From the NCBI GenBank assembly GCA_038061225.1, contig JBBTZT010000003.1, positions 1 through 58,976 of the forward strand: DNA of 58,976 nucleotides. The letters are read 5' to 3'. This DNA comes from Patescibacteria group bacterium. GTDB taxonomy: Bacteria; Patescibacteriota; Microgenomatia; UBA8517. The notes beneath the pieces are model-generated. The model was not told the origin of the DNA, did not search any database, and saw only the letters and a program-made list of their open reading frames with translations. Positions 1-58,976 of this stretch are shown piece by piece (the stretch's first letter is position 1; every line of letters begins with the position of its first letter). The translations under genes and the position numbers were made by a program.

Positions 1-1
1 C

Positions 2-223
2 ACCAATTAAAATAAATAATCCTAAAATTGTTGCAATGATTTTTCCACCTGCAAAATTTTTCTTTTGGGTAGTTGTAACAACTGCTGGCATTATTACATC
101 GTCATTTGGAGCGGCAGAACCAGTCGGTGGTGATGATTGTTCATGAATCATTGGAGGTAGATTAGTCTCCACTTCTAGAATAGGAGGAACATCACTAGTG
201 GTGTTTTGATTATTATCAGGCAT
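2..223 (-). CDS. Partial membrane protein (Pro-rich N-terminus then TM helix), runs off the window start
   Basis: Manual translation from ATG at 223: MPDNNQNTTSDVPPILEVETNLPPMIHEQSSPPTGSAAPNDDVIMPAVVTTTQKKKFAGGKIIATILGLFILIG. No stop before the edge. The start overlaps the stop of the 216-1511 gene by 8 bp. Confidence 0.75.
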   Translation of the reverse strand, partial: MPDNNQNTTSDVPPILEVETNLPPMIHEQSSPPTGSAAPNDDVIMPAVVTTTQKKNFAGGKIIATILGLFILIG

Positions 224-1511
224 ATGCTTTTTTCCAAATAAAAATAGATGACATTAATACTCCTATACCCATTATGAATAGACCTAGAGTAGCTGTCAAG
301 CTACCAGTCTCTGGTGTGGGCCCGCCTAGACTCGCGCTAGTCGAGGCTGGTGGTGCGGTTGCAGAAGATGTTGCAGTAGCTGATGGGCTACTAATAGGTG
401 TTGCAGAAGGTGTTGATTCAAAAGCTGGGCCTTCTGAGGCTGAAACTACAAAAGATCGAGTTACTGTTCGTAAAACGCCAGTTGTATCTCTCCATTTGAT
501 TGTCAATTTATGTTCCCCCGGTTCAAGATTATTTGGAGGACTCCAACTCCATTTTCCAGTGGATGTTGTCTTTAAAGTATCTGTTTGCATCTCCGATTCA
601 ACAACAATTTCTAACTCAGAATTTTTAGGAGCAGTTCCAAAAAATTCAGGATTAGTGGTGGTTATTATTTCACCTTCATCGATAGAATCAATTTTAATAT
701 TCTCTGTAGTTTGTGTTTCATTTGTTTTTGTAATTTCAAAACGCGATGAAATTTCAATTGATTCTGGTACAGTTAAATTGCTTTCAGGAAGTGAAGAATC
801 ATCGGTTTGTGGTAAAGACCTAAAATCATAGGTTCTACCAAGTATCATTGCGGGAATCGATCTGATCGTTTGTGGATAAATTACAGATTGAGAAGAACCC
901 AACAAACCTCCTTGTACTGAGATTTCAATAGCTGTGTTGTCCGTAATATTACTAATATATATCGATATTGGAATAACATAATTTCCTTCATCAGAGGTTA
1001 AAGTTGAAAGAACTGACCCATTTATTGTTAGATAAACTAAAGCTTTTGCAGGAGTTGATGCATCGGATTTTAAGATTGTTCCTGATGCAATTAAACTGGT
1101 TCCTGATGAATTTTTTGCAGAAAGTGTTTTTGTTTGCCAAGGAATTCCTTCATTATCATAATCATTTCCGTTGGAGTTAATTTTAAATAAAACACTAGAA
1201 TTAGAATCAGCCCCCATGATATTTACTGAATGAACAAAGCTTTTATCAGTTCCCTCTTCTAGCGCAACTTTACTTAATGAGAATTCTCCCTTACCCCATT
1301 TAATAAAGCCATTACTTTCAATATCAGTTGTCCAAGTAACAGTAAAACTTGAATCTGTAATATTTGCGAGCCTAACATTTTTAGGTAAAGCATCTATATT
1401 TGCACTAAGTTTAAATATTTGTTTTGAGTTGATAAGAAAAACTCCCGTAATAACACCAACAAGTAATATTAGTACTCCTAAAATTGTTGGTAATTTTGCA
1501 ATTTTTTTCAT
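216..1511 (-). CDS. Surface protein: N-terminal hydrophobic helix, FN3/PAP-N-like and Ig-like domains, S/T/A/P linker, C-terminal LPxTG-like sorting signal (TPETG-TM-KK)
   Basis: NVRLANITDSSFTVTWTTD resembles FN3. NPEFFGTAPKNSELEI...GKWSWSP...GEHKL resembles a bacterial Ig fold. The protein ends PTPETG, hydrophobic stretch, WKKAYA. Confidence 0.7.
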   Translation of the reverse strand: MKKIAKLPTILGVLILLVGVITGVFLINSKQIFKLSANIDALPKNVRLANITDSSFTVTWTTDIESNGFIKWGKGEFSLSKVALEEGTDKSFVHSVNIMGADSNSSVLFKINSNGNDYDNEGIPWQTKTLSAKNSSGTSLIASGTILKSDASTPAKALVYLTINGSVLSTLTSDEGNYVIPISIYISNITDNTAIEISVQGGLLGSSQSVIYPQTIRSIPAMILGRTYDFRSLPQTDDSSLPESNLTVPESIEISSRFEITKTNETQTTENIKIDSIDEGEIITTTNPEFFGTAPKNSELEIVVESEMQTDTLKTTSTGKWSWSPPNNLEPGEHKLTIKWRDTTGVLRTVTRSFVVSASEGPAFESTPSATPISSPSATATSSATAPPASTSASLGGPTPETGSLTATLGLFIMGIGVLMSSIFIWKKAYA

Positions 1512-1702
1512 AGTTTATTTTTCATTAATTCTATTGTTTCAACATCTAATTTGGGGGTAAGTGGTTTAGTAATTTCATCAGAAACTGTAACGGGCACCCC
1601 TAATGTATATGATCTATATATTGTAAACAAAATCCAAATTGCAACTGTTAATACAGTTAATATCATTAGAATAATTAAACTTGGTAACTTATTTTTCTTC
1701 AT
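1508..1702 (-). CDS. Small single-TM protein in the pilN-pilO operon
   Basis: MKKNKLPSLIILMILTVLTVAIWILF... The start at 1702 is preferred over 1717. Overlaps both neighbours. Confidence 0.65.
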   Translation of the reverse strand: MKKNKLPSLIILMILTVLTVAIWILFTIYRSYTLGVPVTVSDEITKPLTPKLDVETIELMKNKL

Positions 1703-2318
1703 ATTCATATGGTACATTGCCTGAGATTGTTAAAACAATAAACTTCTCATTGTCTGCAGTAATATTTGAATTAAAAACAAAAGAGTCAATTCTAAATGGT
1801 CTTCTTAAGTTTTCAATAGTTTGCAAAAACAAAAATAGATTTTGGTAATTACCAGTTACAGAAAAACTAACAGGTAATTCATTTTCAACCTTTTTGTCTG
1901 AGCTACCTTTTAAAAATATATTTGCAGATGAAAAGTTTCGTATTACGACAGAGCTATCAAAAGCTATTTTTTCAATCTGTTTTACTAGTTGTTCAACATT
2001 AGCACCCGTCGGAATTGCACTATCAATGAGTTCTAAATTTTGTGACTCTTTTTGTAATATATTACTTGCAATTTTTAAGTTACTAATTTTTTGAGTTAGT
2101 AGTGAAACTGTGTTTTCTTTACTTTTTATTTCATTATTTAACTCTACTATGGTTAGAATTGTTGGTTTAATTGCATAAATTGAAAAAATAATAATTGTTC
2201 CCAAAGACAAGATGAGTTCAAGGTAAGCTTTTAAGTTTGGTTTTGAATTATATATAGCCAATATATCCAAGAAAAAACCTTTGTATCTTAAATAATCTTT
2301 TCTCCATCCCTGTGCCAT
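1689..2318 (-). CDS. pilO: Type IV pilus assembly protein PilO-like
   Basis: TM helix, coiled coil, then ferredoxin-like C-domain (LPVSFSVTGNYQNLFLFLQTIENLRRPFRIDS). Lies directly downstream of pilN. Confidence 0.75.
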   Translation of the reverse strand: MAQGWRKDYLRYKGFFLDILAIYNSKPNLKAYLELILSLGTIIIFSIYAIKPTILTIVELNNEIKSKENTVSLLTQKISNLKIASNILQKESQNLELIDSAIPTGANVEQLVKQIEKIAFDSSVVIRNFSSANIFLKGSSDKKVENELPVSFSVTGNYQNLFLFLQTIENLRRPFRIDSFVFNSNITADNEKFIVLTISGNVPYEYEEK

Positions 2319-2342
2319 ATTTAGATTTATACAAGCTTTCGC

Positions 2343-2906
2343 TTATTTTTCTCCTTTCTTTGTATTATTAACTTTTGCAGAGATTGTAAAGGTTGTTACA
2401 GAACTATTTTCAATACTTGATGCAACTTGTGATAAATTTACGTCAGTAATTTCTTTTAAATCACTAAGGTTAATAAGGAATTGAGCAATTGATCTCTCTG
2501 AATAAGAAAGAGCTTTTATTTGAATTCCACTTTCACCCTCTTGTATTGAAGATAAAATTAAATCAAAAGGCATTAAATCAGAAATTTTTTTGACTAACTC
2601 ACTTCTTTTGCTTTCAGAATAAAAATTTTTAGCAACACTTAATTTCTTTTGATACATTCTAAATTCTTTTTCTACCTCTGCATAAGCTAAAACCTGAACT
2701 TTGTTCATATTAATTTCTTCATTCAAATCAGAATTTCTTGAATCTAGCCAAAATCTTGATAAAAATGCAGACATGACAACAAGCTCTGTAATGATAACCA
2801 TGATTCTAAAAGAAGATAAAGCCCATTTTAATATTCTTCCCAGAGTAGTATTTTGCAAATTATCACTAGGAAGTAAATTTATATGTTTTGGTTTGTTGGT
2901 GGGCAT
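2343..2906 (-). CDS. pilN: Type IV pilus assembly protein PilN-like
   Basis: N-terminal INLLP motif, TM, coiled coil, and C-terminal IQIKALSYSERSIAQFLINL...FTISA. Confidence 0.75.
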   Translation of the reverse strand: MPTNKPKHINLLPSDNLQNTTLGRILKWALSSFRIMVIITELVVMSAFLSRFWLDSRNSDLNEEINMNKVQVLAYAEVEKEFRMYQKKLSVAKNFYSESKRSELVKKISDLMPFDLILSSIQEGESGIQIKALSYSERSIAQFLINLSDLKEITDVNLSQVASSIENSSVTTFTISAKVNNTKKGEK

Positions 2907-2921
2907 ACACCCAATGTAGCA

Positions 2922-3173
2922 TTATTTGGAGACTTTTGAAAGACTATACAGCTTAGAAAGCTGAGATTTAATTCTACTAGCCTTATTCTTATGAATTGTC
3001 TTTTCTTTTGAAGCTCTATCAACCAAGGAAATAGCCTTTTCAATGTTTTTCTTAATCTTGGTTTTTTTAGCACTCTTAATTGATATTTCCAATTTAGACA
3101 TCCTTATTTTATTGAGAGATTCTTTTCTTTTAGAACTTCTTAAAGCTCTTTTGGCCGTTTTAGTTACTGGCAT
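2922..3173 (-). CDS. rpsT: 30S ribosomal protein bS20
   Basis: MPVTKTAKRALRSS...IHKNKASRIKSQL. Confidence 0.95.
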   Translation of the reverse strand: MPVTKTAKRALRSSKRKESLNKIRMSKLEISIKSAKKTKIKKNIEKAISLVDRASKEKTIHKNKASRIKSQLSKLYSLSKVSK

Positions 3174-3179
3174 GAGGGT

Positions 3180-3187
3180 AGTATAAT
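3180..3187. promoter_or_regulatory. Overlapping divergent -10 boxes for rpsT and murJ
   Basis: AGTATAAT reads TATAAT on + (8 nt before the murJ ATG) and TATACT on - (6 nt before the rpsT ATG). The intergenic gap is 22 bp. Confidence 0.6.
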
Positions 3188-3195
3188 CAAAAAAA

Positions 3196-4902
3196 ATGAA
3201 ATTAACAACAGTAACTAAATTAAAATTAATTTTTGCAAAATTAAAATCACTTATTTCTGACCAACAACACTCAGTTTTAAAAGCCGCGACTTTAATAATG
3301 ATAATGATTATTATCTCAAGATTATTAGGTTTAGTTCGTCAAAGAGTACTCGCCCATTATTTTGCACCAAGCGATTTAAGTCTTTTTTTTGCAGCCTTTA
3401 GATTGCCTGATACTATTTTTGAAGTACTGGTTTTTGGAACTTTTGCATCTGCTTTTATACCCATATTTACAAAAACTCTAAAAGATTCAAAAACAAAAGC
3501 TTGGGAAGTTGCAGGAATTGTAGCTAATTGGGGAGGTGTTATATTTTTAATACTAGCGGCTGTAGTAGTTATTTTTGCTCACCCGCTTTATAGAATAATA
3601 ACTCCAGGTTTTAATATTGCTGATCAAACAAGAATTGTGGATTTGGCTCGTATTTTATTTATTGCTCAAGGTTTTTTTGTAATTTCCTATGTTTTAACTG
3701 CAGTTTTAGAATCTTCAAAAAGATTTTTTATACCAGCTCTAGCACCACTTTTTTACAATCTTGGTATTATTGTTTCTACAATTCTTTTTTATAGTAAATT
3801 TGGACTTTTTGCTCCCGTTATTGGAGTTGTCGTTGGATCAGCTTGCCATTTGCTGACGCAACTGCCCTTGGCAGTAAAATTAGGTTTTAAATTCAGTAGA
3901 AGTTTTAAAATAACAGCAGAAGTCAAAAAAATTGCAAAACTTTCAGCACCTAGGATTCTTGAAGTATCTTTTCTACAAATTGCAAAATTTGTAGAGCTAA
4001 CTTTAGCTTCACTTATTTCAGTTCCTGCTTATACTTATTTTACTTTTGGGAATTCTGTCCAACTTATTCCGGTTGGTTTGTTTGGGACATCAATTGCAAA
4101 AGCGGCTTTTCCAACTTTATCAATGCAATCTGACAATTTAGAAGCTTTTAAAAAGACTTTATTTGAAACATTAAATCAAATAGTTTTTTTAATGGCTCCA
4201 ATTGTTGCCTTTTTAACAATTGCTAGAATTCCTGTAGTTAGACTTATTTTTGGAACAGATATATTTACATGGGATGCAACAATTGAAACTTCTTTTGTTG
4301 TTTCAGCATTTGCTGTTGGTATTTTTTCCCAAGCAGCAAATTCAATTTTAGCAAGAAGTTTTTACGCACTTCATGATACAAAAACACCAGTTTTAATATC
4401 AATTTCAACTCTTTTTGTAAATATTATTTTAGATTATTTACTTGTTATCGTTTATAAATTGCCTGTTTGGAGTTTGGCAGCAGCATTTTCTTTTGCATCT
4501 ATTGTTCAAATGATAATTCTTTTTACACTTGTCACCAAACGAATTCACAATGGAGTAAAAACTGGATTATATCTTCCTATTCTGAAATCTTTGACAGGAG
4601 GAGTTGTTTCTGGAGTAGTTATGTTTTTCATTTTAAAATTTTTCGATAAATCAGTTTGGATCAAAAAACTTTCATTCATCAGTAATCTTGATTTACCTTT
4701 TGAAAAATTTGTTCTTGATACTAGATATACAGGAAATTTATTAATTTTAACTGCAATTGTTGGTATAATTGGAGTAACAGTTTATCTAATAATTCTTAAA
4801 CTCTTGAAATCTAAAGAATTAGATACTTTTGTAAACTTAGTCAAACGAATGCTAGTCGGCCAAAAGTTTTCTACTGCCTCAGTAAACGAAGAAATTGTAT
4901 AA
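3196..4902 (+). CDS. murJ: Lipid II flippase MurJ (MviN)
   Basis: SRLLGLVR...AAFRLPD...F, multiple TM helices, LARSFYALHDTKTP. Confidence 0.95.
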   Translation: MKLTTVTKLKLIFAKLKSLISDQQHSVLKAATLIMIMIIISRLLGLVRQRVLAHYFAPSDLSLFFAAFRLPDTIFEVLVFGTFASAFIPIFTKTLKDSKTKAWEVAGIVANWGGVIFLILAAVVVIFAHPLYRIITPGFNIADQTRIVDLARILFIAQGFFVISYVLTAVLESSKRFFIPALAPLFYNLGIIVSTILFYSKFGLFAPVIGVVVGSACHLLTQLPLAVKLGFKFSRSFKITAEVKKIAKLSAPRILEVSFLQIAKFVELTLASLISVPAYTYFTFGNSVQLIPVGLFGTSIAKAAFPTLSMQSDNLEAFKKTLFETLNQIVFLMAPIVAFLTIARIPVVRLIFGTDIFTWDATIETSFVVSAFAVGIFSQAANSILARSFYALHDTKTPVLISISTLFVNIILDYLLVIVYKLPVWSLAAAFSFASIVQMIILFTLVTKRIHNGVKTGLYLPILKSLTGGVVSGVVMFFILKFFDKSVWIKKLSFISNLDLPFEKFVLDTRYTGNLLILTAIVGIIGVTVYLIILKLLKSKELDTFVNLVKRMLVGQKFSTASVNEEIV

Positions 4903-4915
4903 ATAAAAGACATCC

Positions 4916-4944
4916 TTGACAGTCAACTGATCAAATTGTACAAT
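4916..4944 (+). promoter_or_regulatory. Sigma70 promoter of the TA operon with palindromic operator candidates
   Basis: TTGACA(4916)-17 bp-TACAAT(4939). Palindromes TTGAC-A-GTCAA (4916-4926) and ATTGTACAAT (4935-4944) overlie the -35 and -10. Confidence 0.8.
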
Positions 4945-4954
4945 CTGACTAGTT

Positions 4955-5227
4955 ATGTTAAAGAACTTAAAAACAATATCTGCATATGAAGCTAGGAAGA
5001 ACTTTGGTGAACTAATGAATCTCGCTTACTATAATAATTATGAAATTATTGTGGAAAAAATGGGAAAACCTATGATTAAAATTGTTAAAATGGTTGCCGC
5101 GATAAGCACTACGCCTTCTAGGTCTGAAATAATGTCTAAATATTCGGGTATTTGGAGTACAAATGATGCAAATGAAATTGGAAAATCAACAAAGTCATTC
5201 AGAAAAAATTTTAAACTAGTAAAATAG
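4955..5227 (+). CDS. Phd/YefM-family antitoxin
   Basis: TISAYEARKNFGELMNLAYYNNYEIIVEKMGKP matches the Phd/YefM DNA-binding N-terminus. Sits upstream of a PIN toxin. Confidence 0.85.
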   Translation: MLKNLKTISAYEARKNFGELMNLAYYNNYEIIVEKMGKPMIKIVKMVAAISTTPSRSEIMSKYSGIWSTNDANEIGKSTKSFRKNFKLVK

Positions 5228-5238
5228 AAAACAAAAAA

Positions 5239-5646
5239 ATGGGATTGCTTCTAGATAGTGATGTTATTATTGACCATTTAAATAGTAAAAGTGATTATTT
5301 ATCTTCAATTATTAGTATTTCAAAAGAAGATTTGTTTATGAGTATTATTAATTGGTCAGAGATTATATACGGTATTAGGAAATCAAAAGATCCAATTAAG
5401 TCAAATAAACAATTTAATGGTTTTATTTTTGATCTAAATATAAAGATATTAGATCTTAATTTGAAAATTGCAAATAAATTTATTGATTTAAAAATTGATT
5501 TAGAAAAAAAGGGATCAAAACTTGAAGACTTTGATTTAATTATCGGGGCAACTTCAATATTAAATGATTTGACTTTAGTTACTGGAAATATTAAACATTT
5601 TTCTAGATTTCCAGAAATACAAATTTATCCAAAAAAAACCTCTTGA
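5239..5646 (+). CDS. vapC: VapC-like PIN-domain toxin
   Basis: LLDSDVIID, E, D..IGAT, VTGNIKHF acidic PIN motifs. Confidence 0.9.
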   Translation: MGLLLDSDVIIDHLNSKSDYLSSIISISKEDLFMSIINWSEIIYGIRKSKDPIKSNKQFNGFIFDLNIKILDLNLKIANKFIDLKIDLEKKGSKLEDFDLIIGATSILNDLTLVTGNIKHFSRFPEIQIYPKKTS

Positions 5647-5679
5647 CAATTGTTGGCACTCAGGGTATATTACTGCTAA
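5643..5679 (+). promoter_or_regulatory. Sigma70 promoter with an overlapping CIRCE operator
   Basis: TTGACA(5643)-17-TATATT(5666). TTGGCACTC-N9-TACTGCTAA at 5653-5679 versus CIRCE consensus TTAGCACTC-N9-GAGTGCTAA (3 mismatches), directly upstream of hrcA. Confidence 0.8.
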
Positions 5680-5700
5680 TACCAATTGGTTCGCATTAAT

Positions 5701-6426
5701 ATGAACGCATTAACATCAAGACAAACACAAATTTTAAAAGCATTGATAGATGAGTATATTGATACCGCAGAGCCGGTTGGTTCTGGTTCATTAGAAAAAA
5801 AATATAACTTAGGAGTATCCCCCGCAACAATTCGTAATGAAATGAATCTTTTGACCAAATCAGGATTTTTAAAACAGCCCCATACATCAGCAGGTAGAAT
5901 TCCAACATCAGGAGCTATGAAATTCTATGTTGATCAATTAATGGAAGAGAAACAAATGAGTTTAGCCGATGAAGTAAAGGCAAAAGAAGAAGTTTGGGAT
6001 GATAGGGGTAATTTTGATAAATTTATAAATGAAATAACACATTCTTTGGCAGAAAGAACTGGAGCTATGGCGATTGCTGCCATGCAAGATGGTTTTGTTT
6101 GGCAAGCTGGGCATGGAAATATATTTAGTTACCCTGAATTTGAAAATACTGCAGCTTGTGCCTCACTATTTGATTTTATAGACGAAGATGAACAATTAAT
6201 TGATTTATTTTTCAACCGATTTCCAGTTGAAACCCCATTTGATGTTTTATTTACTGAAGACATGGGATTTCGCAATATGCCAGTGGGTATAGTAGCTGCA
6301 CATTTTAAAGTTAAAGATAGAAACGGTGCGATCGGAGTATTTGGACCAGTAAGACAAACTTATTCAAACATCGTTCCAATGATAAGATATTATAGAGGAA
6401 TGCTTGAAGAAATAATGGGAATATGA
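5701..6426 (+). CDS. hrcA: Heat-inducible transcription repressor HrcA
   Basis: LTSRQTQIL..LIDEYI.TAEPVGS...SPATIRNEM..L...G.L.QPHTSAGRIPT. The ATG at 5701 is preferred to the TTG at 5686. Confidence 0.95.
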   Translation: MNALTSRQTQILKALIDEYIDTAEPVGSGSLEKKYNLGVSPATIRNEMNLLTKSGFLKQPHTSAGRIPTSGAMKFYVDQLMEEKQMSLADEVKAKEEVWDDRGNFDKFINEITHSLAERTGAMAIAAMQDGFVWQAGHGNIFSYPEFENTAACASLFDFIDEDEQLIDLFFNRFPVETPFDVLFTEDMGFRNMPVGIVAAHFKVKDRNGAIGVFGPVRQTYSNIVPMIRYYRGMLEEIMGI

Positions 6427-6890
6427 TTACAAAAAGTAAAAAAATAAAGAATGAAGAATTAAATGATATGAAAAATCAATTAGCTCGTGCTTTAGCAGAT
6501 TATGCAAATTTAAAGAAAAGATCCGAAGAAGAAAGAGTAGAAATGTATAAACTAGCAAGTATTTCTTTTATGATTAAAATATTACCTATTATTGACAATC
6601 TAAAACAAGCTCAAAGTCATGTTAATGATTCTGGTATTGCAATAATTGTTGGACAACTTGAAACACTTGCTAAAGAAGAAGGATTTGAAGAGATTAAAAC
6701 AAAAGTAGGAGAAAAGTTTAATGAATCAACTGACGAGGTGATAGAAGCACTTGAAACAAATAAAGAATTAGAAGATAATAATATTTCAGAAGTTGTTATG
6801 TCAGGCTGGAAATATTCTGATGGGACAATTGTCAGACACGCAAGAGTTAAAGTGTATAAGCGAAGCTTGCCACCTACGGTGGTAAATTAA
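6423..6890 (+). CDS. grpE: Nucleotide exchange factor GrpE
   Basis: RALADYANLKKR...GEKFNE...SGWKYSDGTIVRHARVKV; located in the hrcA-dnaK operon. Confidence 0.9.
   Translation: MITKSKKIKNEELNDMKNQLARALADYANLKKRSEEERVEMYKLASISFMIKILPIIDNLKQAQSHVNDSGIAIIVGQLETLAKEEGFEEIKTKVGEKFNESTDEVIEALETNKELEDNNISEVVMSGWKYSDGTIVRHARVKVYKRSLPPTVVN
6856..6882 (+). repeat. Mini-hairpin element ATAAGCGAAGCTTG-CCACC-TAC-GGTGG
   Basis: The first 18 nt match the reverse complement of 30888-30905 exactly. Related cores at 17664, 46735, 48920, 48944 and 55671. Confidence 0.8.
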
Positions 6891-6896
6891 AATAAT

Positions 6897-8810
6897 ATGT
6901 CTAAAATAATTGGAATTGATTTAGGAACAACAAATAGCTGTGTAGCTGTAATGGAAGGTGGAACACCTAAAGTTATCGCCACTTCTGATACTGGTAAAAA
7001 TACAACACCATCAGTTGTTGAACTTGGCAAAAATCTAGTAGGAGATGTTGCAAAACGCCAGATGATTCTAAATCCTACAAACACAATCTCATCAGTTAAA
7101 AGATTAATGGGGAGAAGATTTGAGGACAAAGAAGTAACGAGGACTCAGAAAATGGTTTCTTATAAAATTGTTTCAGGTAAAAGTGGGATGGCTGATGTTG
7201 AAATTGATGGCAAGACTTATACTCCACAAGAAATAAGTGCCAGAGTTTTAATGAAACTTAAAAAAGATGCAGAAAAATATCTTGGAGAAACTGTAGACCG
7301 CGCAGTTATTACAGTTCCTGCGTATTTTGATGATTCTCAACGACAAGCAACAAAACAGGCGGGTGAAATCGCAGGACTTAAAGTAGAAAGAATTATTAAT
7401 GAACCAACCGCAGCTGCTTTAGCATATGGATTGGATAAAAAGAAAAATGAAAAAATAGCAGTCTATGATCTTGGCGGTGGAACTTTTGATATTTCAATTC
7501 TAGAACTTGGAGATGGAGTGTTTGAGGTAAAGTCTACAAATGGTGATACACACCTAGGTGGAGATGATTTTGATGAAAAGATAGTAGATTTTATTGCAGA
7601 GGAATTCAAAAAAGAAAATTCAATGGATCTAAGGCTTGATAAACAAGCCTTACAACGTGTCAGAGATGCTGCGGAAAAAGCAAAAATTGAGCTTACTGCT
7701 ACTGAGGAAGTTGAAATAAATCAACCTTATATCACACAAAAAGATGGTCAACCGCTTCACTTGACAATGAAATTAACAAGAGCAAAGTTAGAATCAATTG
7801 TTGATGATTTAATTGTCAAAACAATTAAACCAGTTGAAGATTGTCTAAAAGATGCAAAACTTAAAACATCTGATATTAATGAAGTTATTTTAGTTGGTGG
7901 AATGACAAGAATGCCAAAGGTTGTTGAAGAAGTTAAAAAATTCTTTGGCAAAGAACCTAATAAATCAGTAAATCCTGATGAAGTTGTGGCAATTGGAGCT
8001 GCTATTCAAGCAGGAGTTTTAGCAGGAGACGTTAAAGATATTCTTCTTTTAGATGTTACTCCGCTAACACTTGCCATTGAAACAATGGGAGGCGTTGCAA
8101 CACCAATGATTCCAAGAAACACTACAGTTCCAACATCAAAAACTGAGGTTTTCTCAACTGCGGCAGATAATCAGACACAAGTTGAAATTCACATAACACA
8201 AGGTGAAAGACCACTTAGTAATGACAATAAAGCGCTAGGAAGATTTGTATTAGATGGTATTCCACCAGCTCCAAGAGGAGTTCCACAAATTGAAGTTATG
8301 TTTGATCTTGATGCGAATGGAATTTTAACAGTTACTGCAAAAGACAAAGCAACAGGAAAAACACAAAATATTAAAATTACAGGTTCTGTGGGATTAACAG
8401 ATGAAGAAGTTAAAAAAGCTCAAGAAGATGCAGAAAAGAATAAAGTAGAAGATGAAAAGAAAGCAGAAACTATAAAAGCCAAAAATACTGCAGATGCAAC
8501 AATTGTGATGGCTGAGAAAGCTATTAAAGATGCTGGAGACAAAGCACCAAAAGAAGTAGTAGAAAAAGTACAAGATAAAATTAAGGCATTAAAAGATATT
8601 TTAGAAACTGGATCAAAAGAAGATTTAGAAAGCAAGACAAAAGAACTTTCAGATACTTTGTCTGAAGTTGGTCAAGCAATGTATGCAAACCAAACACCTC
8701 CACAAGGTGAAGGACAACCAGCAACAGAAGAATCAAAAGAAGATGAATCTAAGAAATCAGACAAAAAAGGTGATTCTAAGATCGAAGAAGGTGAAGTGGT
8801 AAGCGAATAG
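6897..8810 (+). CDS. dnaK: Chaperone DnaK
   Basis: [31 protein letters not shown]. Confidence 0.99.
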
Positions 8811-8845
8811 CTTGCCATGATAAACATGGTAGAATAACTTCTGTA

Positions 8846-9742
8846 ATGACCACAAAAAATGATTTTTATGATATCTTAGGATTAAATAAATCTGCTTCTA
8901 GTGCAGAAATAAAAGCAGCATATAGAAAAAAAGCTTTGGAGTGGCATCCAGATAGACATCAAGGAAGTGACAAAGAAGAAGCTGAAAGAAAATTTAAAGA
9001 AATAAACGAAGCATATCAAATACTTTCTGATCCTTCAAAAAAGAGTGCATATGATAATTATGGCCACGACGCATTTTCTCCTGGTGGCGGAGGGTTTAAG
9101 GGTGGTGGATCCCCCTTCGCACAAGGCTTCGGGGGACAGGCCGGGCCATTTACTTACACTTGGTCTTCAGGTGGTGGGCAACAAAATCCATTTGGAAATA
9201 CTGATTTTGGAGATCCATTTGATATTTTTGAAAGTTTTTTTGGCGGAGGCGGAAATCCCTTTGGAAATCAAAGACAAAGACAAATTCCACGCTATAGCGT
9301 TCACTTAGAATTTATGGAAGCAGTAAATGGTGTTACTAAGGAATTTAATATAGAAGGGGAGAGAAGAAAAATTAAAATTCCAGCAGGTGTTGATGAAGGA
9401 ACAAAAATAAACTTTGGTGATTTTTCATTGTCTGTAAATGTTATTCCTCATGAATTTTTTGAAAGAGATGGGGATGATATTTATATAAATGTCACAATTC
9501 CCTATTCAATGGCAGTTTTAGGAGGAAACATTGAAGTTCCAACAATTGATGATGAAGTTAAAATAAAAGTAAAGGGGGGAACAGGGTCAGGAACAATGAT
9601 TAGACTAAAGGGCAAAGGTGCTCCAAACCCACATCATAAAACAAAAGGTGATCAGTATATAAAACTAAATATTTTAGTTCCAGAAAGAATGAACAGAGAA
9701 CAAAAAAGAATAATTGACGATTTGAAAGAAGAAGGGCTCTAA
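8846..9742 (+). CDS. dnaJ: DnaJ-family co-chaperone lacking the Zn-finger region (class B/CbpA-like)
   Basis: J domain with HPD, G/F-rich linker, C-terminal domain; no CxxCxGxG repeats. Confidence 0.9.
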   Translation: MTTKNDFYDILGLNKSASSAEIKAAYRKKALEWHPDRHQGSDKEEAERKFKEINEAYQILSDPSKKSAYDNYGHDAFSPGGGGFKGGGSPFAQGFGGQAGPFTYTWSSGGGQQNPFGNTDFGDPFDIFESFFGGGGNPFGNQRQRQIPRYSVHLEFMEAVNGVTKEFNIEGERRKIKIPAGVDEGTKINFGDFSLSVNVIPHEFFERDGDDIYINVTIPYSMAVLGGNIEVPTIDDEVKIKVKGGTGSGTMIRLKGKGAPNPHHKTKGDQYIKLNILVPERMNREQKRIIDDLKEEGL

Positions 9743-9786
9743 TTTTCAATTGATTAAATCTCCCTGATGCTGTAAACTTCAAGACT

Positions 9787-10776
9787 ATGGCAAGTAATAA
9801 TCAACCAAGAACTGAATTTAATCAAGCACTAAAGGCTATAGCTTCTGAACGAGGCATAGATGTTAATGTCATAATTGATGCAATCAAACAGGCAATAATT
9901 GCAGCCTTTAGACGTGATCAAAAAGAATCAGGTGTTGAATATTCTGAAGAAACTGTCTTTGATGCCCAAATTGACTCTTTAGATGGTGGAGCAAAAGTTT
10001 TAGTTGATGGCAAAGATGTAACACCTCCAGGGTTTGGAAGAATTGCGGCTCAAACGGCAAAACAAGTAATTCATCAAAAAATAAGAGAAGCAGAAAGAGG
10101 AATTGTTATGGAAGAATTTACAGGTAAGATCGGTTCATTAGTTTCTGGGACTGTCCTTCGATTTGATGGCCCAAATGTTAGAATAGATATGGGTAAGACT
10201 GAGGGATTTATGCCTCAAGACGAAAGAGTTCCTTCTGAAAGACTTGCTCAAGGTCAAAGACTAACATTTTTATTAAAAGATATTAGAGAAACTATTAAAG
10301 ACAAAGAAATAATTCTCTCTCGTGCTGATTCTCAATTTGTAGTTAAACTGTTTGCAAGAGAAGTTCCTGAAATTGGTGCAAACTCTGTAGAAATTAAATT
10401 AATTTCTCGTGAAGCTGGCGTTAGAACTAAAATTGCGGTTTACACTTCACAAAGTGGAGTTGATCCAGTAGGAAGTTGTGTTGGGCAAAAAGGTGTCAGG
10501 GTACAAGCAGTAACAAATGAGTTGGGTGGAGAAAGAGTTGATGTTATTCCTTATAACGAGGATCCCTCTGAACTCATAAAATTTGCCCTTGCTCCAGCAG
10601 AAAATTTAGTAGTAAAAGTTTCTAAAAAGACACTTGAAGCAACTGTTACTGCCCCTGAGGATCAATTATCTTTAGCAATTGGAAAAGATGGGCAAAATGT
10701 TCGTTTAGCCTCAAAATTAACAGGCTATAAAATCGAAATAATTGCGTCAAGCGAGTCAAATCAAAATGATAAATAA
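9787..10776 (+). CDS. nusA: Transcription factor NusA
   Basis: FGRIAAQTAKQVI, S1 and KH domains, GSCVGQKGVRVQAV, AIGKDGQNVRLA. Confidence 0.97.
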   Translation: MASNNQPRTEFNQALKAIASERGIDVNVIIDAIKQAIIAAFRRDQKESGVEYSEETVFDAQIDSLDGGAKVLVDGKDVTPPGFGRIAAQTAKQVIHQKIREAERGIVMEEFTGKIGSLVSGTVLRFDGPNVRIDMGKTEGFMPQDERVPSERLAQGQRLTFLLKDIRETIKDKEIILSRADSQFVVKLFAREVPEIGANSVEIKLISREAGVRTKIAVYTSQSGVDPVGSCVGQKGVRVQAVTNELGGERVDVIPYNEDPSELIKFALAPAENLVVKVSKKTLEATVTAPEDQLSLAIGKDGQNVRLASKLTGYKIEIIASSESNQNDK

Positions 10777-10823
10777 ATTTGTCATTAAAATGATAATGTT
10801 TAAATTTTTAAAAAATAATATAT

Positions 10824-12206
10824 ATGAATACCAAAAGATCGCCAATTGTAGTAGTTTTAGGTCATGTTGATCATGGTAAGACTTCTCTTCTTGATGCTTT
10901 AAGACAAACGAATGTTACTGCAACAGAGGTGGGCGGAATCACACAATCAATAGGAGCTTCGGTTATCACCTCAAAAGATGGAAATAAAATTACTTTTGTA
11001 GACACCCCAGGTCATGCTGCGTTTTCTGCCATGAGGTCTCGTGGTTCTCGCTTAGCTGATATTGCTCTTTTAGTTTTAGATTCTTCAGATGGAGTAAAAC
11101 CACAAACAAAAGAAGCAATAGAACACATAAATGATGCAAAAATTCCCTTTATAGTAGTTTTTACAAAAACTGATCTTCCAGCAGCCTCAATTGACGTAGC
11201 ATTAACTGAACTTGAAAAGAATGGAATTCTTTTTGAAGGTAGAGGTGGTCAAACTCCATACTTAGGTGTATCTGCAAAGAAAAAAGAAGGATTAAATGAA
11301 CTTTTAGATTTAATCAGTTTGCTTTCTGACGTTAATTCTATAGAAGGTGATAATGAAGCAGATTTGGAAGCAGTTGTAATTGAAACAGCAAGAGAAAAAG
11401 GTGGAAACATGGTATCTGTAGTTGTTAGAAATGGAAAATTATTTGTAGGACAAGAAATTTTTGCAGAAGGTGCAAAAGGAAAAGTTAAAGGATTATTTGA
11501 TGATAAAAACAAACCAGTTAAAGAAGTTCTCTCAGGAAAACCAGCAAGAATATTAGGTTTTAAAAACTTACCGCCAGTTGGAGCTGTAATATCTGACCAT
11601 TTTAGTGGCCAGGAATTTAAAATTTCTAATTTAAAATTTAAAATTGAGAAAGGGAAGATTCCACTTTATTTAAAAGCAGAAAGTGCGGGAGCTTTAGAGG
11701 CTCTTGTCGCATCAATTCCACAAGAATTCGCTGTTATTGATGCAACAATAGGGGATGTTATTGAATCTGATATTTTAAATGCGAAATCTAATAATGCAAT
11801 AATTTTTGTTTTTGAGAGTAAAGTTTCTTCAAATATTAAAAAACTGGCAGAAATGGAAAAAATAAAAATCGAAAGGTTTGAAATAATATATGAACTTTTA
11901 GAACGCTTAAATGAAATTGTTAAAAAGGGTTTGACAGAAATTATCGGGAAAGCTGAAATAATTGCAAGTTTTCCATTTGATAATAAAAAGGTTGCAGGGT
12001 CTAAAATACTGCAAGGTAGGATTGAAAAATTAGGAGATATTAGGCTAATAAGAGATGAAAAAGAACTAGGAAAACTCAAAATTTTATCAATCAAGAAACA
12101 AAAACAGGAAGTTCTTGGAGCTTCTCAAGGCGAAGAGTGTGGAATATTATTTGTTCCACAACTTGATTTTCAGGTAGGAGATGTTATAGTAGCGGTTAAA
12201 GAATGA
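10824..12206 (+). CDS. infB: Translation initiation factor IF-2, N-terminally truncated
   Basis: [38 protein letters not shown]; G4 motif reads TKTD. Confidence 0.95.
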   Translation: MNTKRSPIVVVLGHVDHGKTSLLDALRQTNVTATEVGGITQSIGASVITSKDGNKITFVDTPGHAAFSAMRSRGSRLADIALLVLDSSDGVKPQTKEAIEHINDAKIPFIVVFTKTDLPAASIDVALTELEKNGILFEGRGGQTPYLGVSAKKKEGLNELLDLISLLSDVNSIEGDNEADLEAVVIETAREKGGNMVSVVVRNGKLFVGQEIFAEGAKGKVKGLFDDKNKPVKEVLSGKPARILGFKNLPPVGAVISDHFSGQEFKISNLKFKIEKGKIPLYLKAESAGALEALVASIPQEFAVIDATIGDVIESDILNAKSNNAIIFVFESKVSSNIKKLAEMEKIKIERFEIIYELLERLNEIVKKGLTEIIGKAEIIASFPFDNKKVAGSKILQGRIEKLGDIRLIRDEKELGKLKILSIKKQKQEVLGASQGEECGILFVPQLDFQVGDVIVAVKE

Positions 12207-13105
12207 TTAACAATAGTTTTGCTTCACTTATATCCTCTGCTAACGAAATTTTAATTCTATTGCCAAATAAACCATATTTTGATCAAGTTGGGGCTGGACT
12301 TTCTCTTTATTTATCACTCCTAAGTCTAGCTAAAAAAGTTTCTATTTTTTGCCCCGTTTCAATGATTGCAGAATATTCTAGGCTTATTGGAGTTGATAAA
12401 ATAACAACTGATTTAGAAAGTCATAATTTAACCATTAAATTTGTAAATTATGAAGCAGCTGATGTTGATAAAGTAAATTATGACATTATTGATGGACAAT
12501 TTAAATTAACAGTAACTCCAAAACTAGGTCTTAAATCTCCCACTAAAGATCAAGTTGATATTAGTTATTCTGGTATATCTTGTGATTTAGCTATTTTAAT
12601 TGGTGGTGCAAATGATTCACATTTTCCTGCTATTTCAAAAGATGAATTTAAAAATACTAAATTAGTTCATATTGGGACAAGACTTCTAGAAATTATAAAT
12701 AATGAATTAGAAGTACTTTCTTTTGCAAGACCAGCATCCTCAGCATCAGAACTTGTAGCAAGTTTACTAAAAGAAAGTGGGTATCCAGTAGATTCTGATA
12801 TTGCAACAAATCTTTTAATAGGAATTGAAGAACAAAGTAAAAATTTTCAAGGTGAGGCAGTTACCGCTGATACATTTATTATATTTGCAGAGCTTTTAAA
12901 ATTAGGAGGTAAAAGAATGCCACGAGCGTTAGCTCCAAAAGATTATCCACAGGGATCAATTCCAACCAAGCCCTTTACATCAGCCTTCGCCAAGGCTTCG
13001 TCCAGCAAGCAAATGACCCCAGAGGAAGCAGAAGAAGAATTAAACCAAGAAATACCGCCTAGTTGGTCAGAACCAAAAATCTTCACAGGAACTAGTTTAA
13101 GTTAA
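12203..13105 (+). CDS. Degenerate DHH/NrnA-like protein
   Basis: SANEILILLP..P..DQVGAGLSL and ASSASELV...ATNLLIGI..S.NF resemble the DHH-family fold and it follows infB, but the DHH motif is absent. Confidence 0.55.
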   Translation: MINNSFASLISSANEILILLPNKPYFDQVGAGLSLYLSLLSLAKKVSIFCPVSMIAEYSRLIGVDKITTDLESHNLTIKFVNYEAADVDKVNYDIIDGQFKLTVTPKLGLKSPTKDQVDISYSGISCDLAILIGGANDSHFPAISKDEFKNTKLVHIGTRLLEIINNELEVLSFARPASSASELVASLLKESGYPVDSDIATNLLIGIEEQSKNFQGEAVTADTFIIFAELLKLGGKRMPRALAPKDYPQGSIPTKPFTSAFAKASSSKQMTPEEAEEELNQEIPPSWSEPKIFTGTSLS

Positions 13106-13120
13106 TGATATAATATATCC

Positions 13121-13367
13121 ATGAAATCTGATTTGTTTAAGCAATTAGTTTGGGATTATAATTTGACTCAAGATGAATTTGAGGAAATTCTTGTTGGGAA
13201 AAAAGTGTTAGGTAATATGAATAAAAGTTGGGCAATTACTAGAATTTTAGAGAATTTAAATTATTATGATGCAATGAATTAAGTGGGTTGATGGAAAAGA
13301 ACCAGACACCAAAACTTTTCAAGCAGATTTAAATTTAATTTGCGATTCACTACTTACAACCAAATAA
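13121..13367 (+). pseudogene. Probable deletion relic of a nucleotidyltransferase-type (AbiE-like) TA pair
   Basis: 53-aa ORF 13121-13282 (MKSDLFKQLVWDYNLTQDEFEEIL...WAITRILENLNYYDAMN) with an extended -10 box, followed by a startless frame 13278-13367 (IKWVDGKEPDTKTFQADLNLICDSLLTTK*). Family resemblance is from memory and was not searched. Confidence 0.4.
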
Positions 13368-13386
13368 TTTATGATAATATAAATAT

Positions 13387-14046
13387 ATGGACAATCAAAA
13401 TCAGACACCGGTTACATCAATAGTTACTCCTCAAGTTGTAGTTGAACAACCAAAAACTAGTAACTTTCTAATTATCTTGTTATCTATTCTTCTATTTATC
13501 TCTGTAGTCATTGCAGGTTTTTTTGCATATCAAACACAACGGCTGGTCTCCGAATTAAAAATTAAAAATGAAGAGTTAATAGTTAAAACATCAGAACCAA
13601 CAGTTGAACCAGTTGCAACAAACAGTGCGATTGCAACAGCCGACCCAACTGCAAACTGGAAAACGTATACAGATGATAAATATAAATTTAGTTTAAGGTA
13701 TCCAAATAGAGTAAAAAATCATGTCGTAAGTGTTAGTGTTTTGAGGGTAACAGGATTTGGATACTGCTATTTATATGGTACTGAAAAAACGATTGTCATA
13801 AGCGGAATAAATGCAAAAACAGCTGATGGAGTTGGTACGGGAGATACTGAAATATGTGACCAGCCAAGAGATGTAATGTCTAAAAAAGGAAATACATTTG
13901 TTCTAATACCACTTGCTGTTAGCAATGACGGCTTGCCTGTGGATCAAATATTTATAAATTATGATTACCCGCTAAGCGATCTAAATCTAGCAAAGCAGAA
14001 TCTTGATCAGGTTCTTTCCACTTTTAAATTCACAGATGCAAAATAA
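13387..14046 (+). CDS. Single-TM exported protein with a DPTANWKTY motif (PsbP-like fold suspected), paralog 1
   Basis: TM ending IAGFFAYQTQ, Pro/Thr stalk, WKTYT...F...YP, C-terminal DQVLSTFKF. Confidence 0.8.
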   Translation: MDNQNQTPVTSIVTPQVVVEQPKTSNFLIILLSILLFISVVIAGFFAYQTQRLVSELKIKNEELIVKTSEPTVEPVATNSAIATADPTANWKTYTDDKYKFSLRYPNRVKNHVVSVSVLRVTGFGYCYLYGTEKTIVISGINAKTADGVGTGDTEICDQPRDVMSKKGNTFVLIPLAVSNDGLPVDQIFINYDYPLSDLNLAKQNLDQVLSTFKFTDAK

Positions 14047-14221
14047 ACAACTTGAAGGGTTAGGCAATTTTTTCCTAGATATCGCCAAAGGACTTTTGAT
14101 TGGAAGTGTTGGTACAACGACTTTTACTTCAATTAAATTGTTTACTGCAGTTTTAGGTGGTTTATCTGCAATGGGATGTGTGTTTACAGGTTTATATTTT
14201 TTAGGTAGAATGAAAGAGTAA
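14036..14221 (+). CDS. Small two-TM protein (61 aa)
   Basis: MQNKQLEGLGNFFLDIAKGLLIGSV... The ATG at 14036 is in frame with the ORF track entry and overlaps the upstream stop. Confidence 0.6.
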   Translation: MQNKQLEGLGNFFLDIAKGLLIGSVGTTTFTSIKLFTAVLGGLSAMGCVFTGLYFLGRMKE

Positions 14222-14223
14222 CT

Positions 14224-14352
14224 ATGTTACAGAATAATATTTTAAATTTTACATATATATTTTTAATTTTTGCCGGAACTTTGTCGGTAGGAGGATTGTT
14301 GATGGTTTATTTTGATAAAAAGAAGAGGATTAAAAGTAGAAAGAAAAGATGA
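14224..14352 (+). CDS. Putative single-TM microprotein (42 aa)
   Basis: Manual translation MLQNNILNFTYIFLIFAGTLSVGGLLMVYFDKKKRIKSRKKR*. Starts 2 nt after the previous stop and has a basic tail. Confidence 0.5.
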   Translation: MLQNNILNFTYIFLIFAGTLSVGGLLMVYFDKKKRIKSRKKR

Positions 14353-14441
14353 ATACAAGTACTATTTTACCAATAATTGCCGTTTTTTTAGCTATTGCTA
14401 CGGTATTTTTAATGTATAAAAATGTAACTATGAAAAGTTAA
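14349..14441 (+). CDS. Putative single-TM microprotein (30 aa)
   Basis: Manual translation MNTSTILPIIAVFLAIATVFLMYKNVTMKS*. ATGA overlap with the previous stop. Confidence 0.45.
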   Translation: MNTSTILPIIAVFLAIATVFLMYKNVTMKS

Positions 14442-14452
14442 TAAATAAATAT

Positions 14453-15112
14453 ATGGAAAATCAAATGCCAGAAATTCCAACAGTTGATAGTCCACAGACT
14501 ACTGCCGTACAAACTGTAGATCAAAAGCCGTCGACCAATAGCTTTTTAGTAATTTTACTTTCTGTCTTATTACTTCTTTCAGTAATAATTGCAGGTTTCT
14601 TTGCATATCAAACTCAAAAACTTGTTAAAGAACTGACAATGTTAAAAACAGAACCAATTCCAACACCAGAAGTTACAATGGAACCAACAACAGAACCAGT
14701 TGCAACAGATAGTTCTGAAGTTGACCCAACTGCAAATTGGAAAACATATACAAATGAAAAATTTGTTTTTAAATACCCCTCAACTGTGACCGTTAGCCTT
14801 AAAACACAAGGCCAAGAAGAAATAATTGGGATAAAGGGTTTAATGAAGGACGTATCTTTGGTTGTTGATCCGATTGAAGATCATAATTTTTACTTAGGAA
14901 AACAAATTTTAAAAACAATTAAATACAACAACGTTTCATGGAATTTACTTACAGGTTCTCAACAATATTGTGATGGTGGCGAATGTGGCAATATTTCGGA
15001 CGCATTACAGGTTGAATATCAAAACAAAAGATATTCAATTGTGTTAGGAGATTTAATTTATCCCGACACAGTTCTTAACCAAATTCTTTCCACCTTTAAA
15101 TTCACCAATTAA
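14453..15112 (+). CDS. Single-TM exported protein with a DPTANWKTY motif, paralog 2
   Basis: Same TM, stalk, WKTY motif and NQILSTFKF end as 13387-14046. Confidence 0.8.
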   Translation: MENQMPEIPTVDSPQTTAVQTVDQKPSTNSFLVILLSVLLLLSVIIAGFFAYQTQKLVKELTMLKTEPIPTPEVTMEPTTEPVATDSSEVDPTANWKTYTNEKFVFKYPSTVTVSLKTQGQEEIIGIKGLMKDVSLVVDPIEDHNFYLGKQILKTIKYNNVSWNLLTGSQQYCDGGECGNISDALQVEYQNKRYSIVLGDLIYPDTVLNQILSTFKFTN

Positions 15113-15142
15113 TTCCCCTTTGTAAAACTTACGTCTGCCTGA

Positions 15143-15188
15143 TATAATACAGAAATTGATGGTGGTAAGGCAGATAAGCTTTGACCAT
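15143..15188 (+). promoter_or_regulatory. rpsO -10 box and leader hairpin (candidate S15 autoregulatory site)
   Basis: TATAAT at 15143. Hairpin ATGGT-GGT-AAGGC-AGATAA-GCTTT-G-ACCAT at 15159-15188. Confidence 0.5.
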
Positions 15189-15203
15189 ACATGACTAAAC
15201 AAT

Positions 15204-15473
15204 ATGGCATTAAAAGTAGAAGAGAAAAAAGAATTAATTAAAAAGTTTGCAAGAGAAAAAGGTGATACTGGTTCTCCAGAAATTCAAATTGCACTTCTTT
15301 CAACAAAGATTGCAAAACTTGCAGAACATTTAACTGAACACAAAAAGGATGTCCACTCAAGAAGAGGACTACTTTCAATGGTTGCAAAGAGAAGAAGACT
15401 TCTGTCATACTTACAAAAGAAAGACGAGAAAAGATACAAAGATTTAATCAAAGAATTAAAATTAAACAAATAA
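15204..15473 (+). CDS. rpsO: 30S ribosomal protein uS15
   Basis: [12 protein letters not shown]...[27 protein letters not shown]. Confidence 0.98.
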
Positions 15474-15492
15474 ATTTTCAGATGTGTCCTCA

Positions 15493-15540
15493 TTGAAAAT
15501 TAGAAATTGAAAATTGATTGAAAATTGTAAATTAAAAATT
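15493..15540 (+). repeat. Degenerate 7-mer tandem tract (TTGAAAA-type)
   Basis: ttgaaaa ttagaaa ttgaaaa ttga ttgaaaa ttgtaaa ttaaaaa. Confidence 0.75.
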
Positions 15541-15541
15541 C

Positions 15542-17872
15542 ATGAAGAAGATAGTTAAGACATTCAAATTAGGTGGTAAAGAAATTACATTAACCACAGG
15601 AGTATTAGCCGAACAAGCCGATAGCGCTGTTATGGCTAGAATGGGAGATACAGTAGTACTTGCTACTGTTACTTCAGCTCCACTAAAACAAGAAATGGAT
15701 TATTTCCCATTATCAGTTGAATATCAAGAGAAATTATATGCTGGTGGAAGAATAAAAGGTTCAAGATGGGTAAAAAGAGATGGAAGACCGACAGATGAAG
15801 AAATTTTAGTAGGAAGATTAATTGATAGATCCATTAGACCACTTTTTCCAAAACTATACAAAAAAGAGGTTCAAATAATAGTTGCAGTTCTTTCAGTTGA
15901 TGGTGAAAATATGCCATCAATGTTAGGTGCTATTGCCGCTTCTGCTGCAGTTCACATCTCTAACTTACCATGGAAGGGTCCTGTTGGGGTAATTAACATT
16001 GGCCTTAAAGATGAAAAATATATAATTAACCCAACCAATTCAGAGCTTTCTGAATCAGTTTTAGATTTAGTTGTTTCTTCAACTGCAAATGCAGTGGTAA
16101 TGATTGAAACAGGAGCAAAAGAAGTAAGTGAAAAGCAAGTTGTTGATGGAGTTAAAATGGCGTTTGACGAGGCACAGACTATAAACACAGCAATTGAAGA
16201 ATTTGCAAAAGAGTTGAAAGTTAAAAGAGATATCTATGAAGAAGAAAAACCATCTGCAACTTTAGAAAAAGAAGTAGAAAAATTAGTCAGTAAAGATATT
16301 TCAGAGCTTGTTAAAAACATGGCAACTCACGAGGGGTCATCTGATGTTTTTAAAGAAATGGTAACAATAGTTTCTGAGAAATTTGAAAAAGATCAAGACA
16401 AAAAATGGGTAGCAGAAATAATTGATCATCTTAAGAAAGACTATATAAGAGAACAAATACTAACAAAAGGAATAAGACCAGACGGCAGAAAATTAACAGA
16501 AATTAGAAAATTATCTTCAGAAGTAGGCTTTTTACCTAGAACTCATGGATCAGGATTATTTACTCGTGGTCAAACCCAAGTATTATCTATTGCGACACTT
16601 GGTTCCACTCAAATGGGGCAACTCTTAGAAACCGCAGAGGGTGAACAAGAAAAAAGATATATGCATCATTATTCCATGCCACCATTCACAACAGGAGAAG
16701 TTGGACGAGTTGGAAATCCAGGAAGACGTGAAATAGGTCATGGAGCATTAGCTGAAAAGGCCTTAATGCCAGTACTTCCAACTGAAGTGAATTTTCCATA
16801 TGCGATTCGCGTAGTATCTGAAGTTATGAGTTCAAATGGGTCAACTTCAATGGCTTCAGTTTGTGGTTCATCTTTGGCTTTAATGGACGCAGGAGTTCCA
16901 ATAACAGCTCCAGTATCTGGTATTGCAATGGGCTTAATTATTGAAGGCAAGGATGTTGCAATTCTTTCTGACATTATGGGAATTGAAGACTTTAATGGGG
17001 ACATGGATTTTAAGGTTGCAGGAACTGCAAAAGGAATTACAGCAATCCAGCTTGATGTTAAGACATTAAATCTAACACCTGTCATACTTGAAAAAGTATT
17101 AGAGCAGGCAAAAAATGGTCGTGCTGAGATGTTAAAAAGTGTAACAGACGCAATTAGTACTCCAAGAAAAGAAGTTTCAATTTATGCTCCAAAAATAAAA
17201 CTTGTTAAAGTTCCTGTTGATAAAATTGGTGACCTTATAGGTCCCGGTGGAAAAGCTATTAAAAAGTTAATGGCGGATACTGGAACACATATTGACGTTG
17301 AAGACGATGGAAGCGTTTCAATTTCAGGAATTGAAAAAGCAGGAATTGAAAAAGCCATTGAATATGTAGAAGGTCTTGGTAAAGAAGTAACTGCTGGCGA
17401 AATTTATGAAGGTGAAGTTGTTCGTATCATGCCATTTGGAGCTTTTGTAAATATCTTACCTGGAAAAGATGGGATGGTTCACGTTTCAGATATGGCAGAA
17501 GGGTATGTAGCGGACGCCAATGATATTGTAACCATCGGACAAAAAGTTACCGTTCGCGTTAAAGAAGTAGATGAAATGGGAAGAGTAAATCTCTCTATGA
17601 GAATGGATCCATCAACTGACAAGCCAAAAGAAGCCCACTCCGGTGGACCTTCGCGGGGCAGGGATAAGCAAAGCTTGGTCGGTTACACCGGTAGAAATTC
17701 AGGCGGTTACAATAGAAATAACAACAGATCAGATTCACGAGGTGGTGGATTTTCAGATAGAGGACGATCTTCCTTTGGAGGAAATAGGGATAGAAATTCA
17801 GCTCCAAGATCATCAGGTCCACACTTTCCAACTTCTAGATATTTCCAAACCGGAACAAATGTAGATAGATAA
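15542..17872 (+). CDS. pnp: Polyribonucleotide nucleotidyltransferase with an R/G/S/N-rich tail
   Basis: Two RNase PH domains (RTHGSGLFTRGQTQ, SNGSTSMAS, DMDFKVAG), KH and S1. Confidence 0.98.
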   Translation: MKKIVKTFKLGGKEITLTTGVLAEQADSAVMARMGDTVVLATVTSAPLKQEMDYFPLSVEYQEKLYAGGRIKGSRWVKRDGRPTDEEILVGRLIDRSIRPLFPKLYKKEVQIIVAVLSVDGENMPSMLGAIAASAAVHISNLPWKGPVGVINIGLKDEKYIINPTNSELSESVLDLVVSSTANAVVMIETGAKEVSEKQVVDGVKMAFDEAQTINTAIEEFAKELKVKRDIYEEEKPSATLEKEVEKLVSKDISELVKNMATHEGSSDVFKEMVTIVSEKFEKDQDKKWVAEIIDHLKKDYIREQILTKGIRPDGRKLTEIRKLSSEVGFLPRTHGSGLFTRGQTQVLSIATLGSTQMGQLLETAEGEQEKRYMHHYSMPPFTTGEVGRVGNPGRREIGHGALAEKALMPVLPTEVNFPYAIRVVSEVMSSNGSTSMASVCGSSLALMDAGVPITAPVSGIAMGLIIEGKDVAILSDIMGIEDFNGDMDFKVAGTAKGITAIQLDVKTLNLTPVILEKVLEQAKNGRAEMLKSVTDAISTPRKEVSIYAPKIKLVKVPVDKIGDLIGPGGKAIKKLMADTGTHIDVEDDGSVSISGIEKAGIEKAIEYVEGLGKEVTAGEIYEGEVVRIMPFGAFVNILPGKDGMVHVSDMAEGYVADANDIVTIGQKVTVRVKEVDEMGRVNLSMRMDPSTDKPKEAHSGGPSRGRDKQSLVGYTGRNSGGYNRNNNRSDSRGGGFSDRGRSSFGGNRDRNSAPRSSGPHFPTSRYFQTGTNVDR

Positions 17873-17901
17873 GTATTTTTAACACATGATATAATTTTTA
17901 T

Positions 17902-18951
17902 ATGTCAGATACTGCCTTTGAGGAGATAAACATTTTAAGTGATAAAGTTAATAAGTCTACTATTCCTGAAGATTTAAAAAAATCTGTTCTTGTCCGCTTA
18001 TCTCAACTCCAAAAGCTTACTAATTCACCTACTTTTTTGCCGGAATATGACAGAATGGATAGTTATATCGGATGGATTACAAATTTGCCGTGGTCACAAA
18101 AATCTGAGGATAACTTAGATTTAGTAAACGCCAAAAAGATATTAGATGAAAAACATTTCGGCTTAGATGATATTAAAGATCGAATTTTAGAATATCTTTC
18201 TGTTATGAAGCTTAAAAAAGAAAAAGGCGAGGCGGATGATATATATCGTGCCCCAATTCTATGTTTTGTGGGACTTGTTGGCACAGGAAAAACAACAATT
18301 GCTTATTCAATTGCAGAGGCACTGGGAAGAAAAATTGCTCGTATACCATTTGGAGGAATGGGAGATCCTTTAGATCTTCGTGGCCAAAGTAAAATGCATC
18401 CAGAAGCAGAACCAGGGAAAATTATTAAAGCCATGAGAGATACACAGTTTAAAAATTCTGTAATACTTCTTGACGAAATTGATAGAGTGACTGATTTAGG
18501 CCGAGCTTCCATTATGGGTGTTTTGGTTGAACTTTTAGATCCTGGACAAAACCATGCATTTAGTGATCATTATATAGATTATCCATTTGATCTTTCAGAA
18601 TGTATTTTTATAGCAACAGCAAATAACACAACAAATATATCAACGGCAGTAATGGATAGAATAGAACCTATTATGATGCCTTCTTATACCGATCTTGAAA
18701 AAATAACCATTGGAAAGAGATATGTTTTCCCTAAAGCTTTAAAAGACGCAGGACTTACTCCAGAGGTTTTACAAATTGATGATGAAGTTTGGGCAAACTT
18801 AGTTAGACCATTTGGTTATGATGCAGGTATTCGTACAATGGAAAGGACAATAGGAGGAGTAGTTCGTAAAGTTGCAAGGGCAATAGTTGAGGGAAAAGGA
18901 ACTTCATTCCATGTAACTACAACAAATGTAAAAGAATTCCTTCCTTTATAG
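17902..18951 (+). CDS. Lon-type AAA+ ATPase module without the N-domain or protease domain
   Basis: LDEKHFGLDDIKDRILEYL, Walker A GLVGTGKTT, Walker B LLDEID, LLDPGQN..F.DHY. The protein stops where the Lon protease domain would begin. Confidence 0.85.
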   Translation: MSDTAFEEINILSDKVNKSTIPEDLKKSVLVRLSQLQKLTNSPTFLPEYDRMDSYIGWITNLPWSQKSEDNLDLVNAKKILDEKHFGLDDIKDRILEYLSVMKLKKEKGEADDIYRAPILCFVGLVGTGKTTIAYSIAEALGRKIARIPFGGMGDPLDLRGQSKMHPEAEPGKIIKAMRDTQFKNSVILLDEIDRVTDLGRASIMGVLVELLDPGQNHAFSDHYIDYPFDLSECIFIATANNTTNISTAVMDRIEPIMMPSYTDLEKITIGKRYVFPKALKDAGLTPEVLQIDDEVWANLVRPFGYDAGIRTMERTIGGVVRKVARAIVEGKGTSFHVTTTNVKEFLPL

Positions 18952-18963
18952 TAAAATAATTAA

Positions 18964-19389
18964 ATGAAGTTTCTTATTATTGGTGATTCGCATGGGAACA
19001 TTGCAAATCTAAAACATGTCATGGGATTTGCAAAAAATATTAAAGCAAAAGCTGTAATTCATACTGGCGATTGGAATAATTTAAAAAGTGTAGAAACAGT
19101 TTTAGAGTATAAAATCCCACTTTATTCTTGTTTGGGAAATGCAGATATAGATCCAAGATTCGAGTTTAAAGAACTCGTAGAGTTTGAAATTGATAAGGTT
19201 AAAATTGGTTTGATTCACAATATAAAAAAAATAAAACAAGACAAAGACAAATTTGATTTTATTTTCTGTGGGCATAACCATCAACAAAGACAGATAAAAA
19301 ACATAGTAAATCCTGGAGCTTTAGAAAACGAAATTAACTTTGCAATTTTTGATACAAAAACTAAAATAGTAGAATTTATAAATGATTAA
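18964..19389 (+). CDS. YfcE/MJ0936-type metallophosphoesterase
   Basis: GDSHGN, HTGD, GNAD, H, GHNH, NPG motifs. Confidence 0.9.
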   Translation: MKFLIIGDSHGNIANLKHVMGFAKNIKAKAVIHTGDWNNLKSVETVLEYKIPLYSCLGNADIDPRFEFKELVEFEIDKVKIGLIHNIKKIKQDKDKFDFIFCGHNHQQRQIKNIVNPGALENEINFAIFDTKTKIVEFIND

Positions 19390-19996
19390 AAACATAATAT
19401 TTGATTTTGGAGGGGTGATATTTACAGATGATGATATAGGTGTTTTATTTGATAATGAGGAATTAAATCAAAGGTTTCAGACCGATCAAAAAACTCTTGA
19501 GAATGCTTGGACTAAATATTGGAGAGAAGTTGGAGAAAACAGAATGACAATTATCGAGTTTTACAATAGTCTTCAATATGAAATAATAGGAAAAGTTGAT
19601 GAAGACTTTTCTAGGGAACTTTTAAAAATATATAAAAAGAAAACACACACCCTAGAGCCATATAATTTATTACCTTTTTTAAAGAAAAAATACAATTTAT
19701 ATGCAATTACTAATATTTTTAAGGAAGGTTATGAATTTAAAAAAAATAAGTATAGACTCAACGACCTTTTCAAATTAATCATTGCTTCTTGTGAGGTTAA
19801 AATTTCAAAAGCAAATCCTGAAATTTTCCAGATATTATTAAACTTGACCAATATCATACCTGAAGAAAGTTTGTTTATTGACGATCGAGAAAAAAACACA
19901 ATTCAAGCAGAAAAAATGGGTTTCAAAATACTTTTGTATGACAATATTAAGAATCTTAAAGAAAAATTAAATAATTTTAATATTAAATATGATTAA
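19382..19996 (+). CDS. HAD-superfamily hydrolase
   Basis: IIFDFGGV motif I, ITN motif II, K..PEIF, FIDDR.KN motif IV. Confidence 0.9.
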   Translation: MIKNIIFDFGGVIFTDDDIGVLFDNEELNQRFQTDQKTLENAWTKYWREVGENRMTIIEFYNSLQYEIIGKVDEDFSRELLKIYKKKTHTLEPYNLLPFLKKKYNLYAITNIFKEGYEFKKNKYRLNDLFKLIIASCEVKISKANPEIFQILLNLTNIIPEESLFIDDREKNTIQAEKMGFKILLYDNIKNLKEKLNNFNIKYD

Positions 19997-20093
19997 ACTT
20001 GAAGCCTTACACAAACTTAAGGACAAAATGGAAAAGGAGAATTCTCTTTCTTGCGGTTTACAAAACAAAAACCGAAATGATAGAATTAATTAA
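19989..20093 (+). pseudogene. Probable 5' remnant of the original udg gene (34 aa ORF)
   Basis: MIKLEALHKLKDKMEKENSL aligns loosely with the UDG N-terminus MDKKQELLQIKLDMEADKYL. The start overlaps the HAD gene stop, and the stop forms TAATG with the LAGLIDADG start. Confidence 0.45.
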
Positions 20094-20974
20094 TGAAGGT
20101 CCAAAGTTTTACTCGAAATAGATTAAAGTATTCAGTAAATGAGAAATTTTTTAACAAATGGAGTTCGCAGATGGCATATATTTTAGGGTTTACCTATTCA
20201 GATGGAAATATTTACAAATCTACACTTGCTTGGGATATACAAAAAAGGGATAGAGAATTACTTGTAAAAATTAGAAGAGCAATGAATAGTAACCATCCTA
20301 TTAAAGAGAGGTCTCATTCAGTTAGATTAAGAATAAGCAATTTGAAGTTGATTAGTGGTGCAATTAAACGAGGTTTAATGGAAAAGAAGTCTAAAAGAAT
20401 GATCTTACCGTCTATTCCAACTAAATTTATATCACATTTTATGAGAGGTTTTTTGGATGGTGACGGTTGGGTTGTTTTAAGAAATGGTAGAAATGAAGCC
20501 GATATAGGGTTTGTTAGCGGTAATCAGAAGTTTTTAGAAAATGTCTCGTTAAGAATATTTGAAGAAACAGGAATTAAAGGTCATGTAAGGGCAAAATTTA
20601 AAATTACTCCCAATGGTTTTAGATCTACGACATATCTTATGGAATATTTTTCTAATAACGCTGTGAGGGTAGGTAATTGGATATATAGCCATCTTTCACA
20701 AAAGGATTTAAAATTAAGAAGAAAATATATGAAATATTTAAAAGCTGTGAAGTTATACGATTACATAAATTCAGGAAGTAGGGGTGTGAGAGTTGTTCAG
20801 AAAAAGATGAAAGATACAATGAGAAACATACTGCATAAATTTTATGTTGAGAATCATCTTAATGCAGTTCAGATTGCAAATATTCTAAAGGTTCACTCAT
20901 CGTCAATATATCGCTGGTTGGAAAAAACAGGGACAAGACATCCAATACATAGAAAGGAATTTATTAGTGGATAA
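20093..20974 (+). mobile_element. Free-standing double-motif LAGLIDADG homing endonuclease with a C-terminal HTH
   Basis: Motifs AYILGFTYSDG and HFMRGFLDGDG; C-terminal NAVQIANILKVHSSSIYRWL HTH. Candidate promoter TTTACA(20057)-18-TAGAAT(20081). Confidence 0.85.
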
Positions 20975-21584
20975 GAAACAAGAGTTATTGCAAATAAAAT
21001 TAGATATGGAAGCTGACAAGTACCTCCCATTGATTTCAAAACCTCAAGATATTATTCCAGGTGATGGAAATTCTGATGCTGAAATAGTTTTTATTGGAGA
21101 AGCTGGTGGATATAATGAATCTGTTCAGAGAAAACCGTTTGTCGGTCAGGCGGGAAAGTTATTAGATAAGTTATTAGAATTATCTGATATTAAAAGAGAG
21201 GATGTTTATATCACTAACATGGTAAAGACAAGACCTCCAAATAATAGAGATCCGTTACCAGATGAATTAAAGTCATATGAAAACTATCTTGATAGAGAAT
21301 TAAAAGTGATTAAACCAAAAGTTATAATAACTCTTGGACGATTTTCGATGGCAAAGTTTTTGCCAAACGTTTTTATAAGTGGAGTTCATGGCAAAAAATA
21401 TGAAGTATTATTTGATAATAGAAAGATAATTGTGGTTCCTATGTATCATCCGGCAGCATCGTTGAGAAATGGAAGCATTCTTGAACAAGAAAAGAAAGAT
21501 TTTATTAATTTAAAAACTATATTAACAGAGACTTTATCTCAAGAAGGTGATAAAATTGATCCAGTTCAATTGGAACTTATCTAA
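20967..21584 (+). CDS. udg: Uracil-DNA glycosylase family 4-like (no cysteines)
   Basis: FIGEAGG.NE....PFVGQAGKLL, VYITN.VK.RPPNNRDP, MYHPAA; GTG start with an upstream AGGA. Confidence 0.9.
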   Translation: MDKKQELLQIKLDMEADKYLPLISKPQDIIPGDGNSDAEIVFIGEAGGYNESVQRKPFVGQAGKLLDKLLELSDIKREDVYITNMVKTRPPNNRDPLPDELKSYENYLDRELKVIKPKVIITLGRFSMAKFLPNVFISGVHGKKYEVLFDNRKIIVVPMYHPAASLRNGSILEQEKKDFINLKTILTETLSQEGDKIDPVQLELI

Positions 21585-21615
21585 ATTGAACAAATTAGAA
21601 TATAAATTATAAAAT

Positions 21616-23280
21616 ATGCTTCGATTTATAGCCCTTTCGGGTACTACAGGAGTTACTGAAAATTTAAATGTCTATGAATACCTGCCTAGCGGCAAGGCTG
21701 GTCAAGATGAAATGATCATCCTTGATTGTGGCGTTGGATTCCCTGATCTTGAAATGCCGGGAGTGGATCTTGTTATTCCTGACTTTTCATATGTCGTCAA
21801 GAACCGCCATAAATTAAAAGGAATTGTTTTATCTCAAGGTCATGAGGATCATATAGGGGCTTTACCCTTTTTACTCCGTCAAGTAAATGCTCCAATTTAT
21901 TGTGCGCCACTTGTGACTGAATTTGTAACCGAAAAATTTAGAGATAATGGAATAACTGATTTTAAGATAAATACATTTGATCCAACTAAAGATACATTTC
22001 AAATTGGATCTTTTAAATTCTCACCATTTAGAGTCGCTCATTCAGTTCCTGATACAGTAGGTTTTGCAATTGAGACACCTGAGGGAAAAATTATGCATGT
22101 TCCAGAACATAAAATTGATCAACAATCTGTTGATGGAATGTCTTTTGATTTAACTCGGGCCAAGAAACTTTCTGAAGGAAATGTACTCTGTTTAATCTCT
22201 GATTGTTTGGGTTCAAATGAACCGGGATTTACTGATAGTGGGCAAGAAATAGAAGAAAGAATGTTTAATATTGCCAGTAGTTCAAATAAAGCACTTTTTA
22301 TGAGTGCGATGTCATCCTCAATTGGTAGGTTTCAACAAATGGTTAATGTTGCAGTACGTCTAAGAAGAAAAGTTGTTTTTGTAGGACGTTCCGTCCAGAA
22401 TAAAACTGAATCTGCACACAAGTTGGGATATTTAAAATATTTAGATGAACAAGTAGTTGACTTTAAAAAAGCTAGAAAAATGCATCCTAGAGACTTAATG
22501 TATATTATTGCTGGCTGTTATGGTCAAGTAGGCAGTTCTGTTTATAGATTGGCAACAGATGATGATGATAGAATTTCGGCTTCAGCTGGAGATACCTTTA
22601 TTTTTTCAGCCAATCCTGCCCCTCCTTATTCAAAAGAAAGCCAGGATTTTGTAATCGATGAACTTATAGATCGTGGGGTTGATGTTCATTATTATGATCT
22701 TAAAGAAAGGCTCCATGTCTCAGGCCATGGTGGACAAGAAGATATAAAAATGCTTTTTAATATCACAAAACCTAAATATTTTATCCCTACAGGTGGAACT
22801 ATAAAACATATGTATTCCTATGAAAAACTAGTCGTATCGGAAGGAAAAGCAAAAAATAATGTTTTCAAACTAAAACCGGGTGACTCTATTGAGTTTAAAA
22901 ATGGTCAAGCTACAAGAGGTCAAAAAATTTCGGTAAAAGAAGTTATGGTTCATGGTCTTGGAATTGGAGATATTGGAAAAACAGTGCTTGAGCATAGAAC
23001 TTTACTTGGAAAACAAGGAATGGTTGTTGTGGTACTTAAAGCAACTAAACATGGAAAAATATTGGATAGACCTGAAATAGTAAGTCGTGGATTTGTATTT
23101 GAAGGAATTTCTGGAGGACTTTTAAACGATTCAATCCAAAGGTTAATGAAACACCTAAGAACTCACAATGATCTAAATTCTAAAAAAATTAAAGATGAAA
23201 CAATTAAATTTTTAGAAGGTTATTTTTTCAAATCTACAGGTAGAAGCCCAATGATTCTCCCCATTGTTGTAGAAGTTTGA
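21616..23280 (+). CDS. rnj: Ribonuclease J
   Basis: DCGVGFP, GHEDHIGALP, HSVPD, beta-CASP domain, HVSGHG. Confidence 0.93.
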   Translation: MLRFIALSGTTGVTENLNVYEYLPSGKAGQDEMIILDCGVGFPDLEMPGVDLVIPDFSYVVKNRHKLKGIVLSQGHEDHIGALPFLLRQVNAPIYCAPLVTEFVTEKFRDNGITDFKINTFDPTKDTFQIGSFKFSPFRVAHSVPDTVGFAIETPEGKIMHVPEHKIDQQSVDGMSFDLTRAKKLSEGNVLCLISDCLGSNEPGFTDSGQEIEERMFNIASSSNKALFMSAMSSSIGRFQQMVNVAVRLRRKVVFVGRSVQNKTESAHKLGYLKYLDEQVVDFKKARKMHPRDLMYIIAGCYGQVGSSVYRLATDDDDRISASAGDTFIFSANPAPPYSKESQDFVIDELIDRGVDVHYYDLKERLHVSGHGGQEDIKMLFNITKPKYFIPTGGTIKHMYSYEKLVVSEGKAKNNVFKLKPGDSIEFKNGQATRGQKISVKEVMVHGLGIGDIGKTVLEHRTLLGKQGMVVVVLKATKHGKILDRPEIVSRGFVFEGISGGLLNDSIQRLMKHLRTHNDLNSKKIKDETIKFLEGYFFKSTGRSPMILPIVVEV

Positions 23281-23298
23281 TATGATGTATTTATACAT

Positions 23299-25410
23299 AT
23301 GGCAAGAAAACACAAAAGAAGAGCCGACAAAAGAGCTTTTAGGTTAAAATTAAAACCTCAAACAATTGCTTCAATTGCGCAGGTATTCTTTTTTGCTTTA
23401 GCTGGACTTATCATTATTTCATTTTCTAGAAGAGGTTTAGCTTTAGTTCGCGTTAATGATTTAATGATGGATATTTTTGGTTGGTCAACAATTTTCTTGC
23501 CGTTTATCTTTTTATCCTTTGCCTTTTTAGTAAGTAAAATTAAAAACCCCCTTTCTCAACCAAATGTTATTGTTGGCTCAATGCTTATCTTTTTATCTTT
23601 AGCTGGAATTGGCAAATCTGGGAATCTTGGACTTGCCTTTTGGGATGGGGTGTCAACATTAGTAACACCTTTTGGAGCGGTAATTGTTTTTTTTGGGATT
23701 ATATTAACAGGGCTTGTTATTCTTTTTAATACTTCTTTTGATCAAGTTTTTAAAATTTTTAAAAATATTTATTCTACTATTAATGCATATATTTTTGGTC
23801 AGAAATCAGCCGGTGGTGGAAGAATATTTCCTCGTAAAGATTTTAAAATTTCTGGTAGTGATTCAGCCTCTCCTGTAATTAAAAAGAATAAAGAAACTTA
23901 TGAAAATTCGAAAACAAATTATGAAAATTCGCAAGCGAATTTAGAAGAAAAACTGATTAGTAATGTTAAGGGAGAAGAAGCTATTTGGAAATATCCACCA
24001 CTAGATTTACTTTCTGACGAACAGATAGGTAAAGTTGATAGAGGTGATATAAATGGCAATGCAGATACAATTGAAAAAACTTTGGAATCGTTTGGGATTA
24101 CAGCAAATATAGTTGAAGTAAATTTGGGTCCTGCTGTAACTCAGTACGCAATTCAAGTTGCCTTAGGTACCAAATTATCTAAAATTACGGCTCTTGAGCG
24201 TGATTTAGCTCTCGCTCTTTCAGCTCCAACCGGAACAATTAGAATTGAAGCTCCTATTCCAGGACGTAATTTAGTTGGTATCGAACTTCCAAACAAATCA
24301 CCTGAATTTGTACCATTAAAGAGAATTCTAGAATCTGAACAAATGAATTTAATGAAATCAAAACTTGCGGTTACCTTAGGTCTTGATGTTTCTGGAAAAC
24401 CAGTAATTGCAGACATTGGTAGAATGCCACATATTTTAATCGCAGGACAAACAGGGTCAGGAAAATCAGTTTGTATCAATACATTCTTAGCCTCAATTCT
24501 CTTTCGAGCTAGTCCTTCTGAAGTTAAGTTTATAATGGTTGATCCAAAAAGAGTTGAGCTTACTGGATATAATGACATTCCTCATCTTCTTTCACCCGTG
24601 ATTGTTGATACAAATAAAATATTATCTGCACTTCGTTGGTTGACTAGAGAAATGGATAGAAGATATGAATTATTTGCTTCAGCTGGAGCTAAAAATATTG
24701 ATTCATATAACGAAATGAGCGGTTTTCAAGCCCTTCCATTTATAGTTTTATTAATTGATGAATTGGCAGATGTTATGCTTTTGTCTCCAGTTGAGGTTGA
24801 AGATGCAATTACAAGAATTGCCCAAATGAGTCGTGCTGTTGGAATACACATGGTTCTTGCCACACAAAGACCATCAGTGAATGTTATAACAGGTTTAATT
24901 AAAGCAAATATTCCAACCAGAGTTGCTTTTGCAGTTTCCTCCCAGATTGATTCAAGAGTTATTATGGATATTCAAGGAGCAGAAAAACTTCTTGGAATGG
25001 GAGACATGTTATATCTTCCTCCAGATCAAGCAAAACCAGCCAGAATTCAAGGAGCTTTTGTTAATGAAGCGGAAATTAAAAAATTAGTTAATTTTATCAA
25101 AAACCAAGGTGCCCCCGTTCAATATACTAGTGAGATTACAACAATGACTAAATCAGGTAAACCGGCAGTTCCAGGTGTTATGGGTGATACAGACGATCTT
25201 TTTTCAGAAGCTGTCAAAGTAGTTTGCCAGTATGACAGAGCTTCTGCATCACTTCTTCAAAGACGTCTATCAATTGGATATGCTAGAGCCGCAAGGGTTG
25301 TTGATCAATTGCAAGATGCTGGAGTTATTGCCCCATCTGATGGTTCCTCAAAACCACGTGAGGTACTAATTAAAAATGCAGATGATTTTTTAAGTCAATT
25401 CTCAAAATAG
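23299..25410 (+). CDS. ftsK: DNA translocase FtsK/SpoIIIE
   Basis: N-terminal TM helices, PHILIAGQTGSGKS, IDELAD, LATQRPS, gamma domain ASASLLQRRLSIGYARAAR. Confidence 0.97.
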   Translation: MARKHKRRADKRAFRLKLKPQTIASIAQVFFFALAGLIIISFSRRGLALVRVNDLMMDIFGWSTIFLPFIFLSFAFLVSKIKNPLSQPNVIVGSMLIFLSLAGIGKSGNLGLAFWDGVSTLVTPFGAVIVFFGIILTGLVILFNTSFDQVFKIFKNIYSTINAYIFGQKSAGGGRIFPRKDFKISGSDSASPVIKKNKETYENSKTNYENSQANLEEKLISNVKGEEAIWKYPPLDLLSDEQIGKVDRGDINGNADTIEKTLESFGITANIVEVNLGPAVTQYAIQVALGTKLSKITALERDLALALSAPTGTIRIEAPIPGRNLVGIELPNKSPEFVPLKRILESEQMNLMKSKLAVTLGLDVSGKPVIADIGRMPHILIAGQTGSGKSVCINTFLASILFRASPSEVKFIMVDPKRVELTGYNDIPHLLSPVIVDTNKILSALRWLTREMDRRYELFASAGAKNIDSYNEMSGFQALPFIVLLIDELADVMLLSPVEVEDAITRIAQMSRAVGIHMVLATQRPSVNVITGLIKANIPTRVAFAVSSQIDSRVIMDIQGAEKLLGMGDMLYLPPDQAKPARIQGAFVNEAEIKKLVNFIKNQGAPVQYTSEITTMTKSGKPAVPGVMGDTDDLFSEAVKVVCQYDRASASLLQRRLSIGYARAARVVDQLQDAGVIAPSDGSSKPREVLIKNADDFLSQFSK

Positions 25411-25411
25411 T

Positions 25412-26032
25412 ATGATTACCGTAGGGGAAATTTTAAAAGAAGCTCGTCTCAAGAAAAAATTGTCTCTCTCAAATCTTGAAAAGGAAACAAAGATCAAAAA
25501 AGAATTTATCGATTTAATTGAAAATAATTCGTGGGATAAATTACCTGATTACCCAGTTGTTTCTGGATTTGTTAAAAACCTAGCTGACTTTTTGGATATT
25601 TCAGCAGAAACTACAAATGCAATATTAAGAAGAGATTATTTGCCAAAAAAACTTCATATAAATCCTAAACCTGATATAGGATCAAAATTTTATTGGTCTC
25701 CTAAATTAACTTTTGTAACTAGTATTTCACTATTAACTTTACTAGTTTTAAGTTATCTAGGGTTTGAATATTTAAAGTTTATTAAACCCCCAGAACTTGA
25801 AATATATAATCCAAAAAATAATGAAATAGTTCTTGAAAATAAAATAAAAATAATCGGTAAAACAACAACAGACGTAATTTTAACAGTCAATAATCAACCC
25901 ATTCTTCTTGATCAGGAGGGAAATTTCCAAACAGAAATAGAAATTACAAAAGATACAAGAAATTTATTATTTAAAGCAATTTCAAGATCAGGTAAAATAA
26001 CTGAGAAAAAAGTTGAAATTAATGTAGAATAA
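25412..26032 (+). CDS. RodZ-like HTH-TM protein with a C-terminal Ig-like domain
   Basis: TVGEILKEAR...LE..TKI...FI..IE...GFVKNLA; TM; PPELEI.NP...; follows ftsK. Confidence 0.75.
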   Translation: MITVGEILKEARLKKKLSLSNLEKETKIKKEFIDLIENNSWDKLPDYPVVSGFVKNLADFLDISAETTNAILRRDYLPKKLHINPKPDIGSKFYWSPKLTFVTSISLLTLLVLSYLGFEYLKFIKPPELEIYNPKNNEIVLENKIKIIGKTTTDVILTVNNQPILLDQEGNFQTEIEITKDTRNLLFKAISRSGKITEKKVEINVE

Positions 26033-26036
26033 ATAT

Positions 26037-26273
26037 ATGGATAGCGTACAAAGATTATTGGTTGTAGTAGTTGTTTCACTAACAGTTCTTTTAGTAATTG
26101 TTGGTATTCAAGTCGTTTTTATTATTTTAGACTTAAGAAAATCTGTAAAAAGATTAAATTCGATTTTAGAAGATGCAGTTTTAGGTGGTGGTTTAATTAG
26201 ACCTGATAAATTAACTGGAATTGCAGAAATGTTTAAAAGAGATAAAACTATAGAAACTCACGGACAAGAATAA
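26037..26273 (+). CDS. Small single-TM protein
   Basis: Long hydrophobic N-terminus followed by an amphipathic helix; tightly packed in the operon. Confidence 0.7.
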   Translation: MDSVQRLLVVVVVSLTVLLVIVGIQVVFIILDLRKSVKRLNSILEDAVLGGGLIRPDKLTGIAEMFKRDKTIETHGQE

Positions 26274-26295
26274 ATATTTTTGATATACTTCATTC

Positions 26296-28011
26296 ATGGT
26301 TACTTCAAACGAAGTCCGAGAAAAGTATTTAAAGTTTTTTGAGAAAAGAGGACACACTATTATTCCTCCTGCACCTCTTGTTTTAGAAAATGATGCAACA
26401 ACACTTTTTACATCAAGTGGAATGCAACCTTTGGCCCCATATTTAATGGGACAAAAACATGAATTGGGTACAAGACTTGTTGATTCACAACCTGCAATTA
26501 GGACGATAGATATTGACGAAGTGGGTGATAATAGACACTTAACTTATTTTGAAATGTTGGGTAATTGGAGTTTAGGAGATTATTTTAAAGATGAACAACT
26601 TCCATGGATTTGGGAATTTTTAACTGAAGAATTAAAACTTCCAAAAAATAAATTATATGTTTCTATATTCGAGGGTAATGATTTTGTACCTGAAGATGTG
26701 GAGAGTTTTAATATCTGGAAAAAATTGGGTGTACCCAAAGATCATATTTTTGAGTATGGTGTAAATAAAAATTGGTGGAGTAGAAGCGGAACGCCAGATG
26801 AAATGCCTGTTGGCGAAATTGGTGGTCCTGACTCCGAGATATTCTACGAATTTGAAAATGTAAAACACGACAAAACTTTTGGGGAAAAGTGTCACCCTAA
26901 TTGCGATTGCGGAAGGTTTTTGGAAATTGGAAACTCAGTTTTTATCCAATACAAAAAGAATGAAAAAGGTGAACTTGAGGAATTACCACAAAAAAATGTT
27001 GATTTTGGTGGAGGATTGGAAAGAATAACAGCAGCATTAAATAATGATCCTGACATATTTAAAACTGATATCTTTCTGCCGATTATAGAAAAATTAGAAA
27101 AAGTAACTGGTAAAAAATATGAACAAGAAAAGAAAAATTTTAGAATAATTGCCGACCATCTAAGGGCTTCAGAAGCTTTAATTAATGCTGGTGTTGTTCC
27201 TTCAAATAAAATGCATGGATATATTTTAAGAAGATTAATTAGAAGAATTGCAACAAAAACTAATAACTTAGAACTTATAACTAATAATAAAATAATACTT
27301 GATGAAGTTTCTAAGTTTAAATTAAGTTTAGAGAATGGCATTAAAGAGATTAAAAAAATACTCGAGCGTTCCGAGGACAAAATTACAGGCAAAATTGCCT
27401 TTGATTTATATCAATCATATGGTTTTCCACTAGAGCTTACTGTTGAGTTGTTTAAAGACAAAGGTCAAAAGGTAAACCTTGATGATTTTAAGAAAGAATT
27501 TGAAAAACATAAAGAGGTTTCAAGGTCTACTTCCAAAGGTATGTTTAGGGGAGGTTTAGAAGACCATGGTGAGGAAACTACAAAACTTCATACCGCCACA
27601 CATTTATTACATACTGCATTACGAAAAGTTTTAGGAGATACTGTTAGCCAAAAAGGAAGCCATATAACTGCAGACAGACTTCGATTTGATTTTTCATATC
27701 CTGAAAAACTGACAGAAGATCAAATAACAAAAGTTTTTGATTTGATTAGTAAGAAGATTGACGAAGATTTACCAGTTACTTTTATAGAAACAACACCTGA
27801 AGAAGCAATTAAAATGGGCGCGCTCCATTTCTTTGCAGAGAAGTATGGAGAGAAGGTAAAAATGTATTCTATTGGTGATTTTAGCCGTGAGATTTGTGGT
27901 GGACCACACGTCACTAGCACAAAACTTGTTGGAGATGTTAGAATGATTAAGCAAGAGAAAATTGGTAGTGGAATAATAAGAATATATGTTGGACTTTCTG
28001 TCAAAACCTAA
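26296..28011 (+). CDS. alaS: Alanyl-tRNA synthetase, compact form (no C-Ala domain)
   Basis: LFTSSGMQP, RHLTYFEMLGNWSLGDYFK, DFGGGLER, editing motifs HTATHLLH and CGGPH. Confidence 0.97.
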   Translation: MVTSNEVREKYLKFFEKRGHTIIPPAPLVLENDATTLFTSSGMQPLAPYLMGQKHELGTRLVDSQPAIRTIDIDEVGDNRHLTYFEMLGNWSLGDYFKDEQLPWIWEFLTEELKLPKNKLYVSIFEGNDFVPEDVESFNIWKKLGVPKDHIFEYGVNKNWWSRSGTPDEMPVGEIGGPDSEIFYEFENVKHDKTFGEKCHPNCDCGRFLEIGNSVFIQYKKNEKGELEELPQKNVDFGGGLERITAALNNDPDIFKTDIFLPIIEKLEKVTGKKYEQEKKNFRIIADHLRASEALINAGVVPSNKMHGYILRRLIRRIATKTNNLELITNNKIILDEVSKFKLSLENGIKEIKKILERSEDKITGKIAFDLYQSYGFPLELTVELFKDKGQKVNLDDFKKEFEKHKEVSRSTSKGMFRGGLEDHGEETTKLHTATHLLHTALRKVLGDTVSQKGSHITADRLRFDFSYPEKLTEDQITKVFDLISKKIDEDLPVTFIETTPEEAIKMGALHFFAEKYGEKVKMYSIGDFSREICGGPHVTSTKLVGDVRMIKQEKIGSGIIRIYVGLSVKT

Positions 28012-29986
28012 AGTAGAAAAGGAGAATTTTTGGGCTTTATTAATTGAGCCTGAATGGATAAGTTCTGCAATCTGGCAAATTACAGATGGTAAGGTTGAGA
28101 TTGTAAGCACTTCACCGGCAACCAGATGGGAAGATGATTTAACTGAGGCGGTTGATATTTCTCTTTCAGCTTGCACACAAAATTTTCCTGATGATGCGCC
28201 AGATCCTACAAAAACTGTGTTTGGGGTACCCAATACATGGATTGAGGGCGGAAATATCAAAGAAGAGTATTTAACTAAATTAAAAAAGATTTGCCAAGAT
28301 TTATCGCTTGTTCCATCTGGTTTTGTGGTTTTATCAGAAGCTATTTCTCATTATATTAAACAAGATGAGGGAACGACATTATCAGGAATAGTCGTTGGAA
28401 TTAGTAATGAAACTTTAGATATATCAATCTTTAATACAGGAAAATTAGTTGCTACAACCAGTGTTCTCCGTAGCGTCTCTATTGAAGATGACATAATGGA
28501 AGGATTAAGTCGTTTAAATGAAGGTTTGGAAAATTTTCCATCAAGAATAATTTTGTTTAACCAGAAAGAACAAGAATTAGATGAAATTAAAAATAATTTA
28601 AATGATACAGATTGGAATAAAATAGGCAATTCTAAATTTGTCCATACACCTAGAATTGAAATATTTGATCCTAGTAAAAAAATACTAGCAGTAGCTTTAG
28701 CCGGAGGTTCCGAAATTGGGGATGTCAGCGGAGTAGTAGAAACCAAAATAGAAGAATTACCTATAGAAGAAATATCAAATATTGAAGAACCAAAGAATGT
28801 AACAGCCCAGGATTTGGGATTTGTTGTAAGCAATAAACCATCACTCCCAAAACTACCTAAACTACCTAAATTACCTAAGTTTAATTTTTCACTTGGCGCT
28901 AAACCATTAATATTAGGAAGTAGCTTAATATTAGTAACTTTGGTTATAAGTTTTATTCTTTGGTGGTTTTTACCAAAAGCTACTGTCACAATTTATATTT
29001 TGCCCAAAAAACTTGAGGAAAACATCTCTCTTAATTTAGATAAAGATATAAAAGGAGAAAATATTGACGTTAGTGTTAATAGTGAAAAAACAAAAACAAC
29101 AACAGGTACAAAAATGGTAGGCGAAAAAGCAAAAGGATCAGTTGAAATTAGAAATAATACTTCCGAACTAATTAAATTACCAGTAGGTACAATTCTAACG
29201 TCAAGTACGGATTTAAAATTTGTAACTGTCAAATCAGCGTCTATATCGGGATCTCTTTTAGCTGGAACATATGGTAAAGAGTCTGTTGAAGTTGAAGCTG
29301 GATCCATAGGATCAGAGTACAATTTACCAAAAGACGAAGTCTTTAAAATTAGTAATTATCCAAAGGGTGAAATTGCAGCTTTTGCATCAAATGTATTTGC
29401 AGGTGGAACTAGCAGGCAAATATCTGCAGTCAGTCAAGAAGACAGAGAATCATTACTAGATGATTTGACAAAAGAATTAATGGATAATGCAAAGTTAAAA
29501 TTAAATGAGATGATATCATTTGAAGATTATTTAGTTGAATCGTCACTAACAACTGACACAATAAATGAAGATTTTAGCAATAAGGTAGGAGATGAAGCAA
29601 CTTCAATCAAATTATCGTTAACACTTAATGTTTCTGGATTAAAAATACTAAAAAGTGACTTAGCCAAGATCTCAAAAGAAAAATTAAATGATAAAGTACC
29701 ATCTGGGTTTGTATTAAAAGATGACCAACTTGCCTATGAATTTATTGCTAATGATAATAATGGTTTTGATGTTAGATTAATTGCTAACTTACTTCCAAAT
29801 ATTGATCCAAATGAAGTTGCTAAAAAAATTGCAGGTAAGTATCCTACATTGGCTGAGGATTATCTATCTAATATGGCTGGATTTGCAAGGGCTGAATTTA
29901 GATTGAAACCATATCTTCCAGGTAAACTTGGCACATTACCTCATGTCCCAAAAAATATAACAGTTGAATTTTCTGCAGAAAAATGA
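27986..29986 (+). CDS. Conserved CPR membrane protein: FtsA/PilM-like N-domain, TM, baseplate-J-like extracellular region
   Basis: N-terminal actin-fold-like pattern (KTVFGVPNTW, GFVVLSEAISHY). After the TM: KAKGSVEI.N...LPVGT...F.T, VEA..IGSEYN, FAGG.SR..V.QED, typical of baseplate-J-like CPR proteins. Recognition only. Confidence 0.55.
   Translation: MLDFLSKPKVEKENFWALLIEPEWISSAIWQITDGKVEIVSTSPATRWEDDLTEAVDISLSACTQNFPDDAPDPTKTVFGVPNTWIEGGNIKEEYLTKLKKICQDLSLVPSGFVVLSEAISHYIKQDEGTTLSGIVVGISNETLDISIFNTGKLVATTSVLRSVSIEDDIMEGLSRLNEGLENFPSRIILFNQKEQELDEIKNNLNDTDWNKIGNSKFVHTPRIEIFDPSKKILAVALAGGSEIGDVSGVVETKIEELPIEEISNIEEPKNVTAQDLGFVVSNKPSLPKLPKLPKLPKFNFSLGAKPLILGSSLILVTLVISFILWWFLPKATVTIYILPKKLEENISLNLDKDIKGENIDVSVNSEKTKTTTGTKMVGEKAKGSVEIRNNTSELIKLPVGTILTSSTDLKFVTVKSASISGSLLAGTYGKESVEVEAGSIGSEYNLPKDEVFKISNYPKGEIAAFASNVFAGGTSRQISAVSQEDRESLLDDLTKELMDNAKLKLNEMISFEDYLVESSLTTDTINEDFSNKVGDEATSIKLSLTLNVSGLKILKSDLAKISKEKLNDKVPSGFVLKDDQLAYEFIANDNNGFDVRLIANLLPNIDPNEVAKKIAGKYPTLAEDYLSNMAGFARAEFRLKPYLPGKLGTLPHVPKNITVEFSAEK
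28844..28879 (+). repeat. 9-bp tandem repeat x4 encoding (LPK)4
   Basis: ctcccaaaa ctacctaaa ctacctaaa ttacctaag, immediately before the TM helix. Confidence 0.85.
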
Positions 29987-30645
29987 ACAAAAGAAAAATA
30001 ATTAAATTAATGGCAATTGTGTCTGGTATTTCAGGATTTACAATTCTCCTTTCGTCTGTTTGGCCAATTATTGAATATCAATTGACAGATGCTAGGGCAT
30101 ATACAACACTTCTTTCCCCTTTGGCTTTGGAAAAAGATGAAATAAGGAAAGACAAAAATGCAGATTTGACAAAAGCCTCTAATTGGTTTCCAACAAGTCC
30201 TCAAAACAAAAAGTTTAATGATTCTAAGGTTTCTTTCTATACAATTTCAATTCCAAAATTAAGAATTGAAAATGCAGTTGTAGCCATCGGTGGAGAGGAT
30301 CTTTCAAAAAGTTTGGTTCAGTATCCAGGAACTGCCCTTCCTGGAAATAATGGAAACGCTGTTATTTTTGGTCATTCCGCCCTTCCTATTTTTTATAATC
30401 CTAAAAATTACATGGCTATATTTTCAACGCTACCAACATTAAAAGAAGGTGATGATATTTTTATAAATTATGATAGTGTTTCGTATGAATTTAAAGTTGA
30501 AGAACTGTTTGAAATTTATCCTACAGATATACAAATTTTGGAGCAAAATTCAACTGATTCGTTTTTGACCTTGGTCACTTGTGTACCACCCGGGGATCCT
30601 AGGAATCCAAAAAGATTAATAGTTAGAGCACGTGTGGTAACATAA
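29983..30645 (+). CDS. Sortase
   Basis: N-terminal TM; catalytic His (GHS), TLVTC and Arg (RLIVRA). Confidence 0.93.
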   Translation: MNKRKIIKLMAIVSGISGFTILLSSVWPIIEYQLTDARAYTTLLSPLALEKDEIRKDKNADLTKASNWFPTSPQNKKFNDSKVSFYTISIPKLRIENAVVAIGGEDLSKSLVQYPGTALPGNNGNAVIFGHSALPIFYNPKNYMAIFSTLPTLKEGDDIFINYDSVSYEFKVEELFEIYPTDIQILEQNSTDSFLTLVTCVPPGDPRNPKRLIVRARVVT

Positions 30646-30649
30646 CCAA

Positions 30650-31060
30650 ATGAATATATTAGGTATAGATTACGGAAGAAAAAAAATAGGACTTGCCATA
30701 TCGAATGGAAAATTAGCAGAGCCAATGAAAGTGATTAGATATACAGATATAAAGAAATTAAGTGAACAAATAAGACAAATAATAAAACAAGAAAAAATTG
30801 AAAAAGTTATAGTCGGAGTTTCTGAAGGGGAAATGGCAATTGAATCAAAAAAATTTGCAACACTAATCACCAGTTACCAACCACAAAGTGGCAAGCTTCG
30901 CTTATCACCAGTCACTGTTGAGTTTTCTGATGAAACTTTAAGTTCTTATGACGCAGTTGATATGTCAATTCAAGCAGGAATGAGTAGAAAAAAAAGAAAA
31001 GAGATGGAAGATGCATTTGCAGCATCCATTATGCTACAATCATATATAGATCATGTTTAA
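30650..31060 (+). CDS. yqgF: YqgF/RuvX pre-16S rRNA nuclease
   Basis: ILGIDYGRKKIGLAIS, IVGV, DETLSS, DAFAASIMLQSY. Confidence 0.93.
   Translation: MNILGIDYGRKKIGLAISNGKLAEPMKVIRYTDIKKLSEQIRQIIKQEKIEKVIVGVSEGEMAIESKKFATLITSYQPQSGKLRLSPVTVEFSDETLSSYDAVDMSIQAGMSRKKRKEMEDAFAASIMLQSYIDHV
30881..30905 (-). repeat. Mini-hairpin element ATAAGCGAAGCTTG-CCAC-TTT-GTGG, in frame inside yqgF
   Basis: Reverse complement of ccacaaagtggcaagcttcgcttat; encodes PQSGKLRLS. Confidence 0.8.
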
Positions 31061-31250
31061 AAATGTAATAGCACCAATTCAAGCTTGGCTTATGTCACAG
31101 GGTAAATGTGTTGGTTGTGGCACACCTCTAGACACGGCTAAAAAGAAAGAACATAAGTATGGAGAAATGGTAACTTGTAAATGTGGCAGAATTTATATCA
31201 GAAATTCAAAAACAAAAAGCTACAGAAGAGCACTTCTAAATGAAATCTAA
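31053..31250 (+). CDS. Small Zn-ribbon protein
   Basis: CVGC...CKCGRIY; overlaps both neighbours. Confidence 0.75.
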   Translation: MFKNVIAPIQAWLMSQGKCVGCGTPLDTAKKKEHKYGEMVTCKCGRIYIRNSKTKSYRRALLNEI

Positions 31251-32157
31251 ATTATTATTATTTTTAACTGTAACTATTCTTTTTTTTGTAATTTGTGGTT
31301 TTTATGTTAAAAATATGTTTTTGCCAGTATCAACTGATGCAAAATCTGTTGATTTTTTAATTCCTAAAGGTTCGTCTGTCTCTATTATTGCAAACAATTT
31401 AAAAAAAGCAGGACTTATTAAAAATGCAATCGTTTTTAAGATCTACATTCAAATTACAAGTTCACAAAACAAAATACAAGCAGGTGAGTTTCAGCTCGCC
31501 CCGAGCTTCACACTTTCTCAAATTGTTGACAAACTTAAAAAAGGTCCATCTGAAATTTGGGTAACTATTCCAGAAGGGCTTAGACGTGAGGAAATAGCTT
31601 TAAAATTTAAGACCACTCTAAACAAAAGTGATGAGTTTGTAGTCGAATTTATGAACTTAACCGTAAACAAAGAAGGCTATCTTTTCCCAGATACCTATCT
31701 TTTTCCTAAAGCAGCAACAGCAAGTCAAATAGTAAATAAACTTACAAATACATTTGATTCAAAAGTAGAAACAGTTACATACAAACAAGTTATTATGGCC
31801 TCAATGTTGGAACGAGAAACAATAAGTGACGATGAAAAACCAATAGTCGCAGGAATTTTATATAAAAGAATTAAAAATGACTGGCCACTACAAGTAGATG
31901 CAACAATACAATATGCAAAAGGAAATTGGGAACCAATTTATTCCATTGATAAAAATATTGTTTCTCCATTTAATACATATAAAAATTTAGGAATGCCACC
32001 AAGTCCTATTGCAAATGCAGGACTTTCTTCAATTGAAGCAGCAATTAATCCAGAAGAATCTGATTACTGGTATTATATTCATGATGACGATGGCAAAATT
32101 CACTTTGCAAGAACTTTGGAAGAACACAACGCAAACATTGCTAAATATTTAAGGTAA
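31240..32157 (+). CDS. mltG: Endolytic transglycosylase MltG
   Basis: TIPEG, EGYLFPDTY, ASMLERE, LQVDAT, SPFNTY..GMPPSPIAN. Confidence 0.95.
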   Translation: MKSKLLLFLTVTILFFVICGFYVKNMFLPVSTDAKSVDFLIPKGSSVSIIANNLKKAGLIKNAIVFKIYIQITSSQNKIQAGEFQLAPSFTLSQIVDKLKKGPSEIWVTIPEGLRREEIALKFKTTLNKSDEFVVEFMNLTVNKEGYLFPDTYLFPKAATASQIVNKLTNTFDSKVETVTYKQVIMASMLERETISDDEKPIVAGILYKRIKNDWPLQVDATIQYAKGNWEPIYSIDKNIVSPFNTYKNLGMPPSPIANAGLSSIEAAINPEESDYWYYIHDDDGKIHFARTLEEHNANIAKYLR

Positions 32158-32166
32158 TTTTAGTTG

Positions 32167-32194
32167 TTGACATTGGCTGATATTCTAATATAAT
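32167..32194 (+). promoter_or_regulatory. rpoB sigma70 promoter
   Basis: TTGACA(32167)-16-TATAAT(32189). Confidence 0.75.
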
Positions 32195-32242
32195 CGCTTC
32201 TAGGTCTACTTATGTAGGCTTCTTTCATATTACCTAATCTTA

Positions 32243-35200
32243 ATGAAATCAAATAAACCTTTGCGCCGAAATTTTGGAAAAAAAGAAACAAATCTTCCCA
32301 AGCTTGATTTAACTTTAGTTCAGAGAGAATCTTGGCAATGGTTTTTAATAAAAGGAATAGCTGAAGAATTAAAAGCAATTTCCCCAATTGATGATTTTAC
32401 AGGTAAAAATTGGCAACTAACGCTAGGTGATCATTCTCTTGGAAAACCAACTATTACAGCTTCACATGCACAACAAAAAGGTTTAACTTATTCATCTCCA
32501 CTTAAAATTACTGCAACATTAATCAACAAAAGAACAGGTAAAGAAGTAAGTCAAGAAGTTTTTTTGGGTGATCTACCTCAAATGACAACTCGTGGGACAT
32601 TTATAGTTAATGGAATTGAAAGAGCAGTTATTAATCAAATTGTAAGATCCCCAGGAATATATTTCTCAGGAGAACTAGATGTTTCGTCTGGAAGAACTTT
32701 ATATAAAGCAGAAGTTAGGCCACTTCATGGTTCATGGTTAGAATTTGAGGCTACAAGAGGGGACTTAATTCATGCCAGAATTGATAGAAGAAAAAAGGTT
32801 TTAGCAACAGTTTTTCTTAAAGCACTTGGTATGGAAAGTGAAAAAGAGATACTTAATTTCTTTAAAGATACAGATATTGATAAAGATCATAAATATATTG
32901 AAAGCACATTAGCAAAAGATACAACAAAGAGTAGAGAGGAAGCACTTCTTGAAATTTATAGAAAATTAAGACCAGGAGAACCAGTTTTAATTGAGAACGC
33001 TACAAATTTATTCGAGAGTATGTTTTTGGATAAAAGAAGATATGATTTAGGTGAGGTTGGAAGATATAAAATAAACAAAAGATTTAGTAATAATAATTCT
33101 GACAAGGCATCAAATGTATTAACTTTAAAAGACATTTCTTCTTCACTAACTTATCTTTTAGGTTTACAAAATGGAGTTGGAAGAGTTGATGATATAGATC
33201 ATCTTTCAAACAGAAGACTTAGAAGAGTTGGTGAGTTGGTTGGTGTTAACGCCTTTAGAATTGGATTACTTCGACTTGAAAGATCTGTTAAAGAAAAGAT
33301 GAGTTTGATTTCAGCCGATGACAAGCCACTTCCATCAAATTTAATTAATGCAAGACCTTTAATATCTTCATTAAATGAATTTTTTAGAAGCAATCAATTA
33401 TCTACTATTTTAGATGATACAAATCCTCTTTCAGAAATTGATAATTTAAGAAGAGTTTCGGTTTTAGGTGCTGGTGGAATAAATAAAGAAAGAGCCTCAT
33501 TTTCTATAAGAGATGTTAATTCTTCACAATATGGAAGACTTGATCCCGTAAGAAGCCCTGAAGGTCCAAATATTGGACTTGTTACTTATCTCTCACTTTA
33601 TGCGAAAGTGAATGAATTTGGATTTTTAGAATCTCCTTACAAAAAAGTGATTAAAGAGGGTAAAAAGATGAAGGTCACTGATGGAATTGTTTATTTGACT
33701 GCAGATGATGAAGAAGTTTCAAACATTACCCATTCAGGGATTAATATTAATGAAAATGGTTACATAAAAGATGTAAGAGTACCACTAAGGCATTTAGGTG
33801 GTTTTACAGAGGGACCAGTATCTTTGGTTGAATATATTGACATAAGTCCAAGACAATTAGTTGGTACTTCAGCATCCCTTATTCCATTTTTAGCTCATGA
33901 TGAAGGAAATAGGGCTTTAATGGGATCAAATATGCAATGCCAAGCTGTTCCTTTGGTTGCTCCAGAATCTCCAATTGTAGGAACAGGAATGGAAGCCGAA
34001 GTATCAAAAGCTATGATTAGAAATGTTATTGCAAGACATAATGGAGAAGTTTTTCATGCAGATAATGAAAAAATAATAATTAAACTTGATAAAAAAGTAT
34101 CACCAACAGGTGCAGAGATTGACGATTCAACAGAGGACATCGAAATAACAGATGGTGGTAAAAAGGAAGTATATTCTTTAATGAAGTTCAAAAAAACAGC
34201 TCATTCAACTTGTTATAACCAAAGAATCTTGGTTAATCCGGGTCAAAAAATAAAACAAGGAGATTTATTGGTTGATGGACCAGCAAGTCAAAATGGAGAA
34301 CTTGCTTTGGGACGTAATTTGATGGTTGCATACACTTCATTTGGTGGTTATGGTTTTGAAGATGCTATTTTAATATCAGATAGATTAGTTAAAGATGATT
34401 CATTAACATCAATTCACATTGAAGAATACGATGCTGAAGTAGTTGATACTAAACTAGGTGCAGAAGAAAGAACAAAAGATATACCTAATGTTTCAGAAAA
34501 TGAACTTGCAAACTTAGCGGAAGATGGAATAGTAGTTATTGGTGCTGAGGTCGGCCCAAATGATATATTAGTTGGTAAAATTGCTCCCAAAGGTGAAACT
34601 GAATTAACATCAGAAGAAAGACTTCTTCGCGCTATTTTTGGAGAAAAGGCAAGAGAAGTTAGGGATACTTCTCTTCGAGTTCCTCATGGAGAAAAGGGAA
34701 TTGTAGTAGGAGTTAGCATTTTAGATCGTAACAAAGGTGATGATTTAGGTCCTGGAGTAATTGAAAAAATCACAGTTAAGGTTGCCCAAATTAGAAAAAT
34801 TACAGTAGGAGATAAAATTGCAGGTAGACATGGAAACAAAGGGGTAATTGCAAAAATTATGGCAGTTTCTGACATGCCATATCTTGCAGATGGTACACCT
34901 GTTGATATTATTATTTCACCACTTTCTGTTCTTTCTCGTATGAATTTAGGGCAATTATTAGAAGCTCATTTCGGATTAGCTCTTCATAAAAATAATGAAA
35001 AAGGTGCATTTCCTGTATTTGATCATGTAACAGAGAAAGACTTAATTAATGAACTAAAAAGTGCAAACTTACCCGTAACCGGAAAAGCAAGACTTATTGA
35101 TGGTAGAACTGGAGAATCCTTTAAAGAAGATGCAGTTGTAGGAATTGGATATATTCTTAAATTAACTCACATGGTTGAGGACAAGACTCACGCAAGATCT

Positions 35201-35620
35201 ACTGGACCATACTCATTAGTTACACAACAACCATTAGGTGGTAAAGCTCAAATGGGTGGACAACGTTTGGGAGAAATGGAAGTCTGGGCACTTGAGGCTC
35301 ATAGAGCACAACATGTTTTGCAAGAAATGCTTACAATTAAATCAGATGATATTGTGGGTCGTGCTAAAGCTTTTGAAGCAATAGTTAAAGGAACTGATAT
35401 TCCAGAGTCAACAATTCCAGAGAGTTTTAAGGTCTTAGTCAGAGAATTAAATGCATTAGGTTTAAGTATTATACCAAAAGGAGTTATATTGGCTAGCCAT
35501 ACTTCTGAGGAAGACACCAAAGAGGGAGAGAAATTAGCCAGAGTTTTAGGTGCTGAGATGGTTGCAACAGAAGAATTATTGGATCCTAAAGGAAAGATGG
35601 AGGTAGAAAATGTTAACTAA
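32243..35620 (+). CDS. rpoB: RNA polymerase beta subunit
   Basis: GDKIAGRHGNKG, GGQRLGEMEVWALEA. Confidence 0.99.
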   Translation: MKSNKPLRRNFGKKETNLPKLDLTLVQRESWQWFLIKGIAEELKAISPIDDFTGKNWQLTLGDHSLGKPTITASHAQQKGLTYSSPLKITATLINKRTGKEVSQEVFLGDLPQMTTRGTFIVNGIERAVINQIVRSPGIYFSGELDVSSGRTLYKAEVRPLHGSWLEFEATRGDLIHARIDRRKKVLATVFLKALGMESEKEILNFFKDTDIDKDHKYIESTLAKDTTKSREEALLEIYRKLRPGEPVLIENATNLFESMFLDKRRYDLGEVGRYKINKRFSNNNSDKASNVLTLKDISSSLTYLLGLQNGVGRVDDIDHLSNRRLRRVGELVGVNAFRIGLLRLERSVKEKMSLISADDKPLPSNLINARPLISSLNEFFRSNQLSTILDDTNPLSEIDNLRRVSVLGAGGINKERASFSIRDVNSSQYGRLDPVRSPEGPNIGLVTYLSLYAKVNEFGFLESPYKKVIKEGKKMKVTDGIVYLTADDEEVSNITHSGININENGYIKDVRVPLRHLGGFTEGPVSLVEYIDISPRQLVGTSASLIPFLAHDEGNRALMGSNMQCQAVPLVAPESPIVGTGMEAEVSKAMIRNVIARHNGEVFHADNEKIIIKLDKKVSPTGAEIDDSTEDIEITDGGKKEVYSLMKFKKTAHSTCYNQRILVNPGQKIKQGDLLVDGPASQNGELALGRNLMVAYTSFGGYGFEDAILISDRLVKDDSLTSIHIEEYDAEVVDTKLGAEERTKDIPNVSENELANLAEDGIVVIGAEVGPNDILVGKIAPKGETELTSEERLLRAIFGEKAREVRDTSLRVPHGEKGIVVGVSILDRNKGDDLGPGVIEKITVKVAQIRKITVGDKIAGRHGNKGVIAKIMAVSDMPYLADGTPVDIIISPLSVLSRMNLGQLLEAHFGLALHKNNEKGAFPVFDHVTEKDLINELKSANLPVTGKARLIDGRTGESFKEDAVVGIGYILKLTHMVEDKTHARSTGPYSLVTQQPLGGKAQMGGQRLGEMEVWALEAHRAQHVLQEMLTIKSDDIVGRAKAFEAIVKGTDIPESTIPESFKVLVRELNALGLSIIPKGVILASHTSEEDTKEGEKLARVLGAEMVATEELLDPKGKMEVENVN

Positions 35621-38600
35621 TACACTAGATACATTGTTTGACTTAAAAGATTTAGAAGATTTTGGTTCATTAATAATTAGACTGGCTTCTCCTGAAGATA
35701 TTAGAAGATGGAGCAGGGGTGAAGTGTTAAAACCAGAAACAATTAATTATAGAACTCTAAAATCTGAAAAAGATGGTCTTTTTGATGAAAAGATCTTTGG
35801 ACCTACTAAAGATTGGGAATGTTATTGTGGAAAATACAAAAGAATTAGATACAAAGGTGTAATTTGTGATAAATGTGGAGTTGAAGTAACACAATCTCGA
35901 GTAAGGCGTGAAAGGATGGGGCATATTAGTCTTGCTTGCCCTGTTGCTCATATTTGGTTTTTCAAAGGTGCTCCGAGTAAAATCTCTACAATTTTAGGCG
36001 TTCCTCCAAGAGCAATGGAACAAGTTATTTACTTTGCTAGATATATGGCTCTAAATGTAGATGAAGATAAGAAGAAGGATGCAATCAAACTGTTAGAAAC
36101 TGCTTTAACAGAAGGTGAAAATCAAATAATTACAACCTTTAAAGATAAAAAGAATTTATTAAATCAAGAAGCACAAAAAGCAAGAGAAAAAATTGAAAAC
36201 AAGATTAAAGATAAAGAACAATTATCTCTTGCAATTTCTGAAATTGAACTTGATCAAAGAAAAAAAGAAACAGCAATTTCAGAAGATGAAAAGGTAAATT
36301 TATTAAGAAACTCACGATTATTTGAAAATTTGATAAGCCTTGTAAGAGGATTAAAAACTCTAAGTATATTATCTGAAGAAGAATATGATGAACTTTATAC
36401 TTTCGGGGCAGCAGATTTCTTTGAAGCCAAAATGGGTGCTGAAGCAGTTCTTTCTGTTTTATCTGAAGTTAACTTAGAAAAATTATCAATAGAAATTAGA
36501 AAAGAAGTTGATGAGACAAAAACAACTAGTACAAAATATATAAAGATTGTTAAAAGATTAAAATTAGTTGATGGTTTAAGAAAATCTAAGATTGATCCAG
36601 TTTGGATGATATTAAAAGTACTTCCAGTACTTCCTCCTGATCTTAGACCTATGGTTCAACTATCTGGTGGAAGATTTGCAACCAGTGATTTAAATGATTT
36701 ATATAGAAGAGTTATAAATAGAAATAATAGATTAAAACATCTAATTGGTCTTGGAGCTCCTGAAATAATTTTAAGAAACGAAAAAAGAATGTTACAAGAA
36801 GCAGTTGATTCTTTAATCGATGCATCTCAAAGAAAAGCTACTCGACGTGCTCGTGGTAGACAACCACTTCGTTCTCTTTCTGACATGTTAAAAGGAAAAC
36901 AGGGAAGATTTAGACAAAACCTTCTTGGTAAAAGAGTAGACTATTCAGGTCGTAGTGTGGTTATTGTAGGACCTGACTTAAAACTTAATCAGTGTGGTTT
37001 ACCTAAAGAAATGGCACTTGAAATGTTTAAACCATTTGTACTTCGTGAAATGATTTCAAGGGGTATTGCACCAAACGTAAAATCAGCCAAAAACATGCTT
37101 GATAGAAGGCCACCAGAAATATTTGATATTTTAGAAGAAATAACTAAGGATCATCCAGTGCTTTTAAATCGTGCTCCAACTTTGCATAAACTTTCAATCC
37201 AAGCATTTTATCCAATATTAATAGAAGGAAGTGCTATTAGACTTCATCCTGCAGTTTGTGCTGGATTTAATGCAGATTTTGACGGTGATCAAATGGCAGT
37301 TCATGTTCCTTTATCAAAACAAGCGATTGAAGAAGCAAAAACACTGATGCTTCCTGAACACAATTTATTACGACCTTCAGACGGATCACCTGTTTCTACC
37401 CCTGCTTCTAAAGAAATGGCACTTGGTGTTTATTACTTAACATCAGTTGATACAAAACTAAAAATTAATGAAGGTATTTTTTCAGACAAAGATGAGGCCA
37501 TACTTTCTCATCAAAGTCAAAAAATAGAATTAAGACAGCCAATAATAGTTAGAATTGACGGAAAAATTATTGAGACCACTGTGGGAAGAATTTACTTTAA
37601 TGAGATATTACCTCCTGTTTTTGATTTTATAAATGAAGCTTGTACTTCAACTGTCATCAAGAAATTATTTAGTGTTGCCTACGCCAAGTGTAACTCTGGC
37701 GTTGTTGTTGAAATGATAGACGCAGTTAAGAATTTAGGTTTTTCAGCAGGTACAATTTCAGGAATTTCATTTGGGGTTTTTGATGCCGTATTGCTTCCTG
37801 AAAAAGCAAAAATATTAAAACAAGCAGAAGATAAAGTAACTGAAATTGAAAACAATTTTAATATCGGTCTTATCACTCTTGGTGAAAAGAAAAGGATGGT
37901 TCAAGAAGTTTGGATTGAAGTTTCAGATGATTTGGCAGATAAAACATGGGCTTTAATGACACCTACAAATCCAATCAGAGTTGTCATTGATGCAAAAGTA
38001 GGAAGAGCTTCAAGAGATCAAGTTAAACAATTGTCAGCAATGAGAGGTTTGGTTGTTGATCCACTTGGAAAAATTGTTGAACTTCCTATTAAGTCTAACT
38101 TTAGAGAAGGACTTTCTGTTTTTGAATACGTTACATCCTCTAGAGGATCAAGAAAAGGGTTAACAGATACTGCTATTAAAACAGCAGATGCAGGTTACTT
38201 AACAAGAAGATTAGTCGATGTATCCCACGATCTTATTATTAGACTTATTGATTGTGAAACACTTGATGGAATTACAATTAGAAAGATAGACAGACCAGCA
38301 ATCTTTACAACCAGAATAATTGGTAGATATTTAGTTTCTGATGTAAAAGATAACAAAAACAAAGTAATTGCTGTTAAAGGGGACTTGATAAATGAAGAAT
38401 TGGCAAAGAAGATTGATGAATCAGGTGTGGAAGAAGTAACATTAAGATCTGCTTTGACATGTGCCGCAAGACATGGACTTTGCTCTAAATGTTATGGATG
38501 GGACCTTTCTACTAAAAGTGATGTTGAGGCAGGAACACCTGTTGGTGTAATAGCAGCTCAATCTATTGGAGAACCTGGAACACAACTTACTCTTCGTACA

Positions 38601-39347
38601 AAACACGCTGCTGGTGTAGCTGGTGCAGGAGTTGATGTTACACAAGGTCTTCCAAGAGTTGAAGAATTGGTTGAGGCAAGAACACCAAAAGTTGTTTCAT
38701 CGATCTCTGAAATTTCTGGTAAAGTTAACGTTTCTGAAACGGAAGAGGGATGGAAAGTAGTTGTTTTGGGAACAGGAAAAACAAAAGAGGAAAGAGAATA
38801 TTTGTTACCAAAAACTTTAGAATTAGCAGTTACTGATAAACAGATAATTGAAGCTGGTACAGCTCTAGCCAATGGTTCACTTGATATAAAAGATATACTT
38901 TTAATTAAAGGATTAAGAGCCGCACAAGAATATCTAGTTACCGAACTTCAAAAAGTATATGAATCACAAGGTATTGGTATTAATGATAAACACTTTGAAG
39001 TAATTGTTAGAAAGATGAGTGATGAGATAAGAGTTGTAACAGCGGGAGATACTCAATTCTTGCCAGGTGAACTTTCAAGTAGAGCTACATTTGAAAATGA
39101 AAATGAAAAAACTTTAGCAGCAGGTGGAGAACCAGCATCAGCTCAACAAATAGTTTTAGGAATAACAAGAAGATCCCTTTATACTGAAAGTTGGTTATCT
39201 GCAGCGTCATTTGAACAAACAACTGATGTTTTAACTGAAAGTTCATTAATGTCAAAGGAAGATAATCTACTAGGTCTTAAAGAAAATGTTATTATAGGTA
39301 GGCTTATTCCTGTTACAGCAGAAAAAGCATTAATCAAAAATAATTAA
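35610..39347 (+). CDS. rpoC: RNA polymerase beta' subunit
   Basis: NADFDGD catalytic motif, Zn-ribbon cysteines, [10 protein letters not shown]. Confidence 0.99.
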
Positions 39348-39351
39348 AATT

Positions 39352-39774
39352 ATGCCAACAGCAAATCAATTAGTAAAACATGGTAGAAAATCAAGCAAAA
39401 AGAAGTCAAAAACAACTTCTTTAAAAAGGTGGTTTAATGCCAAAGATCGTGAGTTTGGAGAAAACTCATCTCCATTTAAAAGAGGAGTAGTTTTAACTGT
39501 TAGAACCATGACTCCTAGAAAACCTAATTCAGCTTTAAGAAAAGTTGCCAGAGTTAGACTTTCAAATAAACAAGAAGTAACAGTTTATATTCCAGGAGAA
39601 GGTCATGAGCTTGCAGAACATTCTGTAGTTTTGGTTAGAGGTGGGAGAGTTAAAGACTTAGCTGGAGTTAAATACACAATTGTTAGAGGAAAATTAGATA
39701 CTACTGGAGTTAGTGGTAGAAAAACTGCAAGAAGTAGATATGGAGTTAAGAAAGACCAAGGAGGAAAGAAGTAA
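39352..39774 (+). CDS. rpsL: 30S ribosomal protein uS12
   Basis: [23 protein letters not shown]. Confidence 0.99.
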
Positions 39775-40253
39775 TGCCAAGAAAAGGACCAGCAAGAAAA
39801 AGATTAGTTGAAGTAGATCCTATTTATGAAAGTGTTTTAATTGCAAAACTTATTAATAGGAGTATGTATGATGGCAAAAAATCAGTTTCTCAAAAAGAGA
39901 TTTACAATGCGTTAGAGATTATTGAAAAAAAGACAAAAGAAAATCCAGTAACTATATTTGAAAAGGCAATTGAAAACATTAAACCTGAAATGGAAGTTAG
40001 AGCTAAAAGGGTTGGGGGCGCTGCTTATCAAGTTCCAATGCAAGTAAGAGGAGAAAGAAAAGAATCTTTAGCAATTAGATGGTTAGTAGCAGCTGCAAGG
40101 GCAAAGAGTAATTCAGAATTTCATACATACGCTGAAAAGATTGCACAAGAATTAATGGATGCTGCAAAGGCAGAAGGTGGAGCAGTTAGAAAAAGGCAAG
40201 AAATGGAAAAAATTGCAGAAGCAAACAAAGCGTTTAGTCACTTCAAATGGTAA
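39774..40253 (+). CDS. rpsG: 30S ribosomal protein uS7
   Basis: RVGGAAYQVP, AEANKAFSHFKW. Confidence 0.99.
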   Translation: MPRKGPARKRLVEVDPIYESVLIAKLINRSMYDGKKSVSQKEIYNALEIIEKKTKENPVTIFEKAIENIKPEMEVRAKRVGGAAYQVPMQVRGERKESLAIRWLVAAARAKSNSEFHTYAEKIAQELMDAAKAEGGAVRKRQEMEKIAEANKAFSHFKW

Positions 40254-40262
40254 TATAGGTAT

Positions 40263-42440
40263 ATGGCAGAGGAAAAAGCAAAAAAATCCGCAATGGTTAT
40301 GACGGCTACAAAAGACCGTAATGTTTCTTTGGATAAAATTAGAAACATTGGAATTATTGCTCACATTGATGCTGGTAAAACAACAACAACTGAAAGACTT
40401 TTATTTGAAACAGGTAGAACTTATAAACAAGGCTCTGTTGATGATGGAACAACAGTTACAGACTGGATGGCTCAAGAAAGAGAAAGAGGAATTACAATAG
40501 TTTCGGCCGCAATTACTGCCTTTTGGGATTTTAATCCGTCAGCTGGCGGATCTTCAGTAGAAAAAGGTCATTACAGAATAAATTTAATTGATACTCCAGG
40601 ACACATTGATTTTACGGCAGAAGTTGAGAGGAGTCTCAGGGTCCTCGATGGCGCTTTAATGGTTTTTGATGGAAGAACGGGGGTTGAAAGTCAATCTGAA
40701 ACTGTTTGGAGGCAGGCTGATAAATACAAAGTTCCAAGAATTTGTGTTTTAAATAAACTTAATTTAATTGGGGCTGATTTTGATGGTTCCATTAAATCAA
40801 TTAGAGAAAGGTTGGGGGCTAATGCTTCACCTGTAACTTATCCAATTGGTCAAGAACATGATCATCGTGGAGTTATTGATCTTATCAGGCTGAAAGCCTT
40901 AACTTATAAAGCAATTGAAGATCACCAACTAACAGAGGAAGAAATCCCAACTGATTTATTAGAAACTGCAAAGAAATATAGACAAGAATTAATTGAAAAA
41001 GTATCAGAATTTGATGATGATACATTAACAAAATATTTAGAAGGCGTTGAACCAACTGATGTTGAAATTAAAAGAGCAATTAGAAAAGGAGTTATTTCAG
41101 GAAAATTCTTTCCAATTTTTGGAGGAGACAACAGATCTGCAGAGTCACAATTATTACTTGATGGAGTTGTAGAATATTTACCCTCTCCTATTGATCTTAG
41201 TGCAATTGAAGGAACAAATACTAAAACTGGTGAGATAGAACACAGGGAAAGAAACAGCGAGGCGCCGTTCTCAGGAATTGCTTTTAAAGTTGTTACTGAC
41301 CCCCATGTTGGAAGACTTCTCTACGTTAGAGTTTATTCAGGAGTCTTAAAGACAGGACAAACTGTCTATAACGCCAATAAACAAACATCAGAAAGAATTG
41401 GAAAATTAGTTTTACTTCATGCTGACCAAAGAGAACTTATCGAAGAGGCCTATGCTGGAGAAATTGTTGCTGTTGTTGGTATGAAGGATACTACCACAGG
41501 ACACACTATTTGTGATCCTGCCCACCCAATCCACCTTGAATCAATTACTTTTCCAGAACCAGTTATTTCTCTTGCTATTGAACCTGCAACAAAAGCTGAT
41601 CAAGAAAAAATGGGTCTGGCTTTAAACAAACTTTCAGATGAAGACCCGACCTTTAAAATTAAAAGTAATCCTGAAACTGGACAGACAATTATTGCAGGAA
41701 TGGGTGAATTACAACTTGAGGTTTTAGTAGACAGAATGAAAAGGGAGTTTAACGTGGTTGCCACCACGGGTGCACCACAAGTTGCTTATAAGGAAACAAT
41801 TAAGAGAAATGGTGATGGAGAGGGTAAATATATAAGACAAACTGGTGGTCGTGGACAATATGGACATTGTTTGATTCGTGTTGAGCCAAGAGGTAGAGGC
41901 GAGGGATTTGAATTTAAGAGTGAAATTAAGGGTGGATCAATTCCATCTGAATATATCCCTGCAATTCAAAAAGGTATTGTTGAAAAATTAGAAAATGGAA
42001 TTATGGCAGGTTATCCAATGGTTGATATTAAAGCTATTGTCTATGATGGAAGTTATCATGATATAGATTCTTCAGAAATGTCATTTAAAATTGCAGGATC
42101 TTTAGCTGTTGAGGATGCAATTAGAAAAGCTGATATGTGCCTTCTTGAGCCAATCATGAAAGTTGAAGTATTTACTCCAGCAGAATATATGGGAGACGTC
42201 ATGGGAGACCTTTCCAGTAAAAGAGCACAAATTTCTGGAACTGAAGAAAAGGCTGGGGAAACTGTAGTTCTTGCAACGGCACCACTTGCAGAGCTTTCAG
42301 GTTATGCAACAAAATTAAGATCATTAACACAGGGAAGAGCAAGAGCATTCGTAGAACCATCTCATTATGAAGAAGTTCCAAGTCACATTGCCGCCCAAAT
42401 AGTTGCAAAGGCTGGAAAAGTCGAGATGACAAGAGGATAA
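40263..42440 (+). CDS. fusA: Elongation factor G
   Basis: RNIGIIAHIDAGKTTTTER, QERERGITI, DTPGHIDF; five-domain layout; str operon position. Confidence 0.98.
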   Translation: MAEEKAKKSAMVMTATKDRNVSLDKIRNIGIIAHIDAGKTTTTERLLFETGRTYKQGSVDDGTTVTDWMAQERERGITIVSAAITAFWDFNPSAGGSSVEKGHYRINLIDTPGHIDFTAEVERSLRVLDGALMVFDGRTGVESQSETVWRQADKYKVPRICVLNKLNLIGADFDGSIKSIRERLGANASPVTYPIGQEHDHRGVIDLIRLKALTYKAIEDHQLTEEEIPTDLLETAKKYRQELIEKVSEFDDDTLTKYLEGVEPTDVEIKRAIRKGVISGKFFPIFGGDNRSAESQLLLDGVVEYLPSPIDLSAIEGTNTKTGEIEHRERNSEAPFSGIAFKVVTDPHVGRLLYVRVYSGVLKTGQTVYNANKQTSERIGKLVLLHADQRELIEEAYAGEIVAVVGMKDTTTGHTICDPAHPIHLESITFPEPVISLAIEPATKADQEKMGLALNKLSDEDPTFKIKSNPETGQTIIAGMGELQLEVLVDRMKREFNVVATTGAPQVAYKETIKRNGDGEGKYIRQTGGRGQYGHCLIRVEPRGRGEGFEFKSEIKGGSIPSEYIPAIQKGIVEKLENGIMAGYPMVDIKAIVYDGSYHDIDSSEMSFKIAGSLAVEDAIRKADMCLLEPIMKVEVFTPAEYMGDVMGDLSSKRAQISGTEEKAGETVVLATAPLAELSGYATKLRSLTQGRARAFVEPSHYEEVPSHIAAQIVAKAGKVEMTRG

Positions 42441-42451
42441 AAATTTCCCCG

Positions 42452-42481
42452 TTGACACTTTTTAGTAGTCTCGGTTATAAT
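42452..42481 (+). promoter_or_regulatory. Internal tuf promoter (leaderless geometry)
   Basis: TTGACA(42452)-18-TATAAT(42476), with the ATG 7 nt later. Confidence 0.8.
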
Positions 42482-42488
42482 ACACACT

Positions 42489-43691
42489 ATGGCAGCTGAC
42501 GCAAAAGTAAAATTTGATAGAACAAAACCACATTTAAATATTGGTACTATTGGTCATGTTGATCATGGAAAGACCACATTAACTGCAGCTATCACTACAG
42601 TTCTTGCAAAAAATTTTCCAGGTGGAGTAAATAAAGCTTACGCATTTGATCAAATTGATTCAGCTCCAGAAGAAAAACAAAGAGGAGTGACAATTAATAT
42701 CAGCCACGTTGAATATGAAACGGACAAAAGACATTATGCCCATATAGACGCTCCGGGACACGCAGACTACATTAAAAACATGATTACTGGTGCTGCACAA
42801 ATGGATGGAGCAATTTTAGTTGTCTCAGCTCCAGATGGTCCTATGCCTCAAACAAGAGAACACGTAATATTGGCAAGACAAGTTAATGTCCCATCTTTAA
42901 TTGTTGCTTTAAACAAGTGTGATGCAATGGATGACCCAGAACTTCTAGAACTTGTTGAAGCAGACATTAGAGAGTTATTAACTAAATACCAATTTCCAGG
43001 AGAAACAACTCCTATCGTTAGAGTTTCTGCACTTAAAGCGCTTGAAGGTGATGCAGAAGCAGAAAAAGGAATATTAAAGTTAATGGAAACAGCTGATTCG
43101 TATATTCCAGATCCAGTAAGAGATGTTGAAAAACCATTTTTAATGCCTGTTGAGGATGTTTTCTCAATCTCAGGAAGAGGCACTGTTGTCACAGGCCGCG
43201 TCGAACGCGGTGAAATTAAGGTTAATGAAGAAATTGAAATTGTAGGTATTAAAACTACAATGAAATCAGTTGTTACTGGTCTTGAAATGTTTAGAAAATT
43301 ATTAGATTCTGCAATGGCAGGTGACAATGTTGGAGTATTACTTCGAGGAGTTGACAAAAATCAAGTAGAAAGAGGACAGGTCTTAGCAAAATCAGGAACA
43401 GTTACTCCACATACTGAATTTGAAGCTGAAGTTTATATCTTAAGCAAAGACGAAGGTGGAAGACATACGCCATTCTTTACAGGCTACAAGCCACAATTCT
43501 TTATTAGAACAGCAGATATTACAGGAGATGTAAAACTTGCAGATGGGGTTGAAATGGTTATGCCAGGAGACAATGCAAAAATGACAGTAAAATTAATTGC
43601 TCCTATTGCAATGGAAGATGGATTAAGATTTGCAATTCGTGAAGGTGGCCACACAGTAGGCGCTGGGGTCATTACAAAAGTATTAAAATAA
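42489..43691 (+). CDS. tuf: Elongation factor Tu
   Basis: [38 protein letters not shown]. Confidence 0.99.
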
Positions 43692-43704
43692 CTAGCACAC
43701 TTAT

Positions 43705-44007
43705 ATGCAAAGACTTAGAGTTAAGCTAAAAGCTTACGATCATAGAGTAATTGACGAAGCAGCAACTAAAATAATAGATGTAGCTTTAGCGTCTGGCGCC
43801 AAAATATCCGGTCCCACGCCACTTCCAACAGATAGAAGTGTAATGTCAGTTAAAGAATCTCCCTTTACAGATAAAGATGCTCAGGAACATTATGAAGTTC
43901 TAATTCACAAAAGATTAATTGATATTATTGACCCAACCCCAAGAACAGTAGATTCTCTTGGAAACCTTGATCTTCCCGCAGGAGTCTCTATTGAGATCAA
44001 GATGTAG
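43705..44007 (+). CDS. rpsJ: 30S ribosomal protein uS10
   Basis: LRVKLKAYDHR, GPTPLPT, HKRLIDI. Confidence 0.99.
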   Translation: MQRLRVKLKAYDHRVIDEAATKIIDVALASGAKISGPTPLPTDRSVMSVKESPFTDKDAQEHYEVLIHKRLIDIIDPTPRTVDSLGNLDLPAGVSIEIKM

Positions 44008-44014
44008 TTTACCC

Positions 44015-44075
44015 TTGCGTAATACACGTATAGTTTGATATAATTCACCCTTAGAATCATGATGATTAATTCTAA
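44015..44075 (+). promoter_or_regulatory. Internal promoter and leader hairpin before rplC
   Basis: TTGCGT(44015)-18-TATAAT(44039) with extended TG; inverted repeat TTAGAAT...ATTCTAA at 44051-44075. Confidence 0.6.
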
Positions 44076-44077
44076 AT

Positions 44078-44779
44078 ATGAATATATTATTTGGTACAAA
44101 AGGAACAATGTCTCAAACCTTTATAGAAGGGTTTAGGATTCCTGTTACAAAAATTAACCTCGGTCCCTGTACAGTTACCCAGATTAAGAACGAAAAAATA
44201 GATGGTTACTGGGCAATCCAAGTCTCATTAGGAAATAAAAAGATTAAAAATATAACTAAGCCTCTCCAAGGACACTCCAAAAAATCAAACACAACTCCAA
44301 GGTATGTAAAAGAAGTTAGAGTTAAATCTGAACCAAAGTATAAAATTGGTGATATTATAAATGTCGCTGATATATTCAAAAAAGGTGATGTCGTTTCAAT
44401 TACAGCTGTTAGTAAGGGTAAAGGTTTTGCAGGAGGGGTAAAAAGATATGGTTTTAGAGGTGGACCAAAAACTCATGGACAGTCAGATCGTCACAGAGCT
44501 CCTGGATCAATTGGACAAACTACAACACCAGGAAGAGTTTATAAAGGTAAGAGGATGGCAGGTAGAATGGGTGGAGAGCAAGTTACAATAAAAAATCTTC
44601 ACATTATAGAAGTTGATAGTGAAAAAAATGAACTTACAGTTTCAGGCGCAATTCCAGGAAGAACTGGAATTTTCGTGCAAGCACGTAAAATTAAAGCTGG
44701 GACACTTAAAGATTTAGAACATGAAGTAGTTGCAACAATTGTAGAAGAAGAACCAGAGGAGGTAAAAAATGAAAACTAA
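44078..44779 (+). CDS. rplC: 50S ribosomal protein uL3
   Basis: SKGKGFAGGVKR, HRAPGSIG, GKRMAGRMG. Confidence 0.98.
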   Translation: MNILFGTKGTMSQTFIEGFRIPVTKINLGPCTVTQIKNEKIDGYWAIQVSLGNKKIKNITKPLQGHSKKSNTTPRYVKEVRVKSEPKYKIGDIINVADIFKKGDVVSITAVSKGKGFAGGVKRYGFRGGPKTHGQSDRHRAPGSIGQTTTPGRVYKGKRMAGRMGGEQVTIKNLHIIEVDSEKNELTVSGAIPGRTGIFVQARKIKAGTLKDLEHEVVATIVEEEPEEVKNEN

Positions 44780-45413
44780 ATTATACACAGTTAAAGGTGA
44801 AGTTAAGGGAGATATTAATCTTCCTAAAGAATATAATCTTAAAACGTCTAATTCATTACTTTTACAGGCTGTAAGAGTTTTTGAAGATAGAACGCATTTT
44901 GGTCTAGCAAGAGTTAAAACAAGATCAGAAGTTAACAAAACAAGAAAGAAATTATATAAACAAAAAGGTACAGGTGGAGCAAGGCACGGTGCAAAATCAG
45001 CACACATTTTTGTTGGAGGAGGAGTAGCCCATGGACCAAAAGGAGAAAAAAGAAATTTAAATCTTCCTTTAAAAATGAAAAAGAAAGCACTTTATTTATC
45101 CTTAGTCAAAAAATTTAATTTGAAAACTGCAATATTAGTTGAAGGATTAAATAAGGTCTCAAAAACGTCAGAAGCTAATAAAATAATAAAGACACTTAAA
45201 GATAATTTAAAAATAAAATCAAAAGTTGTTGTAGTTTTTTCAAAAGAGAATTATAAATCTGCAAAATATTTTAAAAATATAAAAAATACAACAGTTAATG
45301 ATTTTCCATCCTTAAACGCTTTTAATGTTTTAACATCAAATATGATTTTTATAGATAGTTTTGTATTTGATAAAAGTAATGAAATCCAGCTACGCCGTAA
45401 AAAAACTAAATGA
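44769..45413 (+). CDS. rplD: 50S ribosomal protein uL4
   Basis: QKGTGGARHG, GGGVAHGPK. Confidence 0.97.
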   Translation: MKTKLYTVKGEVKGDINLPKEYNLKTSNSLLLQAVRVFEDRTHFGLARVKTRSEVNKTRKKLYKQKGTGGARHGAKSAHIFVGGGVAHGPKGEKRNLNLPLKMKKKALYLSLVKKFNLKTAILVEGLNKVSKTSEANKIIKTLKDNLKIKSKVVVVFSKENYKSAKYFKNIKNTTVNDFPSLNAFNVLTSNMIFIDSFVFDKSNEIQLRRKKTK

Positions 45414-45700
45414 ATTTAAAACCAATATTTACAGAGAAGAGTATGAATCAAGCCAAAAATGGTAGGTATTCGTTTTGGTTTTTGCCAAAATTTAGTAAAA
45501 ATCAGATAAAAAATATCTTAGAAAAAACACTTGATATCAAAATTGATTCTATTAAAACACAAAATTATAAAAAGATGATAGCAAAAACGATGAGAGGTAC
45601 TATAAAAACCATTTCTGCAAAAAAGAAAGTTTTAATCACTTTAAAATCAGGAAAAATTGATTTTTTTGCAGATGAAGTTAAAAATAACAAATCAAAATGA
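45410..45700 (+). CDS. rplW: 50S ribosomal protein uL23
   Basis: PIFTEKS, KNQIK, KKVLITL; operon position. Confidence 0.92.
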   Translation: MNLKPIFTEKSMNQAKNGRYSFWFLPKFSKNQIKNILEKTLDIKIDSIKTQNYKKMIAKTMRGTIKTISAKKKVLITLKSGKIDFFADEVKNNKSK

Positions 45701-46455
45701 CAAAACTTAAAACATTATTAAAAAAAAGTTCAGGAAGAAGTAAAGGAACAATTACTGTTAGACACCAAGGTGGACGAGCAAAAAGATTTTTAAGAGTAAT
45801 TGATTTCAAGAGAAGTAAAAAAGATATTTGGGCAAAAGTAGAAGCTATTGAATATGATCCAAACAGAAATGCTAAGATTGCAAAATTGCTTTACCCTGAT
45901 GGCACAAGATCATATATAATAGCACCCGTAAGTTTAGAAGAAGGTATGAAGGTTATTGCAAGTAGCGATGCACCTTTAGAAGTTGGTAATTGTTTACCAC
46001 TTGCTAAAATCCCAGTAGGTACAGCAGTTCATAATATCGAAATAAGAAGTGGTAAAGGTGGTCAAATTGCAAGAGGTGCAGGAATAGTAGCTTTTGTCTT
46101 TGGTAAAGATGAAACACATGTCTTAATCAAAATGCCCTCAGGTGAGATTAGAAAATTTGATCCTGCTTGCATGGCAGTAATTGGTCAAGTGGGTAATATT
46201 GATGATAAGAACAAAAATTTAAGAAAAGCTGGAGCTAATAGATGGAGAGGTAAAAGACCAACAGTAAGAGGTGTTGCTATGCATCCTGGGGCTCATCCTC
46301 ACGGTGGTGGAGAAGGCAGAAGTGGAATTGGTTTAAAGTATCCAAAGACACCTTGGGGTAAAAAAGCAGTAGGAAAGACAAGAAGTCCAAAGAAATATTC
46401 TGACAGTGTGATCGTTCAAGGAAGAAAAAGAGGAAAGGCTGGTTTAACAAAATAA
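45697..46455 (+). CDS. rplB: 50S ribosomal protein uL2 (short N-terminus)
   Basis: [24 protein letters not shown]. Confidence 0.99.
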
Positions 46456-46456
46456 T

Positions 46457-46738
46457 ATGTCAAGAAGCTCTAAAAAAGGACCATATGTAGATGAAAGACT
46501 TTTAAAAAAGTTAGAAAAGGGCATGGGTCAAAAAGAGAATCCAATAAAAACATGGTCAAGAGCATGCCAAATTCCACCAGAATTTGTCAACAAATACTTT
46601 ACCGTTCATAACGGCAAAGTATTTATAGATGTTTTTGTTAGTGAAGATATGGTTGGACATACTTTAGGAGAATTTTCACCAACAAGAACATTTAAAGGAC
46701 ATGGAGAAGTTGTCAAACGTACGATGGACAAAACATAA
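46457..46738 (+). CDS. rpsS: 30S ribosomal protein uS19
   Basis: [21 protein letters not shown]. Confidence 0.99.
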
Positions 46739-46759
46739 GCAAAGCTTGTATATATCAAA

Positions 46760-47107
46760 ATGGAATTTAAATCTGAACAAAAATATTTAATACTTAGCCC
46801 TCGTAAAATCAGGCCGGTAATTGATGTTATTAAAAAAATGACACCTGCTAAAGCTTTGGAAAAGTTACCATTTATTAAAAAAAGAGCATCAGAATTTATT
46901 TTAAAGGTAATTAAATCAGCGCTTGCTAATGCAAGTCAAAAAGGAATAAGTGCAGAAGATTTGATTTTTAAAGAAATTCAAATTGGTGAAGGACCAAGAC
47001 TTAAAAGAGGTCAACCTGTATCACGTGGAAGATGGCATCCTATAAAGAAAAGAATGAGTCATATCAAAGTTATATTAGAAAGTAAAAAAAATGGGACAAA
47101 AAGTTAA
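46760..47107 (+). CDS. rplV: 50S ribosomal protein uL22
   Basis: SPRKIR, EGPRLKR, KRMSHI. Confidence 0.97.
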   Translation: MEFKSEQKYLILSPRKIRPVIDVIKKMTPAKALEKLPFIKKRASEFILKVIKSALANASQKGISAEDLIFKEIQIGEGPRLKRGQPVSRGRWHPIKKRMSHIKVILESKKNGTKS

Positions 47108-47726
47108 CCCAATTGGTTTTAGAACAGGCAGAATGACTGGATGGAAATCTAGGTGGTTTTCTGATAGTGGTGTTTATAAAGATTTATTACTTGAGGATTT
47201 TGCAGTAAGAAAAGAATTAATGAAAAAGTTAGCATCTGCAGGAATTGTTGGAGTCGAAATTGAAAGACAACCAAAAAGCATTGTAATAATTGTTACAGTA
47301 TCAAGACCTGGTATTGTGATAGGAAGAGGAGGATCAGGAATTGAAGACTTGAAGAAATTTATAATCTCAATTTTAAAATCTAAACATCAAAAAATTGATC
47401 TTAAGGTAAATGAAGTAAAAAGTCCCGAACTATCTGCTTATTTAGTTGCAGAAAGAGTTGCACAGGATTTGGAAAGAAGAATTCCACACAGAAGGTCTGT
47501 AACAAAATCAATGGAAAGAGTAATGGCTGCAGGAGCAGGAGGAATCAAAATTGTTTTGGGTGGTCGTATTAATGGAGCTGAAATTTCAAGAGTTGAGAAA
47601 TTTCATCAAGGTTCAGTTCCAACACAGACCTTAAGAGAAGATATAGATTATGCAGAGCGCCCAGCTTTAACAAAAAGAGGTTATGTAGGTGTAAAAGTCT
47701 GGATTCATAGAAAGGAACAGAGTTAA
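47091..47726 (+). CDS. rpsC: 30S ribosomal protein uS3
   Basis: [30 protein letters not shown]. Confidence 0.99.
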
Positions 47727-48130
47727 TGTTACAACCAAAGAAAGAAAAATTTATAAAGAACTTTAGAGGTAGAAGAAGGGGTACCGCACTTCGTGGTAGT
47801 TCTGTTTCCTTCGGAGATTTTGGACTAAAATCATTAGAGGTATCGTGGATAACTGCAGCACAAATTGAAGCTGCTAGAAAAGCAATCTCACATCACCTTA
47901 AAAGAGGTGGAAAAGTCTGGATCAGAATTTTTCCAGATAAACCAGTAAGCGGTCGCGCTGCTGGAAAAAGGATGGGTGGGGGAAAAGGAGATGTTCTAAA
48001 ACATGTAGCCGTTGTTAAACCAGGTAGAATAATGTTTGAAGTCGCTGGAGCACCTGAAAAATTAGTCAAAGAAGCGTTTATAAGAGCAACGGCTAAACTA
48101 CCTGTTGCAACTAGAATGGTTATGAAATAA
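47726..48130 (+). CDS. rplP: 50S ribosomal protein uL16
   Basis: MLQPK, QIEAAR, RMGGGKG. Confidence 0.99.
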
Positions 48131-48334
48131 ATGAAAATTAAAGAATTTAATAGTTTAAAAAGTGAGGAGATAAAGAAATTAGAAGATCTAGTTTCTAAAA
48201 AGAGGCTTCTTCTTTTAAAAAATGCTGTTAAAATTGCAGCTGGTAAGGAAAAGAATTTAAAACAGGCATGGAGTCAAAGAAAAGAAATAGCTCAAATTTT
48301 AACTATACTTAAGGAGAAAGAATTAAAAAAATGA
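48131..48334 (+). CDS. rpmC: 50S ribosomal protein uL29
   Basis: RKEIAQILTIL; operon position. Confidence 0.88.
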   Translation: MKIKEFNSLKSEEIKKLEDLVSKKRLLLLKNAVKIAAGKEKNLKQAWSQRKEIAQILTILKEKELKK

Positions 48335-48552
48335 AATTTTATAAAGGCAAAATAATTAGTATGAAAATGGCAAAAACCATTACTGTTGAAGTGGAAAGAT
48401 TATTAGCTCATCCTATTTATAAAAAAAGGTTTAAAAGAAGTAAAAAATATCACGTTCATAGTGAAAAAGAACATAAACTGGGTGAAGTAATTAGATTTAT
48501 TGAGACTCGTCCAGTAAGTAAATCAAAAAGATGGAAGGAGGTTACTAAATAA
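48331..48552 (+). CDS. rpsQ: 30S ribosomal protein uS17
   Basis: HPIYKK...KYHVH, ETRPVSKSKRW. Confidence 0.97.
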   Translation: MKFYKGKIISMKMAKTITVEVERLLAHPIYKKRFKRSKKYHVHSEKEHKLGEVIRFIETRPVSKSKRWKEVTK

Positions 48553-48917
48553 TGGTACAACTAAGATCATATTTAGTTCCCGCTGATAATTCTGGAGCTA
48601 AAAAATTAATGGTAATTGGAGTTCCTGGAAGAATTGGTAAAATTGCAACTTTAGGGGATGTAGTTTTGTGTGTTGTTAAAGGTTGTGATCCAAATGGTGC
48701 AATAAAAGATCATGAAAAAGTAAAAGTATTGATTGTAAGAACAAGAAAAGAAGTTGGTAGATTTGATGGAACTTATATCAGATTTGATGATAATGCAGGA
48801 GTAGTAATTGATAAACAGGGATTACTTTTAGGTACTCGTGTGTTAGGACCAATTGCAAGAGAAGTTAAAGAAGCAGGATTTAATAAAATAGCATCATTAT
48901 CAAGGGAAGTAGTTTAA
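48552..48917 (+). CDS. rplN: 50S ribosomal protein uL14
   Basis: ADNSGAK, IRFDDNA, GTRVLGPIARE. Confidence 0.99.
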   Translation: MVQLRSYLVPADNSGAKKLMVIGVPGRIGKIATLGDVVLCVVKGCDPNGAIKDHEKVKVLIVRTRKEVGRFDGTYIRFDDNAGVVIDKQGLLLGTRVLGPIAREVKEAGFNKIASLSREVV

Positions 48918-48969
48918 ATATAAGCGGAGCTTGTAATATAAATATAAGCGGAGCTTGTAATATAAATAT
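48916..48969 (+). repeat. 24-bp tandem duplication carrying the ATAAGC-GGA-GCTTG mini-hairpin
   Basis: aaatataagcggagcttgtaatat x2 plus a partial third unit, between rplN and rplX. Confidence 0.9.
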
Positions 48970-48970
48970 T

Positions 48971-49273
48971 ATGAAATTTAAAATAGGAGATACAGTTAAA
49001 ATAACGATAGGCAAAGACAAGGGTAAAGAGGGTAAAATCGAAAGAATAATACCCAAGAAAAATACAGTTGTTGTAGCTGAAGTTAATATGTATAAAAAGC
49101 ATGTTAAAGGTTCACAGGGGCAAAAGGGAGGAATCTATGATATTCCAAGACCTCTAAATTTAGCTAAAATTGCTTTAATTTGTCCTAATTGCAAAAAAAT
49201 AACTAGAGTTGGTTTTAAAATTGAAAAAGAAACAAAAATAAGGTTTTGTAGAAAGTGTGGAAAACAAATATGA
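48971..49273 (+). CDS. rplX: 50S ribosomal protein uL24
   Basis: KIGDTV.I..GKDKGK.G. Confidence 0.98.
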   Translation: MKFKIGDTVKITIGKDKGKEGKIERIIPKKNTVVVAEVNMYKKHVKGSQGQKGGIYDIPRPLNLAKIALICPNCKKITRVGFKIEKETKIRFCRKCGKQI

Positions 49274-49815
49274 ATACAAAGAGATTAAAACAAAAATATC
49301 AAGAAGGAATTAAGCAAATACTTAAAGAAGAATTTGTTATTAAAAATGTCATGGCAATACCAAAACTTGTCAAAATTAATATTAACGTGGGAATTGGTGA
49401 TTCTTTGAAAAATAAAGAATTAAAAGAATCTTTAATTCGTGATTTTTCTTTGATTACAGGACAAAAATTATCTGAAAGAAAAGCTAAAATTTCTGTTGCA
49501 ACCTTCTCAGTTAGAGAAGGAATGGTAGTTGGATTATCAGCAACTTTAAGGGGAGAAAGAATGTATGATTTCTTTGATAAATTCGTTAACATTGTTCTTC
49601 CAAGGCTGCGTGATTTTAGAGGTGTAAAGAAAACAAGTTTTGATAAATCAGGAAATTATACAATTGGACTTACTGATCATACTGTTTTTCCTGAAATTGA
49701 TATAACAAAAGCTGCTCCTGCCCATGGAATGGAAATAACATTTGTAACAGAAGCAGGTTCAATTGAAAAAGGTATGAAATTATTAGAACTTATGGGCATG
49801 CCCTTTGTGAAATAA
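49270..49815 (+). CDS. rplE: 50S ribosomal protein uL5
   Basis: [20 protein letters not shown]; ATG at 49270 forms an ATGA overlap with rplX. Confidence 0.98.
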
Positions 49816-49817
49816 AT

Positions 49818-50003
49818 ATGGCAAAAACATCAAAAACAGTTAGAGAAACAAAAAAATTAAAGCATAAAACAATGTATAGAAATAGATGTAGTCTTTGTGG
49901 AAGACCAAGAGGTTTTATGAGAAAATACGGAATCTGTAGACTCTGTTTTAGAGAACATGCTCTAAAGGGGGAAATTCCAGGAGTACGAAAGGCAAGTTGG
50001 TAA
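49818..50003 (+). CDS. rpsN: 30S ribosomal protein uS14 (Zn-binding type)
   Basis: CSLCGRPR...ICRLCFRE...PGVRKASW. Confidence 0.99.
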
Positions 50004-50004
50004 G

Positions 50005-50382
50005 ATGACAAACTATCATATAGCAGATTTTTTAATACGACTTAAGAATGCTTCCATGGCAAATATTAAGGAGTTAACCATGCCTACAACTAATTTAATT
50101 AACGCTGTGGCAAAAACATTAAAAGATGAGAAATTTTTAAATGAAGTAACTATTAAAGATAAAAAAATAACAGTACAACTTGCAATTTATATGAAAAAAC
50201 CAGTTCTTTCAAACGTAACTATAATTTCAAGACCAGGTCTAAGAATCTATATGAATGCAGACCAAATTGAAGCAATCAAAACACCTGAAGTTTATATTAT
50301 AAATACGAATTCAGGAGTTATGTCTGGAAAACAAGCAATTAAAAAACGACTAGGTGGAGAGGTAATAGCAAAGGTAATTTAA
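50005..50382 (+). CDS. rpsH: 30S ribosomal protein uS8
   Basis: IADFLIRLKNA, ISRPGLRIY, GGEV. Confidence 0.98.
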   Translation: MTNYHIADFLIRLKNASMANIKELTMPTTNLINAVAKTLKDEKFLNEVTIKDKKITVQLAIYMKKPVLSNVTIISRPGLRIYMNADQIEAIKTPEVYIINTNSGVMSGKQAIKKRLGGEVIAKVI

Positions 50383-50383
50383 C

Positions 50384-50932
50384 ATGAGTAAGGTAGGACA
50401 ACAACCAATAGAAATACCATCAGGAGTAACTGTTGAAATAAACGGTAGTCTTGTCAGTGTTTCTGGTCCAAAGGGTAAATTAGAAACAAGTTTTAAGAAA
50501 GATTTAATTGATATTAAGGTTGATGAAAATAAAATACTAGTTACTCCTAAAAAGAAAAGTAAAATAGCAAGATCAATTTGGGGTACAACTAGAATGTTGA
50601 TTGCAAATAACGTTAAAGGTGTAACAGAAGGTTGGAAAAAACAACTTGAATTAGTAGGAACTGGATATAGATCAGAAGTAGCTGGAAATACTTTGGTTCT
50701 GGCAATAGGATATTCCCATCCTGTTAAGGTTGAAGCTCCAGAGGGAATTACCTTTAAAGTAGAAAAAAGTGTTATAAATGTAGAAGGAATTGACAAACAA
50801 GTAGTTGGACAAGTCTCAGCTGACATAAGAAGTTGCCGACCACCAGAACCATATAAAGGAAAAGGTGTTAAATATGTTGGTGAGGTAATTAGAAGAAAGG
50901 CAGGAAAGGCGGCAAAAACAGCAACTGCATAA
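50384..50932 (+). CDS. rplF: 50S ribosomal protein uL6
   Basis: [22 protein letters not shown]. Confidence 0.99.
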
Positions 50933-50942
50933 ACAAACAATT

Positions 50943-51215
50943 ATGAAAAGAAAAATTATAGGTACAACTGATAGACCAAGGCTTAGTGTCTTTAGATCAA
51001 ATAAGATGCTTTATGCTCAAATTATTAATGATGAAAAGGGAATAACTTTAGTGTCTGAAAAAGGTAAAGGTGGTAAAGAAGTGGGGCTTAAAATTGCCCA
51101 AAAAGCGGTTAAAAAGAAAGTTAAAAAGATAGTTTTTGATAAAAGTGGTTATGCGTATCACGGTAAAATAAAAGCTATTGCTGAAGGAGCTAGAGAAGGA
51201 GGTTTAGATTTTTAA
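50943..51215 (+). CDS. rplR: 50S ribosomal protein uL18 (short)
   Basis: [33 protein letters not shown]. Confidence 0.97.
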
Positions 51216-51700
51216 TGGATTATCAACGACCAGAAAAAGAATTTAACGAGACAGTAGTTCAAATCAATAGGATTTCAAAGAAAACTAAGGGTGGAAATCA
51301 AGTAAGATTTGGGGCTGTAGTTGTATTGGGAGATAGAAAAGGAAAAGTAGGAGTTGGTAATTCTAAGGCAACTGATGTCAGAAATGCTATAAGAAAAGCA
51401 ATTGAGGATGCCAAGAAAAAAATGATAACAATTACAATGAGAGGTACAACAATTCCCTATTCGGTAATCGTCAAATTGGGGGCATCAAAAGTAATGCTCA
51501 AACCAGCTCCTCCCGGATCGGGTGTTATTGCAGGAGGTCCTATGAGAATTGTACTTGAGTCAGCTGGAGTTAGAGATGTTGTTGGTAAAACAATGGGAAG
51601 TAATAACAAAATATCAAATGTCAGGGCTACTATTTTAGCACTAGAAAAAACATCAGAGTTGTTAGAAAAGAAAGATTTCATGAAAGGAAAAAACAAATAA
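51215..51700 (+). CDS. rpsE: 30S ribosomal protein uS5
   Basis: RISKKTKGG, PAPPGSGVIAGG. Confidence 0.98.
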   Translation: MDYQRPEKEFNETVVQINRISKKTKGGNQVRFGAVVVLGDRKGKVGVGNSKATDVRNAIRKAIEDAKKKMITITMRGTTIPYSVIVKLGASKVMLKPAPPGSGVIAGGPMRIVLESAGVRDVVGKTMGSNNKISNVRATILALEKTSELLEKKDFMKGKNK

Positions 51701-51918
51701 TGGCAAAAAGATTAGGTCGAGGATATGGCAGTGGCAAAGGTGGACATACATCTGGAAGGGGTCAAAAAGGACAAAAATCGAGAACAAATATCCACATACT
51801 GTTTGAAGGTTTGAAAGTTAAAAAATCTACACTTAAAAAGTTTCCACTCTTAAGAGGAAAGGGTAAATTTCTAGCCAAACCTAAAGCAAAAGAAAGATAT
51901 ATTAGTAAGAATGCCTAA
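51700..51918 (+). CDS. rplO: 50S ribosomal protein uL15, truncated (72 aa)
   Basis: KRLGRGYGSGKGGHTSGRGQKGQKSR...FEG. The C-terminal globular domain is absent and secY starts inside the 3' end. Confidence 0.9.
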   Translation: MAKRLGRGYGSGKGGHTSGRGQKGQKSRTNIHILFEGLKVKKSTLKKFPLLRGKGKFLAKPKAKERYISKNA

Positions 51919-53191
51919 TAATATTGCCCAATTTTTTAAAAAAATTTTTTTAAGTACACGCTTAAGAAAAAAAATATTAGTAACAGCACTAGCCTTAATA
52001 GTTTTTAGAATTGCTGCTCATATACCTGCAGCTGGGATAGATAAAGGTAGTTTATCGGCTTTATTTTCAGGAAGTCCATTATTATCTCTTTTGGATGTTT
52101 TTTCGGGTGGAACTCTTGCTAATTTTTCAATTATGGCATTAGGACTTAATCCTTATATTAATGCCTCTATTATTTTACAAATTTTAGGATATATTGTTCC
52201 TCATCTTGAAGAATTGCAAAAGGAAGGAGAATATGGACAAGAAAAAATCAATCAATACACAAGATTGTTAACGGTTCCACTTGCCATAATGCAAAGTTTT
52301 GGTATGTATGCTCTTCTTAAATCTCAGTCAATAATTGGTAATTTGGCTATTTTGGATCTTATTTTTCTTTGTTTGACAATGACTGCAGGAACGATGCTTG
52401 CTGTCTGGCTTGGAGATATGATTACCGAATATGCTTTTAAAAGTGGTATATCATTCTTAATTTTTGTAGGTATTATTTCAAGACTCCCAATAACTTTAGG
52501 GCAAACAATATCAACCTTTGAAAGCCAAAATATTTTAAAACTTGTAATTTTTGCAGTAGTAGCTCTTGCTGTTATGGCAATGATTATTTTTGTAAATGAA
52601 GCTATAAGACAGATTCCAATTAGTTATGCTAAAGCTGCAAGGGGACTAAAACAAGCCCAATCCTATCTCCCACTCCGTCTAAATCAAGCAGGAGTTATAC
52701 CAATTATTTTTGCTGTATCTTTAGTACTTATGCCATCCATGCTTTCCCAATTTTTAGCAACTAGTAATAATCAAGTTTTAATAAATATAACAACTGCGAT
52801 CCAGAGGTTTTTTAGCCCAGCATCTGTTTCTTACAATATAACATATTTCTTATTAGTTGTAGGTTTTACATTTTTCTATACATCTGTTGTTTTTAATCCT
52901 GAAAAAATTGCAGAAAATTTGCAAAAATCAGGAGGATTTATTCCAGGAATTCGTCCAGGAACATCAACTATTAAGTATTTAACTTTTGTCTTAAATAGAA
53001 TTACTGTTGTAGGCGCTGTATTTTTAGGTTTAGTTGCAGTTTTACCATCTTTAGTTCAAGGTACAATTGGTATTTCAAACTTGGCAATAGGTGGAACTGG
53101 AGCACTAATAGTAATTTCAGTAGTTCTTGAAATAATCCGTGAAATTGAAGGAGATTTGTTAATGAGTAAGTATGAAGGATATACAAAATGA
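51911..53191 (+). CDS. secY: Preprotein translocase SecY
   Basis: FSIMALGLNPYINASII, PLRLNQAGVIPIIFA, GFIPGIRPG. Confidence 0.99.
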   Translation: MPNNIAQFFKKIFLSTRLRKKILVTALALIVFRIAAHIPAAGIDKGSLSALFSGSPLLSLLDVFSGGTLANFSIMALGLNPYINASIILQILGYIVPHLEELQKEGEYGQEKINQYTRLLTVPLAIMQSFGMYALLKSQSIIGNLAILDLIFLCLTMTAGTMLAVWLGDMITEYAFKSGISFLIFVGIISRLPITLGQTISTFESQNILKLVIFAVVALAVMAMIIFVNEAIRQIPISYAKAARGLKQAQSYLPLRLNQAGVIPIIFAVSLVLMPSMLSQFLATSNNQVLINITTAIQRFFSPASVSYNITYFLLVVGFTFFYTSVVFNPEKIAENLQKSGGFIPGIRPGTSTIKYLTFVLNRITVVGAVFLGLVAVLPSLVQGTIGISNLAIGGTGALIVISVVLEIIREIEGDLLMSKYEGYTK

Positions 53192-53757
53192 ATATAGTGC
53201 TTTTTGGTCCACAAGGTTCAGGTAAAGGAACACAAGCCCTTCTTTTATGTCAAAAATATGGACTTTTTTATTTTGAGTCGGGTGCATATTTAAGAAAGGT
53301 TGCAGAAACAAACCCTGATTTAAAAAAATCTCTTGATCTAGGTAATCTTGTTCCAGATAAAGAGATGACATCTTATTTGACAGCTTTCTTTGATGAAAAA
53401 AATTTATACGATGATATATTATTTGATGGGTTTCCAAGAACTATAGAACAGTATTATTTTTTTAAAAAATGGTTAGTTGGAAAACAAGTTAAATTAGATT
53501 TGGGAATTGTTTTAGAAATAAGTGAAGAAGAAACGATAAAAAGACTTTTACTTAGAAAAAGAGATGATGATACTCCAGAAGCAATCAAAAAAAGACTTCT
53601 ACTTTATAGGAACAGGACGGAAGTATTAATTAATGAAATCAAAAAAGATACGAAGGTGATTGAAGTTAACGGTGAAAGATCGATACAAGCTATTCAAAAA
53701 GATCTAATCTCTATCATCGAAGATGTAAAAATTGTAGAAGGTATTAAAAATGGATAA
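53188..53757 (+). CDS. adk: Adenylate kinase (short LID)
   Basis: GPQGSGKGTQ, DGFPR, R.DD. Confidence 0.95.
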   Translation: MNIVLFGPQGSGKGTQALLLCQKYGLFYFESGAYLRKVAETNPDLKKSLDLGNLVPDKEMTSYLTAFFDEKNLYDDILFDGFPRTIEQYYFFKKWLVGKQVKLDLGIVLEISEEETIKRLLLRKRDDDTPEAIKKRLLLYRNRTEVLINEIKKDTKVIEVNGERSIQAIQKDLISIIEDVKIVEGIKNG

Positions 53758-54508
53758 TTTTTCACTTAAGACTCCAGAAGAATTGGAATTAATGATAGAA
53801 GGAGGTAAAAAACTTTCTGAAATCAAACATATTTTAGTTAAAGAAGTTAAAGAGGGTGTTTCTGCTTTAGATTTAGACATTTTAGCTGAAAAGTTAATTT
53901 TAGAAAAAGGAGGTAAACCTTCCTTTAAGATGGTAGATGGTTACTCATGGTCAACCTGTATTAATGTTAACCAAGGTGTAGTACATGGTATCCCTCACAG
54001 AGAAGTTATTTTTAAAAATGGAGATTTAATAAGTATCGATTTGGGAATGTATTATAAGGGGTTTCATACTGATACTTCAGTAAGTACAGCAATTAATCCA
54101 AGTAAAGAAGTAACTAGGTTTTTGAAAATTGGTAAAGATGCTTTTGAAAAAGCAGTTTCTGCAATTATAGCCAACAAAAGTTATATTTATGATATTTCTA
54201 AAGAAATGGAATCAGTACTGTATAAGAATAATTACTCACCCATTTTAGATTTAACGGGTCATGGGATAGGTAAAAATTTACATGAAAATCCACATATACC
54301 CTGTTATACATCGGGACTTAGAGTTGAAACTGAAAAAATAGTCCCTGGTATGGCATTGGCTGTTGAAGTTATGTACGCATTAGGAAAACCAGATTTAGCT
54401 AAAGAAAAAGATGGCTGGACAATCGTAACTCAGGATGGTAAAATAGCAGGGCTTTTTGAAGATACTATTATAGTTACTGAGAAAGGCAGGAAGATAGTCA
54501 CACAGTGA
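53750..54508 (+). CDS. map: Methionine aminopeptidase type I
   Basis: VVHGIP, SIDLG, HTDT, GHGIG..LHE.P, E..FEDT. Confidence 0.97.
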   Translation: MDNFSLKTPEELELMIEGGKKLSEIKHILVKEVKEGVSALDLDILAEKLILEKGGKPSFKMVDGYSWSTCINVNQGVVHGIPHREVIFKNGDLISIDLGMYYKGFHTDTSVSTAINPSKEVTRFLKIGKDAFEKAVSAIIANKSYIYDISKEMESVLYKNNYSPILDLTGHGIGKNLHENPHIPCYTSGLRVETEKIVPGMALAVEVMYALGKPDLAKEKDGWTIVTQDGKIAGLFEDTIIVTEKGRKIVTQ

Positions 54509-54517
54509 CTTTTTTGT

Positions 54518-54751
54518 ATGAATAAGCTTGAAAAGATAAAAAGAGATGGAAGTTATGAAGTTGAAGGTACTGTCACTGAACTTTTACCAAATACAATGTT
54601 TAGAGTGGTGACATCTGATGGGAAAAGCCTACTTACAACCTTAAAAGGTAAGATGCGTAAAGCATATGTCAGAGTTTTTCCTGGAGATAAAGTAAGGGTT
54701 GAAATGACAAAATACGATGAAGATAGGGGAAGGATAGTATATAAATACTAA
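54518..54751 (+). CDS. infA: Translation initiation factor IF-1
   Basis: EGTVTELLPNTMFRV, GDKVRVE. Confidence 0.98.
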   Translation: MNKLEKIKRDGSYEVEGTVTELLPNTMFRVVTSDGKSLLTTLKGKMRKAYVRVFPGDKVRVEMTKYDEDRGRIVYKY

Positions 54752-54771
54752 ATTTAAAATAAATTAGATAT

Positions 54772-54885
54772 ATGAAAGTATTAGCATCAGTAAAACCAAG
54801 ATGTAAAGATTGTAAACTTATTAAAAGAGCAGGAGTGTTGCGTTTGATTTGTAAAAATCCAAGACACAAAGCAAGACAAGGTTAA
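54772..54885 (+). CDS. rpmJ: 50S ribosomal protein bL36 (missed by the ORF track)
   Basis: Manual translation [37 protein letters not shown]. Confidence 0.98.
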
Positions 54886-54890
54886 TATAT

Positions 54891-55292
54891 ATGGCAAGAA
54901 TATCAGGTATTGAATTAAATGATAAATTTAGAGTTGATTATGCTTTAACACAAATCAAAGGCATAGGTTGGACGATGTCTGAAAAAATTATAAAATTTTT
55001 AAAATTGGATCCTTCCAGAAGGATCAAAGACTTGACTGCTGAGGAAATAAATAAAATATCAAACAAAATTGAAGAATTTCCAACAGAGGGAGATTTAGTA
55101 AGAAGAGTTAAGGCAAATATAAACAGACTACAAACAATTGGATCATATAGAGGGATAAGACACAATAAAGGATTACCAACAAGAGGTCAAAGAACAAAAA
55201 CTAATGCTAGAACAAAAAGAGGAAAAAGAAAAACTGTTGGAGCATTCAAAAAAGAAGCTTTAGCAAAAGCAACAGTCGCAGGTAGAAAATAA
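54891..55292 (+). CDS. rpsM: 30S ribosomal protein uS13
   Basis: MARISG, SYRGIRH..GLPTRGQRTKTNART. Confidence 0.99.
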   Translation: MARISGIELNDKFRVDYALTQIKGIGWTMSEKIIKFLKLDPSRRIKDLTAEEINKISNKIEEFPTEGDLVRRVKANINRLQTIGSYRGIRHNKGLPTRGQRTKTNARTKRGKRKTVGAFKKEALAKATVAGRK

Positions 55293-55296
55293 ATAC

Positions 55297-55674
55297 ATGT
55301 CAGTAAAAAAAACTAAACAAAATAAAAATGAAGGACTGGCAAAAATCTATATTTCTGCATCTTTTAATAATACATTAGTAAATATTTGTGATAGTTTAGG
55401 TGGAACTATATCTTGGTGTTCATCAGGCGCATCTGGTTTTAAAGGTACTAGAAAATCAACTCCTTATGCAGCAACAACAGCAATTGAAACCGCAATAAAA
55501 AAGGCTAAAGAAAAAGGAGTAAATGAAGTTGAAATTTATGTTAAAGGTCCAGGGCCAGGAAGAGATGCGGCACTTCGTGCAATTAAAACATCGGGAGTTA
55601 AAATTGCATTAATTGCAGATGTAACACCAATTCCACACAACGGACCAAGACCAAAAAAGAAAAGGAGAGTATAA
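55297..55674 (+). CDS. rpsK: 30S ribosomal protein uS11
   Basis: ASFNNT, GFKGTRKSTPYAA, DVTPIPHNG. Confidence 0.99.
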   Translation: MSVKKTKQNKNEGLAKIYISASFNNTLVNICDSLGGTISWCSSGASGFKGTRKSTPYAATTAIETAIKKAKEKGVNEVEIYVKGPGPGRDAALRAIKTSGVKIALIADVTPIPHNGPRPKKKRRV

Positions 55675-55697
55675 GCAAAGCTTGTATAAATCTAAAG

Positions 55698-56300
55698 ATG
55701 GCAAAATATAATGGACCTAAAGATCGATTATCAAGAAGAGAAGGAATAGATATTTTTGGTAAAGGTGCAAAATTAACAAGACTTAATATCTTACCTGGTG
55801 TTCATGGACCAAAAGGTGCAAAGAGAAATCAATCTCAATATGGTAAACAACTTCGTGAGAAACAAAAAGTAAAAAGAATATATGGAATTTTGGAGAAGCA
55901 ATTTAGAATTTATGTAGAAAAAGCTCTAAAATCAAAAGGTAATACAGGAGAAGCCTTATTAATTTTACTTGAAAAAAGACTTGATAATGTTGTTTATAAA
56001 TTAGGTTTTGCCGAAAGTCGTCCAATGGCAAGGCAATTAGTTTCTCATAGACATATTTTGGTAAATGGTAAGAAATTAAATATACCTTCATATCAAACAG
56101 AAATAGGAGATATAATCTCTTTAACTCCAAAAATCTTAGATAATTCAAATATTAAAAAAGTAATAAGTATAGAGGATTATGAAACACCATCTTGGCTTGT
56201 AAGGAAAGCTATCGTTGGTAAGGTTTCAACTGAACCTAAAAGATCAGATGTAACAGAAATTGTTTCAGAGCAAGATATAGTAGAATTCTACTCAAGATAA
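55698..56300 (+). CDS. rpsD: 30S ribosomal protein uS4
   Basis: LREKQKVK..YG..E, LEKRLDNVVY.LG, ARQLVSH. Confidence 0.99.
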   Translation: MAKYNGPKDRLSRREGIDIFGKGAKLTRLNILPGVHGPKGAKRNQSQYGKQLREKQKVKRIYGILEKQFRIYVEKALKSKGNTGEALLILLEKRLDNVVYKLGFAESRPMARQLVSHRHILVNGKKLNIPSYQTEIGDIISLTPKILDNSNIKKVISIEDYETPSWLVRKAIVGKVSTEPKRSDVTEIVSEQDIVEFYSR

Positions 56301-56332
56301 TGATACAATTCGAAAACCTTTAAGGAGGTGAT
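56301..56332 (+). promoter_or_regulatory. Extended -10 box and full-length Shine-Dalgarno before rpoA
   Basis: TGA-TACAAT at 56301-56309; TAAGGAGGTGAT at 56321-56332, 5 nt before the ATG. Confidence 0.75.
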
Positions 56333-56337
56333 ATTTT

Positions 56338-57246
56338 ATGTCGCAACCAATATTTGAAATAATAGAAGAAAAAAAAGAAAAAAATTATTCAGTACTGGCC
56401 ATAACTCCATTGGAGCAGGGTTATGGTTTTACATTAGGTAATTCATTAAGAAGGGTTTTATTAACTTCACTTCCAGGCGCAGCAATAACATCTGTTAAAA
56501 TTGCAGGTGTTAACCATCAATTTTCAAGTCTTAGTGGTATGAAAGAAGATGTCGTTGAATTTGTATTAAATCTTAAAAAAGTTAGATTGTCATATAAAGG
56601 AGAAAAGGCAGTTAATGCAACTTTAAAAGTAACAACAGCGGGAGAAGTTAAAGCAGTAGATATTAAACTTCCAGCAGGAGTAGAAATATCAAATCCCGAA
56701 TTAGTTTTAGCAGTTTTAAATAAAGGTGCCAAGCTTGATGCAGACATAATTATTGAGTCGGGTTCAGGTTATATTCCAGCAGATACAAGAAGTTCTACTG
56801 AAGTAGGAATGATTCCACTTGATGCATCATTTTCACCTATCGTCAGAGTTAATTACAAAGTTGAAGAAACTCGTGTTGGTAGACTAACAAATTTTGACAA
56901 ACTTACACTTGAAGTCTGGACAGATGGAACTATTAAAGTAAGAGAGGCTGTAGTACAAGCTGCAGATATTTTGGTTAATTATTTTTCACAAATAATTAAA
57001 CCAATTAAAGTTGAAAAGAAAAAAGAAGAAATAGAAGTTAGTGATTTAGGACTAGTAGGAAAACTATCCGTTGAAGAAATTGGACTTCCAACAAGAGTTG
57101 CTAATGCACTTGCAAAAGCAGGTTTTGAAACAGTTGAACTCCTTGTCAAAGCTGATAAAGCTGAATTAGTAAAAGTAAGAAATTTAGGAGAAAAATCTCT
57201 AAAAATTATTTCAGCAGCTTTAGGTGAGAAAGGGGTAAGTTTTTAG
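56338..57246 (+). CDS. rpoA: RNA polymerase alpha subunit
   Basis: PLEQGYGFTLGNSLRRVLL, DASFSPI, alpha-CTD NLGEKSL. Confidence 0.99.
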   Translation: MSQPIFEIIEEKKEKNYSVLAITPLEQGYGFTLGNSLRRVLLTSLPGAAITSVKIAGVNHQFSSLSGMKEDVVEFVLNLKKVRLSYKGEKAVNATLKVTTAGEVKAVDIKLPAGVEISNPELVLAVLNKGAKLDADIIIESGSGYIPADTRSSTEVGMIPLDASFSPIVRVNYKVEETRVGRLTNFDKLTLEVWTDGTIKVREAVVQAADILVNYFSQIIKPIKVEKKKEEIEVSDLGLVGKLSVEEIGLPTRVANALAKAGFETVELLVKADKAELVKVRNLGEKSLKIISAALGEKGVSF

Positions 57247-57247
57247 T

Positions 57248-57670
57248 ATGGTCAAAAGAGTTTTTGGAAGAAAGCTTTCTCGAGAAAGATCTTCTAGAGA
57301 ATTATTGTTTGTGTCTTTGATTGAGAGTTTAGTGCATCACGGACAAATCAAAACAACTAAAGCTAAAGCAAAATCAATCATCGGTTTAATAGACCGATTG
57401 GTTGTTTTGGCAAAAAAAGGAACATTAGCATCAAAAAGACAAATTTTAAAAAGACTAAAAGGAAATAAAGAAATTTCAACTTTATTCTGGACAAATATTG
57501 CTAAAATATTTGAAACTAGAAATGGTGGGTATACAAGAATTATTCCCCTAACACAAAGAAAAGGTGATATGGCAGAAATGGTTAGAATTGAATGGACTGA
57601 AAAAATGAAATCCAACGTAGGCGCTACAAAAAAAAATGAAAACATATCAACCAAAACAAAAAGAAGTTAA
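57248..57670 (+). CDS. rplQ: 50S ribosomal protein bL17
   Basis: IKTTKAKAK, RNGGYTRII, RKGDMA. Confidence 0.97.
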   Translation: MVKRVFGRKLSRERSSRELLFVSLIESLVHHGQIKTTKAKAKSIIGLIDRLVVLAKKGTLASKRQILKRLKGNKEISTLFWTNIAKIFETRNGGYTRIIPLTQRKGDMAEMVRIEWTEKMKSNVGATKKNENISTKTKRS

Positions 57671-58052
57671 AAGAGCTTGGCACTTAATTGACGCCCAAGG
57701 GGAAGTTCTTGGAAGATTGGCAAGTAAAGTTGCCATACTTTTGATGGGTAAACAAAAGTCTACTTACTCAACTCATATGGATTCTGGAGATAATGTAGTA
57801 GTTATCAATGCAGAAAAAATTACTACTACAGGTAAAAAAGCAGAACAAAAAGTTTATAGAAGTCATTCAGGATATCCAGGTGGTTTTAAGGAAGTTAGTT
57901 TTGAAAAAATGGCGAAAGTCCACCCAGCAAGAATTATTGAATTTGCAGTTTCTGGGATGCTTCCTGATAATAGATTAAAATCGGATAGAATGGCAAGATT
58001 ACATATTACAAAAGGAGAAAAACATAAATATGACAATAACTTCAAGAAATAA
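57636..58052 (+). CDS. rplM: 50S ribosomal protein uL13
   Basis: WHLIDA...LGRLAS, DSGDNVVVINA, HSGYPGG. Confidence 0.99.
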   Translation: MKTYQPKQKEVKRAWHLIDAQGEVLGRLASKVAILLMGKQKSTYSTHMDSGDNVVVINAEKITTTGKKAEQKVYRSHSGYPGGFKEVSFEKMAKVHPARIIEFAVSGMLPDNRLKSDRMARLHITKGEKHKYDNNFKK

Positions 58053-58058
58053 CTGATT

Positions 58059-58463
58059 ATGAATCACAAAAAAAATTATATATATGCAGTTGGTAGAAGG
58101 AAAAGTTCTTCTGCTAGGGTTCGTTTATTTAAAGGTAGCGGTGAAAGTCTAATTAATAATAAAAAAATATCAGAAGTCTATGAAAACAAAACTGCATTAA
58201 TTATATTAGATAAACCATTTAAAGTTACTAATACACAGGGTAAGTATTTTTTCACAGCTAAAGTTTCAGGTGGTGGTAAAGAAGGACAAATGGAAGCAAT
58301 TATTCATGGAGTTTCAAGAGCATTGATTAAGATCAATGCAGATAAATTCCGCGTACCGCTAAAAGAAAAAAAACTTTTAACTAGAGATCCAAGAGAAAGA
58401 CAAAGAAGAATGGTTGGAACAGGTGGAAAAGCAAGACGCAAGAAACAATCGCCTAAAAGATAG
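58059..58463 (+). CDS. rpsI: 30S ribosomal protein uS9
   Basis: GRRKSSSARV, GGGKEGQ, LTRDPR...KAR..QSPKR. Confidence 0.99.
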   Translation: MNHKKNYIYAVGRRKSSSARVRLFKGSGESLINNKKISEVYENKTALIILDKPFKVTNTQGKYFFTAKVSGGGKEGQMEAIIHGVSRALIKINADKFRVPLKEKKLLTRDPRERQRRMVGTGGKARRKKQSPKR

Positions 58464-58563
58464 TAGTGCAAAACTGTCACCGATTGATGCAATTAGATAC
58501 AAATAGAACAAAACAATCACCAGCTATTTGTCTTTGGTCATTTGTCACTGATAAAATAAAACA

Positions 58564-58917
58564 ATGTATAGATTTGAAAAACTTAGAGTATATGATGATG
58601 CTTTAAATCTAGTCGAGGATATTTATAAATTGACAAAGTTAATTCCAAAAACAGAAACTTTTGCTTTAATCGACCAAATTAAGCGAGCTTCAACTTCAAT
58701 TGTTTTAAATATTGCTGAAGGTTCAGGAAGTGAAAGTGATAAAGGATTTAAAAATTTCTTAAGAATTGCATTAAAGTCGCTATATGAAACAGTTGCTTGC
58801 CTAAAACTTGTAAGTCGCTTATTTAAAATAAATACAGAAATTTATTTACAAAAATGTGAGTTAGTTGGAAGAGAACTAAATGGTTTAATTAAATCTATGT
58901 CTAAAGCTAATGGCTAA
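58564..58917 (+). CDS. Four-helix-bundle protein (23S rRNA intervening-sequence protein family)
   Basis: F..L.VY..A..L...IY.LT...P..E.F.L..QI.RA..SI..NIAEG.G....K.F..FL.IA..S..E pattern. Confidence 0.9.
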   Translation: MYRFEKLRVYDDALNLVEDIYKLTKLIPKTETFALIDQIKRASTSIVLNIAEGSGSESDKGFKNFLRIALKSLYETVACLKLVSRLFKINTEIYLQKCELVGRELNGLIKSMSKANG

Positions 58918-58950
58918 CGGCAAATGACTGTTTTGTTTTATATTGTTTTA

Positions 58951-58976
58951 CGGGGAGTAGTTTAAAAGCAGAATCC
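58951..58976 (+). tRNA. Probable tRNA 5' half, truncated by the window end (isotype unknown)
   Basis: CGGGGAG (acceptor strand), T8-A9, D-stem GTTT/GAAT around a short loop; GC-rich onset after an AT-rich spacer. Confidence 0.55.

What the first reader, a model, noticed from the sequence alone, without database searches (positions are those of the whole stretch)
58500..58945. Four-helix-bundle gene looped out by nested RNA helices between rpsI and a tRNA
Seen: 58503-58515 (ATAGAACAAAACA) pairs with 58929-58941 over 13 bp with one G.U. Inside it, 58537-58546 (GTCATTTGTC) pairs with 58919-58928 (GGCAAATGAC) over 10 bp with one wobble. A competing local hairpin (CAAATAG 58500 / CTATTTG 58524) is available before the 3' flank is made. 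Established: this protein family is known from 23S rRNA intervening sequences, which are excised from flanking stems by RNase III. Inference: an IVS-like cassette operating in an mRNA/pre-tRNA transcript, potentially a mobile unit that removes itself at the RNA level and spreads with heptamer-repeat flanks.
Basis: partly seen in the sequence, partly recalled or inferred. Interest (0 to 1): 0.78.

Follow-up and report, generated by a model that had tools for sequence, protein, structure and literature searches.

The report
IVS-like gene cassette in tRNA leader

Summary
58503-58515 pairs with 58929-58941 (13 bp) and 58537-58546 pairs with 58919-58928 (10 bp). Both mismatches are G.U. The flank duplex is -26.0 kcal/mol against -13.5±2.6 for shuffles (1 of 3000 reach it) and a best of -17.3 among 58 other genes in the window.

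The enclosed ORF (58564-58917) is a true PF05635/TIGR02436 four-helix-bundle protein.

New findings:
- Across 79 homologous loci from many phyla, none in rRNA, these genes lie between an upstream heptamer array and its reverse complement downstream (median flank z -2.4 against 0.0 for controls).
- The conserved partner is tRNA-Pro(GGG), not rpsI. In 19 of 24 orthologous loci the cassette lies between a conserved promoter-like block and the tRNA.
- The cassette is a discrete DNA unit. Close relatives carry it, lack it, or carry it inverted.

RNase III excision remains an inference, because no RNA data exist. A G.U versus A.C mismatch test (35:32) gives no sign of selection on the RNA strand specifically. 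The heptamer sequence is conserved, which suggests a sequence-specific binding partner.

Verdict: a new variant of the IVS kind, of real interest.

The parts
58059..58463 (+). rpsI (ribosomal protein S9), the last gene of the rpoA-rplQ-rplM-rpsI block. It is the upstream neighbour in this lineage only.
   Evidence: The ORF is listed. PF00380 is assigned to the identical gene in L001. tblastn finds rpsI in only 1 of 10 orthologous loci, and there on the opposite strand 1.4 kb downstream, not upstream of the cassette.
58467..58506 (+). Fossil of the 3' end of a macB/FtsX-type ABC permease gene (..AKLSPIDAIRYK*, stop TAG at 58504-58506). It remains after loss of a yknX-abc-macB operon between rpsI and the cassette.
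   Evidence: It is 81% identical over 42 nt to the intact macB 3' end of L119. The same C-terminus ends intact macB genes directly upstream of the cassette in L092/L093 and L091.
58500..58530 (+). Local hairpin CAAATAG / CTATTTG (7 bp, 17-nt loop) that competes with the outer helix.
   Evidence: Sequence read. It is present in the fold of the upstream flank alone.
58503..58515 (+). Left outer arm ATAGAACAAAACA. It begins at the fossil stop codon.
   Evidence: I3. It is conserved as ATAAAACAAAACAG / CTGTTTTGTTTTTA in L092/L093.
58527..58547 (+). Three tandem heptamers, TTTGTCT TTGGTCA TTTGTCA (clade consensus T-T-R-G-T-C-N). 58537-58546 forms the left inner arm.
   Evidence: The pattern occurs nowhere else in the window without a mismatch.
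58549..58557 (+). Extended -10-like element TGaTAAAAT, 6 nt before the ATG (with TTGTCT at 58528-58533 as a possible -35). It may be the cassette's own promoter and may give a leaderless or near-leaderless mRNA.
   Evidence: Found by the scan, which was not above the shuffle expectation. The same element lies 3-6 nt before the ATG in L092, L091 and L094. Promoter function is inferred.
58564..58917 (+). [quoted passage not shown]
   Evidence: PF05635 E 4.9e-29, 101 bits against a cut-off of 33.8. TIGR02436 99 bits against a cut-off of 24. The AF2 model has pLDDT 94 and four helices. Foldseek gives 2GSC at TM 0.84-0.88 and Avd at about 0.8.
58919..58941 (+). Right arm: inner GGCAAATGAC (58919-58928, a remnant of the reverse heptamer array) followed directly by outer TGTTTTGTTTTAT (58929-58941).
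58510..58949 (.). The cassette as a unit of presence or absence (about 440 bp, ±2). This segment is missing between the macB stop and the tRNA-like sequence in the close relative L119.
   Evidence: The BLAST junctions are. L119 RecA is 93.4% identical to the window's RecA. The inversion of the same unit in L091 relative to L092 is shown.
58951..58976 (+). The 5' part of tRNA-Pro(GGG), 72 nt in the full contig and cut by the end of the window. It starts 9 nt after the right arm.
   Evidence: ARAGORN on L001-L008. Sequence.

Best explanation
This is the non-rRNA form of the bacterial 'intervening sequence'. It is a cassette of about 440 bp carrying one PF05635 (IVS-protein / Avd-like) gene. The cassette is bounded by an inverted repeat that descends from opposed arrays of a 7-base unit (TTRGTCN upstream, its complement downstream). 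It lodges in a transcribed spacer, here the leader of tRNA-Pro(GGG), downstream of the ribosomal-protein operon.

Shown:
- the anatomy of the cassette;
- its statistical significance;
- that the same architecture surrounds family members across phyla;
- that those members sit co-oriented in spacers of tRNA, SRP RNA, tmRNA, ATP-synthase and ribosomal-protein or translation-factor genes;
- that the cassette is a discrete DNA unit that close relatives carry, lack or carry inverted.

Inferred mechanism. In transcripts that contain both arms (read-through from rpsI here; the conserved upstream promoter-like block in most orthologues), the arms pair into about 23 bp of double-stranded RNA. This loops the ORF out next to the tRNA. 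The duplex is the size RNase III cuts, so the cassette RNA is separated from the host transcript, as in 23S rRNA, while RNase P releases the tRNA. The cassette is therefore harmless to its host transcript.

The heptamer sequence is conserved over deep divergence and each protein clade has its own heptamer. This suggests that the arrays are also recognised sequence-specifically, most plausibly by the basic pentameric protein the cassette encodes.
For: The helix is real and rare: (z -4.9; none of 58 window genes reaches it).

Family membership.

Family-wide complementary flanks. 79 loci have a median z of -2.4, and 38% are below -3. 152 control ORFs have a median of 0.0, and 3% are below -3. Mann-Whitney p = 3.6e-16.

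Heptamer periodicity. Lag 7 is the best lag in 53 of 79 upstream and 45 of 79 downstream flanks. Period-7/14 arrays are about 15 times denser within 130 nt of the gene ends than elsewhere in the loci. The sequences are printed.

None of the 80 loci lies in rRNA, but stable-RNA neighbours recur: tRNA-Pro in 12 loci, tRNA-Ala plus SRP RNA, tmRNA, tRNA-Sec and another tRNA. Cassettes also lie between atpE and atpF, between atpD and atpC, and between rpsR and efp.

Orientation. The cassette is co-oriented with both neighbours in 47 loci and antisense to both in 6. Median gaps are 54 and 56 nt.

A promoter-like block lies upstream of the arrays in 19 of 24 orthologous loci.

Empty alleles. 28 cassette-less tRNA-Pro(GGG) loci carry the same block 9-62 nt before the tRNA. 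Occupied and empty pairs have 88-94% identical flanks. L119 is empty.

The cassette is inverted in place, with breakpoints in the arms.

Precedent. RNase III excises the Coxiella 23S IVS, which has heptamers before its S23p ORF (PMC4990558). The Avd pentamer binds an RNA stem-loop, and a long-range duplex flanks the DGR template (bioRxiv 10.1101/2023.10.23.563531).
Against: There is no RNA evidence at all. No RNA run holds the window or L076, and the one metatranscriptome hit shows only a cassette-less relative.

Mismatches between the arms show no excess of G.U over A.C (35:32) and are mostly transversions at the variable heptamer position. Pairing of the sense RNA is therefore not visibly the selected property.

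In the window's sub-lineage the promoter-like -10 lies downstream of the left arm, so the cassette's own transcript would lack one arm.

Several close orthologues (L012, L014, L015, L019) have no significant up/down duplex, because their forward array pairs with a second, reverse array inside the 5' UTR.

No RNase III gene is seen in the 59-kb window, although most of the genome was not examined.

The whole-cassette fold is not more stable than shuffles (z -0.4).
Confidence: 0.5

Rival explanations
1. The heptamer arrays are binding sites for a protein, most likely the encoded pentamer, on DNA or RNA, in the manner of operators or iterons. The gene is autoregulated or partitioned by its own product, and the complementarity of the flanks is only a by-product of placing the same sites in opposite orientation on either side.
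For: The heptamer sequence is conserved (T-T-R-G-T-C-N, with a variable last position) across orthologues whose proteins are only 56-70% identical, whereas a pure helix could drift. Mismatches sit at the variable positions and show no G.U bias. Each protein clade has its own heptamer class, and one Wolfebacteria genome carries two cassettes of different clades with different heptamers (L052 and L077). The protein is basic (pI 9.25). Its homologue Avd binds an RNA stem-loop as a pentamer. The arrays abut the start and stop codons.
Against: No binding data exist. In the window the downstream array has decayed to about one unit, yet complementarity is kept by a non-heptamer outer helix whose only mismatch is a G.U. 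A clade-specific heptamer could reflect common descent alone. A 7-bp period is awkward for binding to double-stranded DNA.
Confidence: 0.3
2. It is a mobile DNA element. The inverted repeat acts as terminal repeats for transposition or site-specific homing into spacers of stable-RNA genes and operons, catalysed in trans or, by an unknown activity, by the encoded protein.
For: Presence/absence polymorphism with 88-94% identical flanks occurs in three separate sub-lineages. The cassette is inverted in place. The same kind of site (atpE-atpF) is occupied by cassettes of two different protein clades. The literature proposes horizontal spread of rRNA IVSs.
Against: There is no transposase or recombinase in or beside the cassette. 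There is no target-site duplication or footprint at the junctions. There is one copy in the window. All members of the clade occupy the same tRNA-Pro(GGG) site, so vertical descent with repeated loss explains the pattern. Four metagenomes show no alternative joints. Homologous recombination between any inverted repeat would give the inversion.
Confidence: 0.15
3. [quoted passage not shown] The local hairpin and the long-range helix would be alternative states.
For: Competing local and long-range pairings exist in the window. In orthologues the order is forward array, reverse array 1, ORF, reverse array 2, which is the layout of a switch. The arrays end within a few nt of the start codon.
Against: In the window the start codon lies 17 nt beyond the inner arm and is not sequestered. 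No ligand or factor is known. The same lack of RNA-specific mismatch bias applies.
Confidence: 0.1
4. The complementarity is chance pairing of A-rich and T-rich low-complexity spacers in a genome of 33% G+C.
For: The 3' arm can pair with several A-rich upstream stretches. The genome is AT-rich.
Against: 1 of 3000 shuffles and none of 58 window genes reach the observed energy. The helix is kept, with changes, in L092/L093. The pattern is family-wide at p = 3.6e-16.
Confidence: 0.01

Closest known systems
23S rRNA intervening sequences carrying an S23p/PF05635 ORF (Leptospira, Coxiella burnetii, Brucella, Xanthomonas)
   Same: The protein family is the same. The ORF is enclosed by complementary ends that form a stem. 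Tandem heptamers precede the ORF (GACAGAT x3 in Coxiella; PMC4990558). Presence among relatives is sporadic. The element lies in a part of a stable-RNA precursor that can be removed.
   Different: This one is not in rRNA. Here it lies in the 5' leader of a tRNA, and elsewhere in mRNA spacers of operons. Excision by RNase III is shown for the rRNA IVS and is only inferred here. The protein here looks intact and conserved, with 24 invariant columns among 28 sequences, whereas the Coxiella ORF is decaying.
Avd, the accessory protein of diversity-generating retroelements, and the DGR RNA
   Same: The fold is the same basic four-helix bundle (Foldseek TM about 0.8 to 8UB8 and 4DWL). In DGR RNA a long-range duplex (13 bp on average) between sequences on either side loops out the template, and Avd binds a stem-loop.
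   Different: There is no reverse transcriptase among the called neighbours. A template/variable repeat pair was not searched for. The Avd-specific models score below their cut-offs: PF22296 20.4 against 40, and NF033474 18.2 against 80. PADLOC gives no hit.
Intergenic tandem heptamer repeats of unknown function: cyanobacterial STRR, TAACTGA repeats of Beggiatoaceae, GGGAATC-type repeats of Xanthomonas and Nostoc
   Same: These are tandem 7-nt units in intergenic DNA, often ending just before a start codon (PMC4679880). From memory, one STRR unit (Mazel 1990) is TTGGTCA, which is also a unit here.
   Different: Those repeats are dispersed genome-wide and are mostly direct repeats. Here the arrays come as an opposed pair around one gene. 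Neither paper read mentions the IVS protein family. Any link is a hypothesis.
RNase III processing stems in polycistronic transcripts (phage T7 early mRNAs, rpsO-pnp, the stems flanking 16S and 23S rRNA)
   Same: Two distant complementary segments enclose a functional RNA, forming 20 bp or more of dsRNA inside a longer transcript.
   Different: Those stems flank the host's own product. Here they flank an accessory gene that relatives can lack.
MITE-like or IS-like elements with terminal inverted repeats, and invertible DNA segments
   Same: The unit is bounded by inverted repeats, shows presence/absence polymorphism, and has undergone one in-place inversion.
   Different: There is no transposase or invertase, no target-site duplication, only one copy, and a clade-fixed location.

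Membership tests
PF05635 / TIGR02436 four-helix-bundle protein ('23S rRNA intervening sequence protein', S23p) | Match to the family HMMs above the curated cut-offs | tested here: met
   PF05635 scores 101.1 bits against a cut-off of 33.8. TIGR02436 scores 99.2 bits against a cut-off of 24.
PF05635 / TIGR02436 four-helix-bundle protein ('23S rRNA intervening sequence protein', S23p) | Up-down four-helix-bundle fold like 2GSC and 2RLD | tested here: met
   The AF2 model has pLDDT 94 and four helices. Foldseek gives 2GSC at TM 0.84-0.88 and rmsd 1.2-1.6. A profile search hits 2GSC at E 3.8e-19.
PF05635 / TIGR02436 four-helix-bundle protein ('23S rRNA intervening sequence protein', S23p) | Homopentameric ring | not testable with these tools
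   2GSC and 2RLD are each deposited with 5 chains. No oligomer was modelled here.
23S rRNA intervening sequence (IVS) | Inserted in a 23S rRNA gene (helix 25 or 45) | tested here: not met
   There is no rRNA in the window or in any of the 80 homologous loci. The element lies between rpsI and tRNA-Pro.
23S rRNA intervening sequence (IVS) | Complementary ends that form a stem enclosing the element | tested here: met
   There are 23 bp in two blocks. z is -4.9, and the stem is in both the MFE and the centroid fold.
23S rRNA intervening sequence (IVS) | Excised from the precursor by RNase III without religation | not testable with these tools
   No RNA runs hold the sequence.
23S rRNA intervening sequence (IVS) | Sporadic presence among close relatives | tested here: met
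   Empty alleles are L119, L114/L134/L149 and L193, set against occupied relatives.
Diversity-generating retroelement (Avd component) | Adjacent reverse transcriptase gene | tested here: not met
   The called neighbours are rpsI, the tRNA, a nucleotidyltransferase (PF04439), recA, recX and rny. None is a reverse transcriptase. A template/variable repeat pair, the other defining part of a DGR, was not searched for.
Diversity-generating retroelement (Avd component) | Match to the Avd-specific models | tested here: not met
   PF22296 scores 20.4 against 40. NF033474 scores 18.2 against 80.
Transposable element with terminal inverted repeats (IS / MITE) | Terminal inverted repeats | tested here: met
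   The inversion breakpoints lie in the repeats.
Transposable element with terminal inverted repeats (IS / MITE) | Target-site duplication at the junctions, or a footprint at empty sites | tested here: not met
   None is seen at the window/L119, L175/L114 or L183/L193 junctions. The empty sites hold unrelated spacers of 2-22 nt.
Transposable element with terminal inverted repeats (IS / MITE) | A transposase, or several near-identical copies per genome | tested here: not met
   There is one copy of the protein and of the heptamer pattern in 59 kb. No transposase is nearby. The rest of the genome was not examined.
Dispersed intergenic heptamer repeats (STRR / TAACTGA type) | Tandem 7-nt units in intergenic DNA | tested here: met
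   There are 3 units at 58527-58547. Their period-7 arrangement is shown for the clade: successive GTC cores are 7 nt apart in 44 of 79 intervals. Lag 7 is the best lag across the 79 homologous loci, and period-7/14 arrays are enriched at their gene ends.
Dispersed intergenic heptamer repeats (STRR / TAACTGA type) | The same unit dispersed at many loci of the genome | tested here: not met
   The unit pair occurs only here in the window. Other heptamer arrays of different sequence do exist in related loci.

The most novel reading that the evidence does not exclude
PF05635 proteins are sequence-specific binders of tandem heptamers. On this reading, 'gene plus two opposed cognate heptamer arrays' is a self-contained selfish cassette that colonises transcribed spacers of highly expressed RNAs: rRNA helices, tRNA leaders, the spacers next to SRP RNA and tmRNA, and spacers within the ATP-synthase and ribosomal-protein operons. 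The classical 23S IVS is then only its best-known landing site. The orphan intergenic heptamer arrays of cyanobacteria, Beggiatoaceae and CPR bacteria would be its footprints or its trans targets. Movement might even use an Avd-like role with a host reverse transcriptase, acting on the looped-out RNA.
Probability: 0.2. Interest if true: 0.9.

Novelty: new variant of a known kind. Interest (0 to 1): 0.72.

Why it matters
The rRNA intervening sequences and their conserved ORF have gone unexplained for more than 30 years. So have the tandem heptamer repeats of several bacterial groups.

This locus and its 79 relatives show that the IVS protein gene travels with opposed heptamer arrays wherever it sits. 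They also show that it favours transcribed spacers of stable RNAs and housekeeping operons. That turns an rRNA curiosity into a general cassette with clear parts: two arrays, one basic pentamer-type protein, and a host transcript.

Each part can be tested with ordinary experiments:
- RNase III cleavage of a transcript;
- gel shifts with cognate and non-cognate heptamers;
- reporter constructs with and without the cassette.

It also matters for annotation. In Levybacteria-type genomes, tRNA-Pro(GGG) appears to be expressed through a protein-coding leader of about 450 nt. In addition, a cassette inside the atp or ribosomal-protein operons implies processing of those mRNAs.

Tried and rejected
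- RNA evidence. No RNA run holds the window or L076. The single metatranscriptome hit for L015 showed only a cassette-less relative.
- Population-level inversion or excision. Contigs of four groundwater runs show no joints.
- Rfam. Nothing is found in the window.
- rpsI linkage. Rejected: rpsI is found in only 1 of 10 orthologous loci, and there on the opposite strand 1.4 kb downstream, not upstream.
- G.U versus A.C asymmetry, as a test of RNA against DNA constraint. The result is neutral at 35:32.
- Promoter and terminator scan. Counts are not above shuffles, and there is no terminator after rpsI.
- Wider regulon of the TTRGTC heptamer in the window. None is found.
- Heptamer arrays upstream of cassette-less tRNA-Pro genes. 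One borderline case in 112.
- Phage carriage. One viral-contig hit, with the same architecture.
- Defence-system models. No hit.
- RNase III signature in the window. None is found.
- My first promoter regex, which assumed a 17-nt spacer, missed the conserved block. It was replaced.
- One malformed paper query.
Full report
**1. The observation**

The sequence reads as described.
- ATAGAACAAAACA (58503-58515) is complementary to TGTTTTGTTTTAT (58929-58941), giving 13 bp with one G.U.
- GTCATTTGTC (58537-58546) is complementary to GGCAAATGAC (58919-58928), giving 10 bp with one G.U.
- The 3' arms are contiguous. The 5' arms are separated by 21 nt.
- A perfect 7-bp local hairpin (58500-58506 with 58524-58530) competes with the outer helix. 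It forms when the upstream flank is folded alone.

The pairing is well beyond chance.
- The duplex between the 100 nt upstream and the 33 nt downstream is -26.0 kcal/mol.
- Dinucleotide shuffles give -13.5±2.6, and 1 of 3000 reaches the observed value (z -4.9).
- The same measure on 58 other genes of this window gives a mean of -10.1 and a best of -17.3.
- Both the MFE and the centroid fold of 58464-58950 contain the closing stem.
- One caveat: the T-rich right arm has alternative A-rich partners.

**2. The gene and its neighbours**

ORF 58564-58917 (117 aa, pI 9.25) matches PF05635 (E 4.9e-29) and TIGR02436 far above their cut-offs. The AlphaFold model is a four-helix bundle with pLDDT 94. 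Its best structural matches are 2GSC and 2RLD (TM up to 0.88), followed by the DGR protein Avd at about 0.8. It is the only copy in the window.

The full contig is from Hainich groundwater, and the closest named relatives are Levybacteria. It shows this gene order: rpoA-rplQ-rplM-rpsI, then the cassette, then tRNA-Pro(GGG), then a nucleotidyltransferase that some strains lack, then recA-recX-rny. The tRNA starts at 58951, 9 nt after the right arm.

**3. The pattern in relatives**

I fetched 80 homologous loci from species-representative genomes of many phyla. These include CPR groups, Zixibacteria, Binatia, Verrucomicrobia, Bdellovibrionales, Ignavibacteria, Bacteroidota and Anaerolineales.

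Flank complementarity:
- Measured as above, the 79 usable loci have a median z of -2.4, and 38% are below -3.
- 152 control ORFs in the same loci have a median of 0.0, and 3% are below -3 (p = 3.6e-16).

Printing the flanks shows why. Almost every gene is preceded by a tandem array of a 7-nt unit and followed by the reverse complement of that array.
- Lag 7 is the best of ten lags in 53 of 79 upstream and 45 of 79 downstream flanks.
- Period-7/14 arrays are about 15 times denser within 130 nt of the gene ends than in the rest of the loci.
- The unit differs between protein clades (GTTGTAA, GGCATAT, ACAACTA, GTTCACA, CAGTTGG, TTAGTCN and others).
- One Wolfebacteria genome holds two cassettes of different clades with different units (L052 and L077).
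- In the window the upstream array is TTTGTCT TTGGTCA TTTGTCA (58527-58547). The downstream array has shrunk to GGCAAATGAC. A non-heptamer outer helix makes up the length.
- The nearest relative, L092/L093 (90% protein identity), keeps the outer helix as ATAAAACAAAACAG / CTGTTTTGTTTTTA. It also has one extra heptamer on each side, TTGGCTA and its exact complement TAGCCAA.

**4. Where the cassettes sit**

- None of the 80 loci is in rRNA.
- Twelve, all from the window's own clade, have tRNA-Pro(GGG) 11-37 nt downstream.
- Two Zixibacteria have the cassette between tRNA-Ala and SRP RNA. Others follow tmRNA or tRNA-Sec, or precede a tRNA.
- Others lie in operon spacers: atpE-atpF (two different protein clades), atpD-atpC and rpsR-efp.
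- Gaps to the neighbouring genes have medians of 54 and 56 nt.
- The cassette is co-oriented with both neighbours in 47 loci and antisense to both in 6.

The recurring theme is a transcribed spacer of a highly expressed RNA.

**5. The rpsI adjacency is secondary**

rpsI is found in only one of ten orthologous loci, and there on the opposite strand 1.4 kb downstream rather than upstream. Between rpsI and the left arm the window holds a 42-nt fossil of the 3' end of a macB/FtsX permease (AKLSPIDAIRYK*). Intact macB ends at exactly this point in L092/L093, L091 and L119. The window's lineage therefore lost a yknX-abc-macB operon.

**6. The conserved partner is the tRNA and its promoter**

In 19 of 24 loci of the clade, a conserved block T(G)nTAAAAT(A/G)CAA lies 39-112 nt upstream of the ATG, ahead of the arrays. 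It looks like an extended -10 element followed by a start region. Only arrays lie between the ORF and the tRNA.

I scanned metagenomes with the anticodon arm of this tRNA.
- Only 5 of the 104 loci with at least 500 nt upstream of the tRNA carry the cassette.
- 111 cassette-less loci have at least 80 nt upstream of the tRNA. 28 of them have the same block 9-62 nt upstream of the tRNA.
- These empty loci lack heptamer arrays.

Three occupied/empty pairs are close relatives:
- L175 and L114 share 389 nt of upstream sequence at 94% identity. The sequences part just after ...TAAAATACAAGAAGCAA.
- L176 and L149 are 88% identical upstream.
- L183 and L193 are 88% identical upstream and 86% identical downstream. 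A cassette of 433 nt in one is replaced by 22 nt in the other.

The cassette therefore occupies the 5' leader of the pre-tRNA.

**7. The window's own lineage shows every state**

All of these genomes have RecA proteins 93-95% identical to the window's RecA.
- The window has the cassette plus the tRNA.
- L092/L093 have macB, the cassette and recA, with no tRNA.
- L091 has the same cassette inverted in place. The BLAST breakpoints fall inside the two arms.
- L119 has macB, then 2 nt, then a degenerate tRNA-Pro-like sequence, with no cassette.

The missing segment corresponds to window 58510-58949, that is, arm to arm. No target-site duplication or footprint is visible.

**8. RNA or DNA?**

Evidence for an RNA role:
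- the co-orientation bias;
- the spacer locations;
- the position in the tRNA leader;
- a duplex length that suits RNase III;
- the rRNA precedent, in which RNase III excises the Coxiella IVS and GACAGAT heptamers precede the S23p ORF (PMC4990558).

Evidence against an exclusively RNA role:
- Across 48 loci the arm mismatches are 35 G.U-type, 32 A.C-type and 93 transversions, mostly at the variable unit position.
- The unit sequence itself is conserved (T-T-R-G-T-C-N), which a helix alone does not require.
- Many orthologues have a second, reverse array inside the 5' UTR that pairs locally with the forward array.
- In the window's sub-lineage the -10-like element (TGaTAAAAT, 58549-58557) lies downstream of the left arm. 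Only read-through from rpsI would make an RNA with both arms.

No RNA data could be found, and no population-level rearrangement was seen.

**9. Interpretation**

The best reading is an IVS-type cassette outside rRNA. The architecture and the DNA-level behaviour are shown. Pairing and RNase III processing in read-through RNA are inferred.

The main rival, which can coexist with this reading, is that the arrays are cognate binding sites for the encoded basic pentamer. Its homologue Avd binds an RNA stem-loop, and a long-range duplex loops out the DGR template.

**10. Novelty**

Full-text searches found the family discussed only as rRNA IVS ORFs, as structural-genomics targets or as Avd relatives. 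The papers on intergenic heptamer repeats do not mention it. The CPR rRNA-insertion study records the domain only inside rRNA genes. I did not find the opposed-heptamer architecture or the tRNA-leader and operon-spacer locations described, but the library is not exhaustive.

Noticed in passing
window 15475-15541: The spacer between rpsO (S15) and the 776-aa ORF at 15542 (likely pnp, identified by reading only) is filled with ATTGAAA-type repeats of 7-8 nt, about 7 copies, which run up to the ATG. In E. coli this spacer holds an RNase III site.
   Followed up: partly
window 48915-48969: A perfect 24-nt tandem repeat (TAAATATAAGCGGAGCTTGTAATA, 2.3 copies) fills the spacer between rplN and rplX.
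   Followed up: no
L001 10479-11285, compared with L002/L003/L005/L006: A nucleotidyltransferase gene (PF04439) directly downstream of tRNA-Pro is present in some Hainich contigs (L001, L007, L008, L009) and absent in others of the same species. This is a second indel at this tRNA.
   Followed up: no
window 58951-58976, L001 10388-10459, L119 3109-3180: tRNA-Pro(GGG) is dispensable in this lineage. It is absent in L091 and L092 and degenerate in L119 (95% identical over 66 nt, but ARAGORN rejects it).
   Followed up: partly
L070 1580-1711; L043 2241-2370; L081 4065-4153; L067 2076-2147; L072 4664-4750: These loci hold sizeable heptamer arrays with no PF05635 gene between them. Some form opposed pairs only 40-100 nt apart. 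They may be empty or decayed cassettes, or trans targets.
   Followed up: no
L052 and L077 (one Wolfebacteria genome): One genome holds two cassettes from different protein clades, each with its own heptamer type (GTTCACR and TAACTAA).
   Followed up: no
L028 and L029: In Zixibacteria the cassette lies between tRNA-Ala(CGC) and the large SRP RNA. In L029 the spacers are 62 nt and 58 nt.
   Followed up: partly
L098, L099, L101 compared with the window and L094: The cassette-tRNA module is next to recA throughout the clade. It is divergent from recA in some lineages and co-directional in others, so the module or the recA block has been inverted more than once.
   Followed up: no
L096 2380-2920 (IMG/VR contig): The single hit in viral contigs has the same layout: TGATAAC-type units upstream and GTTATCA units downstream. 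Whether the contig is truly viral was not checked.
   Followed up: no
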